From positions 32,001 through 96,000 of the forward strand of contig JBHLNF010000005.1 of assembly GCA_048937405.1 (NCBI GenBank): a stretch of 64,000 nucleotides of DNA, given 5' to 3'. A program made the translations under genes and the position numbers. Shown piece by piece: positions 1 to 64,000 of this stretch (its first letter is position 1; every line of letters begins with the position of its first letter). This DNA is from Promethearchaeota archaeon (GTDB lineage: Archaea; Asgardarchaeota; Lokiarchaeia; Sigyniarchaeales; SOKP01). A model generated the notes under the pieces. It had not been told where the DNA came from, did not search any database, and worked only from the letters and a program-made list of their open reading frames with translations.

Positions 1-66
1 CCCGTATTTATTTACGAAAAAGGTTTAATTTGTGTAGATGCGAGGATTATCTTAAAAAAAGATTAA
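1..66 (+). CDS. 3' end of an ADP-forming acyl-CoA synthetase beta subunit (ATP-grasp) domain; truncated by the window edge
   Basis: Frame 1 reads PVFIYEKGLICVDARIILKKD*, matching the NP(V/L)xVxxxGxxxVDARI C-terminal motif of ACD beta subunits. Confidence 0.7.
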   Translation, partial: PVFIYEKGLICVDARIILKKD

Positions 67-316
67 ATCTATTTCCAAAAACCAATATTATCTTATTATC
101 CTATATTAATATTATTTCAAAAACATTCTACTTTATATAAGTTTTAAATAATATATGTAAGAAATTACATAATTTTCATTAAATATAAATTAGGAGATTG
201 TTATAGATTTCTTAATTAAATTTTAATTTAGAAAAATTATTTAAGAACAAATATACAAAATTATAGTAATTATTTACTAATTCTTTTTCAAAATAAAATA
301 AATTAAATTGATTTCT

Positions 317-3300
317 ATGAGTAAATCTGAAATAAAAAAGAGAATAAAGGCTTTAATCTTTCTTATCTTAATTATAGGAACATTTTCCACATTTTTAAAT
401 ATAATACCGAAGAGCAGTACCGAAAAGAATATTCAATCTGATGAAATAATTAAAGATGAAACTAACTTATTTGACATTAAAAATGATTCACTCAAAACAG
501 CTGATTATTCTTCAACTACTAACGGAACTGGGAAGAATCTTAATGTTACTTTACATCAGTCGTTAACAAATACAACAGAAAAAGAGTTTTTAAACTTAGA
601 TAATGCAAACACATTTAAAGCGGCTTGTCCTCTAGACACAGATTTTAATTCATCATATATAGATATAACAATAGAGGAAATAAATGCTCCAAATAAATCT
701 ATAATTGTAGAGGATGATAATATTGATAACTGGCAAAATCTAGATCAAGTATTTGCATCTTTTGAAGTTCAAGGAACTGGTTATATTGAAAATATTTCAG
801 TCTTCATGACACATTCAGGAGCAGGTACTTATCGATTAGTAGATTTTTATATCTGTCCTGCTGAAATCGATAATGGAAATTTAAGACCTGTAGATGCGAG
901 TCTTAGTTTATTATATTCAGGTTTAAATGTAACTACTACAAACTGGTATAATATTACCAATATTCATGATCCATTTGATTCATCAACTACAATTAATAAC
1001 ACATTCTTTTTGTATACGACACATAGTACAGGTACAGGAACAATAAATTGGGGAGTTGTTTATGATATTGAAGGTGATGGGGTTAATGAATCAATTGTAT
1101 TAGATTCATCTGAAATGCCTATTACATTCACTTTATTAGAAGTAAATACTATTGATCTTAGATTAAAATTAGGTGTAGCCCCATTAAATAATACCCCCAG
1201 TCCAGAACAAATTGGTTTAAAAATCGATAATAAAACAGCTAATGGTTATGGTGATGGAATTAATTCAGGCTATTGGACCTCTAATGAAACAAAAGAAGGA
1301 ATATTAGGTAGTTTAACGTTTGAATTGAAAGCTGATTGGTGGGAAGTTTCATGTAATATTACAAAAGTTCAAATTAACTACACCAAAACAAATATAAGAG
1401 CTTCTACTGCTTTTAACATATCAAAATATGGTCAGCCAATTGAGTGGAATGCTACTCTTGGCATAATTAATGATTTCAAGACAACATTCGATAATTATAG
1501 AATAAATTTTACTGTTCCAAAAAAATGGAGCAATTTTCAAGCATTTAATGATACAGGTAATAATTTATCAGATAACACAACATTAGGATCACCTCAAGGA
1601 GGGTATATGGAATATCAAATTTACAATGCAAGTAATGGTCCAAATTGGTATATTACTGCAGAATCTGACAATTTAATTCATGCTATTAACACACTTGTTA
1701 ATTCTGTGAAAACTAATACCACTAATTATGGTGAAACTATCGATATTATAGGAAACTTTACGGAAACTATTAAAGATGGTAAGGCTACCGTTGAAATATA
1801 TAGTCCCGACTTCTCAGGTAACTATTTAAACTATTCTAACTATAATGATACTATTACCTCTAATAATGAAGTTGCTCTTGGCAGTTGGATAATTACAGAC
1901 ACCCCTATGGATTATGGTCAGTTTAGAGTACAAGTATTTTGGAGTAATGATACAGCAGCAGGTTTTTTTGAAAAGAATTTAACGATTTTAGCATTGACAG
2001 ATTTATTATTAATAGGTCCTGAAGATCGGGGGCGTTATTATAATAACGACACTTTCAATATTAATGTTTATTATAATGATACAGGTCAAGAATTGCCTAT
2101 AATCGATGCCACAGTCGGTAGTAATAACTCTAATGCAAGACCTTTTTATCCAACTGGCACAGATGGATATTATACAAGAGAAATAAATACAAGTGATTTT
2201 AATTATGGATGGAATTATATTGAAATAAATGCATCAAAAATCTATCACAATAACGATTCATATATTTTTTCATTTGAGAAAATTATTAATACTACAATAT
2301 ATCCAGGCAATATTCGGGATTTTGGAGATATCATAAAAGGAGATACTGTATCTTACTTATTTAATTATTCAGATATTAATCATGATTTTATTGAAAATGC
2401 AGTTATTCAAGAGGTTGATGTAGATCCTAGCTTTATATGGTCTTCGACACCAGAAAGCCAAGGAAATTATACAATTACACTTAATACTACTAACGTTAAT
2501 GCTTCGCCAACTCCTTATATTTGTAATTTTAACATTTCTGCTACTGGAAATGAAACACAGACTATTTCTTTACAACTTAGAGTAGTTATGACTCAAACAT
2601 TCATTGATATTCAATCATATAATTCAACTTTAATAAGAAAAGATCGACTTAATCAAACGGTTACTTTTTATTTCAATGATACTGATAATAATATTGTGAT
2701 TCCTGGACTGAATGCTGATACAATCACAGTTATCGATAACCAGACAGGATTACCAAGATCTAAGTGGCTTTATACTCCTGGACCATCTGGTTTTTATGGG
2801 TTAAATATTAGTATGTTAGGTTTAAATTCTGGATCGATTAGGTTTTGGATAAATGTTTCACTCCCTCCTAATTACAACTGGAGTTTAACCTTTATTGATT
2901 TTTATCTAAGAGGAAATCTTACGGATATACCTAAGATATCTCTTTCAGATCCAAATGGTCAAGGAGCACTAACTACAACTGGAGGTAATTATTCGATTTT
3001 TGAAGAACGCGACTTGTATGTAGATTTCAATATAACCGATACTGATTACAATGGTAATCTGATAACTTCAGCAATGGATTCCTACACAATTGAATTTATT
3101 GAAATAGGAAATTCTACAAACCAAGGATTTTTAAATCAAAGTATAAGTTTTGATGCTAATACTAATTCCTTTAAAGGGTATCTCTCAATTACAGAACTTC
3201 CTAGAATTGGTGCTTATACTTTAACAATAAGAACTACAAAAACTAATTATGAAGAAACTGATATTAGTTTTAATTTGATTATAAAGGCGAGATATATTGT

Positions 3301-4999
3301 GGAATTATCAGTTGTTTCTCAACCAGAGGAGGTAACTGCTGGAGATACTTTTAGAATAATATTTGAAGTACAATACAACAATGGCTCCGATTGGTTCCCT
3401 TTAGAGGCCTCAACTATTATAATCACACCCATTTTTAATAACATAGTTTCACAAGAAGTTCTAACTAAAAGTACAAATAATACCGGAGGCGTATTTTTTG
3501 ATATAACTGTAGCCAGAGATGTCCTTAATATGAGTTTATCAGTTAGATTAGAAGCAGAGTATTACCATGCAGAATCTTTATTAGAAATCTCAGATATTAG
3601 TATAAATCCAGCACCCTCAGGATTTAATTTTGAAGATTTATTACCATATTTAATAATAATTGGTGCTGCTGTTGCTGTTGGAGGAGGTTCATTTGCGGTT
3701 TATCGAGGTGTTATTGTTCCAAAAAAGCGAGAAAAAGCTCGTATTCTTACAGAAGTTAAAACCATATTCGATGACGCTATAAGTTTAGAACACGTTTTAG
3801 TTTTATATAAGGGTACTGGTGTTTGTATCTACTTTAAATCATTTGGTTCAGAACAAATTGATCCCGAATTAATATCTGGTTTCATTTCAGCAATAAGCAG
3901 TTTTGGTAAAGATTTGGTATGTCAAGAAGAATTGAATGAAATATCCTACGGTGATAAAATGCTACTTTTATCTGATGGGGAATTTATAAGAGTTGCTTTA
4001 GTATTAAGTAAACAAGCCTCATTGATTTTACGGAGGAATTTAATGGAATTTATTCATACATTTGAAAAAGTTTATGCGGAAAATCTTCCAAAATGGAGGG
4101 GACAATTAAATATATTTAGAGATGCTGGAATTATTATTGATGATATTTTTAGTACCTCAATTATTTTACCACATGAAATAACTTATGAACATTCTAGTGT
4201 TAAAACATTGAAGAAACCTCAGTCAAGAGAAGTTATTAAAATTGCAGAAAATTTAATGAAAGATTCAGAAAGGAATTTTTTCTTTATAGCAACTTTATTA
4301 AAAGAATCTACTGAAAAAACAGGTAAAGATACAGCAGAGGTTTTCATGGGTATTAAAGAATTGAGAGATAATAAAATTTTGATGCCCATTGAAATTTCTA
4401 CAATTGAGAAAAAGCCAATTTCCCAACAAGAGATAAATCTTATAAACCAAAAAGTTGGAACTTTAGTTAATCTATCACCTGAGGAAAGAGAGAAATTAGT
4501 AAATGATCTTGCACAATTAGGACCAGCTGAGAGAGAAGCTTATTTTGTAAGTATAAAAGAACAGCATGAAATTGTTTCTGCTCCAATTGAATCCGAATCA
4601 GAAATAACTATAATTGAAAACCAAAAGCAAGCTAATAAAGAAATTAAAATCTTAAAAAAGAAAGCTTTGAATGCTAAGAAAGAAAAAGATTATGAAAAAT
4701 GCCTAAGAATTTATCAGAATGCGGCAAAGATCGCACTAGATTGGGAAATTACAAAGGAGTCTTATGAATTAGATGATACTATTCGAAAGACTAAAATTGA
4801 AGATCTTACAATAAAAATGAAGAATCTTGAAAAAGAAGCTAAATTAGCTGCAAAAAAAGAGAAATTTAATGAGGCAACTCAAAAATATAAGGTATCTTCA
4901 AAAATTGCTTCCGAAATATTCAAATTAGGCGTAGATGACATGACAAAAGAAGTTAAAAGGTTAACAAATAAATCAAAAGAATATGAAAAATTAATATAA
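317..4999 (+). CDS. Giant membrane-anchored surface protein: beta-rich glycosylated ectodomain, TM helix, cytosolic longin-like domain and helical/coiled-coil C-terminus
   Basis: ORF 308..4999, ATG at 317. N-terminal basic plus hydrophobic segment (KKRIKALIFLILIIG). About 1100 aa Asn/Thr-rich region with many N-x-S/T sequons. TM LLPYLIIIGAAVAVGGGSFAVY followed by basic residues. Longin-like motif VLVLYKGTGVCIY...IDPELISGFISAISSFG. Lys/Glu-rich helical tail. Confidence 0.75.
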   Translation: MSKSEIKKRIKALIFLILIIGTFSTFLNIIPKSSTEKNIQSDEIIKDETNLFDIKNDSLKTADYSSTTNGTGKNLNVTLHQSLTNTTEKEFLNLDNANTFKAACPLDTDFNSSYIDITIEEINAPNKSIIVEDDNIDNWQNLDQVFASFEVQGTGYIENISVFMTHSGAGTYRLVDFYICPAEIDNGNLRPVDASLSLLYSGLNVTTTNWYNITNIHDPFDSSTTINNTFFLYTTHSTGTGTINWGVVYDIEGDGVNESIVLDSSEMPITFTLLEVNTIDLRLKLGVAPLNNTPSPEQIGLKIDNKTANGYGDGINSGYWTSNETKEGILGSLTFELKADWWEVSCNITKVQINYTKTNIRASTAFNISKYGQPIEWNATLGIINDFKTTFDNYRINFTVPKKWSNFQAFNDTGNNLSDNTTLGSPQGGYMEYQIYNASNGPNWYITAESDNLIHAINTLVNSVKTNTTNYGETIDIIGNFTETIKDGKATVEIYSPDFSGNYLNYSNYNDTITSNNEVALGSWIITDTPMDYGQFRVQVFWSNDTAAGFFEKNLTILALTDLLLIGPEDRGRYYNNDTFNINVYYNDTGQELPIIDATVGSNNSNARPFYPTGTDGYYTREINTSDFNYGWNYIEINASKIYHNNDSYIFSFEKIINTTIYPGNIRDFGDIIKGDTVSYLFNYSDINHDFIENAVIQEVDVDPSFIWSSTPESQGNYTITLNTTNVNASPTPYICNFNISATGNETQTISLQLRVVMTQTFIDIQSYNSTLIRKDRLNQTVTFYFNDTDNNIVIPGLNADTITVIDNQTGLPRSKWLYTPGPSGFYGLNISMLGLNSGSIRFWINVSLPPNYNWSLTFIDFYLRGNLTDIPKISLSDPNGQGALTTTGGNYSIFEERDLYVDFNITDTDYNGNLITSAMDSYTIEFIEIGNSTNQGFLNQSISFDANTNSFKGYLSITELPRIGAYTLTIRTTKTNYEETDISFNLIIKARYIVELSVVSQPEEVTAGDTFRIIFEVQYNNGSDWFPLEASTIIITPIFNNIVSQEVLTKSTNNTGGVFFDITVARDVLNMSLSVRLEAEYYHAESLLEISDISINPAPSGFNFEDLLPYLIIIGAAVAVGGGSFAVYRGVIVPKKREKARILTEVKTIFDDAISLEHVLVLYKGTGVCIYFKSFGSEQIDPELISGFISAISSFGKDLVCQEELNEISYGDKMLLLSDGEFIRVALVLSKQASLILRRNLMEFIHTFEKVYAENLPKWRGQLNIFRDAGIIIDDIFSTSIILPHEITYEHSSVKTLKKPQSREVIKIAENLMKDSERNFFFIATLLKESTEKTGKDTAEVFMGIKELRDNKILMPIEISTIEKKPISQQEINLINQKVGTLVNLSPEEREKLVNDLAQLGPAEREAYFVSIKEQHEIVSAPIESESEITIIENQKQANKEIKILKKKALNAKKEKDYEKCLRIYQNAAKIALDWEITKESYELDDTIRKTKIEDLTIKMKNLEKEAKLAAKKEKFNEATQKYKVSSKIASEIFKLGVDDMTKEVKRLTNKSKEYEKLI

Positions 5000-5268
5000 T
5001 TTTCTTTTTTTTAATTTTCCTTTTTATTTTATTTTTATATCATAAGTGCTTTTAATGATTCTATTGAAAAATGTTATAGCTTTTCCTAAAAATTTGTAAA
5101 TTTTATGAGAGAAAAATGTTTTAGAAATATTCTATTTTGAAATATTAGTAAATCCATTAAAGAGTTTAGCTGAAACCTTTTTAGAAATAACATCAAAGAA
5201 AAAATGAGATAGTTGAAAAATAAAAATTTAATATTAAAAAAGAATTCTATTTAATCCTATTAGCAAAA

Positions 5269-6534
5269 TTAGTCAGATATACCATTCTCAGTTATAGAGA
5301 AAATGGCTTCTCCCTCAGGCAAGTTGGGAGCATCAACAACTTTGGCTATTCTTTGTTCTCCTTTGCCTTTTCTTAAATAAACTCTAATTGTGGAACCATG
5401 AGCAACAACATTTCCTCCTGCAGCCTGTAATGGATTTCCATAGAAAACATCAGGTTTAGATTGGACTTGATTTGTCACAACCACAGCTAAATCTGCATAT
5501 ATATCACATAATCGTAATAAATCATGTAGATGTGAATTAATTGTTTGCTGACGAGATGCTAATGTACCACGTCCTATATATTCGCTTCTAAAATGTCCTA
5601 TAAGAGAATCTACTATAATTACTTTGATATTTTTCTCTTTAATCAAGTTTGCTGCTTCTTTAATTAAAACAATTTGGTGATCTGAATTATAAGCTCTTCC
5701 GAATACTATGTTTTTTAGTACTTCTTTATGATCTAAATCTAAAGCTTCAGACATTTGAATTATCCTCTCTGGTCTAAAAGTTCCCTCTGTGTCAATATAT
5801 AAAGCCCTTCCCCCAATTCCTCCTTTTTCTTCTGGTAATTGAACATTAACACATAATTGATGCATTATTTGTGTCTTGCCAGTTCTAAATTCTCCAAAAA
5901 ACTCAATTACACTACCAGTTTCAACTCCTCCACCTAATAAATCATCTAACTCTTGGCTACCTGTAGTTATCCGAGCAATATTTTTTCTATGTTCCCACAC
6001 ATCTTCAGCAGATTTAAATCCAATATTTAATTTTTCCATAGAAGCCTTGATTAACTTACTTGTTGTCTTTTCACCAAGGCCAGATGAGTCCTGAATAATA
6101 CTAGGAGGTGTAAATGCGATAGATTCTAGACTTGAAAAGCCTGCTTTTATTAATTTATTTAGAGTTGCTTCTCCAACCCCCGGAAGCTTTTTCACAGCAT
6201 TAATGCAATCTTGCAAACTATCCTCCACATCTAAAATGTTTTCATCTTCAGAATACTCATCATCATCTAATTGATTTTCAACTTCAATCATATTTTCTTC
6301 ATTATCAATTTCATGAAAGACTTCATTTAATTCTGCTTCATCATCATAATCATCATTGATTAATTCATTAATTTCATCTTTATTCTCATCATTATCAGAA
6401 TGCTCAAATAATGCAAAACTTAAATGATCTTTATAGATTTTTCCTTTTGTATGATTTCTTTTACATTCTTTACAATAATAAGGTTCTCCCATTTCAAATC
6501 GATTATTATTTTCAATATTTTCTGCTTTAGCCAT
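5269..6534 (-). CDS. radA: DNA repair and recombination protein RadA with an N-terminal CxxC..H..H and acidic extension
   Basis: HhH motif LPGVG, Walker [21 protein letters not shown], Walker [33 protein letters not shown]. Confidence 0.96.
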
Positions 6535-6764
6535 AATTATTCACTTTTAAAAAGAAAAATAAGTGTTATTTTTAAAGATACTTTTTATTATGAATAGTTG
6601 TATCCTTCTTTATTTTAAGTAGAATAGAGTTCTAATTTTCAAATTTTTGTTTAATAAAAACATCAACTGTAAGCGACAATATTTTTTTTTTAAAGTGAAC
6701 TAAGAAATTCTTTTTGAATTTTTTTGATAAATTGCAGATTGATAAAATAATAAAACATAATTAG

Positions 6765-6900
6765 ATTAGACTATTAAAACGAGTAAAATTGTACTCATTA
6801 TATTTCAAATAATAATATCAACAATGTTTTGTTGTATTATTTGTGGCATTAGTCCGATTGCCTCTATCCCATCCGCTGAAATGGCATTTGGGAATGCTTT
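6765..6900 (-). ncRNA. Putative TnpB omegaRNA/reRNA scaffold overlapping the tnpB 3' end
   Basis: Minus-strand hairpins CCAUU/GAUGG, GGCA/UGCC with a GGACUA loop, AAUAAU-CAACAA/UUGUUG-AUUAUU and GAGUA/UACUC. The loop GGACUA (6850-6855) can pair with UAGUCU (6768-6773) as a pseudoknot. Confidence 0.55.
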
Positions 6901-8013
6901 TTTCATGATATTATATGCTCCATTTACATCAGCATTGAGTAAAACACCTTTGGAGGTTTTAAACAGCCCTCTAGATATTCTTCTTCCTACATAAGTTGGA
7001 TGTTTTTCAATTGGTTCATTATCTAAGAAAGAACATTTAGAACTATGACTTTCATTAATAGTCATAACCTGGATTCCTTTCAATTTAGCTTTATATTCGA
7101 GTTGATTCACTAATTTCAGGAAAGGGATTTGTACAAATTTCTGATTATTTCTTCTTCCAATGTTGATCTTTTGCTTCCATCCATGATTAAATCCTATTAC
7201 AATTGTCCCAATGTTATTTTGAACACAATACTCAATTACATTCTTAGAGACTCGATGAAAAAATGTAGTAATTTTATTGTTTCGAGTTAAATGGAGTCTT
7301 TGAATCCGTTTGGTATCAGTGAAATTACCTTTCTTATTTTCAATACTCCTATAATATGCCAATTGCTTGTTATAATATTGATTTATAGATTTTACCATCC
7401 CACCTTTAATAATAAACGGTTTGCATCCATTATTATTTACCACAGTTATGAGATTATTCAATCCTAAATCAATACTTAACATATGAGCTTTATCTAACTT
7501 TAAGTCCCTCACTTCTTTTTCATATATAAGCTCAACTTTATATTTTACTCCTAAAGGGACTATCCGCACTTCTTTTAATCTTTTGGTGATTCTTGTTTTA
7601 ATTGGTTCTAAATTCACCTTTTTAGGAAAATACAAATATCCATTCTTAATTTTACACTGTTGATTAGTGAAAATTACTACAGACTCTCCACTTTTCTTTT
7701 TATATCGTGGAATTTCGGGTTTTTTTTTAAATTTCTTGAAATTTCTTTTATATTCTTCTAGTCCTCTAAAATAAGACTTCCAAGCTCTATTCACGTATTT
7801 GAGAATTTGTTGTGATGTTTGAGAGGGTAAAATTCGATATGCATCTTTATTTTTTAGAATGAAATCTAAATCATAGTATGATAAGAGAGTATTGAGATTA
7901 AAGAAATGTTGTCTCACATACCAATTCGCTAAATTGTAAAGATTCTTAGCTAAATGACTTAAGTGTGATAATTCTAATGAATAGTTTACTTGGATAACTT
8001 CGGTTAATTTCAC
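6805..8013 (-). CDS. tnpB: TnpB RNA-guided endonuclease (IS200/IS605 superfamily, IS1341-like, no tnpA)
   Basis: N-terminal AKNLYN helix, RuvC-I SIDLGLNNL, IVIGFNHGWKQ, NESHSSKCS, RuvC-III LNADVNGAYNI. Confidence 0.92.
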   Translation of the reverse strand: MKLTEVIQVNYSLELSHLSHLAKNLYNLANWYVRQHFFNLNTLLSYYDLDFILKNKDAYRILPSQTSQQILKYVNRAWKSYFRGLEEYKRNFKKFKKKPEIPRYKKKSGESVVIFTNQQCKIKNGYLYFPKKVNLEPIKTRITKRLKEVRIVPLGVKYKVELIYEKEVRDLKLDKAHMLSIDLGLNNLITVVNNNGCKPFIIKGGMVKSINQYYNKQLAYYRSIENKKGNFTDTKRIQRLHLTRNNKITTFFHRVSKNVIEYCVQNNIGTIVIGFNHGWKQKINIGRRNNQKFVQIPFLKLVNQLEYKAKLKGIQVMTINESHSSKCSFLDNEPIEKHPTYVGRRISRGLFKTSKGVLLNADVNGAYNIMKKAFPNAISADGIEAIGLMPQIIQQNIVDIII

Positions 8014-8179
8014 ATTAATAATATTAAAAATTACTGCTATTTAAAAAAACATAGTGTTCAGATTAACTAATCTTTCTAATAATAATATCAAATGAACATA
8101 AAAGATATAGTTTTTATAAAAAATACTCACTATATAAAGATATTAATAAATATACTTAATTTCTAGAAATATAATAATC

Positions 8180-9415
8180 ATGAAACAAAATATCAATTTA
8201 GAATATTATCCGAAAATTAGTGATAAATTAATCAATGATTCGATAAATATTATTACAAGTAATAAAGACTTGTGGGATCCTCCTTTTTTCTATGATACCG
8301 AAAGCTATTTAGATATGGATAAAATCCAGCAAACAGTTAATCCTTTTATTACAGATGAACTTAAAAATATAATAGTTTTGGGTACAGGAGGATCTATTCA
8401 AACTTTACTTGCTTTAAAACACTTAGCAAAAAGGAAGATATTTCCTGTAACTAGTTCTAGAACTGTAGAATTAAAGGGATGCTTTGATAAAACTTCTCCT
8501 GACAATTCTATTGTAATTCCTATATCGAGAGGGGGAGAGACTTTAGATATTAATTCTACCATTGGAACATTTTTAAAAAATAACTACAAATTCATTGGCT
8601 TATCATCTGCAGGGACCATGAATGAAATTTTAAAGAACATCGATTGTCCTATCTTAGAAGTGCCCAACCTTTCTGGTCGGTATGCAGGATCTGTAACAAA
8701 CGTGGGAATTGTACCAGCTTTCATTGCAGGCATTAAAATAGAAGATTTTCTGAAGGGATTAGAAGAAGGTTATAAGATATTTTCCAAATATGAAAAAAAT
8801 CCTGCTATAGAACTGGCAACTTTTCTCTTTGAATTGTATAAAAAAGGGTATAATGTAGTTTTTTCAATGCCTTATTCAAAAAATCTTGAGGGAAGCGTTG
8901 GATTATGGGTTCAAGGAATATCAGAAAGTTCAGGTAAAGATGATAAAGGAATGATAGGTACTTATCAATCAGCTCCGATTTGTCAACATTCTATTTTAGA
9001 ATATTTGCTAGGAGGGACTAAGGGTGTGGTTATACCAATATTGTGGACTATTAATAATGATAGATCTGATATTATTCTAAATTCTTCAATCTCATATGTG
9101 GATAGTCAAAGTGCTCAATCGATTGTGAATTATCAAGCAGATGCAACCTTTCAAGCCTTAATCCAACAAAGAGTACCATCAGCAAAAATATCAATTGAAG
9201 ATCCCTCAGAAATTAATATGGGATATATGATTGCACTAATTTTATCATCAATTTATTATCTTTGCTTATTGATAAATGTTAATTGGGCAAATAATCCAAA
9301 AGTAATTATAGGAAAAAAAATTTGTAATCAGTCACTCATAGAAAAGGCAACAGTAGAACAAAGGAAAAAAATTAGAGAAAAAATTGCTGAAGAAAAGTTC
9401 AAAAATTTCTTTTAA
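8180..9415 (+). CDS. pgi: Divergent glucose-6-phosphate isomerase (SIS-domain PGI family)
   Basis: VLGTGGS, ISRGGETLD, SGRY, QGISESSGK (catalytic Glu), QHS (His), C-terminal PKVIIGKK (Lys). Confidence 0.7.
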   Translation: MKQNINLEYYPKISDKLINDSINIITSNKDLWDPPFFYDTESYLDMDKIQQTVNPFITDELKNIIVLGTGGSIQTLLALKHLAKRKIFPVTSSRTVELKGCFDKTSPDNSIVIPISRGGETLDINSTIGTFLKNNYKFIGLSSAGTMNEILKNIDCPILEVPNLSGRYAGSVTNVGIVPAFIAGIKIEDFLKGLEEGYKIFSKYEKNPAIELATFLFELYKKGYNVVFSMPYSKNLEGSVGLWVQGISESSGKDDKGMIGTYQSAPICQHSILEYLLGGTKGVVIPILWTINNDRSDIILNSSISYVDSQSAQSIVNYQADATFQALIQQRVPSAKISIEDPSEINMGYMIALILSSIYYLCLLINVNWANNPKVIIGKKICNQSLIEKATVEQRKKIREKIAEEKFKNFF

Positions 9416-9440
9416 AAGAAAATTCCAAATTGCATTATTT

Positions 9441-10886
9441 TTAAGTTTGACTTATAAACGCTTCATATAAGATATTAATGGCTTTTGAACAACTTTTTCT
9501 CTCTATAATTGCAGTAAAACTTAACTCAGAAGAACCTTGAGCAATTGCTAGAATATTAATATTATTATTCCCAAGTGTAGTAAATACTTTTCCTGCAATT
9601 CCGGGAGTATCAACGAGACCCGGACCAATAACTGCAACTAAAGAAATATCATTATCGATTTTTATTCTAAACCATTTTTTCCCAAACAAATCAGAATTTC
9701 TCAACAAAAAACTAACTTTTGTTGAATCACTATAATCAATTCCGATTGTAATATTATTTTCAGAAGAACTCTGGGAAATAAACACTGTGTTAATATTATT
9801 ATCACCCAATAATGAGAAAAGTTTTGCAGCAGTTCCAGACAATGGAACCATTGTATCACTCTCAATTGTTACCATAGAGAGTTCGTAAATTGATGTTACG
9901 GCTTTAACTGTTTTTCCATCTTTTATTATTTCTCTTGTAATGGTTGTAAATTCTTTTGATTCTGGTTCATCAAAATATCTTATCTCTGAATGGATATTTC
10001 CTTTTTCACTTACATCGAGACATAATGGATGTAACACTTTTGTACCAAAGAACGCAAGCTCTTTTGCTTCAACATATGATATTTGTTTTAGAAGAGAAGT
10101 TTTTTTTGAAATTTTTGGATCCGCATCTAAGAATCCTTTCACATCTTTCCAGTAGATAATTTTACAGTTAAAGAATAATCTTACTGAATAACCTAATACT
10201 GCTGCTGTTAAATCAGTTCCACCTCTACCTAAAGTAGTAATCTTTCTATCCATTTTTGTTGAGCCAAAATACCCTGTTACACAAATTATGTAATTAGTGT
10301 TATCATTTAATAGAGGGATTAATTTTTCCTTGACTTGAATCTCAGTTTCTTCTAATAATGGTAGAGCCTGTCCAAAATTATCATCTGTAATTATAAGCTC
10401 GTGGGAAGATACAAATTTGGTTTTAATTTTTATAGAATTTAAATATTGAGTTATAATAAAGGTACTTAATTTTTCACCATAAGATACAATAAGATCCTGA
10501 ATATCATTGCTTGGTCTAATAAGTTGAATGACCTTCCCTAATTGAGTTAACTCTTCAACATTTTTTCTTAGAAATTCTTTTGAATTCATGAATTCTTCAC
10601 TTCTAGAATTAAAAATCTGATTTATTAGTGAATTATGGATATCATTAATTTCTAACAGTAAGTCTTCACAATCAGGGTTCTCTTTACAAGATTCTGCATA
10701 AAGTTTAAGGAGTTTATCAGTTACTCCCTTAAGCGCAGAAGTAACAATAATTAACTTGGATTCTTCTATATAATTACTGATAATTTTTGTAATTTGTTCA
10801 AATGATTTGGCATTTTGGAGACAAGACCCCCCAAATTTCATAATAATTAAGTCTTTTTTTTTACTCTCCAAATTAACCAACTCCAT
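9441..10886 (-). CDS. lysC: Aspartate kinase with two ACT domains
   Basis: MKFGGS, SYGEKLS, TTLGRGGTDLTA, KDVKGFLDADP, EAKELAFFGTKVLHP, ACT motifs ISQSSSE and IAQGSSE. Confidence 0.93.
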   Translation of the reverse strand: MELVNLESKKKDLIIMKFGGSCLQNAKSFEQITKIISNYIEESKLIIVTSALKGVTDKLLKLYAESCKENPDCEDLLLEINDIHNSLINQIFNSRSEEFMNSKEFLRKNVEELTQLGKVIQLIRPSNDIQDLIVSYGEKLSTFIITQYLNSIKIKTKFVSSHELIITDDNFGQALPLLEETEIQVKEKLIPLLNDNTNYIICVTGYFGSTKMDRKITTLGRGGTDLTAAVLGYSVRLFFNCKIIYWKDVKGFLDADPKISKKTSLLKQISYVEAKELAFFGTKVLHPLCLDVSEKGNIHSEIRYFDEPESKEFTTITREIIKDGKTVKAVTSIYELSMVTIESDTMVPLSGTAAKLFSLLGDNNINTVFISQSSSENNITIGIDYSDSTKVSFLLRNSDLFGKKWFRIKIDNDISLVAVIGPGLVDTPGIAGKVFTTLGNNNINILAIAQGSSELSFTAIIERKSCSKAINILYEAFISQT

Positions 10887-11010
10887 TATTTTTATAATAT
10901 TTATTTAAAGTATTACATAAATAAAAAGAAAATTTAAAACTTAAACATTAATTTATAAAGAAATTCAGATTATCGTATTAAGTTTTATAAAATTTATAAA
11001 GTGAATTACG

Positions 11011-12255
11011 TTGGTAAAAAAATTTAAAATACCATGGGCTGCTTGGAGAGAACCTGAATTTATAGAATTAACTTTTCCAGATTTATGGAATGTATCATTA
11101 TATAAGATGAATGGTTCTGATGTACCAGAATTAAGTGAAAAAGAAATTGAACAATCTATTTTAAATCCTATTGGTACCCAAAATATATCTAAACTTGCTA
11201 AGGATAAATCTAATATAGTAATAGTTATCGATGATATGACAAGACCAACCCCCATCTCTAAAATACTTCCTTATGTTCTTAACGAATTAAAACAAGTAGA
11301 CATTAATGATGAGCAAATTACCATTTTACTAGCTGTTGGTGCACATAGGCCAATGACAAGACAAGATTGCATTCTTAAGTTAGGTAAAGATTTTGTTAAT
11401 AGATTCAAGATTGAAAATCATCATCCATATGAGAACTTAGAATATTTAGGGGAATCTTCAAGAGGAACACCTATCTATGTAAATAAAACATATTTAAATG
11501 CCGACTTAAGAATAACAATAGGTGGTGTAATTCCTCATCCCTTAGCTGGTTTTGGAGGAGGTGCCAAAATAGTTCTTCCAGGAGTGTGTGGAATAAAAAC
11601 ACTTGAAGCGAATCATTCTGCTAGTATGGGTGAAAAAGGAGGTGGAATTGGAAGAATGACGGATGCAAGAAGAGATATCGAAGAAATTGCTGAAAAAGTC
11701 GGTTTAGATTTTTCAATTAATGTTATTCTCTCTGATTATGGAAAAATCTCAAAGATGTTTTGTGGTCATTTTAAGGATGCACATAAAAAGGCAATGGAGT
11801 TTGGTAAACAATTTTATTCCACCAAGATTGATCAAAATAATCAAATTTGCTTTTTTAATTCTTATCCTGAAGATTCTGAGTTGAATCAAGCACAATACAA
11901 ACCATTTAACTTTTTAATATCAGCCCCAAGAACTACACTTGATAAAGAAGGTGCTATAGTTATCATGACATCCTCTTATGAAGGTCGTGGTTATCATAGT
12001 CTTTTAGGAGAAACGGGAACAGTTCTTTATAAGAATTTAGGAGATACTATAATTTGGGAGATTTTTGCTAATAATAGAAGAGTTTATCTTTTTTCTCCCA
12101 ATGTCAGCGAAAGTGATAAAAATCATTATTTTCCTAAATCTGTGAAATTATTTTATGATTGGAATGATTTGATTCAACAACTTGAAAAAGATTATGGAAG
12201 TTCCCCAAAGGCAGCTATTATTCCTAGTAGCATTCAGTTATGTGAAAGAGAATAA
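11011..12255 (+). CDS. larA: LarA-family nickel-pincer racemase/epimerase
   Basis: DDMTRPTP, AVGAHR, ENHH, GTPIYVNK, PHPLAGFGGGAKIVLPGV, ANH. Confidence 0.85.
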   Translation: MVKKFKIPWAAWREPEFIELTFPDLWNVSLYKMNGSDVPELSEKEIEQSILNPIGTQNISKLAKDKSNIVIVIDDMTRPTPISKILPYVLNELKQVDINDEQITILLAVGAHRPMTRQDCILKLGKDFVNRFKIENHHPYENLEYLGESSRGTPIYVNKTYLNADLRITIGGVIPHPLAGFGGGAKIVLPGVCGIKTLEANHSASMGEKGGGIGRMTDARRDIEEIAEKVGLDFSINVILSDYGKISKMFCGHFKDAHKKAMEFGKQFYSTKIDQNNQICFFNSYPEDSELNQAQYKPFNFLISAPRTTLDKEGAIVIMTSSYEGRGYHSLLGETGTVLYKNLGDTIIWEIFANNRRVYLFSPNVSESDKNHYFPKSVKLFYDWNDLIQQLEKDYGSSPKAAIIPSSIQLCERE

Positions 12256-12374
12256 AACAAATGTTAATAAATTTCTAATTTAGAATATTTTTCTAATATT
12301 ATTTTCCTCTGTCTACTTACTAAAATTTGAATCTATGAAAAAAAAAATAAGAGAATAATCATATTTTATTTAAA

Positions 12375-13637
12375 ATGGAAAAAGTTGAATTGCTTGCTCC
12401 AGCAAAAAATATAAAATCGATTAAAGCAGCCTCGAAATACGCTAATTCAGTCTATTTTGGAGTAAAGAATTTTAATATGAGAATGCGATCTGAAAATATT
12501 GCTTTAGAGAATTTAGATGAAGTTGTTAAATATTGTCATAATCAAGATTTAAAAGCATATTTAGCAACTAATATTTTAGTTTATGATAATGAAATTGAAT
12601 TTATTCGCAATATTATGAAAAAGGCAAAAGAAGTAGAAATTGATGCTGTTATTGTTCATGATTTCTCAACAATTCAGATTGCAAAAGAAAATAATATTCC
12701 ATTTCATATATCAACACAATGTAATGTGTCTAATTCTTTAGCTGCTAGATTTTTTGAAAACCTAGGGGCTGAACGCATTATTCTCGCAAGAGAATTATCT
12801 CTTGAGAAAATAAAAGAAATTAAAAGGAACTTGATTAATACTCAAATTGAAGCTTTTATTCATGGTGCAATGTGTACTTCTATTAGTGGTAGATGTTATT
12901 TTTCTCAAGACATTTGCGATACAGAAGAAAAATCTGCAAATAGAGGGAAATGTTTGCAGCCTTGTAGGAGAAAATGGTGGGTTAAGGAAGAATTTGGGAC
13001 CGAATATATTTATGATGGAGTTAGATTTATGAATTCAAGAGATTTATGTACAATAGCTTATATTCCTGAATTAATCGAAGCTAACATTGATGCTTTTAAG
13101 ATTGAAGGTCGGATGCGACATCCACACTACGTCGAAGTAGTAGCAAAATCTTATCGAGAAGCTATTGATGCGTATTATAACGGGACATTCACAAAAAAAA
13201 AAGTAGGAAAATGGGTAACTGAATTAAAGAAAGTCTATAACAGAGGATTTACTCCCGGATTTTATTTTAAAAGGATGACTGAGGAAGATCATCAACATAA
13301 ATCACCTACAAATTTATCTCATTATAGATATATCAGAGTGGGTCAAATTGAGGAATATAATCAAAATACTGGTTTCGCAAAAATTAAATTAGATAGGGGA
13401 TACATTACTCAAAATGATGATCTCATCATTATGGGTAATAATACAAATACCTATATTCATCAGGAAGCAAAGATAATTAAATTCAAGGAAAAAGAAGTAA
13501 AAAAAACTCCGCGAGGTACAAAAGAAACACCAATACTCGCAGAGTTAAAAATCAATGGTAATGTATTCAGTAATGGTAAAGATAAAATCTATATTTTTAC
13601 CGATAAAACCTACAAAAAAAAGAAATATTCATTATGA
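12375..13637 (+). CDS. Peptidase U32 family Fe-S protein (TrhP/RlhA-like RNA hydroxylation family)
   Basis: ELLAPA, HISTQ, ILARELS, HGAMCTSISGRC, NRGKCLQPCR, FKIEGRMR. Confidence 0.9.
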   Translation: MEKVELLAPAKNIKSIKAASKYANSVYFGVKNFNMRMRSENIALENLDEVVKYCHNQDLKAYLATNILVYDNEIEFIRNIMKKAKEVEIDAVIVHDFSTIQIAKENNIPFHISTQCNVSNSLAARFFENLGAERIILARELSLEKIKEIKRNLINTQIEAFIHGAMCTSISGRCYFSQDICDTEEKSANRGKCLQPCRRKWWVKEEFGTEYIYDGVRFMNSRDLCTIAYIPELIEANIDAFKIEGRMRHPHYVEVVAKSYREAIDAYYNGTFTKKKVGKWVTELKKVYNRGFTPGFYFKRMTEEDHQHKSPTNLSHYRYIRVGQIEEYNQNTGFAKIKLDRGYITQNDDLIIMGNNTNTYIHQEAKIIKFKEKEVKKTPRGTKETPILAELKINGNVFSNGKDKIYIFTDKTYKKKKYSL

Positions 13638-13682
13638 TTCCTAATATTATTTCAAGTATAATTAGATAAAAAAGGTTATTTT

Positions 13683-14600
13683 ATGGAAGAAAATAAAAAG
13701 AAAATTGTAGAATCTGTTCCTAATTTTAGTGAGGGAAAAGATGATAAAAAGATAGATTTAATTGTTTCTGAGATAAAAAATACTCCTAATACACGTATTG
13801 TTGATGTTCAGTATGATTCTGATTATAATAGAGCAGTTATTACATTTGTTGGTACTCCTAAGGCTGTTTTAAAAGCAAATATTAAAGCTGCAAAAAAAGC
13901 AATTGAATTAATTGATATGAATATGCATAAAGGTCAGCACCCTCGTATTGGTGCGGTTGATGTAGTTCCATTTGTTCCTGCTCAAAATGTTACAATGGAG
14001 GAATGTAAGGAATTATCTATAAAATTTGCTGAAGAAATGGCAAAGGAAGAGATTCCAGTTTATCTTTATGAGGAATCTGCTCGAAAAATGGAAAGAAAAA
14101 ATATTGATAATATCCGAAAAGGAGAATATGAAAAGCTTAAAGAAGCTATAAAAATCGACCCTGAAAAAAAACCTGACTTTGGTCCTTCAGAATTTCATCC
14201 TACTGCTGGTGCAATAATAACTGGAGCAAGAAATCCCTTAATTAGTTTCAATATTAATTTAGGTACCAAGGAAGTAAGAATAGCTAAAGAAATAGCTAAG
14301 GCTATACATTTAAACTCAGGAGGCTTAGTAAATATAAAAGCCATGGGTACAGAACTAAAAAATCGAGATTATGTTCAAGTGGGGATTTCGAATATAAATT
14401 TTAGAAAAACACCTTTGTATAGACAAATGGAACTAGTAAGAATGGAAGCTGATCGATATGGTGTACCCGTAATAAGCTCTGAATTAGTTGGTGTATTACC
14501 ATTAGAAGCAGTTCTTAATTCATTAGAGTATTATTTAAAACTTAGAACGCCAGAAAAATTAAAAAAAAAACATTTATTAGAATCCTATTTTGACTTTTAA
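13683..14600 (+). CDS. ftcD: Glutamate formiminotransferase (FTCD N-terminal part only)
   Basis: ESVPNFSEG, DYNRAVIT, HKGQHPRIGAVDVVPFVP, PVYLYE, PDFGP, GARNPLI, SELVG. Confidence 0.93.
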   Translation: MEENKKKIVESVPNFSEGKDDKKIDLIVSEIKNTPNTRIVDVQYDSDYNRAVITFVGTPKAVLKANIKAAKKAIELIDMNMHKGQHPRIGAVDVVPFVPAQNVTMEECKELSIKFAEEMAKEEIPVYLYEESARKMERKNIDNIRKGEYEKLKEAIKIDPEKKPDFGPSEFHPTAGAIITGARNPLISFNINLGTKEVRIAKEIAKAIHLNSGGLVNIKAMGTELKNRDYVQVGISNINFRKTPLYRQMELVRMEADRYGVPVISSELVGVLPLEAVLNSLEYYLKLRTPEKLKKKHLLESYFDF

Positions 14601-14613
14601 AATGTGAATTTAA

Positions 14614-15921
14614 TTAATCATTATCTACAATTATTTTACCATTTTTTATAACTTTAGAAACCAAGTTTACTCCAAAATGATAAGGTATGAAATAATAATT
14701 AGGTACATCGAAAACTATTAAATCTGCCTTTTTACCTATTTCAAGACTTCCAATTTCATCCTGTTTTTGAATTGCACAAGCAGCATTAATAGTTGCTGCA
14801 GTAAGTGCTTCTGCTGGTGTAAGTTTCATATGATAACAGGCTAATGCCATGACCATTTGCATTGATTCTGTCCAGCAATTCGGATTGAGATCAGTAGCTA
14901 AAGCAATAGGTATTTCGAATTCAATCATCTTTCTCGCGGAGGCATACTCATCCAACATTAGGCAAAATGGTGTTCCTGGTAGAAGGGTAGCTATAACTCC
15001 AGCTTCAGCCATTGCTTTTAAACCATCATCATTAGATTTTAATAAATGTCCTGTTTGTATTGCTTTAATTTCGGAAGCTAATAATGCACCATTAGTATCT
15101 ACAATCTCATCAATATGAATCTGAGGTTTTAATCCATATCTAATTGCTGTTTTTAATATTTTTCGGGTTTGTTTTATTGAAAAAATATCTTTTTCACAAA
15201 AAACATCGCAAAACTCAGCAAGACCTTGTTTAGCGATTTTTGGTATCATTTCTGATACTATTAATTCAACATATTTATCTGGTTTATTCTTAAATTCTGG
15301 TGGTATTGCATGAGCACCTAAGAATGTTGGAATTAGATCTAAAGGGTGTTCTTCATTTAGAATTTGAATAGCTTCTAATTGTTTTATTTCGCTTTCAGTA
15401 GTTAATCCATAACCAGATTTTACTTCAACTGTAGTAGTCCCATAACTCATCATTCTATCTAAGATGACTTTTCCATTTTTTACCAATTTTTCTAATGAAG
15501 CCTTTCTAGTTTCTCGAACAGTTTTTAAAATGCCTCCACCTTCATTTAAAATATCTAAATATGTCATTCCTTTAAGTTTCATAGAAAGCTCGTCTTCACG
15601 AGTACCATCAAAAATGATATGAGTATGTGGATCAATAAAGCCTGGGATTACCAACTTGTTTGTGGCATCAATTTTAGTTGGAATTTTACCAAATTCATAT
15701 TTTGACATTAATTCTTCTGTTGTACCAATAAAGATAATTCTATCTGCTTTTATTGCTAATGCTCCATCGTTAATAGTTGCTAATTTTGACATACTATTCC
15801 CGATTCTAGGAGCACCATATCTAGTATTCATTGTAACAAGTTCATTAACATTAAATATGACTAGATCTGGATCAGTTTTTGAAAAAATTTCTTTTTTTGC
15901 ATAAGTTGAGGCTACAAACAA
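14614..15921 (-). CDS. hutI: Imidazolonepropionase
   Basis: PGFIDPHTH, GGGILKTV, GTTTVEVKSGYGL, TFLGAHA, DVFCE, ALATDLNP, GSLEIGKKAD. Confidence 0.95.
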   Translation of the reverse strand: MFVASTYAKKEIFSKTDPDLVIFNVNELVTMNTRYGAPRIGNSMSKLATINDGALAIKADRIIFIGTTEELMSKYEFGKIPTKIDATNKLVIPGFIDPHTHIIFDGTREDELSMKLKGMTYLDILNEGGGILKTVRETRKASLEKLVKNGKVILDRMMSYGTTTVEVKSGYGLTTESEIKQLEAIQILNEEHPLDLIPTFLGAHAIPPEFKNKPDKYVELIVSEMIPKIAKQGLAEFCDVFCEKDIFSIKQTRKILKTAIRYGLKPQIHIDEIVDTNGALLASEIKAIQTGHLLKSNDDGLKAMAEAGVIATLLPGTPFCLMLDEYASARKMIEFEIPIALATDLNPNCWTESMQMVMALACYHMKLTPAEALTAATINAACAIQKQDEIGSLEIGKKADLIVFDVPNYYFIPYHFGVNLVSKVIKNGKIIVDND

Positions 15922-15922
15922 A

Positions 15923-17449
15923 TTAATCTCCTTCTTTTATTTTTTGAATTATATTTAGTAGATGATTATTTCTTATAATTTCAACCAATAAGTTCATATA
16001 ATCATTTAATAAAGTATCTTCTTTAATATGCGGAATTCTATCTCGTATATATTGATGGCATTTCTCGATAATTTCACTGGATTTTAAAGGCCTCCTAAAA
16101 TCTATAGCTTGACATGCACATAATAATTCAATAGCTAAGATTTTTTCAAGATTATCTAAAATATTAATGGCTTTTCTAGCGCTAATTGGAGCCATACTAA
16201 CATGATCTTCCTGTCCCGATCCTGTGGGGATGCTATCAACACTAGCAGGAAAGCATAATGATTTATTTTCACTAACTAATGCTGCAGATGTATATTGTGT
16301 TATCATAAATCCAGAATTGAGACCCGCATTTTCTATTAAATTTGGAGGTAAACCCCATTTTCCTTCTAATAATAAAAAAATACGACGATCTGAGATATTA
16401 CCAATTTCAGATGCTGCCATACTTACATAATCTAAAGGTAAAGCGAGAGGTTGACCATGAAAATTTCCCCCACTATACGTCTCAAGTTCATTAAAAATAA
16501 CGGGATTATCAGTTACAGAGTTTAATTCACATTCCAAGATATCGTTCAAATGCATTAATGCGTCCCTAGAAGCCCCATGAACTTGTGGAATACATCGAAT
16601 GGAATATGGATCTTGAACACGTCCACAGTCCTTATGTGATTCGACCAATTCTGAGTTTTTTAGGTAATTTCTCATTCTTTCTGCTACTATTAGTGCTCCT
16701 TTGTGAGGTCGTAACTTTATTAACTTTTCAGCAAAAGGTTGATGGGATGCTAAATAGCTTTCAAGGGTAATTGCCCCAATTAAATCTGCATGATTAAGAC
16801 AATCAAGAAATTTCTCAGATACTTTTATAGCATGTGCTGTAGTAAATTGTGTACCATTAATCAAAGCCAAACCTTCCTTTGCCTGCAATTTTATTGGTTT
16901 TAATTTATTCTCATTCAAAACTTTCTCAGTTGGTCTATAGCTTTTATTATCTTTAGAAAGAAAACCTAATCCAATTAAAGGTAAAAAAAGATGAGCTAAT
17001 GGAGCAAGATCTCCTGAAGCCCCTACAGAACCTTGTTCAGGAACAAATGGGATAAAATTATTGTTAATGTGCCATAATATTCTTTCTATTACTTCTAAGG
17101 AAATTCCTGAATATCCTATGCATAACGCATGGACTTTTAATATTAACATTAATTTTGATAATTCTTGTTCTATTGGTGGTCCAACTCCTACACTATGGCT
17201 CTTAAGTAAATTCTCCTGTAATTTCGATGATTCTTCTCTAGTTATTCTTGTGGTACAAAGAGATCCAAATCCAGTATTAATACTATAAACCAATTTTGAA
17301 CCTTTAACTATCGATTGGATAGCATCATGATTTTTAATTATCCGCTCTTTAACTTCATTAGAAATGATACCTTTTAGGAATCCCCTTGCTATATTTAAAG
17401 CTTTATCAACTGTAAGGTGGTCCTTCCCGAATATGAAATATTCTTTCAT
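15923..17449 (-). CDS. hutH: Histidine ammonia-lyase
   Basis: YSINTGFG, MIO-forming GASGDLAPLAH, KEGLALING, QDPYSIRC, SGGNFHG, QEDHVSM. Confidence 0.96.
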   Translation of the reverse strand: MKEYFIFGKDHLTVDKALNIARGFLKGIISNEVKERIIKNHDAIQSIVKGSKLVYSINTGFGSLCTTRITREESSKLQENLLKSHSVGVGPPIEQELSKLMLILKVHALCIGYSGISLEVIERILWHINNNFIPFVPEQGSVGASGDLAPLAHLFLPLIGLGFLSKDNKSYRPTEKVLNENKLKPIKLQAKEGLALINGTQFTTAHAIKVSEKFLDCLNHADLIGAITLESYLASHQPFAEKLIKLRPHKGALIVAERMRNYLKNSELVESHKDCGRVQDPYSIRCIPQVHGASRDALMHLNDILECELNSVTDNPVIFNELETYSGGNFHGQPLALPLDYVSMAASEIGNISDRRIFLLLEGKWGLPPNLIENAGLNSGFMITQYTSAALVSENKSLCFPASVDSIPTGSGQEDHVSMAPISARKAINILDNLEKILAIELLCACQAIDFRRPLKSSEIIEKCHQYIRDRIPHIKEDTLLNDYMNLLVEIIRNNHLLNIIQKIKEGD

Positions 17450-17537
17450 TATAAATCACATTCTTTATATGATTATAATATAAGATTAAAAGTCCAATAT
17501 TATTCAAACCTAAAAATATTTGACAAATAAATTCAAT

Positions 17538-19583
17538 TTATTTTTCATTTAAATTTTTTAAAAAATTAACTATAACATTATCTAATAGTTTGTCTTCTGC
17601 TATAAATGGAAGTGTTAAATGACCTCTGTTTTCATTTTCAACATTCCAATTATAAGCTGTTTCAAATGCATTGGGATTTCTAGCCCAACTCCTTCTAGCA
17701 ATACCACCCATTACATCCCATTCTAAAGCATTTTTGATAATATTATCAACTTTTTCTGTCCCATCCAATACTAGACCGAATCCTCCATTAAAGCACTTTC
17801 CAATACCAACTCCACCTCCATTTGAAAGAACTACATAAGTCATTCCTCGAATTGAGTTTCCTACAAAACAATGAATTGCCATTTCTGCCATTACATTACT
17901 TCCATCTCTGATATTTGATGTTTCTCTAAAAGGAGAATCTGTTCCAGAAACATCATGATGATCTCTCCCTAGCATTATTGGTCCAATTTCTCCTTTTCTT
18001 ATCAAATTATTAAATTTGAGAGCAATATCAATACGTTCTTTAGCATCAGCATATAAAATTCTCGCTTTAGTACCAATAACTAGTTTATTGTTTTTAGCAT
18101 TTTTTATCCAAAAATAATTATCTCTATCTTGTGCTCTTCTTTCTGGGTTTATACTACTCATAGCGGCTTGATCAGTTATATCTAAGTCTTCTTCTTTTCC
18201 TGAAAGACAAACCCATCTAAAAGGTCCAAATCCATAATCAAAGCAAATTGGACCCATTATATCTTCCACATATGACGGAAAAATAAAGCCTTCTGAAGTA
18301 TCTACACCATTTTTTGTAATGTTTTTCGCTCCAGCATCGAATACAGCTTTTAAAAAGGAATTTCCATAATCCCAGAAATATGTACCTCTTTCCTTCATTA
18401 TTTTAATAAGTCTAAATTGTTCCTTTAAAGAAATATCTACAAGTTCTTTGAACTGATTTAAATTATTCTTGATTAATTCTCTTCCTTCATTAAAACTTAT
18501 TTGAAAAGGAGTGTAACCTCCATTATAAACGGCATGACAGGAAGTTTGATCTGAGGATAATTCTACTTTTATATTGTTTTCGACAACATATTTCCATAAA
18601 TTAACAACATTTCCATGGTATGCTATTGATAGAGGTCTTTCCGATTTTCTTGCATCATCAACCCATTTAAATATCTCTTCTAAATCGTCAGAAATTCGAG
18701 ATAACCATCCTTGATCATATCTAGTTTTGATTCTAGATTCATCCACTTCTGCGATAACACCAATCCCACCAGCAATTTCTATTGCTTTAGCTTGAGCTCC
18801 GCTCATTCCGCCTAGACCTGAAGAGAGATATAAGATTCCTCTTAAATCTTTATCATAAGGAATATTTAGATATAATCTACCCGTATTTAATAACGTAATA
18901 TATGTACCATGAACAATCCCTTGAGGTCCAATATACATCCATCCTCCAGCAGTCATTTGTCCATAATTGGCAACTCCTAGAGCTGCTGCGAGATTAAAAT
19001 CATCTTGATTATCAAACATTCCTACCATTAAACCATTTGTAGAAATTACCCTTGGAGCCATTATTGAGGTTGGGAATAATCCCACTGGATGTCCAGAAGC
19101 AATTACTAAAGTCTGTTTTTCTGTCATTTTTTCAAGATACATCTTTACTAAGCGATATTGCATCCAATTTTGAAACACTTGACCAGTTTCACCATATGTT
19201 GTCAACTCATAAGGATAGAGAGCTACATTAAAATCAAGATTATTATCAATCATTACTTGCAGGGCTTTTCCCTCCAATGTATTTCCAAAGTATTCTTCAA
19301 TAGGTTTTGCTTTAATATTTCCTTCCGGTCTATATCGATATCCATAAATTCTTCCCCTTGTAACTAATTCTTCTAAGAATTCTGGAGCTAATTTTTCATG
19401 TAATGATGGATGGATGTATCTCAAACAGTTTTTTAAGGCTAATTTCGTCTGATTAGGATTAAGAAAATAACCTCTTGATGGAGCTCTTCTTATACCGTCG
19501 ACAAATTTAGGGTATTGTGGTACTTCTTCGGGTAATTTAATCTTCAAAGCCTTTGAAATATTCATAGTTAATTCTAACCCCAT
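17538..19583 (-). CDS. hutU: Urocanate hydratase (long, about 680-aa form)
   Basis: PYELTTYG, GQMTAGGWMYIGPQGIVHGT, SGLGGMSGAQ, SDQTSCH, GFGPFRWVCLSG, GRDHHDVSGTDSPFRET. Confidence 0.96.
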   Translation of the reverse strand: MGLELTMNISKALKIKLPEEVPQYPKFVDGIRRAPSRGYFLNPNQTKLALKNCLRYIHPSLHEKLAPEFLEELVTRGRIYGYRYRPEGNIKAKPIEEYFGNTLEGKALQVMIDNNLDFNVALYPYELTTYGETGQVFQNWMQYRLVKMYLEKMTEKQTLVIASGHPVGLFPTSIMAPRVISTNGLMVGMFDNQDDFNLAAALGVANYGQMTAGGWMYIGPQGIVHGTYITLLNTGRLYLNIPYDKDLRGILYLSSGLGGMSGAQAKAIEIAGGIGVIAEVDESRIKTRYDQGWLSRISDDLEEIFKWVDDARKSERPLSIAYHGNVVNLWKYVVENNIKVELSSDQTSCHAVYNGGYTPFQISFNEGRELIKNNLNQFKELVDISLKEQFRLIKIMKERGTYFWDYGNSFLKAVFDAGAKNITKNGVDTSEGFIFPSYVEDIMGPICFDYGFGPFRWVCLSGKEEDLDITDQAAMSSINPERRAQDRDNYFWIKNAKNNKLVIGTKARILYADAKERIDIALKFNNLIRKGEIGPIMLGRDHHDVSGTDSPFRETSNIRDGSNVMAEMAIHCFVGNSIRGMTYVVLSNGGGVGIGKCFNGGFGLVLDGTEKVDNIIKNALEWDVMGGIARRSWARNPNAFETAYNWNVENENRGHLTLPFIAEDKLLDNVIVNFLKNLNEK

Positions 19584-19667
19584 TTACTATTTAAATTATA
19601 TTATAACAAATAATAGAGAAATAATTACGAATATTTTTATTTTCTCAATAAAAAAAATAGTTAAGTA

Positions 19668-21401
19668 TTATTTTAAGATTTTAATCCCCTTAACTTCCAA
19701 TTTATGTAAAAAATCAAGATAACCTTTAAGATTATTTTTCTCAATATTAAGATATTTAAGAGATGGCAGGAATTCAAGTGTTAAGGGTAATTCACTTAAA
19801 TAATTTGTTCTTAAAAATAAATATTTTAAAGATTTCACATAACCAATAGATTCAGGAAGTTTGGATAACTTATTGTTTCCTAAATATAGATATTTTAATG
19901 ATTGTAAGGATCCTATAGTCTCAGGTAATTCTTTTAACTCATTATAGTAAAGATATAAATGTTTAATAGAAGTTAGAGCTCCTATAGATTGAGGTAGTTC
20001 TTTTAAGTAATTTTTACCTAAATCAAGTATTTCTAAAGTTGTTAAAAATCCCATAGATTTAGGAATAGTTTCTAAACGGTTGAACCCTAAGATTAAAGTT
20101 TTTATTAAAGGAAGTTTCCCAATTGATTCAGGGATACTTATCAAATGGTTAGTAGATATATCTAATTCTATTAGTGAGTTCAATAATCCTATAGACTCTG
20201 GAATTTTTTTTAATTGATTCTTACTTAAATCTAAAATCTCAAGCGAAGGGAGTCTTCCAATTGAATCTGGTAATTTAATTAATTTATTATCATATAAATT
20301 TAATTCTTTTAAGGTTTTTAAAGAACTTATTGATTCAGGAAGTACTTCAATATTATTCATTTCAAGATTTAATATTTCAATATTAATAAGATCTCCTATA
20401 GAATCTGGAAGATCCATTAAATTGTTATGATCACATCTTAAAAATCTAAGATTAGAAAGCTTACCTATAGATAATGGGAGGGAAATTAATTCATTATTTG
20501 AAAGTTCTAATCGAAGCAATGAGTTTAAGTTTCCAATTGATTCGGGAATCCTTTTTAATTTATTTGAAGATAGGCTTAAACTTTCTAAAGAATATAATGA
20601 TCCAATTGACTCTGGAAGACTTTTTAACATATTTGATGTCAAACCTAGATAGATAAGGTTACCTAATTCTCCAATAGTATTTGGTAATTTTACAATTTTA
20701 TTTCCTTTTAAGAATAATGAAGTCAGAAATGGTAATTTGCCTATAGTATCTGGTAATTCAGTTAAATTATTATTTCGTAAGTTTAATCTTTTTAGTGAAG
20801 ACAGATTTTGAATTGTTCTAGGAAGCTCTTGTAATTGATTATTTCCTAAATATAATAATTCTAAAGATTCTAATTGCCCTATTGATTCAGGTAATGCATT
20901 AATACTATTTCTACTTAAATCCAAAGTCTTTAATTTATTCATTTTACCTAGTGTAGATGGAATAATCTCTAATTCATTTTCACTTAGATCTAACAATTCT
21001 AGATTTGATAGATCCCCCAATGATTCTGGTAAATTTATTAGATGATTCGATTCCAAATGCAATTCTCTTAATTGATTAAGAGAACTAATCGTCTTAGGTA
21101 GACTAGCTAAATCATTCTCACTTAGATCTAAGATCTTTAGAGAAGAGAGAGAAAATAAATCATCTGAAACATCGATTAAATTATTACCTCTCAAATATAA
21201 ATGTTCAAGTGATGTAAATGCCTTTATTTCTTCTGGAATATCAGAAACTTTGCAAGAATATAAGCTTAAGCCAGTAATATGTTGATCTCGGAGAAAATAC
21301 CCAAATGAATAACGTTCTAATGGAGATATCTCTAATAACGATTCTCCAATCTGTTCTTCAATAACTTTTAATGCATTTTGCTGTTCTTCTAAAATTGTCA
21401 T
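19668..21401 (-). CDS. Leucine-rich repeat protein (more than 20 tandem 23-aa repeats)
   Basis: Regular LxxLPxSIGxLxxLxxLxLxxNx repeats across nearly the whole protein, with short N- and C-caps. Confidence 0.95.
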   Translation of the reverse strand: MTILEEQQNALKVIEEQIGESLLEISPLERYSFGYFLRDQHITGLSLYSCKVSDIPEEIKAFTSLEHLYLRGNNLIDVSDDLFSLSSLKILDLSENDLASLPKTISSLNQLRELHLESNHLINLPESLGDLSNLELLDLSENELEIIPSTLGKMNKLKTLDLSRNSINALPESIGQLESLELLYLGNNQLQELPRTIQNLSSLKRLNLRNNNLTELPDTIGKLPFLTSLFLKGNKIVKLPNTIGELGNLIYLGLTSNMLKSLPESIGSLYSLESLSLSSNKLKRIPESIGNLNSLLRLELSNNELISLPLSIGKLSNLRFLRCDHNNLMDLPDSIGDLINIEILNLEMNNIEVLPESISSLKTLKELNLYDNKLIKLPDSIGRLPSLEILDLSKNQLKKIPESIGLLNSLIELDISTNHLISIPESIGKLPLIKTLILGFNRLETIPKSMGFLTTLEILDLGKNYLKELPQSIGALTSIKHLYLYYNELKELPETIGSLQSLKYLYLGNNKLSKLPESIGYVKSLKYLFLRTNYLSELPLTLEFLPSLKYLNIEKNNLKGYLDFLHKLEVKGIKILK

Positions 21402-21787
21402 TTTTTTACTGTTTTTACTTAATAGTAATTTAGAAGAAAAATTAGTGATACTTTAAAAAATAATATAATGTGCTCATATTTATGTTTATTATTTTAGAAA
21501 TCTATGATAATTCAAATAATTTTTATAAAGTTAGATGAAAATATCATTAAGAGATTCAATTTGAGAATCACTTCTTTTACTTAATAACTATAAGAAAAAT
21601 ATCTATAGATATTTTCTTTAAAATAACTTCTAAATACCATAATACAATTAAGATCATAATAAAATTAGAAATTTTTAGTAGATCAAAAAAAAGTTAAAAT
21701 ACTTAATTAGAAAATATTTTTTTATGATTTTATAAAATCTATCTTCAACATTCTTTTTAACTTGATATTCTTCTTATGAAAAAAAGC

Positions 21788-22417
21788 CTACTTTTTTCTA
21801 TATAGTAGCCCATTCTTAAATATAAAATTTGATTTAGAAGTGTTAATCTCCCTATTTTTTCTATTGAGTTGAAAGAGATATACATTAATTTCTTCTATAC
21901 TGTTTTTAATAGATAATTCAATACAAGAAGGAATACCCGTTGCAATAAATGACCACGCACCTGTGATACTTCCTGGATTGATTAATAAGACGCCTTTTCC
22001 TGATAAAAATACTTCTTCTTTATGTGTATGTCCTGAAACTAAAATGTTGCATTTTCTTTCAATTGCAAGAGTCTCTAATTGATCATGATCTCCTCGGGGT
22101 TTAATTTGTGCTCCATGTATTAAACCTATTCTTATCTTTACTCTGTTTTCTAGTTCAATATCTAATTTTTGAAAAGTAGGCAAATCTCGATAACCATAGT
22201 AATAATCCATATTTCCAATGACTCTAAATAAATTTCCCTTTGTTTTTAGATCCAAAAAAGTAAGTAGTTCTGGAAAATTTATTAAATCTCCAGTAAAAAA
22301 AATTTCATCATATAGTTCATTTTGGGTCAATTCATCTATTTTTTCATACATTTGTTCAGGTAGATCCGTTGCTCGTTTAGGGATATGAGAATCACCTATG
22401 CACAGTATCCGAACCAT
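21788..22417 (-). CDS. Vps29/YfcE-family metallophosphoesterase
   Basis: IGDSHIPKRA, TGDL, GNMD, LIHG, SGHTH, INPGSITGA; the HIPxRAxxLP and NPGSxTGA motifs resemble eukaryotic Vps29. Confidence 0.88.
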   Translation of the reverse strand: MVRILCIGDSHIPKRATDLPEQMYEKIDELTQNELYDEIFFTGDLINFPELLTFLDLKTKGNLFRVIGNMDYYYGYRDLPTFQKLDIELENRVKIRIGLIHGAQIKPRGDHDQLETLAIERKCNILVSGHTHKEEVFLSGKGVLLINPGSITGAWSFIATGIPSCIELSIKNSIEEINVYLFQLNRKNREINTSKSNFIFKNGLLYRKK

Positions 22418-22426
22418 AATACAAAT

Positions 22427-23905
22427 TTAATTATAATTTTTATTTTTAGAATCTTGAACTAAAATTTTGAAATTTTTTATCATTTCTTCTATAGTTGGAA
22501 ATGTAGGGATATTATTTTGTGCCATATATTTAGTTACTTCTTGAACTGCCTTAACTTCTCCAATTAGCCAAAAGAATACAGGTTTTGAACCATCATTGAT
22601 AGTTTTAACGAATTTTTTATAATCAGGAAGCCCTCCAAAACGTCTTGCGCAAAACAACATGTTTAACATACCCTCTACTTTCTTATCATTTAATAAAAGC
22701 TCAAATACTATATTTATAATTTCATCTCGGTTATTATTCTTCGTCATAGCTTTTTCCATTGCTGGCCAAAAATCAATAAGAGCAAATCGATTAGGAGGCA
22801 TCCATTCTGGATATAGATCTACTAATATTTCATATTCCTTATCATTAAAATTAGGGAACTTCAAACCATACTGTGCAGTAATATCTGCAACAACCGTGCC
22901 TGCACCCCCCGATCCTGTAACTAGAGAAACGTTTCCTTGTTTTGGCATAACTTTATTTTCATTGTACATCATTGAAAATGTTCGGGCAAACTGAAATAGC
23001 TCATCAAAATCTTTCGCTTGAATTACTCCAGATTGGGCTATAATCGCGTTAATTAATTTTGAATTTTCAGCTATTGCTCCTGTATGGCTTAAAGTAGCTT
23101 TTTGACCTTGTGAGGTAATTCCACCTTTCACGAGAATAATAGTCTTATTTGGTATTTTTCTCACTTTTTTACATAAATTGATAAATTTTCTCGGATCCTT
23201 GAAAGATTCAAGATATACAGCAATGACATTAACAGTATTATCTTCTATAAAGTATTCTAAAAAGTCAGTTTCATTTAAATCCATCTTATTACCAATTGAA
23301 CAGGAATATCTAATTCCTAACTCGGGGTATTTTTCCATTATATACATCAAATATCCACCATTCAGCATTCCAGATTGACTGATTATGGCGATATTTCCTC
23401 TTTTGTAAGTAGAAAAGACACCAAAGCTTGTAAACAACCCTCCCCGTTCATTGTCTTCCGCATCACTATCTCCATCAATTCGAGTAAGACCCATGCAATT
23501 TGGCCCCATTATCCTTATTTTTGAAAAATTGTCTGTGATTTTTAAAATCTGCTCTTTTATCTCAAGACCTTTCTCACCAACTTCTTCAAAGCCAGAAGCT
23601 TCGATCATTGCACCTCGAATCTTTTTCTGAATACATTCTTCCAATAGTTGTGGAATTCTATGATTTGGAACATAAAAAATTGCTAAATCTATTTCCTCTT
23701 CAACATCCAAAACTGAAGTATTGAATTTCAATCCCAATAATTCTCCATCTGAGTTTGGATTGATAGGATAAATTGTTCCTTTATAGTTATTATTAACAAG
23801 GTTATATACAATTCGATGTCCTCCCTTCATTGGGTTCTTGGATGCTCCAATTACAGCTACGGATTTTGGATTTAAAAAAATATCAACTGTTTTATTATTT
23901 GACAC
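22427..23905 (-). CDS. acdA: ADP-forming acyl-CoA synthetase alpha subunit (CoA-binding)
   Basis: NPKSVAVIGAS, ASGFEE, MGPNCMG, ISQSG, SIGNKMD, YLES, phospho-His motif SHTGAIA, GSGGAG. Confidence 0.88.
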   Translation of the reverse strand: MSNNKTVDIFLNPKSVAVIGASKNPMKGGHRIVYNLVNNNYKGTIYPINPNSDGELLGLKFNTSVLDVEEEIDLAIFYVPNHRIPQLLEECIQKKIRGAMIEASGFEEVGEKGLEIKEQILKITDNFSKIRIMGPNCMGLTRIDGDSDAEDNERGGLFTSFGVFSTYKRGNIAIISQSGMLNGGYLMYIMEKYPELGIRYSCSIGNKMDLNETDFLEYFIEDNTVNVIAVYLESFKDPRKFINLCKKVRKIPNKTIILVKGGITSQGQKATLSHTGAIAENSKLINAIIAQSGVIQAKDFDELFQFARTFSMMYNENKVMPKQGNVSLVTGSGGAGTVVADITAQYGLKFPNFNDKEYEILVDLYPEWMPPNRFALIDFWPAMEKAMTKNNNRDEIINIVFELLLNDKKVEGMLNMLFCARRFGGLPDYKKFVKTINDGSKPVFFWLIGEVKAVQEVTKYMAQNNIPTFPTIEEMIKNFKILVQDSKNKNYN

Positions 23906-23934
23906 GTTTTTAACAACTATTCAATTTCTTTCTT

Positions 23935-25056
23935 TTATTTTTCATTTGTTTTATATTTATTATATGCATTTTGAACAAATTGATACATTTTTTTGGCACG
24001 AACATCATTTTTAAAATGTTCTATTACAGGTTCTAAAAACTGGTTAACATATTTAGCGACAGCTGGTTTTAAATCTGGTGGATTAAGCTTTCCTTCTGAA
24101 TATTCTTTTTCTAAGTCTTTATAGGAATTATATATTATATCTCCACCATATTTTTCAGGACGTCGAATTTCAAAAACATCAATTAGTTCAAATATGATAT
24201 ATTTACAGTATTCTAAAATAGGATTTTCTTTTATCTGTTTAGGAGGACAATATGCTTTATTTATCTTGCGTCTTACATCCTCAGGAGAATCTAACATAAA
24301 TATTGATGAATCCGGATCAGATTTTGACATCTTAATATCTATTGTTCTATCAATACCAGATAAATCTGTAGAGGGCGTTTTTAAACCCATTAACATGTGA
24401 TGGTGAATTGCTATTGGTTTTATTTTATCTAGCTTCTTAGCAACTTCTCTCGCTAACATATTTACTTTTCTTTGATCCATTCCTAATTGGCATATATCAG
24501 TTTGGAGATAGAAAATATCAGCAGCTTGCATTAGGGGATATAATATTTGTGAAGCATACAATTTATCTGATTCACTTCTACCCATTATTTGTGTGCACCT
24601 TTTAATTCGTTTTAAAGTTGTTTGTATGCCAATTTTTAGTACTAATTCCCAATAATCAGGATTCTTTACTAAATCTGAAGCATAAAGAAACTCTATTTTA
24701 CTTAGATCCATACCACAAACCTTCCAAAGCTCAATGAAAAAGTCACCAACTTTTTTAATTACTTCTAAATCTCCATCAAACTTTTTGTTTGCAGCAGCAT
24801 GCCAATCTGCTACTAAAAATTTAAATCTAATTCCCGCTTGTGTTATTTTATTGACATTAATGGCCCTTAATAGTCCTTGAGCTATATGAATATTACCAGA
24901 AGGCTCAAATCCATCATATGCATAAATTTTTTTATTATGTTCTAATTTCCATTGAATCATATCTCTTAATTCTTCTAATTCAATAATCTCTTCTCCTACT
25001 TCTTTTAGTAATGCAATTCTTTCATCTAAAGTTAAAGCCATATTATCATCCATCAA
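23935..25056 (-). CDS. tyrS: Tyrosine--tRNA ligase (archaeal, HIAQ type)
   Basis: YDGFEPSGNIHIAQG, ADWHA, YPLMQAAD, QLGMDQRKVNMLARE, KMSKS. Confidence 0.96.
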   Translation of the reverse strand: MMDDNMALTLDERIALLKEVGEEIIELEELRDMIQWKLEHNKKIYAYDGFEPSGNIHIAQGLLRAINVNKITQAGIRFKFLVADWHAAANKKFDGDLEVIKKVGDFFIELWKVCGMDLSKIEFLYASDLVKNPDYWELVLKIGIQTTLKRIKRCTQIMGRSESDKLYASQILYPLMQAADIFYLQTDICQLGMDQRKVNMLAREVAKKLDKIKPIAIHHHMLMGLKTPSTDLSGIDRTIDIKMSKSDPDSSIFMLDSPEDVRRKINKAYCPPKQIKENPILEYCKYIIFELIDVFEIRRPEKYGGDIIYNSYKDLEKEYSEGKLNPPDLKPAVAKYVNQFLEPVIEHFKNDVRAKKMYQFVQNAYNKYKTNEK

Positions 25057-25152
25057 ACAATATATAAACTAGTAAATAGTTGAATTGATAAAACTTTTAC
25101 GGAAAGGTTAAGTTTCAATATTTTTTGAAGTATTAAAAAAAATTATGTTAAT

Positions 25153-27846
25153 TTAAGCTTTTTTTTGTTCAATTGAAGCTTGAGCTGCTGCAATTCTAGC
25201 TACGGGGATTCTAAAAGGGGAACATGAAACATAATCTAATCCTATGGAATGAGCAAATTTGATTGAACTGGGTTCTCCTCCATGTTCTCCACAGATTCCA
25301 GTTTTTAGATCTGGTCTAGTTTTCTTACCAAGCTTGATAGCAAGTTTCATTAATTTTCCAACACCATCTTGATCAAGAATTTCAAAGGGATTATGTTCTA
25401 AAATTTCTTTATTTAAGTAGATTGGTAAAAATTTGCCTTCTGCGTCATCTCGGGAGAACCCAAATGTCATTTGAGTTAAATCATTGGTTCCAAAAGAAAA
25501 AAATTCAGCTTCTATAGCAATTTCATCAGCTGTTAAAGCGGCTCTTGGTATTTCTATCATTGTTCCGAATTTGTAATCTAAATCTACATTATAATTTTTT
25601 ATTGTCTCTAGAGCTACCTCCATCAGCTGGGTTTTAACTAATTGTAATTCAGATATCATTCCGACTAAAGGAATCATAACCTCTGGTATTACATCAATTC
25701 CTTGAAGTTTAAGTTCACAAGCGGCCTGAAATATTGCTTTTACTTGCATTTCATTTATTTCAGGCCAGACTATTCCTAAACGACAACCCCTAAGTCCCAT
25801 CATAGGATTCTCCTCAGAGAGTGACCTAATTAAAGAGATAACTTTACTTTTTTTCTTGATCTCTTTATCTAAAGGACTTGAATCTAATAATGATCTTGAT
25901 AATGCATTTGTCATTTTAAGCTCTTGACTTTCCAATAAAACAGTAGATAGTTCAGGTAAGAATTCATGTAGAGGTGGATCTAATAATCGAATTGTAACGG
26001 GTTTTCCTTGCATTATTTTAAAAATTTCATAAAAATCTTGTTTTTGCCATGGTAGGATTTTATTAAGGGCATCTTGGCGATCCTCTGTAGTTCGAGCCAT
26101 GATCATATTTTGGACTGTTGGTAGACGATCTTGTGCCATGAACATATGTTCTGTTCTGCAGAGTCCAATTCCCTGAGCACCGAATTCCAATGCTTTCTTG
26201 GCATCAACAGGTGTATCTGCATTAGCCCTAACACCCAATTTTTTTATATCATCAGCCATTTCTAATAGTTCTAGGAATTCACCTTTTATTTCGGGTTCGA
26301 CAAGAGGTACTTTTCCCTCAATAATACTTCCTGTTGACCCATCAATGGTTATCCAATCCCCTTCATTAATCACCATTTCAGCAACTCTAAATGCTCTATT
26401 TTCTTCATCTATTTCGATATCTTGGGCACCAACAACAGCTGGTTTACCCATACCTCTAGCTACAACTGCAGCATGCGAAGTTTTTCCACCAAATTGAGTT
26501 AATACTCCTGCTGCAGCATATAATCCATGAACATCTTCAGGTTTTGTTTGAGGTCTTACTAATATTATCTCTTTTTGTTCTTGATGTGCTAATGCTTCAG
26601 CTCTATCAGAATCAAAAACTGCAATCCCAGACACTGCTCCTGGAGACGCATTAATCCCATGTGCTAGAACATGAACTATTGAGTTTTCATCAATACTTTT
26701 GAACAATAATTTTGCCACTTTATTCGAATCAATACTCATTATCGCATCTTTTTTAGAAATAAATCCTTCTTTAACCATATCAACTGCGATTTTTACAGCA
26801 GCAGAAGGTGTTCTTTTCCCATTTCGTGTTTGTAAAATATTCAATTTTCCATCTTCAATAGTAAACTCAATATCTTGCATATCTCTATAGTGTGTTTCTA
26901 GTTTGTCCATTGTATTTAATAATTCTTTGTAAATTTTTGGAAACTCATCGGCCATTTCCTCTAATTTTTTAGGTGTTCTTATCCCTGCAACAACATCTTC
27001 TCCTTGGGCATTTGTTAAGTATTCACCAAATTTCTTGTTATCTCCGGTTGATGGATCTCTTGTAAATGCAACCCCTGTAGCAGAATTCCAACCTTTGTTT
27101 CCAAAAACCATCGCTTGAATATTCACAGCCGTACCAAAATCAGGTATATTATTGATTTTTCTATAAGTAATAGCTCTTCTGTTATTCCAAGATTTGAAAA
27201 CAGCTTCAATTGCTAAGAATAATTGTTGGAATGGATCTTGCGGGAAAGGGGAACCAATTTCTTTTTCATATAGAGCTTTATAGTCCGCTATTATTTTTTG
27301 TAAATCATTTACTCCTAAATCAGTATCTAGGGCATTTCTATCAATAGCTCTTTTATATTTATCTAATATCCTCTCAAATTTCTCATCACCAATCCCCATT
27401 ACCACATCTCCAAACATCTGAATAAATCTTCGAAAAGAGTCATAAGAAAAACGAGGATTTTCTGTTTGTTCGGCTAATCCCATTACACTTACGTCATTTA
27501 ATCCTAAATTCAATACAGTATCCATCATGCCAGGCATACTCATTGGTGCACCTGATCGAACAGAAACCAACAATGGATTTTTATTATCTCCAAATTTCTT
27601 TCCAGTAATTTTTTCTAATGTGTGTAAATGTTCTATAATTTTAGGTTTTAGGATCCCCATTATTTTTTCAGGATTACTAAAATAGAGTAAACATGCTTCA
27701 GTTGTTATAGTAAATCCTGGTGGAATAGTAAGTCCTAACTTAGTCATTTCAGCTAGATTTGCCCCTTTACCTCCAAGGAGATTCTTTAGATCCTTATTTC
27801 CTTCACTAAAATCATAAACAAATTTCTTATTTTCAGTGTTTGTCAT
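25153..27846 (-). CDS. ppdK: Pyruvate, phosphate dikinase
   Basis: LLGGKGANLAEM, PLLVSVRSGA, GEDVVAGIRTP, GGKTSHAAVVARG, GLCRTEHMF, FSFGTNDLTQ, GICGEHGG. Confidence 0.97.
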   Translation of the reverse strand: MTNTENKKFVYDFSEGNKDLKNLLGGKGANLAEMTKLGLTIPPGFTITTEACLLYFSNPEKIMGILKPKIIEHLHTLEKITGKKFGDNKNPLLVSVRSGAPMSMPGMMDTVLNLGLNDVSVMGLAEQTENPRFSYDSFRRFIQMFGDVVMGIGDEKFERILDKYKRAIDRNALDTDLGVNDLQKIIADYKALYEKEIGSPFPQDPFQQLFLAIEAVFKSWNNRRAITYRKINNIPDFGTAVNIQAMVFGNKGWNSATGVAFTRDPSTGDNKKFGEYLTNAQGEDVVAGIRTPKKLEEMADEFPKIYKELLNTMDKLETHYRDMQDIEFTIEDGKLNILQTRNGKRTPSAAVKIAVDMVKEGFISKKDAIMSIDSNKVAKLLFKSIDENSIVHVLAHGINASPGAVSGIAVFDSDRAEALAHQEQKEIILVRPQTKPEDVHGLYAAAGVLTQFGGKTSHAAVVARGMGKPAVVGAQDIEIDEENRAFRVAEMVINEGDWITIDGSTGSIIEGKVPLVEPEIKGEFLELLEMADDIKKLGVRANADTPVDAKKALEFGAQGIGLCRTEHMFMAQDRLPTVQNMIMARTTEDRQDALNKILPWQKQDFYEIFKIMQGKPVTIRLLDPPLHEFLPELSTVLLESQELKMTNALSRSLLDSSPLDKEIKKKSKVISLIRSLSEENPMMGLRGCRLGIVWPEINEMQVKAIFQAACELKLQGIDVIPEVMIPLVGMISELQLVKTQLMEVALETIKNYNVDLDYKFGTMIEIPRAALTADEIAIEAEFFSFGTNDLTQMTFGFSRDDAEGKFLPIYLNKEILEHNPFEILDQDGVGKLMKLAIKLGKKTRPDLKTGICGEHGGEPSSIKFAHSIGLDYVSCSPFRIPVARIAAAQASIEQKKA

Positions 27847-28012
27847 TTTACTAAACCAATATCAGTCCAATCATCAAAATGTATTTAAATAAAAACAGCA
27901 CTTTTACTTTTTATATTTTATGGACATAGAATGTAAAAAGTATTTGAATGAAATAATTTCTTTTTTGAGATAAAATTTTCTGAAAATAAGATTTTAGGGT
28001 TGAAAAATTCAA

Positions 28013-28822
28013 TTAATTCTTCTTAAATTCATTTAAAAGATCCCAAACTCCATCTAAAATGAAATCTGGTTTATCTTCACTATTCTTTATCATTTCCATT
28101 GTTGTTTCTCCTGATAATACACAACATGTTGTTATTCCTGCTTTCTTTCCCATTTTAATATCTGTATAAAGACGGTCTCCGAACATTACAGCATTTTCAG
28201 GTGAGATATTTAATTGATTTAACTTAAAAAGTAACATTTCTTTGTTTGGTTTCCCTAAGACTTTTGGCATTTTTTCTGCAGCTTTATATAAGAGGGCTGC
28301 AATTCCTCCCGCATCTGGAATATAACCATTTTCGGTAGGACATCTATTATCGAGATGTGTAGCAATATAAGGAAACCCATCTTTTTGAAGAAAATAAGCA
28401 GCTTTTGCTAAACGATTATAGGTAAATTCTTGATCAAAAGCTAAGACTAAAATCTCAGGATTATCTTCAGTTAATATAAAACCCTCATTTATGAATTCAG
28501 TTTTAAGAGATTGAGTTCCTAATAAAAAAATATTTTTAAATTCGTTTTTTTTCAGATAATCTATCGTAGGATGTTGAGATAAAATAATATTATTTAATGT
28601 AATGTTTAAGTTTAATCTGTTCAATTTCTTTAAATAGTCTTCAGTGGATTTACTTGAATTATTTGAAAGAAAGAAAAAATGTTTGTTAGACTTCTTTAAT
28701 ATTTCAATTAATTCTGGAACACCATCAAAAAGTTTATTTCCTAAATAGATAGTTCCATCTAAATCAAAAAAAAAAACCATTTTTTCCTTTAACCATTTTA
28801 AATTGCTTTTATTATTAGCCAT
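28013..28822 (-). CDS. HAD-IIA family hydrolase (NagD-like)
   Basis: FDLDGTIY, LSNNS, GKPN, FGDRLYTDI, VLSGET. Confidence 0.92.
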   Translation of the reverse strand: MANNKSNLKWLKEKMVFFFDLDGTIYLGNKLFDGVPELIEILKKSNKHFFFLSNNSSKSTEDYLKKLNRLNLNITLNNIILSQHPTIDYLKKNEFKNIFLLGTQSLKTEFINEGFILTEDNPEILVLAFDQEFTYNRLAKAAYFLQKDGFPYIATHLDNRCPTENGYIPDAGGIAALLYKAAEKMPKVLGKPNKEMLLFKLNQLNISPENAVMFGDRLYTDIKMGKKAGITTCCVLSGETTMEMIKNSEDKPDFILDGVWDLLNEFKKN

Positions 28823-28897
28823 GCTTTGATTGAAATATTGTAAGATATTAGAAATAAAGTAGCAATAAATAAAAAGTATTTAAAATAATGATATAAA

Positions 28898-30748
28898 TTA
28901 AATAGAAATCGTATCTAATCCCAAATATTTAAGTTTTTCTTGACTTGGGTATCCACTATTAAAATCAAAGGTTCTGTATTTGTAATAACCACTTTTGATA
29001 GTCTGGAAGTTTGGAGTTTTTCCAGCTGAATCTCCCTTATCTTTAGGTATTAGTAAAATCTGTGGAATTCTGTCATCAGTTGGTCTAATACCCATTTTAA
29101 GGTTAAATAATCGTTTTATCATATAGATTCTTTCTCCAAGTAGTTTTAAAGTTTCAATATTACAATTAATTCCTATAGCTGCATTAATAATTTTTGCCAA
29201 TTTGCTGGGTTCTGGATTAGCAAAAACACATATTATTAGGGAATTTGAGAGTGCTCTATAGTTCTGACCTATTGCTCCCATTTTTCCCATCTCTTCAGAA
29301 TCTGTATATCTATCAAGCATTTTCATACCTAAATCCTGAATTGGGATACCCAGTAGAATATTGAACATATCACTTGAATTGTGACAAGGACCTCTTGGAC
29401 TCCCAAGTGCGTAGGTAACTACCATACCAAAACAATTACGTAAATCATGATAAGGAACTTCCATCCCATAAACTGTTGCAATCTCATCTTGAGAAATACC
29501 AAATTTTCTCCCAACTGCATCTGAACCTTCTGCTAATAAATCTCCAATACCTTCTCTTCTTGATATTTTTTTAATCATTTCAATCATTGGTTCTGGATTT
29601 CCCCATTTAGGTACAATTCCATCAATATCTTTTGATTGGATTTTGCCTTTGTTAAAAAGATAATAGACAAAAGCAATTGTACTACTACTACTTATAGTAT
29701 CTATTCCTAAATCATTACAAAGTAGATTCGCATGAACAATAGATTCTAAATTTGAATTTAGTATCATTGAACCAAAACCTGCTGCAGTTTCATATTCTGG
29801 AGCTTCTATTTCTCCATCAGTTTTATATTCTCCCTCTTTCACTTCAGCCTTCTTAGCACAACCGATTGGACATGCAAAGCAAGGGTAGCTTCTGGTAAAA
29901 ATTTTCTCGGAAGCTGTAGCCCCAGAGATATTATAAGAATCATCCCATTGTGCTTGAGTCCAGTATTTAATAGGCAATTCTCCTTGTACATTATACATAT
30001 CTAATCCTCCACCTGTACCCAGATGTGATAACATTGTAGTGAGAAATGAATTTTTAACAAATTCTATAACTTTTTGCGAAATTTTTTTAAATTCATCAGG
30101 TTTAGCCGCTTCATAACTTCTTTTTGTTCCTTTAACGGCAATAGCTTTAAGTTTCTTAGATCCCATTACCGCACCCATTCCTGTTCTACCTGCTGTTTTG
30201 TCTTCTGAAGCAATTGTTGCATATTTTACTAAATTTTCACCAGCAGGTCCAATACATGCGATTCTAGTGAGTTTTCCTAGTCTTTCCTTTAATATTTCAG
30301 AAACTTTGAGAGTGCCTTTACCCCAAATGTCCAATGCATCTTTTATTATGATTCTATTTTCAATAATTTCTAAAAAAACTGGAGTATCTGAAGCTCCAGA
30401 AATCACAATACCATCATACCCTGCTTTTTTTAACTCTGGACCAAAGAATCCACCACAATTTGATTCACCCCATAAGCCAGTATAAGGAGATTTAGCACAT
30501 ACAGTAAATCTTCCGCTTGTAGGTATTGTTGAACCACAAAGTGGTCCAGTCATAAACATTAAGATATTTTCTGATGATAAGGGATCCGTGTCTTTGGTAA
30601 TTTTGTCATATAGATATCGACAGCTATAACCCGCAGCTCCAAGAAAATCTTTTGCGATAGTTTCATCTAAAATTTCATCTGATATTTCACTAGTACTAAG
30701 ATTAACTTTTAACAATTTTCCTACAAATCCTTTCATTAAATTTTTCAC
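28898..30748 (-). CDS. aor: Aldehyde:ferredoxin oxidoreductase (tungsten AOR family)
   Basis: KSPYTG, ESNCGG, CIGPAGENLV, GRTGMGAVMGSKKLKA, CFACPIGC, PEYET, GIDTIS, LAEGS. Confidence 0.93.
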   Translation of the reverse strand: MKNLMKGFVGKLLKVNLSTSEISDEILDETIAKDFLGAAGYSCRYLYDKITKDTDPLSSENILMFMTGPLCGSTIPTSGRFTVCAKSPYTGLWGESNCGGFFGPELKKAGYDGIVISGASDTPVFLEIIENRIIIKDALDIWGKGTLKVSEILKERLGKLTRIACIGPAGENLVKYATIASEDKTAGRTGMGAVMGSKKLKAIAVKGTKRSYEAAKPDEFKKISQKVIEFVKNSFLTTMLSHLGTGGGLDMYNVQGELPIKYWTQAQWDDSYNISGATASEKIFTRSYPCFACPIGCAKKAEVKEGEYKTDGEIEAPEYETAAGFGSMILNSNLESIVHANLLCNDLGIDTISSSSTIAFVYYLFNKGKIQSKDIDGIVPKWGNPEPMIEMIKKISRREGIGDLLAEGSDAVGRKFGISQDEIATVYGMEVPYHDLRNCFGMVVTYALGSPRGPCHNSSDMFNILLGIPIQDLGMKMLDRYTDSEEMGKMGAIGQNYRALSNSLIICVFANPEPSKLAKIINAAIGINCNIETLKLLGERIYMIKRLFNLKMGIRPTDDRIPQILLIPKDKGDSAGKTPNFQTIKSGYYKYRTFDFNSGYPSQEKLKYLGLDTISI

Positions 30749-30776
30749 CTTTGTTTTGTATTAATTAAAAAAGAAA

Positions 30777-31976
30777 TTAGAAATCTATATTTTTACCTTC
30801 ATATGCATATAGATAAAGATTCCTGAATTCCTCACCATTCGCAGATCTAGGTCCTAGTACACTAGTAGAATCTTCAAAACACATATTTACTAACTCATCT
30901 ATGTATTTATCAACTTCTTCTTTTGGAGTTCCGATTTCTTTTAGAGAAAGAGGAAATCCTATTTCTTTTTGTAAATTTTTAATTTTTTCAATTACTCTAT
31001 TTGCTGCTTTTTTATTATCTTGATCCCAATTTATCCAACCTAATTGTTTCGCAACTTTAGCAAGAATTTCTTCAGTTTTATTGTTTTGGTCTGAATCATT
31101 TAAGCAATACTGTAGAACATAAGGTAATGCAACACCAACAGCTCTACCATGAGGTACGTGAAATACAGATCCCCATGAATGTCCTATTGTATGAGCTAAT
31201 TGCGCTTGAGAATTTCCAAATGCTAAGCCTGCCATAGTTGCTGCTTGATGCATTAAGTCCCTAGCTTCCATATTGTTTCCATCATTGAGTACCAATGGAA
31301 GGAATTTAAAGATTAGCTCTATTGCCTTTAAAGCCATAGCTTTAGTGAATTCATTTTTCCATTGGGATGTTATTCCTTCTAAGGAATGGGCTATTGCATC
31401 AAAAGCAGTATCCATCGTTAAGTTTGCTGGCATTCCTTTAGGAAAAATTGGATCAACTATAGCAAATGTTGGCATCATTGATTTATGTAAAAAGAAGTGC
31501 TTTTTCCAGATATTATTAATTAATCTCGAAACAACACTTACATTTGTAGTTTCTGCTCCAGTTCCAGATGTGGTAGGAATAGCAACCAATTTTGCTTTTT
31601 TACCCATTTTATATAATTCTGGATTGAAAGGATAAAGATCATCTGCATTCATATCTGGAAATTCATATAAAGTCCAAACTAATTTTGCTGTGTCCATAAC
31701 TGAACCTCCACCTAGTGCAATGATTAAATCTGGTCCATAATTTATACAATCTTGTCTTGCAACTAATGCATCAGGTTCATGAGGATCTGGTTTAGTATCT
31801 GTATTCACTGTATATTCCTTATCAAATTCGTTAAGTTTATCGGTCAAAATTTTCAAATACCCGAGATTTTCCAGAATCTTGTCTGTAATGATATAGCATT
31901 TTTTTCCAGGAATATTTTCAATGAAATCTAAAGCATCTTCACCATATATTATATTAGGGGAATAAAAATACCACAT
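30777..31976 (-). CDS. Iron-containing (type III) alcohol dehydrogenase
   Basis: ALGGGSVMDTAK, IPTTSGTGAE, DAIAHSLE, AHTIGH, HVPHG. Confidence 0.93.
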   Translation of the reverse strand: MWYFYSPNIIYGEDALDFIENIPGKKCYIITDKILENLGYLKILTDKLNEFDKEYTVNTDTKPDPHEPDALVARQDCINYGPDLIIALGGGSVMDTAKLVWTLYEFPDMNADDLYPFNPELYKMGKKAKLVAIPTTSGTGAETTNVSVVSRLINNIWKKHFFLHKSMMPTFAIVDPIFPKGMPANLTMDTAFDAIAHSLEGITSQWKNEFTKAMALKAIELIFKFLPLVLNDGNNMEARDLMHQAATMAGLAFGNSQAQLAHTIGHSWGSVFHVPHGRAVGVALPYVLQYCLNDSDQNNKTEEILAKVAKQLGWINWDQDNKKAANRVIEKIKNLQKEIGFPLSLKEIGTPKEEVDKYIDELVNMCFEDSTSVLGPRSANGEEFRNLYLYAYEGKNIDF

Positions 31977-32141
31977 TTGTTTCCACCATTTCTTTTTATA
32001 TTTTAATTAAAAAAATTGTATTGATTAACATTAGTTTAATTTAATCTAAATTTTTATTAGTTATTTATCAAAACTATTTAATATTTTTTTATAATTGTTT
32101 ATTTATTAGGTATTTATTTTATTTCTAAAAATTGAGATATT

Positions 32142-32561
32142 ATGGAAGAGTCAGAAAAAGAAAATCTATTTGATACTTTTAAAGCTGTTATTGAGAGTAT
32201 AGTGAATGAAAAGAGGATGGTTCCCAAAAGTAATAAAAAATTGGTAAAATTAGCTGCAGGAGTAAATTTAGGTCTCCAGATTGAAAAAGATTATATTTTT
32301 TGGTTAAATCTGAAAACAGAAGGTGGAATTTTCGTCTTAAATAGAGGAAAATTAGAAGAGTATGATTTTCAATTAATAGCAGCTCCAGAAGATTTGATGT
32401 ATTTTTGTAATGGAGAGAATTCAACTGTTCATATGATTACCAATAAAAATCAATTTGGTAAACGAAAACTTAGAATCCAGAAGGGTACTACTGGAAGAAA
32501 TCTTGGAAAACTTATGAATCTTGCAAATCTTCTCGTTATTGATAAAGAATCACCATTTTAA
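32142..32561 (+). CDS. Hypothetical protein, probable SCP2 (sterol-carrier) fold
   Basis: SCP2-like beta/alpha pattern (W-L-x-L...G..YDFQL..APEDL...G..KLRI.G); located next to an acyl-CoA ligase and another SCP2 protein. Confidence 0.5.
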   Translation: MEESEKENLFDTFKAVIESIVNEKRMVPKSNKKLVKLAAGVNLGLQIEKDYIFWLNLKTEGGIFVLNRGKLEEYDFQLIAAPEDLMYFCNGENSTVHMITNKNQFGKRKLRIQKGTTGRNLGKLMNLANLLVIDKESPF

Positions 32562-32683
32562 CTTAATGGAAATTTCTAGTACTCCTATTGATTTACTTTT
32601 TATATTATTTTTTTCAATACTCTATTTTATTATATTTTAAAAACACTGAAAAAGTTATATTAGATTCTTCCAAAAATAAGATT

Positions 32684-34336
32684 ATGACAGAAAAAAAAAT
32701 GTCAGATGAAAGGCTTTATTATAAGCATTGGCCTGATAATGTTCCTAAGAAAATAGAATATGATGGTAAGACTCTAGTGGATTATTTTGAAGACTCAGTG
32801 AAAGTATATGAAAATAATGCTTTAACATATTTCATGGGATTTGAATTAACTTATAAACAAGCACAAGATATTGTATATCGAATAGCTACCATACTTACAA
32901 ATATTGGCATAAAGAAAGGGGATACTGTGGCTATCCATTTTACGAATAATCCAGCATTTATTACAGCTTATTTTGGTGTGATAAAAATTGGAGCTATAGT
33001 AACTAGTATATCACCACTTTTTAAGAGTCTAGAAATAAAACGTCAATTGAACGATAGTGAAGCTAAAGTCTATATAGGATGGGAGGGATTTTCCCAGATA
33101 GTAGATTCTATTATTTTAGAAACTAATGTGAAACATAAGTTTTATAGCAATTTAGGCCCTTATCTTTCATTAGATCCTATGGCTCCTCCTCAATATCCAT
33201 CTAGTAGCGACCCTACATGGGAGGATATTATAAGAAACACTCAACCAGATCCACCTAAAATCCAAATCAATCCAGAGGATCTTGCTATGCTCCAATATAC
33301 AGGAGGAACAACGGGATTCCCTAAAGGAGCAATGATAACACATGGAAGTATAGCAAATTGTATTTCACAAGCAGAAGCATTGTTTGTAGAAAAAGAACTT
33401 GGAAAAGAAGTAATAGTTGCTGCATTACCTTTTTATCATATTTATATGGCTTTTATGATGAATATTGCTGTTCATTTGGGAGGAAAACTTGCTTGTGTTT
33501 TTAATCCAAGAGAAGCACATGAAATTATTGAAGTTATTGAAGTAACAAGAGCTACTTTATTTCCGGGTGTTGCAGCGATTTATAATAATATTAATAATTA
33601 TGAGAATATTGAAAAGCATGATCTTTCGAGTATAAAATATTGTTTTAGTAGCGCTGGACCACTTCCTGATGAAATTCGGATTAGGTTTGAAGAATTGACA
33701 GGAGCAAAACTGAGGGAAGCGTATGGTTTAACTGAAATGTCTCCAGTTGTAACAGCAAATCCTTTTGAGGGATTGAATAAACCTGGTACTATAGGGATAC
33801 CAATTCCTAATACTGAAGTAAAAGTTATCGATCAAGATGAAAAAACATTACCTATAGGGGAAGTTGGAGAAATTATATGTAGAGGACCACAAATGATGAA
33901 AGGATATTTCAAACAAGAAGAAGAAACTGCCAATACTATTAAAAAACATGAAGATGGAAACTTTTGGTTACATACGGGAGACTTAGGTGTTATGGATGAG
34001 GATGGTTATATAACTATAAAGGATAGATTAAAAAATCTCATTAAATATAAGGGGCATTCAGTTTATCCAACAGAAGTAGAAAATTTATTATATAATAATG
34101 AAGTTATTGAAGAATGTGGGGTTATTGGGATTATTGATGATAAAGGGAATGAAAACATTAAAGCTTTTGTTGTCCTGAAAGAAGAATTTAAAGATAAAGT
34201 TACAGAACAAGAGATTATTGATTGGGCAAGAGAAAATATGGCATTTGATAAATATCCTAGATTTGTAGAATTCATCGATGAAATTCCAAAAACAATTGTA
34301 GGTAAAGTTTTACATAGAGAATTAAGGGATTTATGA
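32684..34336 (+). CDS. fadD: Long-chain fatty acid--CoA ligase
   Basis: LQYTGGTTGFPKG, EAYGLTE, RGPQMMKGY, WLHTGDLG, PKTIVGK; ATG at 32684 preferred over the ORF-track TTG at 32588. Confidence 0.9.
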   Translation: MTEKKMSDERLYYKHWPDNVPKKIEYDGKTLVDYFEDSVKVYENNALTYFMGFELTYKQAQDIVYRIATILTNIGIKKGDTVAIHFTNNPAFITAYFGVIKIGAIVTSISPLFKSLEIKRQLNDSEAKVYIGWEGFSQIVDSIILETNVKHKFYSNLGPYLSLDPMAPPQYPSSSDPTWEDIIRNTQPDPPKIQINPEDLAMLQYTGGTTGFPKGAMITHGSIANCISQAEALFVEKELGKEVIVAALPFYHIYMAFMMNIAVHLGGKLACVFNPREAHEIIEVIEVTRATLFPGVAAIYNNINNYENIEKHDLSSIKYCFSSAGPLPDEIRIRFEELTGAKLREAYGLTEMSPVVTANPFEGLNKPGTIGIPIPNTEVKVIDQDEKTLPIGEVGEIICRGPQMMKGYFKQEEETANTIKKHEDGNFWLHTGDLGVMDEDGYITIKDRLKNLIKYKGHSVYPTEVENLLYNNEVIEECGVIGIIDDKGNENIKAFVVLKEEFKDKVTEQEIIDWARENMAFDKYPRFVEFIDEIPKTIVGKVLHRELRDL

Positions 34337-34366
34337 AAGGAATAAAAGAATAATAAAAAAAGGTAT

Positions 34367-34822
34367 TTAGTAATATTCTGTCTCAACTATAGTAGTTGAG
34401 TTTACGAGCTCTTGAGCGGCTTTTGTTGCTCTCATGACTTTTGCCATATTTCCTATTAATTTAAACTTACCTGCCATAAGCCCTTGGATTGGATCAATCT
34501 CCTTATTCAACATTTTAATCCAATTATCATAAGGTCCTGAGAATTCAAACTCTGCTCCAACTTTTCCTTCTCCTAATGGTCTTGGCGGAGAATTAGGAGG
34601 TAAAATGTCATATTGTTCTCCTTCTGCTAATGCTTTTACACCAGTACAATCTCCTTTATAAAGACCAACAAACATTTTCAATTCTTTATCTAGATTACCA
34701 CTAGGTTTAATGACAAAGATAAAATCTCCTTCCCACCAACTTGCAGCTTCTTTATAATTTTGATTGTTATTTAAAGCTTTCATATAAGCATCAAGCCATT
34801 CTTGTGTCCCAACTTTTGGCAT
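34367..34822 (-). CDS. SCP2 sterol/lipid-binding domain protein
   Basis: WLDAYMKALN..YKEAA..WEGDF, GPYDNW, DPIQGLMAGKFKLIGNMAKVMR; ATG at 34822. Confidence 0.88.
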   Translation of the reverse strand: MPKVGTQEWLDAYMKALNNNQNYKEAASWWEGDFIFVIKPSGNLDKELKMFVGLYKGDCTGVKALAEGEQYDILPPNSPPRPLGEGKVGAEFEFSGPYDNWIKMLNKEIDPIQGLMAGKFKLIGNMAKVMRATKAAQELVNSTTIVETEYY

Positions 34823-34954
34823 ATTTATCACTTCTCAAATAATTTTATCTAAATTGGAATAGATTTATGATCAGTATAAAGAAGAATTCTAAATAAACAA
34901 TTTCATACAAGAAAATTCTATTAATATTAAAAATAAAGAGACGTAAAAATAATA

Positions 34955-36091
34955 TTATATGCCAATACCTATAGTATTTCCAATACCTGCTAAAATGATT
35001 CTAGTTCCCTTTTCAGTTCTCTTTCGAATTGAAATCTTTATTTTTTCAACAAATTGAGCTACAGATTTAGTAATGGGCCTTTTCATAGTAGTTATTGCAT
35101 CCTCTAAAGATTGTTTACAAATTAGGGCATCAATAGGGATTGCTTTTCCGGTTGAAGCTTCTTCAATAAGATACTTTTCAACTCCAATCCCTCCTATAGC
35201 AGCTCCGACACCAACTGCAATTGAACCTGTTTTATCTCCAGAGAGCTTTAAACCAGCATCGATCATTATAATCCTTGAAATATAATCTCCATGTTGTTCA
35301 ATTAATTGTTTAATTGCTTTTCCTGGTTTTCCGACAGTTCCACCTGGTCCTTTAGCTCGCACCACATACACAGTTCTATCTTCAAAATCAACTTCTTGGA
35401 CAATTGTTTCTCTTACAATTTCATCTGCTCTAATATCTTCTTCTGTTATGGATTTAAGAAAACTAGCTGCGACTAATGGCCCAAGTCCATCTCCAATTGG
35501 GCTACCTTCAGAGAAAGCTTTTGCAGCATGATAATATGCCTTAGCCATACTCATGATTAATCCTAATTGAAAGGAAATCTGCACTAATAATATCATTGAT
35601 TTCGACTTTTTCCCAAGAATTAGGTAGTGCCGAATCAACCTGTAGATGAAATCTATAGCCATTGTTGCTTCCAATAAATTTTCTAGATTAGCTCTTTGCA
35701 CAGAATCTGCATTTGGAGCTAGCATTTCAACTTCTTCTTTATATCTATTATCTCTCACATCTACAACATGATCAAATTTAGGAACGATTCCATAGGGATC
35801 AAGAGAGACAGGTGAGATAGTAACGAATGTTAGAAAATCTTCTATTTGTAACATCAAATCTTTCTGAGTTTTTTTTTTATCAGCAAATTCCTTGAAGTTA
35901 GTTATTAAAATTTCTTTACACTCATCATTCCATTTTTTTAATTTTTCTAAAGCAACCTGAATGTCTTTAGATGCTTTCCATGCTTGAATCTTTTGTCCAT
36001 AAAACATTGAAATAAAAATTAGAACAAGCCACAATAACGATATGATAAGAGATACTGGATCTGTTTGTGCCGGTTGATAAATGTTATTCAT
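34955..36091 (-). CDS. DUF1512-like membrane protein with a YyaC/GPR-like protease-fold C-domain
   Basis: N-terminal TM helix, PVSLDPYG, PIGDGLGPLVA, AKGPGGTVG, IIMIDAGLK, GVGAAIGG, GIGNTIGI. Confidence 0.75.
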   Translation of the reverse strand: MNNIYQPAQTDPVSLIISLLWLVLIFISMFYGQKIQAWKASKDIQVALEKLKKWNDECKEILITNFKEFADKKKTQKDLMLQIEDFLTFVTISPVSLDPYGIVPKFDHVVDVRDNRYKEEVEMLAPNADSVQRANLENLLEATMAIDFIYRLIRHYLILGKKSKSMILLVQISFQLGLIMSMAKAYYHAAKAFSEGSPIGDGLGPLVAASFLKSITEEDIRADEIVRETIVQEVDFEDRTVYVVRAKGPGGTVGKPGKAIKQLIEQHGDYISRIIMIDAGLKLSGDKTGSIAVGVGAAIGGIGVEKYLIEEASTGKAIPIDALICKQSLEDAITTMKRPITKSVAQFVEKIKISIRKRTEKGTRIILAGIGNTIGIGI

Positions 36092-36209
36092 CTCATTGTT
36101 AAATTATTTAGTATTTGAAAACTCTAATTTCTCTAGTTCTTATAATAAAAAAATTTATTTATTCTTTTCTATTATAAAGCATAGAAAAAAAGAAATTGCA
36201 ATATGTTCT

Positions 36210-36650
36210 ATGATTGAAGAAGAAGACGATGAGGATGTACTAAAAAAAAAAATTACATTAAAAAGTGTTTTAAAAAACATATTATTAATTCTATTAATGG
36301 TATTAGGCGGTATATTCATTTATCTTGATATTGGGCTTGATACCGTCTCAAGTTGGACAATTGGTATCATGCTAATGTGTCTTGGATTATCTTTAGTCCA
36401 AATTCAAAAAACCCCTCCTGAACCTATCAGACAGACTCTTTCAATACTAATCTGTAACTTATGTGGTCTTACAAAAGTAAGAAACTATGAGAAAGGAGAC
36501 TTTGTCTTTAAAAGATTAGATAAATGTGAAAAATGTAATGATTTAATGGAGATAAAAGATATATATTCTGTAAGGTTAAAGAGTCCTACTGAAAAAAATA
36601 AGGGACAAGAAAGTAATAGGGATTCTCAAAAAGAAAATATCAAAAAATAA
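36210..36650 (+). CDS. Small two-TM protein with a C-terminal zinc ribbon
   Basis: Two hydrophobic helices, then CNLCG..GDFVF..CEKC; ATG at 36210. Confidence 0.7.
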   Translation: MIEEEDDEDVLKKKITLKSVLKNILLILLMVLGGIFIYLDIGLDTVSSWTIGIMLMCLGLSLVQIQKTPPEPIRQTLSILICNLCGLTKVRNYEKGDFVFKRLDKCEKCNDLMEIKDIYSVRLKSPTEKNKGQESNRDSQKENIKK

Positions 36651-36687
36651 ATATCTAATCTTATTCAATTAATAGGAGGTTCTTCAG

Positions 36688-37131
36688 ATTCTCAAAAAAG
36701 TAGGATTAGGAGGAACTTTCGATCATCTTCATGAAGGTCATAAATATCTATTAAAAATAGCCCTCTCTATTTCTGAAAATATTGAAATTGGATTAACAAC
36801 TCAGGATTTACTAAAAAATAAGCAATATTCTTCAAAATTGGAAAATTATCAAACTAGAAAAAAAAAATTAAAAAACTACATTAGTTCTATTACCGATTTA
36901 AATCGAATTAATATTGTTGAGATATCAAATTGGGCGGATATGGATGAATGTGCTCAAGATCCAGAATATGAGGGCTTAGTAGTCAGTCAAGAAACATATG
37001 ATAATGCTTTAAAGTTAAATGAAAATAGAACGAAAAGTGGGCTAAATCCTCTTGTTCTAATTGTTATACCACTTCTAAAGGATGATAATAACAATAAAAT
37101 TAGTTCTACATCAATAAGAGCTAAACTATAG
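36688..37131 (+). CDS. coaD: Phosphopantetheine adenylyltransferase (archaeal/eukaryotic-type cytidylyltransferase fold); probable ATT start
   Basis: In-frame extension upstream of ORF 36838 reads ILKKVGLGGTFDHLHEGHKYLL. Downstream motifs VVSQET, NENR and KISSTSIR. SD AGGAGGT at 36674-36680. Confidence 0.88.
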   Translation: MLKKVGLGGTFDHLHEGHKYLLKIALSISENIEIGLTTQDLLKNKQYSSKLENYQTRKKKLKNYISSITDLNRINIVEISNWADMDECAQDPEYEGLVVSQETYDNALKLNENRTKSGLNPLVLIVIPLLKDDNNNKISSTSIRAKL

Positions 37132-37218
37132 AAAACTTATTTTTAAATTGAAATTAAGAAAAATTGATAAAAAAAACAAAAATTTTTACATAATTCTAGA
37201 TATTACTATAATCAAGAA

Positions 37219-37407
37219 CTTTATTCTAGTGATTTGATGATTATGGAATGGTATCCTGAAACTATATATATGAAAATAAGTTCCTTCCAAAAATCATACT
37301 ACTTTAGATTCTTTATTCTGCCAAGGGAATAATTTTTTCAAACTAAATTTAGTCCCTTGGCTGCGGATTTTTTGATTTTAAATTTAGTATAATCCACTTT
37401 TTTGCAG
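37219..37407. promoter_or_regulatory. Structured element of three hairpins (attenuator-like leader or ncRNA)
   Basis: H1 at 37227-37301 (TAGT/ACTA, ATGATT/AATCAT, TGGAA/TTCCA). H2 GCCAAGGGA 37320-37328 / TCCCTTGGC 37353-37361. H3 GGATT 37365-37369 / AATCC 37391-37395 followed by T6 at 37398-37403. Confidence 0.55.
37270..37332 (+). CDS. Putative Phe-rich leader peptide (MKISSFQKSYYFRFFILPRE) upstream of pheST-pheA
   Basis: ATG 37270 to TAA 37330-37332; 4 Phe and 2 Tyr, clustered as YYFRFF; in-frame ATGs also at 37237 and 37243. Confidence 0.4.
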   Translation: MKISSFQKSYYFRFFILPRE

Positions 37408-37466
37408 TAAAATTTAGAAAACATCCTTCTAATTCAAGAAAGAGTAATTTACAATAACTAAATCCA

Positions 37467-37481
37467 CGAAAGATTTAAATA
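37467..37481 (+). promoter_or_regulatory. Candidate archaeal promoter (BRE + TATA) for pheS
   Basis: CGAAAG-A-TTTAAATA about 55 nt upstream of the pheS ATG; the AT-rich background lowers specificity. Confidence 0.4.
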
Positions 37482-37535
37482 CGTTAGAGATTTTAAAAGA
37501 TATAAGAAAAACGTAATTTAATTTGGAATTAATTT

Positions 37536-39071
37536 ATGACGATTCGACTTAAAAGAGAAGTAATTGATATTTTAAGGGTATTAAAGAAAAAAAATTCAGA
37601 AATACTCGCAACAGAATTAGCAAAAGAACTTAAAATTGACTATATTGTACTTATGTCTGCGATCAATAGCTTGATTGAATACAATTTAGGAGGATTTAAA
37701 GAAAAAGATGTTCATCAAATCACTTTAAATAATGAAGGTAATAAATATTTAAAAGAAGGGCTTCCTGAACGTCAATTATTAAATATCTTATTAGAAAATA
37801 ATATTAAAGAAATTACTTTAGATGATTTCTTAAAAAAATCTAATTTGGATAAAAATATCTTCTATATTGGAATTTCAAATTTAAAAAAAAATCGTTGGAT
37901 ATCTCAAAGTAAAGCTTCAGGAAAGAATAAAATATTTCTTACAGCAGATAAGTTTCCTGAAACAGATATTGAAAAATTTCTTTTAAATTTTGAAAAAAAC
38001 TCTGTCATTGATTATTCTACAATCTCAAAAAATGAAATTAAGCAATTAGATTCATTAAATAAAAGGAAATTAATAAAAAAACATTATAAAACTAATAGAA
38101 TTATATATTTAACAGATAAAGGGAAAAAGATTGAACTTTCAAAAATTAAAGAATTAGCAGAAGTAAGTAAAATAACTTCTGAGATGCTAGTCTCTGGAAC
38201 TTGGAAAGATTATGATTTAAAATTATTTGATGTTACTAAACCTGGACCATTATTAAAAGCAGGAAAATTACATCCAATGATAAAATTAATTAATGAAATA
38301 AGAGAAATATTCATTTCTATGGGATTTACTGAGATAAGAGGTCCTATTATTGAAAGTGCATTTTACAATTTTGATGCTCTATTTCAACCACAAGATCATC
38401 CCGCTAGAGAAATGCAAGATACTTTTTATTTAAATAATCCAAAATTGGCAAAATTACCAAAAAAAGATAGAGTTCAAGCAGTTAAAGAAACACATGAAAA
38501 TGGAGGTGACTCAGGTTCTCATGGATGGGGTTATAAGTGGGATATAAGTACAGCTCAAAAAACAGTGTTAAGGACTCACACTACAGCAACAACAATAAGA
38601 AGATTAGCAGAATATTATAAAAATAATGAAAAACCCCCCATTAAAGTTTTTTGTATAGATAGAGTTTTTAGAAACGAAAAAGTAGATAGATCTCATTTAG
38701 CAGAATTTACTCAAGTTGAAGGAATAGTTATAGATGACAATGTAACCCTTTGTGATTTAATTGGAGTACTATCAGAATTTTACAGAAAATTAGGTTTTAA
38801 GAAAATTATAACTAGACCTGGATTTTTCCCTTATACTGAACCGAGTATGGAAATTTCTGTATATTATGAGAAAATGGGTGAATGGTTAGAAATGGGTGGT
38901 TCTGGTATTTTTCGACCAGAAGTCACATATCCTTGGGGAATAAAAAATCCAACACGTGTTTTGGCATGGGGACAAGGACTAGAAAGAATAGCAATGTTAT
39001 ACTTTAATCGTGATGATATGAGAGATTTATATATTAATCCAATTAAATGGTTAAGGAGTCAATCATACTAA
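37536..39071 (+). CDS. pheS: Phenylalanine--tRNA ligase alpha subunit (archaeal/eukaryotic type)
   Basis: N-terminal winged-helix region, GKLHP, NFDALFQPQDHPAREMQDTFY, LRTHTT, DRVFRNE, FFPYTEPS, WGQGLER. Confidence 0.97.
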   Translation: MTIRLKREVIDILRVLKKKNSEILATELAKELKIDYIVLMSAINSLIEYNLGGFKEKDVHQITLNNEGNKYLKEGLPERQLLNILLENNIKEITLDDFLKKSNLDKNIFYIGISNLKKNRWISQSKASGKNKIFLTADKFPETDIEKFLLNFEKNSVIDYSTISKNEIKQLDSLNKRKLIKKHYKTNRIIYLTDKGKKIELSKIKELAEVSKITSEMLVSGTWKDYDLKLFDVTKPGPLLKAGKLHPMIKLINEIREIFISMGFTEIRGPIIESAFYNFDALFQPQDHPAREMQDTFYLNNPKLAKLPKKDRVQAVKETHENGGDSGSHGWGYKWDISTAQKTVLRTHTTATTIRRLAEYYKNNEKPPIKVFCIDRVFRNEKVDRSHLAEFTQVEGIVIDDNVTLCDLIGVLSEFYRKLGFKKIITRPGFFPYTEPSMEISVYYEKMGEWLEMGGSGIFRPEVTYPWGIKNPTRVLAWGQGLERIAMLYFNRDDMRDLYINPIKWLRSQSY

Positions 39072-39089
39072 GAGAGAGGTTTAAAAGAA

Positions 39090-40766
39090 TTGCCAACAAT
39101 AGAATTAAAAATTGAAAGGCTAGAGAAATTAGTTGGAAAAAAATTAGAGATTAAGGATTTAGAATATGATTTACAGTGGATCGGTTTGGATTTAGAGGAT
39201 ATTGATGAAGAGGAACAAAAAATTAAAGTAGAATATAATCCAAATAGACCTGATTTTTCAAGTCCAGAAGGAATTGCTAGAGCACTTAAGGGTTACTATG
39301 AAATTGAAATTGGTTCGCCTACATTTGAAATTATTCCTGGAGAAATAGAATTAAATGTCGATCCAATAGTAAATCAAGTTCGACCATATATTGTATGTGG
39401 TGTTATAAGAGATATAGATTTGGATGAAGATGAAGTTGGGACATTGATGACTATACAAGAACATCTTCATTGGGCAGTTGGACGAGACAGAAAAAAGGTT
39501 GCAATAGGTGTCCATGATCTTGATAAAATTCTTCCTCCATTTCGATATACTGCGGTAAAACCAGATTCAGTAAGTTTTATTCCTCTCCATGGTGATGGAT
39601 ATCCAATGAATTTGGAGGAAATATTATTATTGCATGAAAAAGGAATAGAATATGCTCATATATTAGAAGGGAAAGAAGTATATCCCATAATTTTTGATAG
39701 TAATGATGAAGTTTTATCATTTCCTCCAGTGATAAATGGAATTTTAACAACCGTGACAGATGAAACAAAAAATCTATTTTTGGATCTAACCGGAACAGAT
39801 TTTAAAGCAATTAATTTAGCTTTAAATATTTTATCAACGACTCTAGCAGACATGGGTGCTAAAATTGAAAGTGTAAAAGTAAATTATGAGGATAAAGAAA
39901 ATATTATTACTCCTAATTTTACTCCTGAAAAATGGGAAGTTGGGATTAGTTATATAAATGATTATATTGGTTTAAATTTATCATCTAAGGAAATGATTAA
40001 ATGTTTTAATAAAGTTAGATTAGATGCGAAGCAGTCCAGCAAGAAGGATACCTTAAATATTTGGGTACCAACATACAGAGGAGATTTTATGCATGTTGTC
40101 GACTTTACAGAAGAGTGTGCGATTGGGTATGGTTATGAAAAATTACCAAGAACTATCAGTGAAGGATGTATCGGAGAGTATCATTATATTCAGTCATTTT
40201 CTAATAAAATAAGACATTTATTAATTGGAGCAGGATATCTAGAAGTTCTTAATTTTATATTATCTAATTCTGAAAAACATTATGACTATATGAATATAAA
40301 GTATGAAGAATCAAATCAGGTTGGGATTTTAAATCCCGTATCAAGAGAATACAATACTACAAGAACATTATTATTACCAAAATTAATGGAAACACTTCTA
40401 TATAATAGATCTGAAGAAAAGCCAATTAAGATTTTTGAAGTTGGAGACGTTATAATATTAGATTCTAAAGAAGAAACTGGTGCTAAAAGAGAAGTTCATC
40501 TTTCAGCTGTTTCTTATCATGAAAATGCTAACTTTACTGAAATAAGATCTTTATCAGATTTCCTTATGATTTCTCTTGGGTGTTATAGTGATTATCAAAT
40601 TAAACCTGAGGAAAGTTCCACATACATTAAAGGTCGATGTGGCGGAATCTATGTTAAGAATAAAAAAGTTGGAGAAATTGGTGAAATTAATCCTGAAGTC
40701 TTATTAAATTTCAAATTAGAATTCCCGGTTGCAGCCATTGAGTTAAATCTACAGGCTTTTATGTAA
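39090..40766 (+). CDS. pheT: Phenylalanine--tRNA ligase beta subunit
   Basis: MPTI, NRPDF, QEHLH..GRDRKKVAIGVHD, SFPPVIN, PTYRGD, IFEVGDV, GEINP. Confidence 0.96.
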   Translation: MPTIELKIERLEKLVGKKLEIKDLEYDLQWIGLDLEDIDEEEQKIKVEYNPNRPDFSSPEGIARALKGYYEIEIGSPTFEIIPGEIELNVDPIVNQVRPYIVCGVIRDIDLDEDEVGTLMTIQEHLHWAVGRDRKKVAIGVHDLDKILPPFRYTAVKPDSVSFIPLHGDGYPMNLEEILLLHEKGIEYAHILEGKEVYPIIFDSNDEVLSFPPVINGILTTVTDETKNLFLDLTGTDFKAINLALNILSTTLADMGAKIESVKVNYEDKENIITPNFTPEKWEVGISYINDYIGLNLSSKEMIKCFNKVRLDAKQSSKKDTLNIWVPTYRGDFMHVVDFTEECAIGYGYEKLPRTISEGCIGEYHYIQSFSNKIRHLLIGAGYLEVLNFILSNSEKHYDYMNIKYEESNQVGILNPVSREYNTTRTLLLPKLMETLLYNRSEEKPIKIFEVGDVIILDSKEETGAKREVHLSAVSYHENANFTEIRSLSDFLMISLGCYSDYQIKPEESSTYIKGRCGGIYVKNKKVGEIGEINPEVLLNFKLEFPVAAIELNLQAFM

Positions 40767-40816
40767 TTTAATGAATTAATATCAATAAAGTAATAATTTT
40801 ATAGATTTGATCTTAA

Positions 40817-41920
40817 ATGAATGAGAAAACGAATAATAAAAATGAATTAGAAAATTATCGAAAGGAAATTAACAATATCGATAATAAACTCATTGAACTC
40901 TTGAACGAAAGAAGTAAATTTGTTCAAAAGATAGGAAATCTCAAAATAAAATTAAGAATGGATACACATCAGCCAAAAAGAGAAAAGGAGATAATAGATA
41001 GAATTAAACAAAAATCAACAATATTAAAACCAATGAGTATTGAAGCTATTTGGAAAGAAATTATTAGTGCAAGTAAACTCATTCAAGGTTTCGTTGATAA
41101 AGTAGGATTTTTAGGACCAAAGGGTACATTTACCCATCAAGCCGCATTGGAATATTTTCCAAAAGCAGGTACGGAATTCATATCATTCAATAATACACTA
41201 GAAATATTTGAGAATATCGCAAAAGAAATTATAGATTTTGGTATTATTCCAATTGAAAATAGCCTTCAAGGCACAGTTAGAGAAAATCTGGATTTATTAA
41301 TTGAAAAAGATTTGTTTATCTATGGAGAAATAGAACTGAGGATTATTCAAAATTTAATTTCGTTAAATATATCTGATCTCTCAAAAATCGAGAATATAAT
41401 TTCGCATCCACAAGCATTTGCCCAAACAAGAAAATGGCTCAAAACAAATATGCCGACTGCAAATTTAATCAATACCAGCTCAACTGCTGAAGCAGTTCGA
41501 AGGGTTAGTGAGTTAAATAATGAAAGTTATGCTGCCATTGGTACAGAGTTTTCAAGTAAATTATATGGTTTAAAAGTTTTAAATTCTAGAATTGAAGATG
41601 ATCCCTCAAACTATACAAGATTCTTAATTATATCAAAAAAAGAAAATGAATATATAGAAGGAAATATTAAAACCTCGATAGTTTTTGTGACGAAACATAT
41701 TCCAGGAGCTTTATATGGCGTGTTGAAAATTTTTGCGGATACAAACATAAATTTGTCAAAAATTGAATCACGACCGAGAAGAAAGGGACGATGGGAATAT
41801 ATTTTTCTCATGGATTTTGAGGGAGATAAGGATAATCCAAAAATAAAAAAAGCAATCGAAAAAATGAAAGAAAATGTTATTTGGTATAAAATTTTAGGTT
41901 CTTATCCTTTAAAAAAATAA
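40817..41920 (+). CDS. pheA: Chorismate mutase / prephenate dehydratase (P-protein)
   Basis: AroQ domain (RKEINNIDNKLIELLNER..RE), FLGPKGTF, PIENS, SHPQA, NYTRF, ACT motif KIESRP. Confidence 0.95.
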   Translation: MNEKTNNKNELENYRKEINNIDNKLIELLNERSKFVQKIGNLKIKLRMDTHQPKREKEIIDRIKQKSTILKPMSIEAIWKEIISASKLIQGFVDKVGFLGPKGTFTHQAALEYFPKAGTEFISFNNTLEIFENIAKEIIDFGIIPIENSLQGTVRENLDLLIEKDLFIYGEIELRIIQNLISLNISDLSKIENIISHPQAFAQTRKWLKTNMPTANLINTSSTAEAVRRVSELNNESYAAIGTEFSSKLYGLKVLNSRIEDDPSNYTRFLIISKKENEYIEGNIKTSIVFVTKHIPGALYGVLKIFADTNINLSKIESRPRRKGRWEYIFLMDFEGDKDNPKIKKAIEKMKENVIWYKILGSYPLKK

Positions 41921-42284
41921 ATCTGATTTATCTTTTCTTAATTCTTTTATTTAAAAAAATTATCGAATTAATAAAATTAAAGTTTTTCTAAAAAATATTG
42001 AGTTTTATTAGCAATAATCTTCTTTTGAATTATTTCTAATTTTACTAATTTAAAGCTATTTTAATTTAGAACATTGAATAGTTAAAATAAAAGAGAATGC
42101 TATAAGAATGAAATATTATAATCATCTTCTACGATAAAATAAAATGAAATACTATTAAGTTTTAGAAACTTTTTTACTTTATAAAAAATACACAAATATA
42201 CTTGTTTAAATTAAATTTGTAATTTTTTAAAATTAACTCTTAATATTCTCCCATCTTTATTTAAAAAAATTGGATAAATGAAAT

Positions 42285-42998
42285 ATGTCTGATATAAGAA
42301 TTGATGGACGAAAATTTGATGAGCTTCGCGAAATATCGATAAAAAGGAATTACCTTAAATATCCCGAAGGTTCTGTTTTGATAACTCAGGGAAACACAAA
42401 AATAATAATAACAGCATCCATAATAGAATCAGTTCCAAGATTTTTAGTAGATACAGGGACAGGTTGGATAACTGCCGAGTATTCAATGTTACCAAGGGCA
42501 ACACAAGTAAGAAATCAAAGAGAGCTTAATAGAGGAAGATCAGTTGAAATACAACGATTAATAGGGCGGAGTATACGTGCAGGTTTTAATTATGAAAAAC
42601 TTGGTGAACGTACAATAAGAATTGATTGTGATGTTATCCAAGCAGATGGAGGGACTAGATGTGCTGCTATAACTGGAGCTTTTGTAGCAGTTTTTGATGC
42701 TTTAAATTATCTATATAATCAACAACTTATTTATGATTTTCCAGATTATAGGGTGATATCAGCAGTATCTTTAGGTTTAAAAAATGATCAGATTTTATTA
42801 GATCTAAATTATCATGAAGATTCGAAAGTTGATGTAGATTTTAATTTAATTATGAATGAAGATTCAGAGATTATTGAAATTCAAGGTACTGCTGAAGGTA
42901 CTCCTTTTACAAAGAAAAAGTTAAATGAAATTATTGATTTGGGAGAAAAAGGGATTATGGAATTGATAAAAATTCAAAAGAAAGAATTAAATATATAA
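42285..42998 (+). CDS. rph: Ribonuclease PH (bacterial type)
   Basis: RIDGR, GWITAEYSMLPRAT, GRSVEIQRLIGRS, DCDVIQADGGTR, DLNYHED, EIQGTAEG. Confidence 0.93.
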   Translation: MSDIRIDGRKFDELREISIKRNYLKYPEGSVLITQGNTKIIITASIIESVPRFLVDTGTGWITAEYSMLPRATQVRNQRELNRGRSVEIQRLIGRSIRAGFNYEKLGERTIRIDCDVIQADGGTRCAAITGAFVAVFDALNYLYNQQLIYDFPDYRVISAVSLGLKNDQILLDLNYHEDSKVDVDFNLIMNEDSEIIEIQGTAEGTPFTKKKLNEIIDLGEKGIMELIKIQKKELNI

Positions 42999-43197
42999 AC
43001 AATTTTTAATTTTGTTAATACTTTTCAACTGAGAATCTCAAGATTAATTATATTTTTTGAAATATAGTTATTATTTTATTTATTTTAAAAAAAATATCAT
43101 TAAATCTCCAATTAACGATTTTAATAATGATATATTGTATTAATTATATATTTGAGAATAAATCTTTTCAATCTAAATTCATACATTTAATAGAGAT

Positions 43198-44433
43198 ATG
43201 CTTAGTAATTTTTTTTTTAATCTAATTCAAAAATTTATTAGTTTTAAGAGGAGTAGATTTTATCATTTTATAAAATCAATAATATTTCCATTTGTTATAA
43301 AGAATGTATCCAAACTATTTAATAGCAAAATTAATGAAAATTTAATTGTCATGGGGGCTTATGGGGGCGGGGGTTTTGTTGATAATACAAAATACCTATT
43401 CGAATTTTTAAATAAAAAATCTAAATATACCCTAGTTTGGATTGCTAAATTAAAATCGGTTCGGAAACTTCTAAGAGAAATAGGTTTTAATGTAGTCTCA
43501 ATGTATAGTTTACAGGCTATTAAAATTCTAAGAAGGGCAAAATATATATTCATAACCCATAATTATGAGGACATTTTACCTATAGAGTTTTCAAATGGAT
43601 CTACCATTATTCTTACATGGCATGGATTACCAATTAAAAACGTTGAAGTTAATCTTAAAGAGAGTTTTATATATAATAAGTGGGGGGACATTTTTCACTT
43701 AAAGCTAAAAAATGATGATTATATTGATTATTTGTTATCTCAATCTAGTAATGAAAACGATGTCAATATATTAAGTTCTCAACTTAAAATAGCACCAAAT
43801 AAAATCATTTCGTTAGGATACCCTAGAAATGATATTCTATTTAATAAAAACGATAAATTAATTGAGAATATAAAAAATAATTATGATATTCCTTATAATG
43901 TTCAACAAGTATTTTTGTATGCACCAACATTCCGAAGTAACCGAACTTTTACTCTTCCTTTATCAGAATCAGATATAATAAACTTAAATAAAATCCTTAA
44001 AGAAATAAACTCAATTCTAATCTTAAAACCTCATATGATCACAGAAAGAGTTCGATTTGAGAATTATGAAAACATTAAGGTTTTAGATAAAAAAACGGAT
44101 TTTCAGGAGTTATTACTCATATCAGATGTTCTTATTTCAGATTATTCCGGTGCTTGGATTGATTATCTTTTAACATTAAAGCCCATTCTAATATTCACAT
44201 ACGATTTAAATAATTATCGAAAAAAAAAAGGATTAAATTATAACTTAAATGATATAGCTCCTGGTCCAATTCTATACAATGCAAATGAATTATTTGACGC
44301 GATTAAGAATATTGATATTATTGATAAAAATTATAAGCAAAAAAGAGAAGAAATTAGGGATAGATTTAATGATTTCAAAGATGGAGATTCAACTAAAAGG
44401 ATCTTAGATTTTCTTAAAATAAAATATGAATAA
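43198..44433 (+). CDS. CDP-glycerol/ribitol glycerophosphotransferase (TagF/TagB family)
   Basis: DNTKYLF, TWHGLPIK, LGYPRND, LYAPTFR, KPHM, LISDYS. Confidence 0.88.
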   Translation: MLSNFFFNLIQKFISFKRSRFYHFIKSIIFPFVIKNVSKLFNSKINENLIVMGAYGGGGFVDNTKYLFEFLNKKSKYTLVWIAKLKSVRKLLREIGFNVVSMYSLQAIKILRRAKYIFITHNYEDILPIEFSNGSTIILTWHGLPIKNVEVNLKESFIYNKWGDIFHLKLKNDDYIDYLLSQSSNENDVNILSSQLKIAPNKIISLGYPRNDILFNKNDKLIENIKNNYDIPYNVQQVFLYAPTFRSNRTFTLPLSESDIINLNKILKEINSILILKPHMITERVRFENYENIKVLDKKTDFQELLLISDVLISDYSGAWIDYLLTLKPILIFTYDLNNYRKKKGLNYNLNDIAPGPILYNANELFDAIKNIDIIDKNYKQKREEIRDRFNDFKDGDSTKRILDFLKIKYE

Positions 44434-44454
44434 GTTTAATTTATTAAAAAAAGT

Positions 44455-45645
44455 CTAATGTGCTTCAATACCTAATTGTTCTGGATGTTCTTGAAAATAT
44501 CCAACACCATCTTTGATTATGTCAATAATAGATCTTAAAGGTCTCCATCCAATATCTCTTCTAATTTTATCATTTTTCCCAATTAACAAGGGAACTTCAC
44601 TAGGACGTAATCGATTTGGATCTACAAATACATCAGCAGAAATATTATAGATATTTTTAGTTAACTTTACATAATTAGCTATAGTTATACCTTTACCTGA
44701 ACATACATTATAGGGCTCACCGTAATTTCTTTTTTCACTGGTCAATATATAAGCATTGACAGTATCCTTTACATGTGTATAATCTCTTATCGCGTTTGGA
44801 TTTCCAATTATTATGTTATTCCTTAAACCATTTAAGATTTCAACGATTTGTCTATGAATTACACTAGTAACAAATTGAATTCCTCTTCGTGGGCCTTCAT
44901 GATTGAAACCACGAGTAATTATACTTGGAACGCCATAAGAATTATGATATAACCATGCTATTTGCTCTGTTGCACATTTCGAAATTCCATATATACTTCT
45001 CGGACGAAAAGGATTTTTTTTTATATCTTCAGTAACTGGAACCTCCTGTGGATCAACTAAGCCATATTGTTCACTACTACAGGCTACTTGAATACTTACC
45101 AAATTATGATCAAATCTCCTAGCAGCCTCAAATATTTTTATTGTTCCAATAATATTATTATGAGTAACTCTGGCAGGCTCTCTAAATGAAGTAGGTACAA
45201 AAGACTCAGCAGCAAGGTGAAAAACAGCATTGGGTTCAATTTCTTCAAAAATTGCAAAAATTCTTTCTGCACTTGTAATGTCTGCTTCATGTAATGTTAC
45301 TTTTCCCCTTAAGTGTTCAATATTTTCGTGCATAGGTACCGCATGCCTACGAATCGTTCCATGTACTTCACATCCTAAATCCAATAATTGCTCTGCTAGA
45401 TGACTTCCAGCAAAACCACTTATACCAGTTATTAAAACTCTTTTTTCTTTCCAAAAATTTCTATCTGGTTCAGAAGATTTCAAGTTTTTAAAGTCATCTA
45501 AATAATCATCAATTTTTTCGGGATTGATAATAAATCCTTGACTCTCAAGCTCTTTAACACGAGGGTTTTCCTCAATTGCTTCATCGATAGGTATCAGATT
45601 ATTCATAGTATTAAAAAATATTTTTTCAATTTTTAAGTTATTCAT
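44455..45645 (-). CDS. gmd: GDP-mannose 4,6-dehydratase family SDR
   Basis: LITGISGFAG, HLAAESFV, SSEQYG, PRSIYGISK, FNHEGPRR, GNPNAIRDY, RPSEVP; alternative start at 45606. Confidence 0.85.
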   Translation of the reverse strand: MNNLKIEKIFFNTMNNLIPIDEAIEENPRVKELESQGFIINPEKIDDYLDDFKNLKSSEPDRNFWKEKRVLITGISGFAGSHLAEQLLDLGCEVHGTIRRHAVPMHENIEHLRGKVTLHEADITSAERIFAIFEEIEPNAVFHLAAESFVPTSFREPARVTHNNIIGTIKIFEAARRFDHNLVSIQVACSSEQYGLVDPQEVPVTEDIKKNPFRPRSIYGISKCATEQIAWLYHNSYGVPSIITRGFNHEGPRRGIQFVTSVIHRQIVEILNGLRNNIIIGNPNAIRDYTHVKDTVNAYILTSEKRNYGEPYNVCSGKGITIANYVKLTKNIYNISADVFVDPNRLRPSEVPLLIGKNDKIRRDIGWRPLRSIIDIIKDGVGYFQEHPEQLGIEAH

Positions 45646-45832
45646 AAGATTTTAATAAAAGTGCCATTGATTAATGAGTTTTAGAAAAATTAATTTAATT
45701 ATTTTTAAATTCTAAATCCCTTTTTTATTTATAAAAAAGTTATATAATAATTTTTAATATTAGAAATAAGAATTAATTTAGAAAAAATTTTAGATACAAC
45801 GTATATTATTTGACTAAAAAAATCTTATTAAA

Positions 45833-47011
45833 ATGGTAAAAATTCTTCTTTATTCTCCACTTGCTGTTGAAAATGGCAGAGGTGGTGAAATTTCATCTAT
45901 GGAATTAGCAGCAGGATTAAATAAATATTACAAAACAACTTTTATCCATACAAATATCTTTATTGGTGAAAAATTGTTATCCAAAATGGCAATTAAAGCT
46001 AAATTAAAAGGATTGCGGATAAGAACTCGAATGAAATTTGCTACATTAAAAATCTCAAACTTAGTATTTTCATTTCCTTATCCCAAAGATTTAATAAAAT
46101 TATATAGAGAAGTTAAAAAAAATGATATTATTTATACATCTTGTTCTACTTTTAAGCAAAATCTTATTTTCATGTTTTTTAGTCTAATACATAGAAGGGG
46201 AAGGTTTATTATTGGATATAGAAAACCACTATATAGTGAAAAGCTTTTTTCTCTATACAATATCAAATATAGATTATCAATATTATTTTTTTCATTATTT
46301 AAAAAGAGATTTTATCATCATACATTGTCTAAAAGTACCAAAAACTTCTTACAGAAATTTTATAATTCCAAGAAAGTTATTCATATTGTTCATGGTATTG
46401 ATTTAAAGTTATATCGTGATAACAATTTTCAAGAGAAATCAAAAAATTTACTGAATTATATTTATATTGGATATTTAGATGATATTCATAAAGGAGTTAA
46501 TGTTTTAATTGAAACTTTAGATGAATTTCTAAAAGAAAATCGAGATTTAAACCTTAAATTTGAATTCTGTGGTATGGGCCCCTTAGATAAAAAAATTCAA
46601 GCTTTAGAAAGAAAATATCCTAAATATGTAAAATTTCATGGATATATAAATAATAATTTAGTACCAGAATTTTATAAAAAAAGTGACATCTATCTTTTCA
46701 CATCTAGAGTCGAACCATTTCCAAGATCAATTATGGAAGCATTAGGTGCAGGTCTTTTGGTAATTTGTAGCAAGACAATAGGCTCTGTTGAATTATTAAA
46801 AGGACAAGAATTTGCATTTTTCTTAAAAGAATTAGATAAATCCTCAATTAAGAGAAAAATCTTAGAAACATATAATTTATGGAAAAATAATCCAGAAAGA
46901 ATTTTAGAATTGCAGAAATTAGCTAAAAATTATGTTTTTAAGAATTATTCTAGTGAGATTGAACTTCATATGTTTAGAGATTTACTTCAAAAAATAATTA
47001 AAAATGTATGA
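45833..47011 (+). CDS. GT4 (GT-B) glycosyltransferase
   Basis: GGE near the N-terminus, HGID, KGV, EPFPRSIMEA (EX7E). Confidence 0.88.
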   Translation: MVKILLYSPLAVENGRGGEISSMELAAGLNKYYKTTFIHTNIFIGEKLLSKMAIKAKLKGLRIRTRMKFATLKISNLVFSFPYPKDLIKLYREVKKNDIIYTSCSTFKQNLIFMFFSLIHRRGRFIIGYRKPLYSEKLFSLYNIKYRLSILFFSLFKKRFYHHTLSKSTKNFLQKFYNSKKVIHIVHGIDLKLYRDNNFQEKSKNLLNYIYIGYLDDIHKGVNVLIETLDEFLKENRDLNLKFEFCGMGPLDKKIQALERKYPKYVKFHGYINNNLVPEFYKKSDIYLFTSRVEPFPRSIMEALGAGLLVICSKTIGSVELLKGQEFAFFLKELDKSSIKRKILETYNLWKNNPERILELQKLAKNYVFKNYSSEIELHMFRDLLQKIIKNV

Positions 47012-47102
47012 ATTATTATATTAAAGAATAAGAGCATCGCACATTCGGATTTTTGAAAATAATATTAGATTTTTGTATAATAATGATTAATTAGTTGCTT
47101 TT

Positions 47103-48362
47103 TCATTTTAATAAATTCTCAAAAAGTTTAATATAATCATCTATAATGAAATTCCAATTAAATTCTTTTATTACTCTTTCATGACCTTTTTTCCCCATTA
47201 TTTTTCTTTTTTTTTCATTGTAATAAAGATATAAAATTTTCTCCACTAAATCATTTAAATTATTTGGTTTTACTAATAAACCTGTTTCCTTATTCTGAAT
47301 TGCTTCGATTATTCCTCCAGAAAAAGTTCCTATTACAGGTGTATAGAAATAATTTGCTTCAATAAAAACAATTCCAAATCCTTCAATTGATTCTTTTTTA
47401 ACAATTGAAGGCATTACAAATACATCTGAAAGTTTAAAAAACTTATTTCTTGTTTTAATATCTGTAAAACCAACAAATTCGACCTGTTTTTTTAAATCTA
47501 ATTCTTCGGCAATTTTTTTTAATCTGGGTGTTTCTTCACCTTTTCCTATTAAATAATATTTTAATTTGATTGAGGGTTCTTTTTCTTTTAAGACTTTTAT
47601 AGCTTGTATGACTAAATCAAATTTTTTTCTTATAACGTGTCGCCCAACACTTAATAAAACAAATTGGTCTTCTGGAATATTAAATTCTTTCCTTAATTCT
47701 TCTCTTGATTCTTTAATTTCATAGTCCTCAGGAATTAATCCATAGTAAATAACGGATAATTTATTTTCATCTAAATGATGAACTTTCTTTATTAATTCTT
47801 TAAGTGCATAAGTTCCTAAAATCAAGAGATCCATATTCTTAAATAGATAAGTTCTTAATGAAAACGGTGAATGAACAAGAAATTCATTTCCATAAGCTAA
47901 TGATACCACTTTTTTGTTAATCAATCTTGATAATATGAATGCTAAAGATAATGTAATCCCTGTTCCAGTACCAGCAAGGATTAAATCAATATTTAATTTT
48001 TTGATTTTATGATAAATTTTAATCAAATTTTCAATTGAATTGTATAAATTGTTAGGTTGAATAATCAGATAAAGAATTATTTTTAATCGATCTGAAAGTC
48101 TTGATCTTTTATCTTTTAATATATTCCAGAAAGTTAAAATTATAAAATAAAGAAAAGCCTTTTTTTTTAAATTAGATAGTAAACTTCGCATACTATAATC
48201 TTTTTTTTCAAAAATATTAATAGTGAATTTAGATTTGTAATATGGATTAAAAAAAAAGATTCTGTGATTTCTTTCATTAAATAATTTCAAGAGACTGTCT
48301 AAAACGTGACCAATACCTCCTTGTTCGGGAGGATTTCCATAATATAAGAGCGCGATGTTCAT
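47103..48362 (-). CDS. GT4 glycosyltransferase
   Basis: GGIG, SVGRH..RK, EGFGIVFIEA, SGGIIEAI. Confidence 0.9.
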   Translation of the reverse strand: MNIALLYYGNPPEQGGIGHVLDSLLKLFNERNHRIFFFNPYYKSKFTINIFEKKDYSMRSLLSNLKKKAFLYFIILTFWNILKDKRSRLSDRLKIILYLIIQPNNLYNSIENLIKIYHKIKKLNIDLILAGTGTGITLSLAFILSRLINKKVVSLAYGNEFLVHSPFSLRTYLFKNMDLLILGTYALKELIKKVHHLDENKLSVIYYGLIPEDYEIKESREELRKEFNIPEDQFVLLSVGRHVIRKKFDLVIQAIKVLKEKEPSIKLKYYLIGKGEETPRLKKIAEELDLKKQVEFVGFTDIKTRNKFFKLSDVFVMPSIVKKESIEGFGIVFIEANYFYTPVIGTFSGGIIEAIQNKETGLLVKPNNLNDLVEKILYLYYNEKKRKIMGKKGHERVIKEFNWNFIIDDYIKLFENLLK

Positions 48363-48712
48363 CTTATCTTAAATAGTGAAAAAATAATTATAGGTCTGAA
48401 TTTTTTTTTAAATCGGTAAATATATTAAAAATATATTACTTATAACCATATTTTAATTCTTTTAATAAAATTTAGGTAACTAAGTGCTGTTTATAATTTA
48501 AGACAAAAAAAATTTATCTTTTTTATCCATTATCATTTTATTTTGAGAGAAGCGATTAGCAATAGATAATCTAATAAAAGATGGTTTATTAGAAATTATC
48601 AATAATGAAAAATAACAAACAAATTAACTATAAGATATACAGACCCTCAGGATCATCTTTGGATAGAATTAAATGATACAAATTAATTTTATGAAAAATA
48701 GGAAACTTATAT

Positions 48713-49876
48713 ATGAATAGCTTTGATAAAAGGCAAAGAATAACTAATGGAAAATTAAGAGTCTTATATTTCACACCTCTATTCACCTCCACAAATATTA
48801 ATATAGAAAATTATATGACAAATCAAGTAAATGCACTAATACGATATTATGAAAAAATTGAACTTTTAATATATTCCACACGTCCAAATAAAAATGAAGT
48901 AATTAGATATAATGATAGAATCTTATTAGTAAATAGGATCTCTTACAAAAATCTTCTTTTCATAAAAGATATGATTAAGATTTTTACTAAATTTAAACCA
49001 CACGTAGTACATTCACATTATATCGTACCTTCAATTTTTGTTAATATATTCGCGAAGATCTTCAGAGTACCGACCATATTGCATGGCAGAGGACAAGATA
49101 TGAATTATAGACCATACCATCATATCAAGAATAAAATATTATTATTAATATCTGGAAAATTAAACAATATGATTTTAACAGTATGCAAATCTATGAGAAA
49201 TGACTGCTTAAGATTTAAAATAAAAAAAAATAAAGTTAGGGTAATTTATAATGGTATAGATTTTGTAAAATTTTGTCCAAAAGATAAGTCTTTTTTTTTA
49301 AATAATCGTCCATTGGAATTGATACATGTGGGTTCATTTGGTCCTAGAAAAGGGCAACATTTAGTCATTGAAGCATGTAAAAAATTAAAAGATAATAACA
49401 TTAATTTCCATCTAACTTTAATTGGGAGAGATACCCAAGGACAAGAATTAGCTGTTTTGATCAATAAATATGATTTAAAAGATTATGTAGAGCGATTAGG
49501 AGTGTTAAACCATAAAGACCTTCCGTCCTATATGGAAAAAGCAGATATATTAGTATTTCCTTCATTAACAGAGGGATTACCAAATGCGGTGTTAGAAGCA
49601 ATGAGTATGAAGCTAGCAGTTGTGTTAACAAATGTAGATGGCAATTTAGAGTTGGCTCAAGACATTGGAAGTATTTTAGTTGATATAAATAATTCACATC
49701 AGTTATACGAGGCTATTTTACATTATTATAATAATCCTAAAGATATTGAAAATGGTGGGGAAATAAATAGAAATTTTATAGTTAAGACATTCAGTTGGGA
49801 GAAACATGCGAAAGAGTTGTATTATGTGTATAATTTATTAGCAAACAGGAAGAAGAATATAAATGATAAGCTTTAA
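48713..49876 (+). CDS. GT4 glycosyltransferase
   Basis: VHSH, IYNGID, VGSFGPRKG, EGLPNAVLEA. Confidence 0.9.
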   Translation: MNSFDKRQRITNGKLRVLYFTPLFTSTNINIENYMTNQVNALIRYYEKIELLIYSTRPNKNEVIRYNDRILLVNRISYKNLLFIKDMIKIFTKFKPHVVHSHYIVPSIFVNIFAKIFRVPTILHGRGQDMNYRPYHHIKNKILLLISGKLNNMILTVCKSMRNDCLRFKIKKNKVRVIYNGIDFVKFCPKDKSFFLNNRPLELIHVGSFGPRKGQHLVIEACKKLKDNNINFHLTLIGRDTQGQELAVLINKYDLKDYVERLGVLNHKDLPSYMEKADILVFPSLTEGLPNAVLEAMSMKLAVVLTNVDGNLELAQDIGSILVDINNSHQLYEAILHYYNNPKDIENGGEINRNFIVKTFSWEKHAKELYYVYNLLANRKKNINDKL

Positions 49877-50684
49877 AACAATTCGTAGAATTTTTTCAAA
49901 AACATTCGCTATAGCAGAAAAAAACATTCGAGTACAGTTTAGATTTAAATTTAATGTAGTTTTAAGATGGTTTGTTCCAGTCATCACATTATTAATGCCT
50001 ATTATTATCTTAAATAAATTCTTTGATAATGATGTGAATGTAGGTCCATGGACACCTCAAAATTATCTGATTTTCATATTTATTGGATACAATATTATGA
50101 TCATGAATACAATGATTGGATACATTCCCAAATATTTATTAAGAGAAAAATATTGGAAGACGCTTCCTGCGCTTATAACTTCTCCTTTTAATAGATTTTA
50201 TTTATTATTTGGCTATATTCTTTCTGAATTTCTAGGAATTATTTTACCTTTTTTAGCATTCTTTATAGCACTTTTAATTCTTTTTCCAATTTCGATTGTA
50301 ACAATAATAAGTATAATTATAATGTTCCTATTTGTTGGAATAATTTTTTCTGGCTTAGGATTATTTTTAGGAGTATTTGCAATATCAAATGAAAATTATC
50401 TTTTTGTTTTTGATTTTATGGGTAGACTACTTTTTTGGTTTAGTTGTATATCTTATCCGTTTCAGTTATTCCCAAAAGAAGTTCAAAGCATTATTGATAA
50501 AAATCCGATTTATTATATGATTGATCTTATTCGTCTAACATGGATTGAAGATAATATTGTTTTAACTGCTTCTTCTCATTTAACACATATAATCATATTT
50601 TCAATTTCTATAATCATATTTCCCATCTTGTGTGTTTATCTATTTAATTTAATATATAAAAAATTAGGGATTTCAGGGTATTAG
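49863..50684 (+). CDS. ABC-2 type transporter permease
   Basis: About six TM helices, REKYWKTL..L..SP, YPFQLFP, NPIYY. Confidence 0.88.
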   Translation: MISFKTIRRIFSKTFAIAEKNIRVQFRFKFNVVLRWFVPVITLLMPIIILNKFFDNDVNVGPWTPQNYLIFIFIGYNIMIMNTMIGYIPKYLLREKYWKTLPALITSPFNRFYLLFGYILSEFLGIILPFLAFFIALLILFPISIVTIISIIIMFLFVGIIFSGLGLFLGVFAISNENYLFVFDFMGRLLFWFSCISYPFQLFPKEVQSIIDKNPIYYMIDLIRLTWIEDNIVLTASSHLTHIIIFSISIIIFPILCVYLFNLIYKKLGISGY

Positions 50685-50685
50685 A

Positions 50686-51603
50686 TTGAATAATTCTATA
50701 ATAGAGACTTTTAATTTGGGAAAAATATATCATCTGAAAGGAAAAAAACGTATTCATGCGTTAGAAGATGTGAATATTCGTATAAAAGAAGGGGAAAAAT
50801 TTGGTTTATTAGGTCCAAATGGGGCTGGTAAAACAACGATGATTTCTATATTATCCACTTTAATACAACCTTCAAGTGGTTATGCTATTATTGATGGAGA
50901 TAATATTCTCAAAAAACCAAATGTTGTTAAGAGTAAAATTTCCCTTATGCTAGGAACTGATATGATATATTATAGAATCACGGGATACTCAAATTTAAAG
51001 TTCTTTTGTAAGGTTTGTGATATAAAAGATTATAAAAGAAAAATTGTAGAGGTAGCTAAAGAACTTGAAATGGAAAAATGGCTTAATGAGTATGTTGAGC
51101 GATATTCCTCAGGAATGAAGTGTAAACTATCTCTATGTAGAGTTCTACTTTCCGAACCTAAGATCTTATTTTTAGATGAACCCACATTAGGTCTTGATAT
51201 TAAAACAACAAATTTTATCATTGATAAATTAAAAAAGTCAAAGGAAACAATCTTTTTAACGAGTCATAATATGGATGTTGTAGAAAAATTATGTACAAAA
51301 ATTGCATTTATTAATCATGGTAAAATCATAAAAATCGGTAGTAAAGAAGAACTTAGCAAATTATTACATAAAAGAGTAAAAGTTTTTATTGGTATTGATA
51401 AAAATAAGCAAGAATTACAAAAAGAGTTACAACAGCAAAATTTCATAACAAATGTTAATGATGAAGAAAATGGTCTTAATATTGAATTATCAAATAGTGA
51501 AGATTATAGTAAATTATTCCCAATATTAACTAAATATAAAATAACAAAAATAAAAGAATTAGATTTGTCTGTTGAGGATTTATTTTTAAAAACATTTGAA
51601 TAG
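50686..51603 (+). CDS. ABC transporter ATP-binding protein (ABC-2 exporter)
   Basis: Walker A GPNGAGKTT, signature YSSGM, Walker B LFLDEPT, H-loop TSH. Confidence 0.93.
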   Translation: MNNSIIETFNLGKIYHLKGKKRIHALEDVNIRIKEGEKFGLLGPNGAGKTTMISILSTLIQPSSGYAIIDGDNILKKPNVVKSKISLMLGTDMIYYRITGYSNLKFFCKVCDIKDYKRKIVEVAKELEMEKWLNEYVERYSSGMKCKLSLCRVLLSEPKILFLDEPTLGLDIKTTNFIIDKLKKSKETIFLTSHNMDVVEKLCTKIAFINHGKIIKIGSKEELSKLLHKRVKVFIGIDKNKQELQKELQQQNFITNVNDEENGLNIELSNSEDYSKLFPILTKYKITKIKELDLSVEDLFLKTFE

Positions 51604-53296
51604 TACCGAAAAAACTCCATCAAGTATGTTGATACTTACATTCGAAATATTATTTGATATAATAAATAATTTATATAATTTTAGAGTATTTAGAAAAATC
51701 CTAATTCAAAATAGGATAAGGAAAATCAAACTTAAAGCTATTTTTTATTTTACACTAAATAGATTATTGAATATATTCGATAGATTATTTATTATGGGAT
51801 ACCATTTAACGAGACGTAAATATAGTATCCCAAATAATCCTCAGTTAATACAGAACAAAGATAAAAAAATTTCATTTCTATATACCATTTTTTCTGATTT
51901 ACAATTGATTGGTCGAGGAAAGGATGGAGAAGTCTATATCGCAAAGCCGATTAATAATGATAAAAAACAAATTGTAAAAATTTTATCATTCTATGGACTA
52001 AAATTCTTACCAATAACAAAGGAGTTTGCTTCATTCAAAATTATCTCCAAATATCTGTATCAAATTGATATTTTAAATAATTCTTTCATAATTTATCCTT
52101 ATGAAAAACTATCATTACCAAACTCTTCACCTTTAGATTTTTTAGATCAACTGATTATGATTAGTGAATTAGAAATCGAATTAATCAAAAATAATTTGAT
52201 ATATCTAGATTTTTCTAATAAGCATCATATCAATTATTTGATTGACTCAAATAATAATTTGAAAATTATAGATTATACAGGGGGTTCTTTTTATTACATT
52301 GACAAGATTAATACTAAATTAAAATTTAATCGTATAAATTTAATTACAGCTAAAAATCGTTATGTTCAATCTAAATTATTAATTCATATTTATTATTGGG
52401 GATTAGGGCGAAAGAATTATAAAGGTAAAATTCAAGATTCTTATCTAGAAATTTTTAAATTTTTAGAAGTATGTCGAAAAGAATTTTTTGGAAGCGTATA
52501 TTTTGAGTTGTTCTCGTATATTATAAATACGGATTTATTAAAAATTGGAAGCTGGGAAAATTTAATTAAAATTATAAAAAGAATTAAATGTGAAAATAAA
52601 TATTTTTTGATGGAGAAGGCTGACATTGATAAAGTAATTGTTAGAAACAATCAAATTAAGGTAATAGGCTACCAGAATTATAATATATCTATAAAAGATA
52701 AAAAGATCATTCCAATTAAAGGTAATTCTAAATTATGGCGAACTGATAAAAAATATGAATTAATATTAAATTCACTTAACCTTATAAAAGAATTAAATAT
52801 TGAAATTAATAGTTTTATAGATATCGGTTCCAATTTAGGTTTATATGTCTTTACTGCTTGTTTAATATATGGAATACGTAAATGTGTTGGGATTGATTAT
52901 AACTCCGAATATATCGAAAAAACCAATAAGATTAGAGATCATCTAAACTTAGAAAATTGTATTTTCTTGGTAAATAAGTTTGAAGATTTAAACGAGAAAT
53001 ATGATTGCGTGGTGGCAGTTGGATTAATTCATCATCTATATCACCGTACAGAATCTTATGGCTCTTTAGAACCAATTATTAAAAAATTAAGCGATCTTAC
53101 AAAGAAAGCGTTAATAATTGAATTTCCAACGGAGCATGATGAGAAAGCTAAGAAGTGGACTAATATACCAGGTAGAAAAAAACTTGAAAAATATAATTTA
53201 AACAATTTTTTAAAATGTACAGATAAGTATTTCAGCAAAGTAATCAAGATAGGAGATATAGCTAATACTAGATTAATGTTTCTTTTATTAAAATAA
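51596..53296 (+). CDS. Protein-kinase-like domain fused to a class I SAM methyltransferase
   Basis: Gly-loop IGRGKDGEVY, VKI, LIYLDF..NYL..KIIDY; C-terminal FIDIGSNLG, VGID, YDCVVAVGLIHHL, LIIEFP; start uncertain (TTG 51596 or a downstream ATG). Confidence 0.72.
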   Translation: MNSTEKTPSSMLILTFEILFDIINNLYNFRVFRKILIQNRIRKIKLKAIFYFTLNRLLNIFDRLFIMGYHLTRRKYSIPNNPQLIQNKDKKISFLYTIFSDLQLIGRGKDGEVYIAKPINNDKKQIVKILSFYGLKFLPITKEFASFKIISKYLYQIDILNNSFIIYPYEKLSLPNSSPLDFLDQLIMISELEIELIKNNLIYLDFSNKHHINYLIDSNNNLKIIDYTGGSFYYIDKINTKLKFNRINLITAKNRYVQSKLLIHIYYWGLGRKNYKGKIQDSYLEIFKFLEVCRKEFFGSVYFELFSYIINTDLLKIGSWENLIKIIKRIKCENKYFLMEKADIDKVIVRNNQIKVIGYQNYNISIKDKKIIPIKGNSKLWRTDKKYELILNSLNLIKELNIEINSFIDIGSNLGLYVFTACLIYGIRKCVGIDYNSEYIEKTNKIRDHLNLENCIFLVNKFEDLNEKYDCVVAVGLIHHLYHRTESYGSLEPIIKKLSDLTKKALIIEFPTEHDEKAKKWTNIPGRKKLEKYNLNNFLKCTDKYFSKVIKIGDIANTRLMFLLLK

Positions 53297-53447
53297 AGAT
53301 TCTTATCTTACACTATAGCTAATTTGTATATAATTTCTTCATAATCAAACTACATAAGTTATGTGAGATGAGAAATAAAAAAGTGGATTTTTTCTATTTA
53401 TATTGATTTATAGACAAACTAAGTATTCTTTTTACACTCGTATACTC

Positions 53448-54224
53448 TCAATACTTAATTTTCGTTTTATATTTTATAACACCTATTCCACCTGTTTTCT
53501 GAGTAGGATCTTCATAAAATTCATCGAAATCATATTGATTTTTAATTTGTTCCCAAAATTTATAAACTGTATTTATAGATCCAGATAAATTTACAATATC
53601 ATGAAAAGCAATTATTCCATCATCCTTTACTAATGGACTATACATTTCAAAATCCTTTTTAACACCTTCATAGCTGTGGGAAGCATCGATAAATACAAAA
53701 TCTATCTTTTTACTATCTATAATTTTTTTAACTTGAGATAAGGTAGAAGCTTTATGAGAATTAGCTCTAATTAATTTTAATTTTTGATGCTGTAATGGAA
53801 ATCTCTTAATTAATGGAATCCTCCAATCTGGTAGGAGATTATTAAATTTTCTTTTAGGTAGATCTATACTGATAATTATTGCTCTGGTATCAATAACTCT
53901 TGAGAATAAAAATAAGGTACCCCCATTTAAGGTACCTATTTCAAGTATGATTCTTGGTCGAAGTTTCTTGATTTTTTCTAATAATTTTAATAATTCAGAT
54001 TTAATTTGTTGTAGCTTTATAATATTATTTCGAGGTAATTTAAAAAAATCAAAAAGTTGACCCAAATTACAATTTTCAGGGATAAATTTTATAGATACTA
54101 ATAAATTAATTGTTTTATAAAAATTCAACATTCTTAGGAATGGTTCTTTAACAAGTAGACTCATCCCCTTTTGCCTAATTTTAAAAGCTATAGACTTCTT
54201 TATTCTAACAATAAATTTTAACAT
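53448..54224 (-). CDS. Class I SAM methyltransferase (Methyltransf_24-like)
   Basis: LEIGTLNGGT, SIDL, DFVFIDASHSYEGVKKD, GIIAFHD. Confidence 0.87.
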   Translation of the reverse strand: MLKFIVRIKKSIAFKIRQKGMSLLVKEPFLRMLNFYKTINLLVSIKFIPENCNLGQLFDFFKLPRNNIIKLQQIKSELLKLLEKIKKLRPRIILEIGTLNGGTLFLFSRVIDTRAIIISIDLPKRKFNNLLPDWRIPLIKRFPLQHQKLKLIRANSHKASTLSQVKKIIDSKKIDFVFIDASHSYEGVKKDFEMYSPLVKDDGIIAFHDIVNLSGSINTVYKFWEQIKNQYDFDEFYEDPTQKTGGIGVIKYKTKIKY

Positions 54225-54236
54225 AATTAATTTGGT

Positions 54237-55499
54237 TTACTTAATAGTTGCTTTGAATAATTTGATATATTCATTTGTTATTAGTTTCCAATTATATCTA
54301 TTTATAACTCTATTATATCCATATTCTCCCATTCTTTTTCTTTCTTCTTCATTTTCATATAAATAAACAATTGCATCTACTAGATCTTTTAAATTATCTG
54401 GTTTAATTAATAAACCAGATTTCCGATCTTCAATAGCTCCAATAATTCCACCAGAACTCGTACCAATTACTGGTAGCTTATAATAATTAGCCTCAAGGTA
54501 AACAATACCAAAACCTTCAATTGATTTTTTCATTGAGATAGAAGGCATTATAAAGACATCTGAGGCTTTTAAATATTTTTTTTTCATTTCATCATTAATA
54601 GCTCCTAAAAAAATGATTTCATCGTTTAATCCTAAAGCTTGTGTCATACTTTTTAATCTTCCTGTTTCCTTCCCACTTCCTATTAAATAATATTTTATGT
54701 TGGGATATGAGTATGATTTTTTCAAGAATTCCATAGCTTGGATAACTAATTGAAAATTTTTTCTAGGTGCATGACGACCAACACTAATTAAGATAAAATC
54801 TTTGGGTTTTATATTTAGTTCATTCCTTATTTGGAGATTATCTTTTTTTATTTCATGATCCGGAAGAAAAAGACCATAAGGAATTACTATTAATTTGTCT
54901 TCGCTTAAATGGTTTATTTTCATTATTAATTCTTTATTCTTATCACTACTTACTATTATCTTATCAATAAGTTTTAAGTAATGAGTTTTTAGAGATAATC
55001 TAGTGCGAACTAAGAAATCTGTACCATGGGCATGGCATATGAATTTTTTCCCTATTAGTCTAGATAAAATAAATCCTAAAGGCATCATAACATTATCACA
55101 AACACTTCCATAAATCAAATCGGGATTTATTTTTTTTACTAATGGATAAATCCTTGATAAATTTTTTAATAGACTTATTATGATTTTTTGTTTAATGAAG
55201 AGATATAATAACATACATAACTTGAAATAGAGTTTTACTTTTTTAACAGTAAGTATTTTCCATATTGAATATAAAAAAAAAAAAATGTAATTTCGTTTCT
55301 TAAATAATGCTAATAAATCTCTCAGTTTAAAAATCTTAGTATACTTTAGAATATTAAATATATTTTTTCCTCTATAAGTATTATTAAATATAAATAGTGT
55401 TTCTTCTCTATCCCTGAATGCTTTACACATATCTGTAAAAAATCTACCGATTCCTCCATACACAGGGTAAAATTCAGATGCCAATAAACAAATTTTCAT
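54237..55499 (-). CDS. GT4 glycosyltransferase (paralog of 47103..48362)
   Basis: GGIG, SVGRH..RK, EGFGIVYLEA, SGGIIGAI. Confidence 0.9.
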   Translation of the reverse strand: MKICLLASEFYPVYGGIGRFFTDMCKAFRDREETLFIFNNTYRGKNIFNILKYTKIFKLRDLLALFKKRNYIFFFLYSIWKILTVKKVKLYFKLCMLLYLFIKQKIIISLLKNLSRIYPLVKKINPDLIYGSVCDNVMMPLGFILSRLIGKKFICHAHGTDFLVRTRLSLKTHYLKLIDKIIVSSDKNKELIMKINHLSEDKLIVIPYGLFLPDHEIKKDNLQIRNELNIKPKDFILISVGRHAPRKNFQLVIQAMEFLKKSYSYPNIKYYLIGSGKETGRLKSMTQALGLNDEIIFLGAINDEMKKKYLKASDVFIMPSISMKKSIEGFGIVYLEANYYKLPVIGTSSGGIIGAIEDRKSGLLIKPDNLKDLVDAIVYLYENEEERKRMGEYGYNRVINRYNWKLITNEYIKLFKATIK

Positions 55500-55721
55500 A
55501 TTTAGAGTAATGTTTTCACTTTAAATTATAAATTCAATTCAATTAAGAGACTTTATCTAATAACCCTTGTTATACTGGATAGAACTTAAATTTTCCTTAT
55601 GTTTTCATCAATCCATTATATAATTCTTTATACAAATAATTGATTCTAATTATATATCATTACATAACATTAAATATAATGAAAAGCTCTCCTACTTAAA
55701 ATATTAATATGTGAATTTTCC

Positions 55722-55961
55722 ATGTCTGAAGATGAGTATAAAGTAGAATATACAACCGTTTCAATTCCTAAGCCTTTAGTTGAAAAAATTAAAGAAAGAA
55801 TGAAAGGGACAGGTTTCTCTTCTGTATCTAGTTATGTCACATATGTTTTACGACAAGTTATTTCTTCAATAGAAGAAGAAGAGAAATCAAAACAAGCATT
55901 TACAAAGGAAGAAGAAGAAAAAGTGAAGCAAAGATTAAGGGATTTAGGATATATTGATTAA
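55722..55961 (+). CDS. Ribbon-helix-helix (CopG-like) protein with a C-terminal RLRDLGY tail
   Basis: YTTVSIPKPLVEKIK..GFSSVSSYVTYVLR (RHH); tail EEEEKVKQRLRDLGYID. Confidence 0.85.
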   Translation: MSEDEYKVEYTTVSIPKPLVEKIKERMKGTGFSSVSSYVTYVLRQVISSIEEEEKSKQAFTKEEEEKVKQRLRDLGYID

Positions 55962-55998
55962 TAATAATCTTTGAATTTAGAGGAGGTTATGAAATTAA

Positions 55999-57147
55999 AT
56001 GATAAAACCACATGGTGGAACACTGATTAATAAGGAACTCCCTAAAATTGAAAAAGAAAGAATAATAGAAGAGATCGATGAATTTAATAGTGTTATAGTT
56101 AAACCAGAGACTCTTAAAGTAATAAAAAATATTGCTTTTGGTGTTTTTAGCCCCTTAGAGGGATTCATGAATGAAAATGACTATCATTATGTATTAAATA
56201 CTATGTACTTAGAAAATAACGTTGCGTGGCCATTTCCAATTACTTTGGATGTCTCTGAAGATGAGATAAAAAATATACACGCTAATGATAAAATAATTCT
56301 AACTGATGGTAATAAGACTCCTATTGCATTGATGAATATAGAATCAATATATGATTATGATAAGAAAGAGTATGCTGAAAAAACTTATGGTACAGTGGAT
56401 AAAAATCATCCAGGAGTAATGAGGGTTTTTAATTATAAAGAAAAACTCATAGGAGGAGAAATTTTCTTGATTAACGAACCTAAGCCAATATTTCCGGATT
56501 TAGATTTAAAGGCCATCGAAACAAGAGTTTTATTTAAGGAAAAGGGGTGGGATAGAGTTGTTGCATTTCAAACAAGAAATCCCCCTCATTTAGGTCATGA
56601 ATATGTTCAAAAAGCAGGATTAACTTACGTGGATGGATTATTTATCAATCCTGTTATTGGAAAGAAAAAAAGAGGGGATTTTTTAGATATAGTAATCATT
56701 GAGGCATATAAAGCACTTATAAAAGAGTATTATCCAAAAGATAGAGTAGTGTTGAGTACTTTTGAAACCGAAATGAGATATGCTGGACCAAAAGAAGCGA
56801 TTTTCCATGCTATAACTAGAAAAAATTTTGGATGTGATCATATTATCATTGGTCGAGATCATGCTGGTGTTGGGGATTATTATGGACCTTATGATGCTCA
56901 TGATATCTTCGAAAAATTTCCAGATTTAGGTATTGAACCAATAAAATTTAGATCTTTTTCAAAGTGTGCAAAATGCAATGCTGTTGTCAATGATAAAATA
57001 TGTCCACATCCCCCAGATATGCAAAACTTTTTTGCAGGGAGAGAAATTAGGGCTGCTCTTCAAAATGGAAGACTTCCTGATCCAGAAGTAATGCGTCCCG
57101 AAGTTGCGAAAGTGATATTAAAATATGAAAATCCATTTGTATTATAA
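55999..57147 (+). CDS. sat: Sulfate adenylyltransferase (ATP sulfurylase)
   Basis: PHGG, FSPLEGFM, HPGV, AFQTRNPPHLGHE, MRYAGPKEA, GRDHAGVGDYY, MRPEV; SD AGGAGG at 55981. Confidence 0.96.
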   Translation: MIKPHGGTLINKELPKIEKERIIEEIDEFNSVIVKPETLKVIKNIAFGVFSPLEGFMNENDYHYVLNTMYLENNVAWPFPITLDVSEDEIKNIHANDKIILTDGNKTPIALMNIESIYDYDKKEYAEKTYGTVDKNHPGVMRVFNYKEKLIGGEIFLINEPKPIFPDLDLKAIETRVLFKEKGWDRVVAFQTRNPPHLGHEYVQKAGLTYVDGLFINPVIGKKKRGDFLDIVIIEAYKALIKEYYPKDRVVLSTFETEMRYAGPKEAIFHAITRKNFGCDHIIIGRDHAGVGDYYGPYDAHDIFEKFPDLGIEPIKFRSFSKCAKCNAVVNDKICPHPPDMQNFFAGREIRAALQNGRLPDPEVMRPEVAKVILKYENPFVL

Positions 57148-57197
57148 TTATTAAATGTAAAGTAAATGAAACTAAGAAGCAGTTTTATTATCGAGTA

Positions 57198-58586
57198 ATG
57201 AATATTAATCAAAGAAAATTAGTTATCATCGGATTAGATTGTGCAACTCCTAAAACTCTTTTTAAGGATTTCATAGACGATTGCCCAAATATTAAAAAAA
57301 TGATGCAAAAAGGTGTATATGGTAAATTAAGAACCTGTGATCCCCCAATTACGATTCCAGCTTGGATGGTAATGAGTACTGGAAAAAAAGCAGGAAAATT
57401 AGGATTATATGGATTTAGACATAGAAAAGGGAATTCGTATGATGACTTTTGGATATCTACATCTTATAATATTAGGGAACCAAAAGTATGGGATATAATT
57501 GGAGAAAAAGGTTTAAAATCTTGCATACTGGGTGTTCCTCCAACTTATCCTGTTCAACCAATAAATGGTTGTTTAGTTTCTGGTTTTATTACTCCAGATA
57601 TAACTTCAAATTATACATATCCTCCAGAATTAAAAGAAGAAATTAAAGAAAATGTTGGAGAATACATTTTAGACGCTAATTTTAGAGTAGATGATAAGTT
57701 AAATTTATTGAAAGACATTTATGAAATGACAAAAGTTCAATTTAAAACTATTAGATACCTGATACAAAATAAAGATTGGATATATTGTAAATTTGTAATT
57801 ATTGGATTAGATCGATTTCATCATGCATTTTGGAAATACTATGATAAAAATCATCATAAATATAAGCCTGGAAATAAATTAGAAGGAGAAATGAAAAAAT
57901 TTTACCAGTATTTGGATTCAGAAATCGGAGAAATCTTGAAAATTGTTGGGGAAAATACAATAATAATGATTGTATCTGATCATGGTGCTAAGGCAATGAA
58001 AGGTCTAATATGCATTAATATGGCTCTTGAAGATTTGGGTTTATTGAAATTTAAGTCTAAACCAACACCGGGTAAAAAGTTATTAGATGCGAATATAGAT
58101 TGGAATAATACATTTGCTTGGGGTTGGGGGGGATACTATGGGAGAATTTTTCTTAATGTTGAAGGTAGAGAACCTCATGGAATTATTAAACCTGAAGATT
58201 ATGAAGAAAAAAGGGATGAGATAATTAAAAAAATTAAATTAATAAAAGATAATAAAGGTAATCAAATGAATACAATAATTTATAAACCAGAAGAGTTATT
58301 TGAGACTTTAAATGGAAATCCACCAGATCTAATGGTCTATTTTGATGATTTAAATTGGAGATCCGCTGGGACGGTTGGATATAATTCTATGTATTTAATT
58401 GAAAACGATACTGGTCCTGATGATGCAGTTCATGATTGGTACGGAGTTTATCTTATTTATGACCCAAAGAAAAAATTAGGTAAAAATCTTGGAATTAAAA
58501 GTATACTTGATATAGCACCAACATCCCTTAAAATCTTAGGAGTTAAAATTCCTAAAGATATGGATGGTAATGTTATAAATTATTAA
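57198..58586 (+). CDS. Alkaline phosphatase superfamily / nucleotide pyrophosphatase-phosphodiesterase-like protein
   Basis: IGLDCA, PPITIPAW (Thr nucleophile), DRFHH, VSDHG, DAVH, DIAPT..MDG. Confidence 0.85.
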   Translation: MNINQRKLVIIGLDCATPKTLFKDFIDDCPNIKKMMQKGVYGKLRTCDPPITIPAWMVMSTGKKAGKLGLYGFRHRKGNSYDDFWISTSYNIREPKVWDIIGEKGLKSCILGVPPTYPVQPINGCLVSGFITPDITSNYTYPPELKEEIKENVGEYILDANFRVDDKLNLLKDIYEMTKVQFKTIRYLIQNKDWIYCKFVIIGLDRFHHAFWKYYDKNHHKYKPGNKLEGEMKKFYQYLDSEIGEILKIVGENTIIMIVSDHGAKAMKGLICINMALEDLGLLKFKSKPTPGKKLLDANIDWNNTFAWGWGGYYGRIFLNVEGREPHGIIKPEDYEEKRDEIIKKIKLIKDNKGNQMNTIIYKPEELFETLNGNPPDLMVYFDDLNWRSAGTVGYNSMYLIENDTGPDDAVHDWYGVYLIYDPKKKLGKNLGIKSILDIAPTSLKILGVKIPKDMDGNVINY

Positions 58587-58609
58587 AAAATGTAAGAGAA
58601 AGATAAAAA

Positions 58610-59155
58610 ATGGAACATAAAGGGTTTACATTATGGTTTACCGGACTACCGTGTTCAGGTAAAAGTGTGCTTGCTGACTCAGTGGCAAACGATTTAAAGA
58701 ATAGAGGAATGAAAATAGAACGTCTTGATGGTGATATTGTTAGAAAGAGCTTAACTAGAGATCTAGGATTTACTGAAGAAGATAGAAATATGAATATTGA
58801 AAGAGTTACATTTGTAGCTAAATTATTAACTCGAAATGGTGTTGCTGTTCTTGCTTCATTTGTATCACCATATAATAAGATTAGAGCTTATTCACGAGAA
58901 GAAATTGGAGATTTTATACTTGTCTATGTAAAATGCTCTCTTGAAGAGTGTGAGAGAAGAGACGTAAAAGGGATGTATGCAAAAGCAAAAGCAGGAGAAA
59001 TTAAAAATTTTACTGGAATTGACCACCCTTTCGAAGAACCAGATAATCCTGATATTATTGTTGAAACTGATAAGCAAACAGTTGATGAAAGTAAAGAAAT
59101 TATCTTACATGCTTTAATTTCAATGGGTTATTTGCCAAATAAACATAATAAATAG
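58610..59155 (+). CDS. cysC: Adenylyl-sulfate kinase
   Basis: WFTGLPCSGKS, LDGDIVR, DLGF, SPY, RDVKGMY, FTGIDHPFEEP. Confidence 0.96.
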   Translation: MEHKGFTLWFTGLPCSGKSVLADSVANDLKNRGMKIERLDGDIVRKSLTRDLGFTEEDRNMNIERVTFVAKLLTRNGVAVLASFVSPYNKIRAYSREEIGDFILVYVKCSLEECERRDVKGMYAKAKAGEIKNFTGIDHPFEEPDNPDIIVETDKQTVDESKEIILHALISMGYLPNKHNK

Positions 59156-59628
59156 AGTTTTTTGGTTCTATTAGCAAAATCGATATTAATCATTTCAATA
59201 TAATTTTTTTTCTAATTGTAAAAAATCAATGTTTTATTATTCTTGTCTTATCATCGATAAAAATTACAATTTCCATCTATTATATTAAAAATACTGTTTT
59301 AAAGAATTAATGATATTATTTAGATGATAAGTTTATTCTATTTATCCAATTTAAGGTATATAAATATAATTCTTTATACATTCATGTCTAAACTAGAGGA
59401 TATAATAAGATTAATACTATTGATATAAATAATTTCCTATATATTTTAAAAGATCTATTCTTTTAATTGAATAATAAATAGAATATTAGAATCACAAGGC
59501 TGGTTATGCAATAGTAGGAAAAATTTTTTATTTATTTAATGAAATATTAAAAAAGTTTGAAATTTCTAAAATTATAATTTAAATAGATATTTTCTTCTAT
59601 TCCAGAAAAATAAATCAAAATTGATTAT

Positions 59629-60975
59629 ATGAATAAAAATTTTAAAAAAATTCTCTATAATTTACGATATCGCATTTTTCATCTTAGCGATAATAATCCC
59701 TTTATAGGGGAGCTTTTGAAATTTGGATATCTTTATCTTTATTACTTTAAATTTACGATTGAAGAATTATATTTGAATATTAAAGTAAAATTAAGATATG
59801 GTAAAATCAAACTTAACAAAATTTGTTTTATAAATCCTATTGAAGTATTATATGAAATTTCACCTCATAAGTATAACAAATGGAGTATTAACTCTAGAAT
59901 TTTAGACGGAGATTGGGATCATTCAGAATCACTCTTTGAAAACTTAAGAGAAGTTAAAGCAATAGAACAAAGATATAAAGAAGGAATACAATGGGAAGAG
60001 ACGGATTTTTATCATCAAGTTATGGATGAACACGCTAATGAAATAGAAAAGGGATTTAATTATAAAAAACACCTAGATAATGTACTTAAAGGAGTAGATT
60101 CCCTATATTTTCAAATTAAAAAGAGTGGATATAAATCAAAAAATGAATTATATTCAAATAAAAAGATTTATGGGAAAATAGTAAATATAAAAATTGGAAA
60201 AAAAATTCTTGATGAAGTAGCTTTAGCTATTAGTAGAGAAGGACGATTTCTATTTATTAATGGAAAGCACAGACTCAAGATTGCTCAATTATTTTTCATT
60301 AATAAAATTTCAGTTATTTTTGTTTTAAGGCATAAAAAATGGATGGAATTTAGAAAAAAATTAATTATTTTTGCTAAAAATTGTCAAGGAAAAAAATTAG
60401 ATTATCAGCTTACTCATCCAGACCTTCAAGATATTCCTTATAAATATAAAGATCTCTGCTTTAATTTAATTAAGGAAAACCTTAGTGTCTCTCAAGGAAC
60501 TCTTATTGATATTAATGCAAATTTGGGATATTTTTGTCATAAATTTGAGGATGAGGGATTTGATTGTTATGCATTAGAAGAGAATTCAATCTGCTTACAC
60601 TTTTTAGATAAATTAAAAAAAGCAGAAAATAAAAAATATAAAATAATTCCAAAATCCAAATTTGATGATAACCTAGGACTAGAAATAACTTTTGATGTAG
60701 TTCTGGCTTTAAATATATTTGAGAGTATAGGAAAGGAAAAAAAATCTGATAAAATAATTGAATTTTTAAGAAGATTAAATTTTAAGGAATTATTTCTTGT
60801 AGTACCTAATTCAAGAAAACTACGAAACCGTAAGTTGTACCGAAATTTTAACTTAGATCAATTCTTAAAGGATATCACTAGAGAATGTTTTTTAAATAAC
60901 GCTCAATTTGTTGGAAAAATTGAGGAAAATAGATTGTTGTATAAATTCACATCTAGTAAGGTTTATGAAAATTAG
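59629..60975 (+). CDS. ParB/Srx-like domain fused to a methyltransferase-like domain
   Basis: GDWD, WEETDF, AISREGRFLFINGKHRL..V..RHKKW, THPDL; C-domain LIDINANLGYF, FDVVLAL. Confidence 0.62.
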   Translation: MNKNFKKILYNLRYRIFHLSDNNPFIGELLKFGYLYLYYFKFTIEELYLNIKVKLRYGKIKLNKICFINPIEVLYEISPHKYNKWSINSRILDGDWDHSESLFENLREVKAIEQRYKEGIQWEETDFYHQVMDEHANEIEKGFNYKKHLDNVLKGVDSLYFQIKKSGYKSKNELYSNKKIYGKIVNIKIGKKILDEVALAISREGRFLFINGKHRLKIAQLFFINKISVIFVLRHKKWMEFRKKLIIFAKNCQGKKLDYQLTHPDLQDIPYKYKDLCFNLIKENLSVSQGTLIDINANLGYFCHKFEDEGFDCYALEENSICLHFLDKLKKAENKKYKIIPKSKFDDNLGLEITFDVVLALNIFESIGKEKKSDKIIEFLRRLNFKELFLVVPNSRKLRNRKLYRNFNLDQFLKDITRECFLNNAQFVGKIEENRLLYKFTSSKVYEN

Positions 60976-61000
60976 CAAATTATAGATTTATAATTTAATC

Positions 61001-62305
61001 ATGTATAAAGAATTAAAAACTCAGATAAAAAACTTAATTTTTGATGTTAACGATTTATTTCCTTTGTTAGGAAGACCTCTAATATATGGATGGCGTGTAC
61101 TTCATAGTATTAAATTTATTATAGGAAAAAATATATTAGAATCTAAATGGCAATTGAAATATGACCTGAGAAGGAAAAATTTCAGTAAAATATATTGGGT
61201 CAAGCCTCAGGACATACAATATTGTTTAGCAAAAAAATTTAACAATTGGAATAATAATACCGAAATATTGGAGGGTAATTGGGGCCAGAGTAAATTTCTC
61301 TTTGAAGAATTACCTATTTATCAATTATTATATGAAAGATTTAAAGATAATCAGAAATGGGAAGATATTGGCCATTATCACCAAGTTGTAAATCAAATCC
61401 TTATTGGTGAAAAAAAATGGGGTTGTAAAAATAAAAAGGAGTTCGATGAAAAACTTAGGAAAATTGAGTCATTTTATCATCACCAAAAAAAAAATCATAA
61501 TAAATTTATAAAAAACGATTTTATCCTAAAAAGTGAAGAAAATTTAAAAAATTCACCATTATGGGAAGATATTATAGTAGTTATTAATGAAATTGGAAAT
61601 CTCTTATTTGTAAGTGGAGATTTTAGCCTTTCAATAGTAAAATTACTTGATATTCAAGAAATTCCCATTAAAGTTGTGGCGAGACATAAAAAATGGATAC
61701 ATTTTAAACGCGGTTTACTATATTATGCTCGGTTTGGGTCACTTTACCAAAAGCTTACGCATTTAGATCTTCAAGAGATCCCTTTTAATTATGGAGAAGA
61801 TCGTTTTAACATAATTAAAGAAAATCTTTCAATTTCACATGGAACCCTTCTTGATATTGGTACTAATTTAGGATATTTCTGCCATAAATTTGAAGAACTA
61901 GGTTTTGATTGCTATGGTGTTGAATCTAATTGGTATCAATTTCATTTTTTGAAAAAATTAAAAAAAGCAGAAAATAAAAAATTTAAGATTATAAACGATT
62001 CTATTTTTAATTATGGAAACAATAAAATGTTAGTCTTCGATGTAGTGCTTGCTTTATATATTTTTCATCATTTTTTAAAGAGAAAAAATACATACTTAAG
62101 TTTAATTAAACTATTAAAAAGATTAAAAGTTAAAGAATTTTACTTTGGTGCCTATAATCCTGAGGAATATCGAAAAGCAAAGGTTTATTGTAGATATACT
62201 CCCGAACAATTTGTAAACTTTATAATAAAGCATTCTTGTTTAAATAAAGCCCAATTGCTAACTAAGTTTGAGGATGGGAGAACTTTATTTAAAATTACCA
62301 CATAA
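61001..62305 (+). CDS. Degenerate ParB/Srx-like domain fused to a class I methyltransferase (paralog of the preceding gene)
   Basis: GNWG, WED, VINEIGNLLFVSGDFSL..IPIKVVARHKKW; C-domain LLDIGTNLGYF, YGVE, FDVVLALYIFHHF. Confidence 0.65.
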   Translation: MYKELKTQIKNLIFDVNDLFPLLGRPLIYGWRVLHSIKFIIGKNILESKWQLKYDLRRKNFSKIYWVKPQDIQYCLAKKFNNWNNNTEILEGNWGQSKFLFEELPIYQLLYERFKDNQKWEDIGHYHQVVNQILIGEKKWGCKNKKEFDEKLRKIESFYHHQKKNHNKFIKNDFILKSEENLKNSPLWEDIIVVINEIGNLLFVSGDFSLSIVKLLDIQEIPIKVVARHKKWIHFKRGLLYYARFGSLYQKLTHLDLQEIPFNYGEDRFNIIKENLSISHGTLLDIGTNLGYFCHKFEELGFDCYGVESNWYQFHFLKKLKKAENKKFKIINDSIFNYGNNKMLVFDVVLALYIFHHFLKRKNTYLSLIKLLKRLKVKEFYFGAYNPEEYRKAKVYCRYTPEQFVNFIIKHSCLNKAQLLTKFEDGRTLFKITT

Positions 62306-62505
62306 AAATTTATACTTTCATATTATTTTACTTGTATTAAATATTCACCAAAGTAATAGATAAAATAAAAATACTCTTGAAAATGATTCACATATCCTCA
62401 TAAAGGGTAAAATTTTTTTTTGAAATTTTTAGATAGATAAAATTTTTGATAATTAAAATTTGAAGATAATTATTTTTTTGGCTAATTTAAGACAAAAAAT
62501 GAAAA

Positions 62506-63432
62506 TTAAGAAATAATTTTTTTCAATTGTTCATAAATTTCTCTTTGATTAATATTATAAAAATCTAATAGAGTTTCTCTTTTGCCTGATTGACCAAATG
62601 AATTGTTTACTCCAATAAATCTCATTGGTTTATGAAAATTTTTAGAATTAATACGTGCTATTATACTTCCAAATCCACAATAGATATTATGTTCTTCTAT
62701 GACAACAATACCATTAACTTTACTTATCTCGTTAACAAGAGATTTATCATTTATTGGTTTAACACTTGGAAGATTAATTACTTTAATAGATATATTTAAC
62801 TTTTTTTCTAAATCTGGAGCAGAATTAATAGCTAAAATACTACCATATCCTGTTCCTATTAAACAAATATCATCTCCATCTTTTAATATGTCTGGTTCTC
62901 CAATAATAAAATTATAATTATCATCGTGAATTTTAGGAAAAGAGCCTCTTGGTAATCTAATGTAAAATGGACCTTTAGCATTAAAACTATAGTCTAATAT
63001 TCTTTCAAGTTCAATGTTATCAGAAGGAACTAAGACATTTAAATTCGGAAGAGTCGCCATTAAACTAAGATCTTCCAAAGCATTATGAGTGCTACCATCT
63101 TCTCCAACAAAACCACTATGAGTTGTAATAATTTTTATATTTAAATTGTCGTGACAAGCAAACCTTATAAATTCCCATGCCCTTCCAATTGTAAAGATAG
63201 AAAAACCACTCACCACAGGTATTTTTCCAGATATTGCTAAACCTAAAGCGGTTCCTATCATATTTTGTTCAGCAATACCCATATTAAAAAATCGGTTAGG
63301 AAAGTGCTTGGCGAAAATAGAAGTTCTTGTTGAGTTTGATAAATCAACATCTAAAACAACTACATTATTTTTTCTTTTGCCAACTTCAACTAAATAATTT
63401 CCAAAAGTATCCCTAAGAGTTAATTCACCCAT
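62506..63432 (-). CDS. Transketolase C-terminal subunit (pyrimidine-binding and C-terminal domains)
   Basis: DVDLSNST, NMGIAEQNM, RAWEFIR, GEDGSTHN, YIRLPR, IEEH..GFGS; ATG at 63432. Confidence 0.92.
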   Translation of the reverse strand: MGELTLRDTFGNYLVEVGKRKNNVVVLDVDLSNSTRTSIFAKHFPNRFFNMGIAEQNMIGTALGLAISGKIPVVSGFSIFTIGRAWEFIRFACHDNLNIKIITTHSGFVGEDGSTHNALEDLSLMATLPNLNVLVPSDNIELERILDYSFNAKGPFYIRLPRGSFPKIHDDNYNFIIGEPDILKDGDDICLIGTGYGSILAINSAPDLEKKLNISIKVINLPSVKPINDKSLVNEISKVNGIVVIEEHNIYCGFGSIIARINSKNFHKPMRFIGVNNSFGQSGKRETLLDFYNINQREIYEQLKKIIS

Positions 63433-63433
63433 T

Positions 63434-64000
63434 TTATTTATTCCCACCTTGTAATTTCTCTTTTATTTCCTCCAATTCTTTAAGAGCGGCATGATATTCT
63501 GCTTTATTTGGAACTCGACTATGGAATTCTTTTGTATGTTGCATAAATGAAATATCAGATCCTTTTATTAGATAAGATATAATAACTTTAGGTTTACCAA
63601 TTATTGCCTTCGATCTTTGAAATCCTTCTAATATCTCTTTAAGATTTGAACCATCAACTTCAATAACTTCCCAACCAAATGCTCTCCATTTTTCTGCCAA
63701 TGGCTCTAAAGCCATTACTTCTTCGGTTGATCCATCACTTTGGATTCCATTACGATCAATAATTGCTATTAAATTATCCAATTTATAATGATTAGCCACC
63801 ATTGCAGCCTCCCAAATAGCTCCTTCGTTTAATTCACCATCACCAACCAGAACATATATTGAATTATCTAATTCATCTAATTTGGCGGCTAAACAACAAC
63901 CAACTCCAATAGACAGCCCCATCCCTAAAGAACCAGTTGAGATTTCAATTCCAATTTCGAGATTTTTAACGGGATGCCCCTGTAATTTCGAGTTAAATTT
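63434..64000 (-). CDS. Transketolase N-terminal subunit (TPP-binding), 5'-truncated by the window edge
   Basis: Reads KFNSKLQGHP..STGSLGMGLS, GDGELNEGAIWEA..DRN from the window edge. Confidence 0.92.
   Translation of the reverse strand, partial: KFNSKLQGHPVKNLEIGIEISTGSLGMGLSIGVGCCLAAKLDELDNSIYVLVGDGELNEGAIWEAAMVANHYKLDNLIAIIDRNGIQSDGSTEEVMALEPLAEKWRAFGWEVIEVDGSNLKEILEGFQRSKAIIGKPKVIISYLIKGSDISFMQHTKEFHSRVPNKAEYHAALKELEEIKEKLQGGNK

Follow-up and report, generated by a model that had tools for sequence, protein, structure and literature searches.

Upstream of the pheS-pheT-pheA operon, within the 64,000-nucleotide stretch of DNA analysed here (the window), we identified a short leader ORF with clustered phenylalanine codons that ends in a GC-rich RNA hairpin, and comparison with relatives indicates that this leader peptide probably lets the ribosome gauge the supply of charged tRNA-Phe for the operon. 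A ribosome-based Phe sensor is the best reading because the Phe leader and its hairpin are conserved and linked to pheS, and because this genome also places leaders rich in Trp and His codons before its Trp and His genes. A first-pass annotation had already placed a Phe-rich ORF and a stem 5' of pheS-pheT-pheA, and both features are found where it located them. Moreover, it had proposed Phe-tRNA-sensing control of PheRS and Phe biosynthesis; the conserved and apparently translated Phe leader tied to these genes agrees with that proposal, but the competing hairpins on which it was built are not conserved. The gene on the other side of the leader-pheS gap is cytidylyltransferase-like (coaD-like), and the minus strand of the gap holds only two chance-sized ORFs, of 34 and 28 aa.

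Table 1. Leader, promoter-like and operon features, with positions counted from the first letter of the window.
Feature	Positions	Strand	Basis
P1, BRE/TATA-like box AAAAATTTTTAC (family consensus AAAATTTTTTAG)	37178..37189	+	Nearly invariant, flanks drift
Box in presumed leader 5' UTR, family consensus GAATnCTTGAGnAG	37221..37236	+	Conserved alignment columns, 7-20 nt before the start codon
Leader ORF, 29 codons, MEWYPETIYMKISSFQKSYYFRFFILPRE*	37243..37332	+	Open frame in 50/50 distinct relatives; start column kept
Regulatory codon cluster (putative), codons 19-24, YYFRFF here, FFFxFF in most relatives	37297..37314	+	Phe conservation
Conserved hairpin, 5' arm GCCAAGGGA (37320-37328), 3' arm TCCCTTGGC (37353-37361)	37320..37361	+	RNAalifold, covariation, folding energy
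Post-hairpin motif TGCGGAT, then T6	37362..37373	+	TGCGGA conserved in most genera, not conserved in g12 or g16
Box 5' of P2, TTCTAATTCAAGA...GCAATTT...GAT	37427..37466	+	Conserved family-wide
P2, consensus archaeal BRE/TATA, CGAAAG ATTTAAATA	37467..37481	+	Kept in every genus examined, g12, g14 and g16 among them
Box 3' of P2, ahead of where pheS transcription is expected to begin, TTAGAGATTTTAAAAGATATAA	37484..37505	+	Conserved family-wide
pheS (PheRS alpha subunit)	37536..39071	+	Pfam tRNA-synt_2d, E 3e-89
pheT (PheRS beta subunit)	39090..40766	+	Pfam tRNA_synthFbeta, B5, B3_4, PhetRS_B1
pheA (chorismate mutase, prephenate dehydratase and ACT domain)	40817..41920	+	Pfam CM_2, PDT, ACT; NCBIfam prephenate dehydratase, E 2e-82

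The leader ORF is longer than first described. The reading frame originally reported at 37270-37332 (MKISSFQKSYYFRFFILPRE*) is present, but its ATG is internal, the conserved start being the ATG at 37243. All of 50 distinct relatives keep the frame free of stops over its 29 codons, whereas the remaining two frames are open in 7/50 and 1/50, and an ATG or TTG stands exactly 29 codons 5' of the stop in 32/50. All three types of stop codon are used (TAA in 42 relatives, TAG in 7 and TGA in 1), indels keep the frame (-9 nt in loci L032 and L035, -6 in L071), and synonymous changes occur (TTT/TTC, CTG/TTG, AGG/AGA). The alignment shows selection for an uninterrupted ORF; together, the open frame, the start column, the three stop codons, the in-frame indels and the synonymous changes indicate, on comparative grounds, that it is translated. 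Within the peptide, codons 2-14 reach near-maximal entropy at all three codon positions, the N-terminal half drifting freely, and codons 15-29 display higher variability at the third position. The residues kept are Q16, S18, F19-F24 and L26, the last through synonymous CTG/TTG. Over the C-terminal 14 residues, codons change synonymously while the peptide is conserved, part of this conservation being accounted for by the stem. In genus g12 the peptide ends in ...SLFFI* and lacks LPRE, and the C-terminus of the leader peptide would therefore be dispensable.

Regarding the Phe codons, about four lie in codons 19-24. Across distinct relatives, Phe averages 4.0 in codons 16-25 versus 0.88 in the preceding 13 codons, and the other frames of the same DNA give 1.7-2.2. 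Position F24 is TTT in 50/50, and Phe occupies F23 and F21 in 42/50 each, both positions switching between TTT and TTC; furthermore, TTC makes up 33.5% of the Phe codons in the cluster, compared with 19.5% genome-wide. The leader codons are thus, as aligned, cognate to the regulated pathway. In this genome's own leader, codons 19-20 encode Tyr, and its Phe-richness taken alone does not exceed chance, since 127 of 7876 upstream short ORFs carry at least five Phe in 10 residues and the pheS leader has fewer. The initial caution that TTT and TAT codons are frequent by chance in AT-rich DNA consequently applies to this copy, and the significance of the cluster derives from conservation only. In this context, an alignment of the relatives' pheS upstream regions, which the first-pass annotation had suggested as a check, returned a conserved Phe-rich short ORF (Phe at F24 in all 50) together with a covarying hairpin.

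The 5' arm of this hairpin consists of codons 26-29 of the leader, and the stop codon opens the 24-nt loop. The GC-rich 9-bp stem at the ORF 3' end had been considered conspicuous in an AT-rich genome, and this impression is borne out: at a genomic GC content of 28.9%, the intergenic DNA as a whole has only seven perfect stems of 8 bp or more with 5 or more G/C, of which it is one and two are tRNAs, and alone it folds with -18.3 kcal/mol (z -4.3; 0/200 shuffles as good). RNAalifold, applied to 16 genus members and to 24 family members, returned one hairpin as the sole conserved structure; 95% of stem cells were paired and 10 cells had changed on both sides, with slid controls at 36-66%. These comparisons show a hairpin conserved with covariation. 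In genus g12 the hairpin persists through a compensatory base change and the stop codon lies just 5' of the stem, while elsewhere the stop falls 3-7 codons past Leu26; by contrast, the spacer between F24 and the stem is 5 nt and never varies. With a fixed spacer and a moving stop, what is kept would be the distance from codon to hairpin, and not the peptide C-terminus.

The remaining RNA structure is less constant. The GGATT/AATCC hairpin followed by T6 described downstream in the first analysis is present (37365-37369 and 37391-37395, T6 at 37398-37403), but it survives in only about 5-7 of the 16 genus members; likewise, ACTAAATTT (37342-37350) and AAATTTAGT (37380-37388), thought to form a competing pairing, both exist, but their pairing is lineage-specific and absent from the RNAalifold consensus. 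Indeed, none of the mutually exclusive pairings of a terminator/antiterminator switch was conserved in the RNAalifold analyses of 16 and 24 sequences, and no covariation was seen by eye between the CTTGAG box of the leader 5' UTR and the TTCAAGA box 5' of P2, or between the hairpin's 5' arm and a TTGGC close to where pheS begins. Directly 3' of the stem, a 6-nt TGCGGA spacer comes before any T-run, and in this genome TGCGGAT forms the 5' arm of a lineage-specific second hairpin. A conserved oligo-T tract 3' of the hairpin was not found (T>=5 within 30 nt in 20/50 versus a 21% background), and so the ribosome would have no recognisable terminator to control.

With a covariance model of the element, 98/125 genomes of a single Promethearchaeia family gave one match each, this genome included, and 24 genomes of six sister families gave none. 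The element lies 167-184 nt (about 175) 5' of pheS in 28/29 loci, and at least 11 genera share the same orientation and spacing relative to pheS, also where the other neighbour changes; the loci compared show a strict linkage of the leader element to pheS. Moreover, pheA follows pheT in 7/11 family loci checked, and it is mostly fused to pheST in leader-bearing family members, whereas a sister family has pheST without pheA and is also without the leader, a distribution with which the operon logic of a Phe leader agrees. A role as terminator of the coaD-like gene was ruled out, since the element stays with pheS where the 5' gene differs and lies on the opposite strand, and a terminator on the minus strand was discarded as well, the A-rich tract coming after the hairpin on that strand. 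A repeat or mobile element was also rejected (the genome contains the 111-nt core once, and the covariance model has one match there). When a strict hairpin pattern was run against all prokaryote genomes, the matches listed were mostly chance bacterial ones.

Two promoter-like boxes frame the leader. P1, about 55 nt 5' of the leader ORF start, is kept in loci L005 and L008, where the 5' neighbour gene differs and lies on the opposite strand, and it is likely the promoter of the leader transcript; the conserved box that follows it (37221..37236) is possibly a weak ribosome-binding region. P2, which reads CGAAAGATTTAAATA in the window, stands 55-62 nt 5' of the pheS ATG, a distance at which TTTAWATA boxes peak before start codons genome-wide. 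As P2 is conserved to the same degree as the leader element, it is very probable that a separate promoter serves pheS too. The earlier caveat that a BRE/TATA-like site at 37467-37481 could drive pheS is therefore reinforced, and P2, conserved family-wide at a typical promoter distance, argues against an attenuator of the pheM type fed by one upstream promoter only; from its position between leader and pheS, transcription of pheS would be possible without passing the leader. The box preceding P2 (37427..37466) is a candidate regulator-binding site, deleted in locus L037, where P2 is retained though 75 nt of spacer are gone, and the box that follows P2 (37484..37505) is a possible operator or initiator region.

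From these elements, we infer stalling at the Phe codons, P1 read-through into pheS and the direction of the response. P1 would give rise to a transcript beginning with the 29-codon ORF, of which the first half would need only to be translated and the second would hold the fixed Phe cluster FFFxFF, with the final invariant Phe codons 5 nt from the GC-rich hairpin built by the last four codons and their partner 24 nt downstream. When Phe-tRNA is scarce, the ribosome would wait at F23/F24, where its footprint would take in the initial 2-6 nt of the 5' arm and block the hairpin; when it is plentiful, the ribosome would reach the stop codon and depart, and the hairpin would form. The state of the hairpin, which might act as a terminator, a pause site or a factor entry site, would then set how much P1 transcription passes the ~175-nt spacer into pheS, in addition to the output of P2. 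This scheme has weak points: a ribosome stalled at F19-F21 would not reach the stem and, since a ribosome at the stop codon also melts the hairpin, the two hairpin states would differ only in time.

In Escherichia coli, pheST is governed by an attenuator with the PheM leader peptide and pheA by one with PheL, and textbooks trace bacterial attenuation through leader peptides to the coupling of transcription and translation. The leader described here resembles PheM and PheL in being a seemingly translated short ORF with clustered Phe codons, located 5' of PheRS genes (here also of pheA), whose 3' end overlaps an RNA stem and whose presumed signal is ribosome stalling at scarce Phe-tRNA. Unlike them, it is without sequence homology to pheM or an Rfam family match (cmscan of 36500-38000 against Rfam, at E up to 10, gave only chance-level matches to unrelated families), it has one conserved hairpin and not a 1:2/2:3/3:4 set, it is without a conserved hairpin-plus-U-tract intrinsic terminator, it is separated from pheS by ~175 nt and a conserved BRE/TATA, and its host is archaeal. 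A Phe sensor built differently from the bacterial attenuators is hence the best reading. Archaeal RNA polymerase terminates by other rules than the bacterial enzyme, and Rho is, to our knowledge, not an archaeal factor; with a single stop-codon hairpin in place of switching, the leader would probably act through the archaeal termination or pausing machinery. A full-text literature search found no description of leader-peptide attenuation in archaea.

A closer layout is known from the speF operon of gamma-proteobacteria, where the 34-aa leader SpeFL has a C-terminal effector domain with a Phe core, a pause hairpin over the ORF 3' end and a 257-nt spacer, senses free ornithine via an N-terminal HIRRXXH domain and works through Rho (bioRxiv 10.1101/604074). 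Both leaders have around 30 codons, a Phe-rich C-terminal half, a hairpin that includes the ORF 3' end, a long untranslated spacer and all stop codons, and control by ribosome occupancy, not by alternative RNA folds, is what we propose here too. Consequently, we weighed a SpeFL/TnaC-type arrest peptide, whose Phe-rich C-terminal half would act in the exit tunnel and stall the ribosome at or near the stop, perhaps with free phenylalanine bound, so that the stalled ribosome would keep a termination factor off the RNA (in archaea aCPSF1/FttA, replacing Rho). We regard it as unlikely, even if the peptide-level conservation of Q16, S18, F19-F24 and L26, a 29-residue length that roughly fills the exit tunnel, and the match with the published SpeFL layout (hairpin spanning the ORF 3' end, three stop codons in use, ~200-nt untranslated spacer) all favor it. 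SpeFL needs its N-terminal sensor domain, whereas the N-terminal half of the Phe leader is unconstrained and holds no conserved sensor; in addition, the g12 peptide does without LPRE, and a switch that induced PheRS and Phe biosynthesis at high Phe would run against regulatory logic. The leaders before Trp and His genes, for their part, show a hungry-codon pattern in which the regulatory residues correspond to the pathway, and in the Phe leader, unlike SpeFL, the enriched residue matches the regulated pathway. Mycobacteria provide another parallel in the leaderless polycysteine short ORFs before amino-acid genes, which are ribosome-based sensors as outlined in one preprint (bioRxiv 10.1101/834739); in that outline they are, like the Phe leader, rich in cognate codons and without a classical terminator/antiterminator architecture, and differ from it in being bacterial, leaderless and Cys-sensing.

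The stem itself raises a second alternative, which we consider quite improbable, namely that the hairpin RNA is the functional element, as a binding site for PheRS or for a processing or termination factor, with translation of the ORF only modulating access or being irrelevant. Six of its ten pairs (GCCAAG/CTTGGC) are invariant on both arms, which would exceed the needs of pairing or coding, given that the third position of CCA could covary and never does; the hairpin persists outside the coding region in g12, and most genera also conserve its TGCGGA flank. However, an element of this kind leaves unexplained why a frame stays open over 15 unconserved codons, why the start column is kept and why the Phe cluster is frame-specific. 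Mimicry of tRNA-Phe is not apparent either, as the loop sequence is variable and without a conserved GAA anticodon-like motif; ARAGORN found few tRNAs in this assembly and no tRNA-Phe. Very unlikely is an independent small-protein gene with its own P1 that ends at the hairpin and merely adjoins a pheS expressed only from P2, for although P1 and P2 both look like complete promoters, a short transcript could end at the hairpin and T-runs near it are about twice background, half of the peptide is free to vary, its stop is not fixed, its last four residues can be lost, the Phe cluster is its only constant feature, orientation and distance to pheS hold despite a changed neighbour, and unrelated small proteins would not explain Trp- and His-enriched short ORFs before Trp and His genes.

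The ribosome-based Phe sensor would not stand alone in this genome. A Trp-codon leader (MANEKIIPFRWHWFWRA) lies 5' of trpD, a second one (MATVRNFCWQWPWRWR), conserved across genera, lies 5' of trpB2, and a short ORF ending in ...HHWLHHE* lies 5' of hisIE; like the Phe leader, each combines a promoter-like box, a short ORF ending in cognate codons and 150-200 nt to the gene, and in both Trp leaders the stop codon falls within a small GC hairpin. Compared with the Trp leaders, the Phe leader has the longest and strongest hairpin; compared with the Trp and His leaders, it precedes an aminoacyl-tRNA synthetase plus a biosynthetic gene and has a clear second promoter before the structural genes. 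We lean, with some reserve, towards the wider view that the Phe leader belongs to a set of cognate-codon leaders (Phe, Trp twice, His) that couple translation of a mini-gene to expression of amino-acid and aminoacyl-tRNA-synthetase genes in an uncultured Asgard family, a ribosome-mediated attenuation arisen in Archaea that relies on a single stop-codon hairpin, with no terminator/antiterminator switching. If this is true, gauging of amino acids by the ribosome extends to archaea near the eukaryotic stem, and the leader offers a natural, sequence-defined test case for the influence of a translating ribosome on archaeal RNA polymerase (termination, pausing or factor access), as well as for the combination of a regulated upstream transcript with a gene's own promoter. 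It would further flag a class of unannotated genes of 15-35 codons that gene callers miss.

A genome-wide search for GC-rich stop-codon hairpins at amino-acid-biased ORF tails yielded 19 candidates, the pheS leader ranking first and the trpB2 leader fourth. Met-rich short ORFs before pyrG and an Hsp20 gene, as well as several His-, Cys- or Arg-biased short ORFs, were dropped, as the genes they adjoin are unrelated. Separately, a third Trp-containing candidate, ending in ...INWFWVLHWHV*, was observed 5' of a GNAT-methyltransferase gene.

Judged by frame, codon and cross-genus comparisons, what is conserved ahead of pheS is translation of a 29-codon leader ORF, its Phe codons, a hairpin and the distance between them, and not the last residues of the peptide. 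Every feature that the first-pass annotation had listed in the gap between the coaD-like gene and pheS was found in place (see table), and its proposed alignment of upstream regions was borne out, with relatives carrying a Phe-rich short ORF at the same place before pheS. Relatives were located through a PheS protein search, and reading-frame statistics were taken from 50 distinct relative sequences. The frame through the stem was stop-free over 29 codons in 50/50, against 7/50 and 1/50 for the other two frames. In 32/50 an ATG or TTG stood exactly 29 codons ahead of the stop, and in all the remaining sequences but one it was no more than three codons from that position; this conserved start column is the ATG at 37243 in the window, rather than the start at 37270 that had been proposed. 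The ORF ended in TAA (42), TAG (7) or TGA (1). Indels within it were in-frame in one family alignment (-9, -9 and -6 nt), a second alignment suggesting +6-nt insertions at loci L037 and L074, and the hairpin loop varied in length by 1-12 nt. Codons 2-14 varied near-freely at all three positions, and codons 15-29 were constrained, with more change at the third position and interchange of TTT/TTC, CTG/TTG and AGG/AGA.

Codons 16-25 held a mean of 4.0 Phe (range 2-6), versus 0.88 in the 13 preceding codons and a genome average of 5.3%; other frames of the same DNA gave 1.7-2.2. Codon 24 (F24) was TTT in 50/50, and codons 23 (F23) and 21 (F21) each encoded Phe in 42/50. TTC made up 33.5% of these Phe codons, versus 19.5% genome-wide, and F24 lay 5 nt from the first stem base in every aligned sequence. 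The Phe-richness of the window's copy alone was not significant, with 127 of 7876 upstream short ORFs reaching at least 5 Phe in 10 residues, a level below which the leader ORF falls; the earlier caution about chance Phe codons in AT-rich DNA was correct for the single sequence.

The GCCAAGGGA/TCCCTTGGC hairpin had a folding energy of -18.3 kcal/mol (z -4.3 vs dinucleotide shuffles), with z -2.2 for the whole 151-nt region. Intergenic DNA of this genome (28.9% GC) has only seven perfect stems that reach 8 bp and contain 5 or more G/C, two of them tRNAs and one the pheS-leader hairpin; the other four lie at C22:18731-18771, C6:4486-4510, C7:370873-370902 and C7:803820-803839. RNAalifold recovered this hairpin as the sole structure, whether run on 16 genus members or on 24 family members. 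Pairing was kept in 95% of stem cells, versus 36-66% with the partner slid, and 10 stem cells were changed on both sides, which 0/500 shuffles reached. The covarying stems sought by the first-pass annotation were hence reduced to one hairpin with compensatory changes, no second stem being recovered by RNAalifold. In another genus of the same family (g12), the ORF already ends directly before the 5' arm (...SLFFI, stop, then CCCAAGAG...CTCTTGGG), so that the hairpin is non-coding; it is nevertheless retained, with compensatory substitution at the base of the stem, and the Phe codons keep their distance from it.

Coordinates of the features discussed (window positions unless a contig or locus is named; C and L in this table, contigs and extracted loci of the window's own genome, G000)
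Feature	Position	Sequence	Remarks
coaD-like (cytidylyltransferase-like) gene	36650-37131		ends at 37131
coaD-like/pheS gap	after 37131, to pheS at 37536		404 nt
P1, promoter-like box	37178-37189	consensus AAAATTTTTTAG	conserved equally with P2; ~55 nt before leader ORF
Leader ORF	37243-37332 (+)		29 codons
Hairpin	37320-37361		stop codon opens the 24-nt loop
P2, consensus archaeal BRE/TATA	37467-37481	CGAAAGATTTAAATA	conserved in every genus examined
Boxes flanking P2	37427-37466 and 37484-37505		conserved along with P2
pheS, then pheT, then pheA (chorismate mutase/prephenate dehydratase/ACT)	pheS from 37536		downstream of gap
RNase PH gene	42285-42998
trpB2 leader	L207:2743-2793 (-), C7 minus strand	MATVRNFCWQWPWRWR	upstream of C7:22178-23593
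trpD leader	L241:2400-2453 (-), C11 minus strand	MANEKIIPFRWHWFWRA	trpD at L241:1149-2213 (-)
His-rich ORF	C7, L263	...NSYLHHWLHHE	upstream of 728785-729693
ORF before GNAT + methyltransferase gene	C28, L238:321-398 (+)	MTTIRKNLDLRKSFINWFWVLHWHV

Other proposed parts of the switch were not conserved. The second hairpin (GGATT/AATCC followed by T6) could be recognised in only about 5-7 of the 16 genus members, a single compensatory case among them, and was not recognisable in other genera; the alternative 9-mer pairing, on which competing folds had been based, was not conserved; and a run of at least five T within 30 nt after the hairpin occurred in 20/50 sequences, versus 21% of intergenic windows. 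Since all three are unconserved, this comparative evidence reveals no conserved antiterminator and no conserved intrinsic terminator. The caveat that pheS may have an independent promoter was well placed, P2 being a conserved BRE/TATA box at a typical distance. It is kept at L037, which has lost 75 nt of spacer together with the upstream box, and TTTAWATA boxes peak genome-wide at P2's distance from start codons. From its conservation, its retention at L037 and this distance peak, pheS very probably has its own start site, predicted near 37505, which speaks against the simple attenuator of the first-pass annotation, for which a start near 37500 had been named as refuting.

The strict hairpin pattern was found once per genome in 73/134 genomes of one family and in 0/26 genomes of six other families, with zero matches in reversed-pattern controls. 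A covariance model detected the element in 98/125 family genomes, with exactly one match in the window's genome, where it is single-copy, and in 0/24 genomes outside the family; no Rfam family matches it. Nine of the 12 listed genus members without a model match were compared with the PheS search results: PheS was unmatched or not searched in G003, G005, G013, G016 and G091, was matched only partially in G011, G014 and G024, and a run of N lay over the element in G006 (L010). Similarly, a run of N covers or adjoins the leader region at L046 (G085), where the element is unreadable. The long gap before pheS is kept within the genus; in other families of the order the gap measures 30-126 nt. From hairpin end to pheS start, 167-184 nt were counted across 29 loci, except 98 nt in one, and this spacing holds even at loci whose upstream neighbour differs and has the opposite orientation.

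The order pheS-pheT-pheA-RNase PH was kept in 7/11 family loci checked, pheA being reduced to its chorismate-mutase part in 2/11 and absent in 2/11; in three genomes of the sister family, pheST was present without pheA and without the leader. The RNase PH gene lies after pheA on the same strand in leader-carrying family loci (L242-L251), and after pheT on the opposite strand in the sister family. The coaD-like gene has no ATG, GTG or TTG at the expected start (stop-bounded frame, 151 aa; longest common-start ORF, 97 aa).

Parallels came from a scan of upstream short ORFs in the window's genome. One, of 16 codons, four of them Trp, lies 149 nt ahead of a TrpB-like gene (trpB2; NCBIfam E 3e-191), its stop codon in the loop of a GTTGGC/GCCAAC hairpin followed by a T-rich tract, and a WxWxW(xW) ORF was also present at 144-163 nt in 19/29 other family loci inspected. 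Another, with 17 codons of which three are Trp, stands 186 nt ahead of trpD, with its stop codon in the loop of a GCGCG/CGCGC hairpin. In both, a short GC-rich hairpin that begins at the last regulatory codon contains or adjoins the stop. Because Trp accounts for 1% of codons in the genome, these leaders cannot be compositional accidents, and they make it much likelier that the Phe element works through the ribosome. Furthermore, a 54-codon His-rich ORF lies 81 nt before a hisIE-containing ORF, a gap that may be larger, as the longest ORF call extends ~108 residues upstream of the HisIE match start.

Counted from the first base in the P site, a ribosome extends ~15 nt in the 3' direction. When F24 occupies the A site, the ribosome's 3' boundary would reach ~37324, so that 5-6 nt at the start of the 5' arm would be covered; F23 in that site would bring the boundary to the first two stem bases, and with F21 the stem would not be reached. 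The two best-conserved Phe codons would thus be the ones at which stalling would prevent the hairpin from forming. In the order that we favour, scarce Phe-tRNA would hold the ribosome at F23/F24, the hairpin would not form and the fate of the P1 transcript would be altered; the hairpin may assist termination, serve as a pause site, or mark where aCPSF1/FttA enters or stops. The main rival is an arrest peptide of the SpeFL/TnaC kind: the layouts of the pheS leader and SpeFL, whose hairpin is a pause site, are strikingly alike (bioRxiv 10.1101/604074), but the free N-terminus of the leader peptide, the g12 variant with its stop before the stem, and the cognate-residue rule in the leaders checked (Phe, Trp, His) argue for codon starvation. 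Our full-text literature search turned up no account of leader-peptide attenuation in archaea; this kind of device is known from bacteria, and the pheS leader is a structurally different variant in Archaea.

Palindromic boxes (ATTGAATTCCAAT; ACACAT..ATGTGT) just before trpD also occur in the trpB2 leader, suggesting a Trp-specific operator or RNA element common to both. The MTTIRKNLDLRKSFINWFWVLHWHV ORF, placed 212 nt ahead of a GNAT + methyltransferase gene with no obvious tryptophan link, terminates inside the loop of GCACGT/ACGTGC, after which come GCAATGG and T8, a layout as in the trpB2 leader. Two extremely Met-rich short ORFs, with as many as 8 Met per 10 residues, precede pyrG (CTP synthase; C2, 16677-18353) and an Hsp20 gene (C13, 28763-29320); they are probably simple sequence rich in ATG and not leaders.
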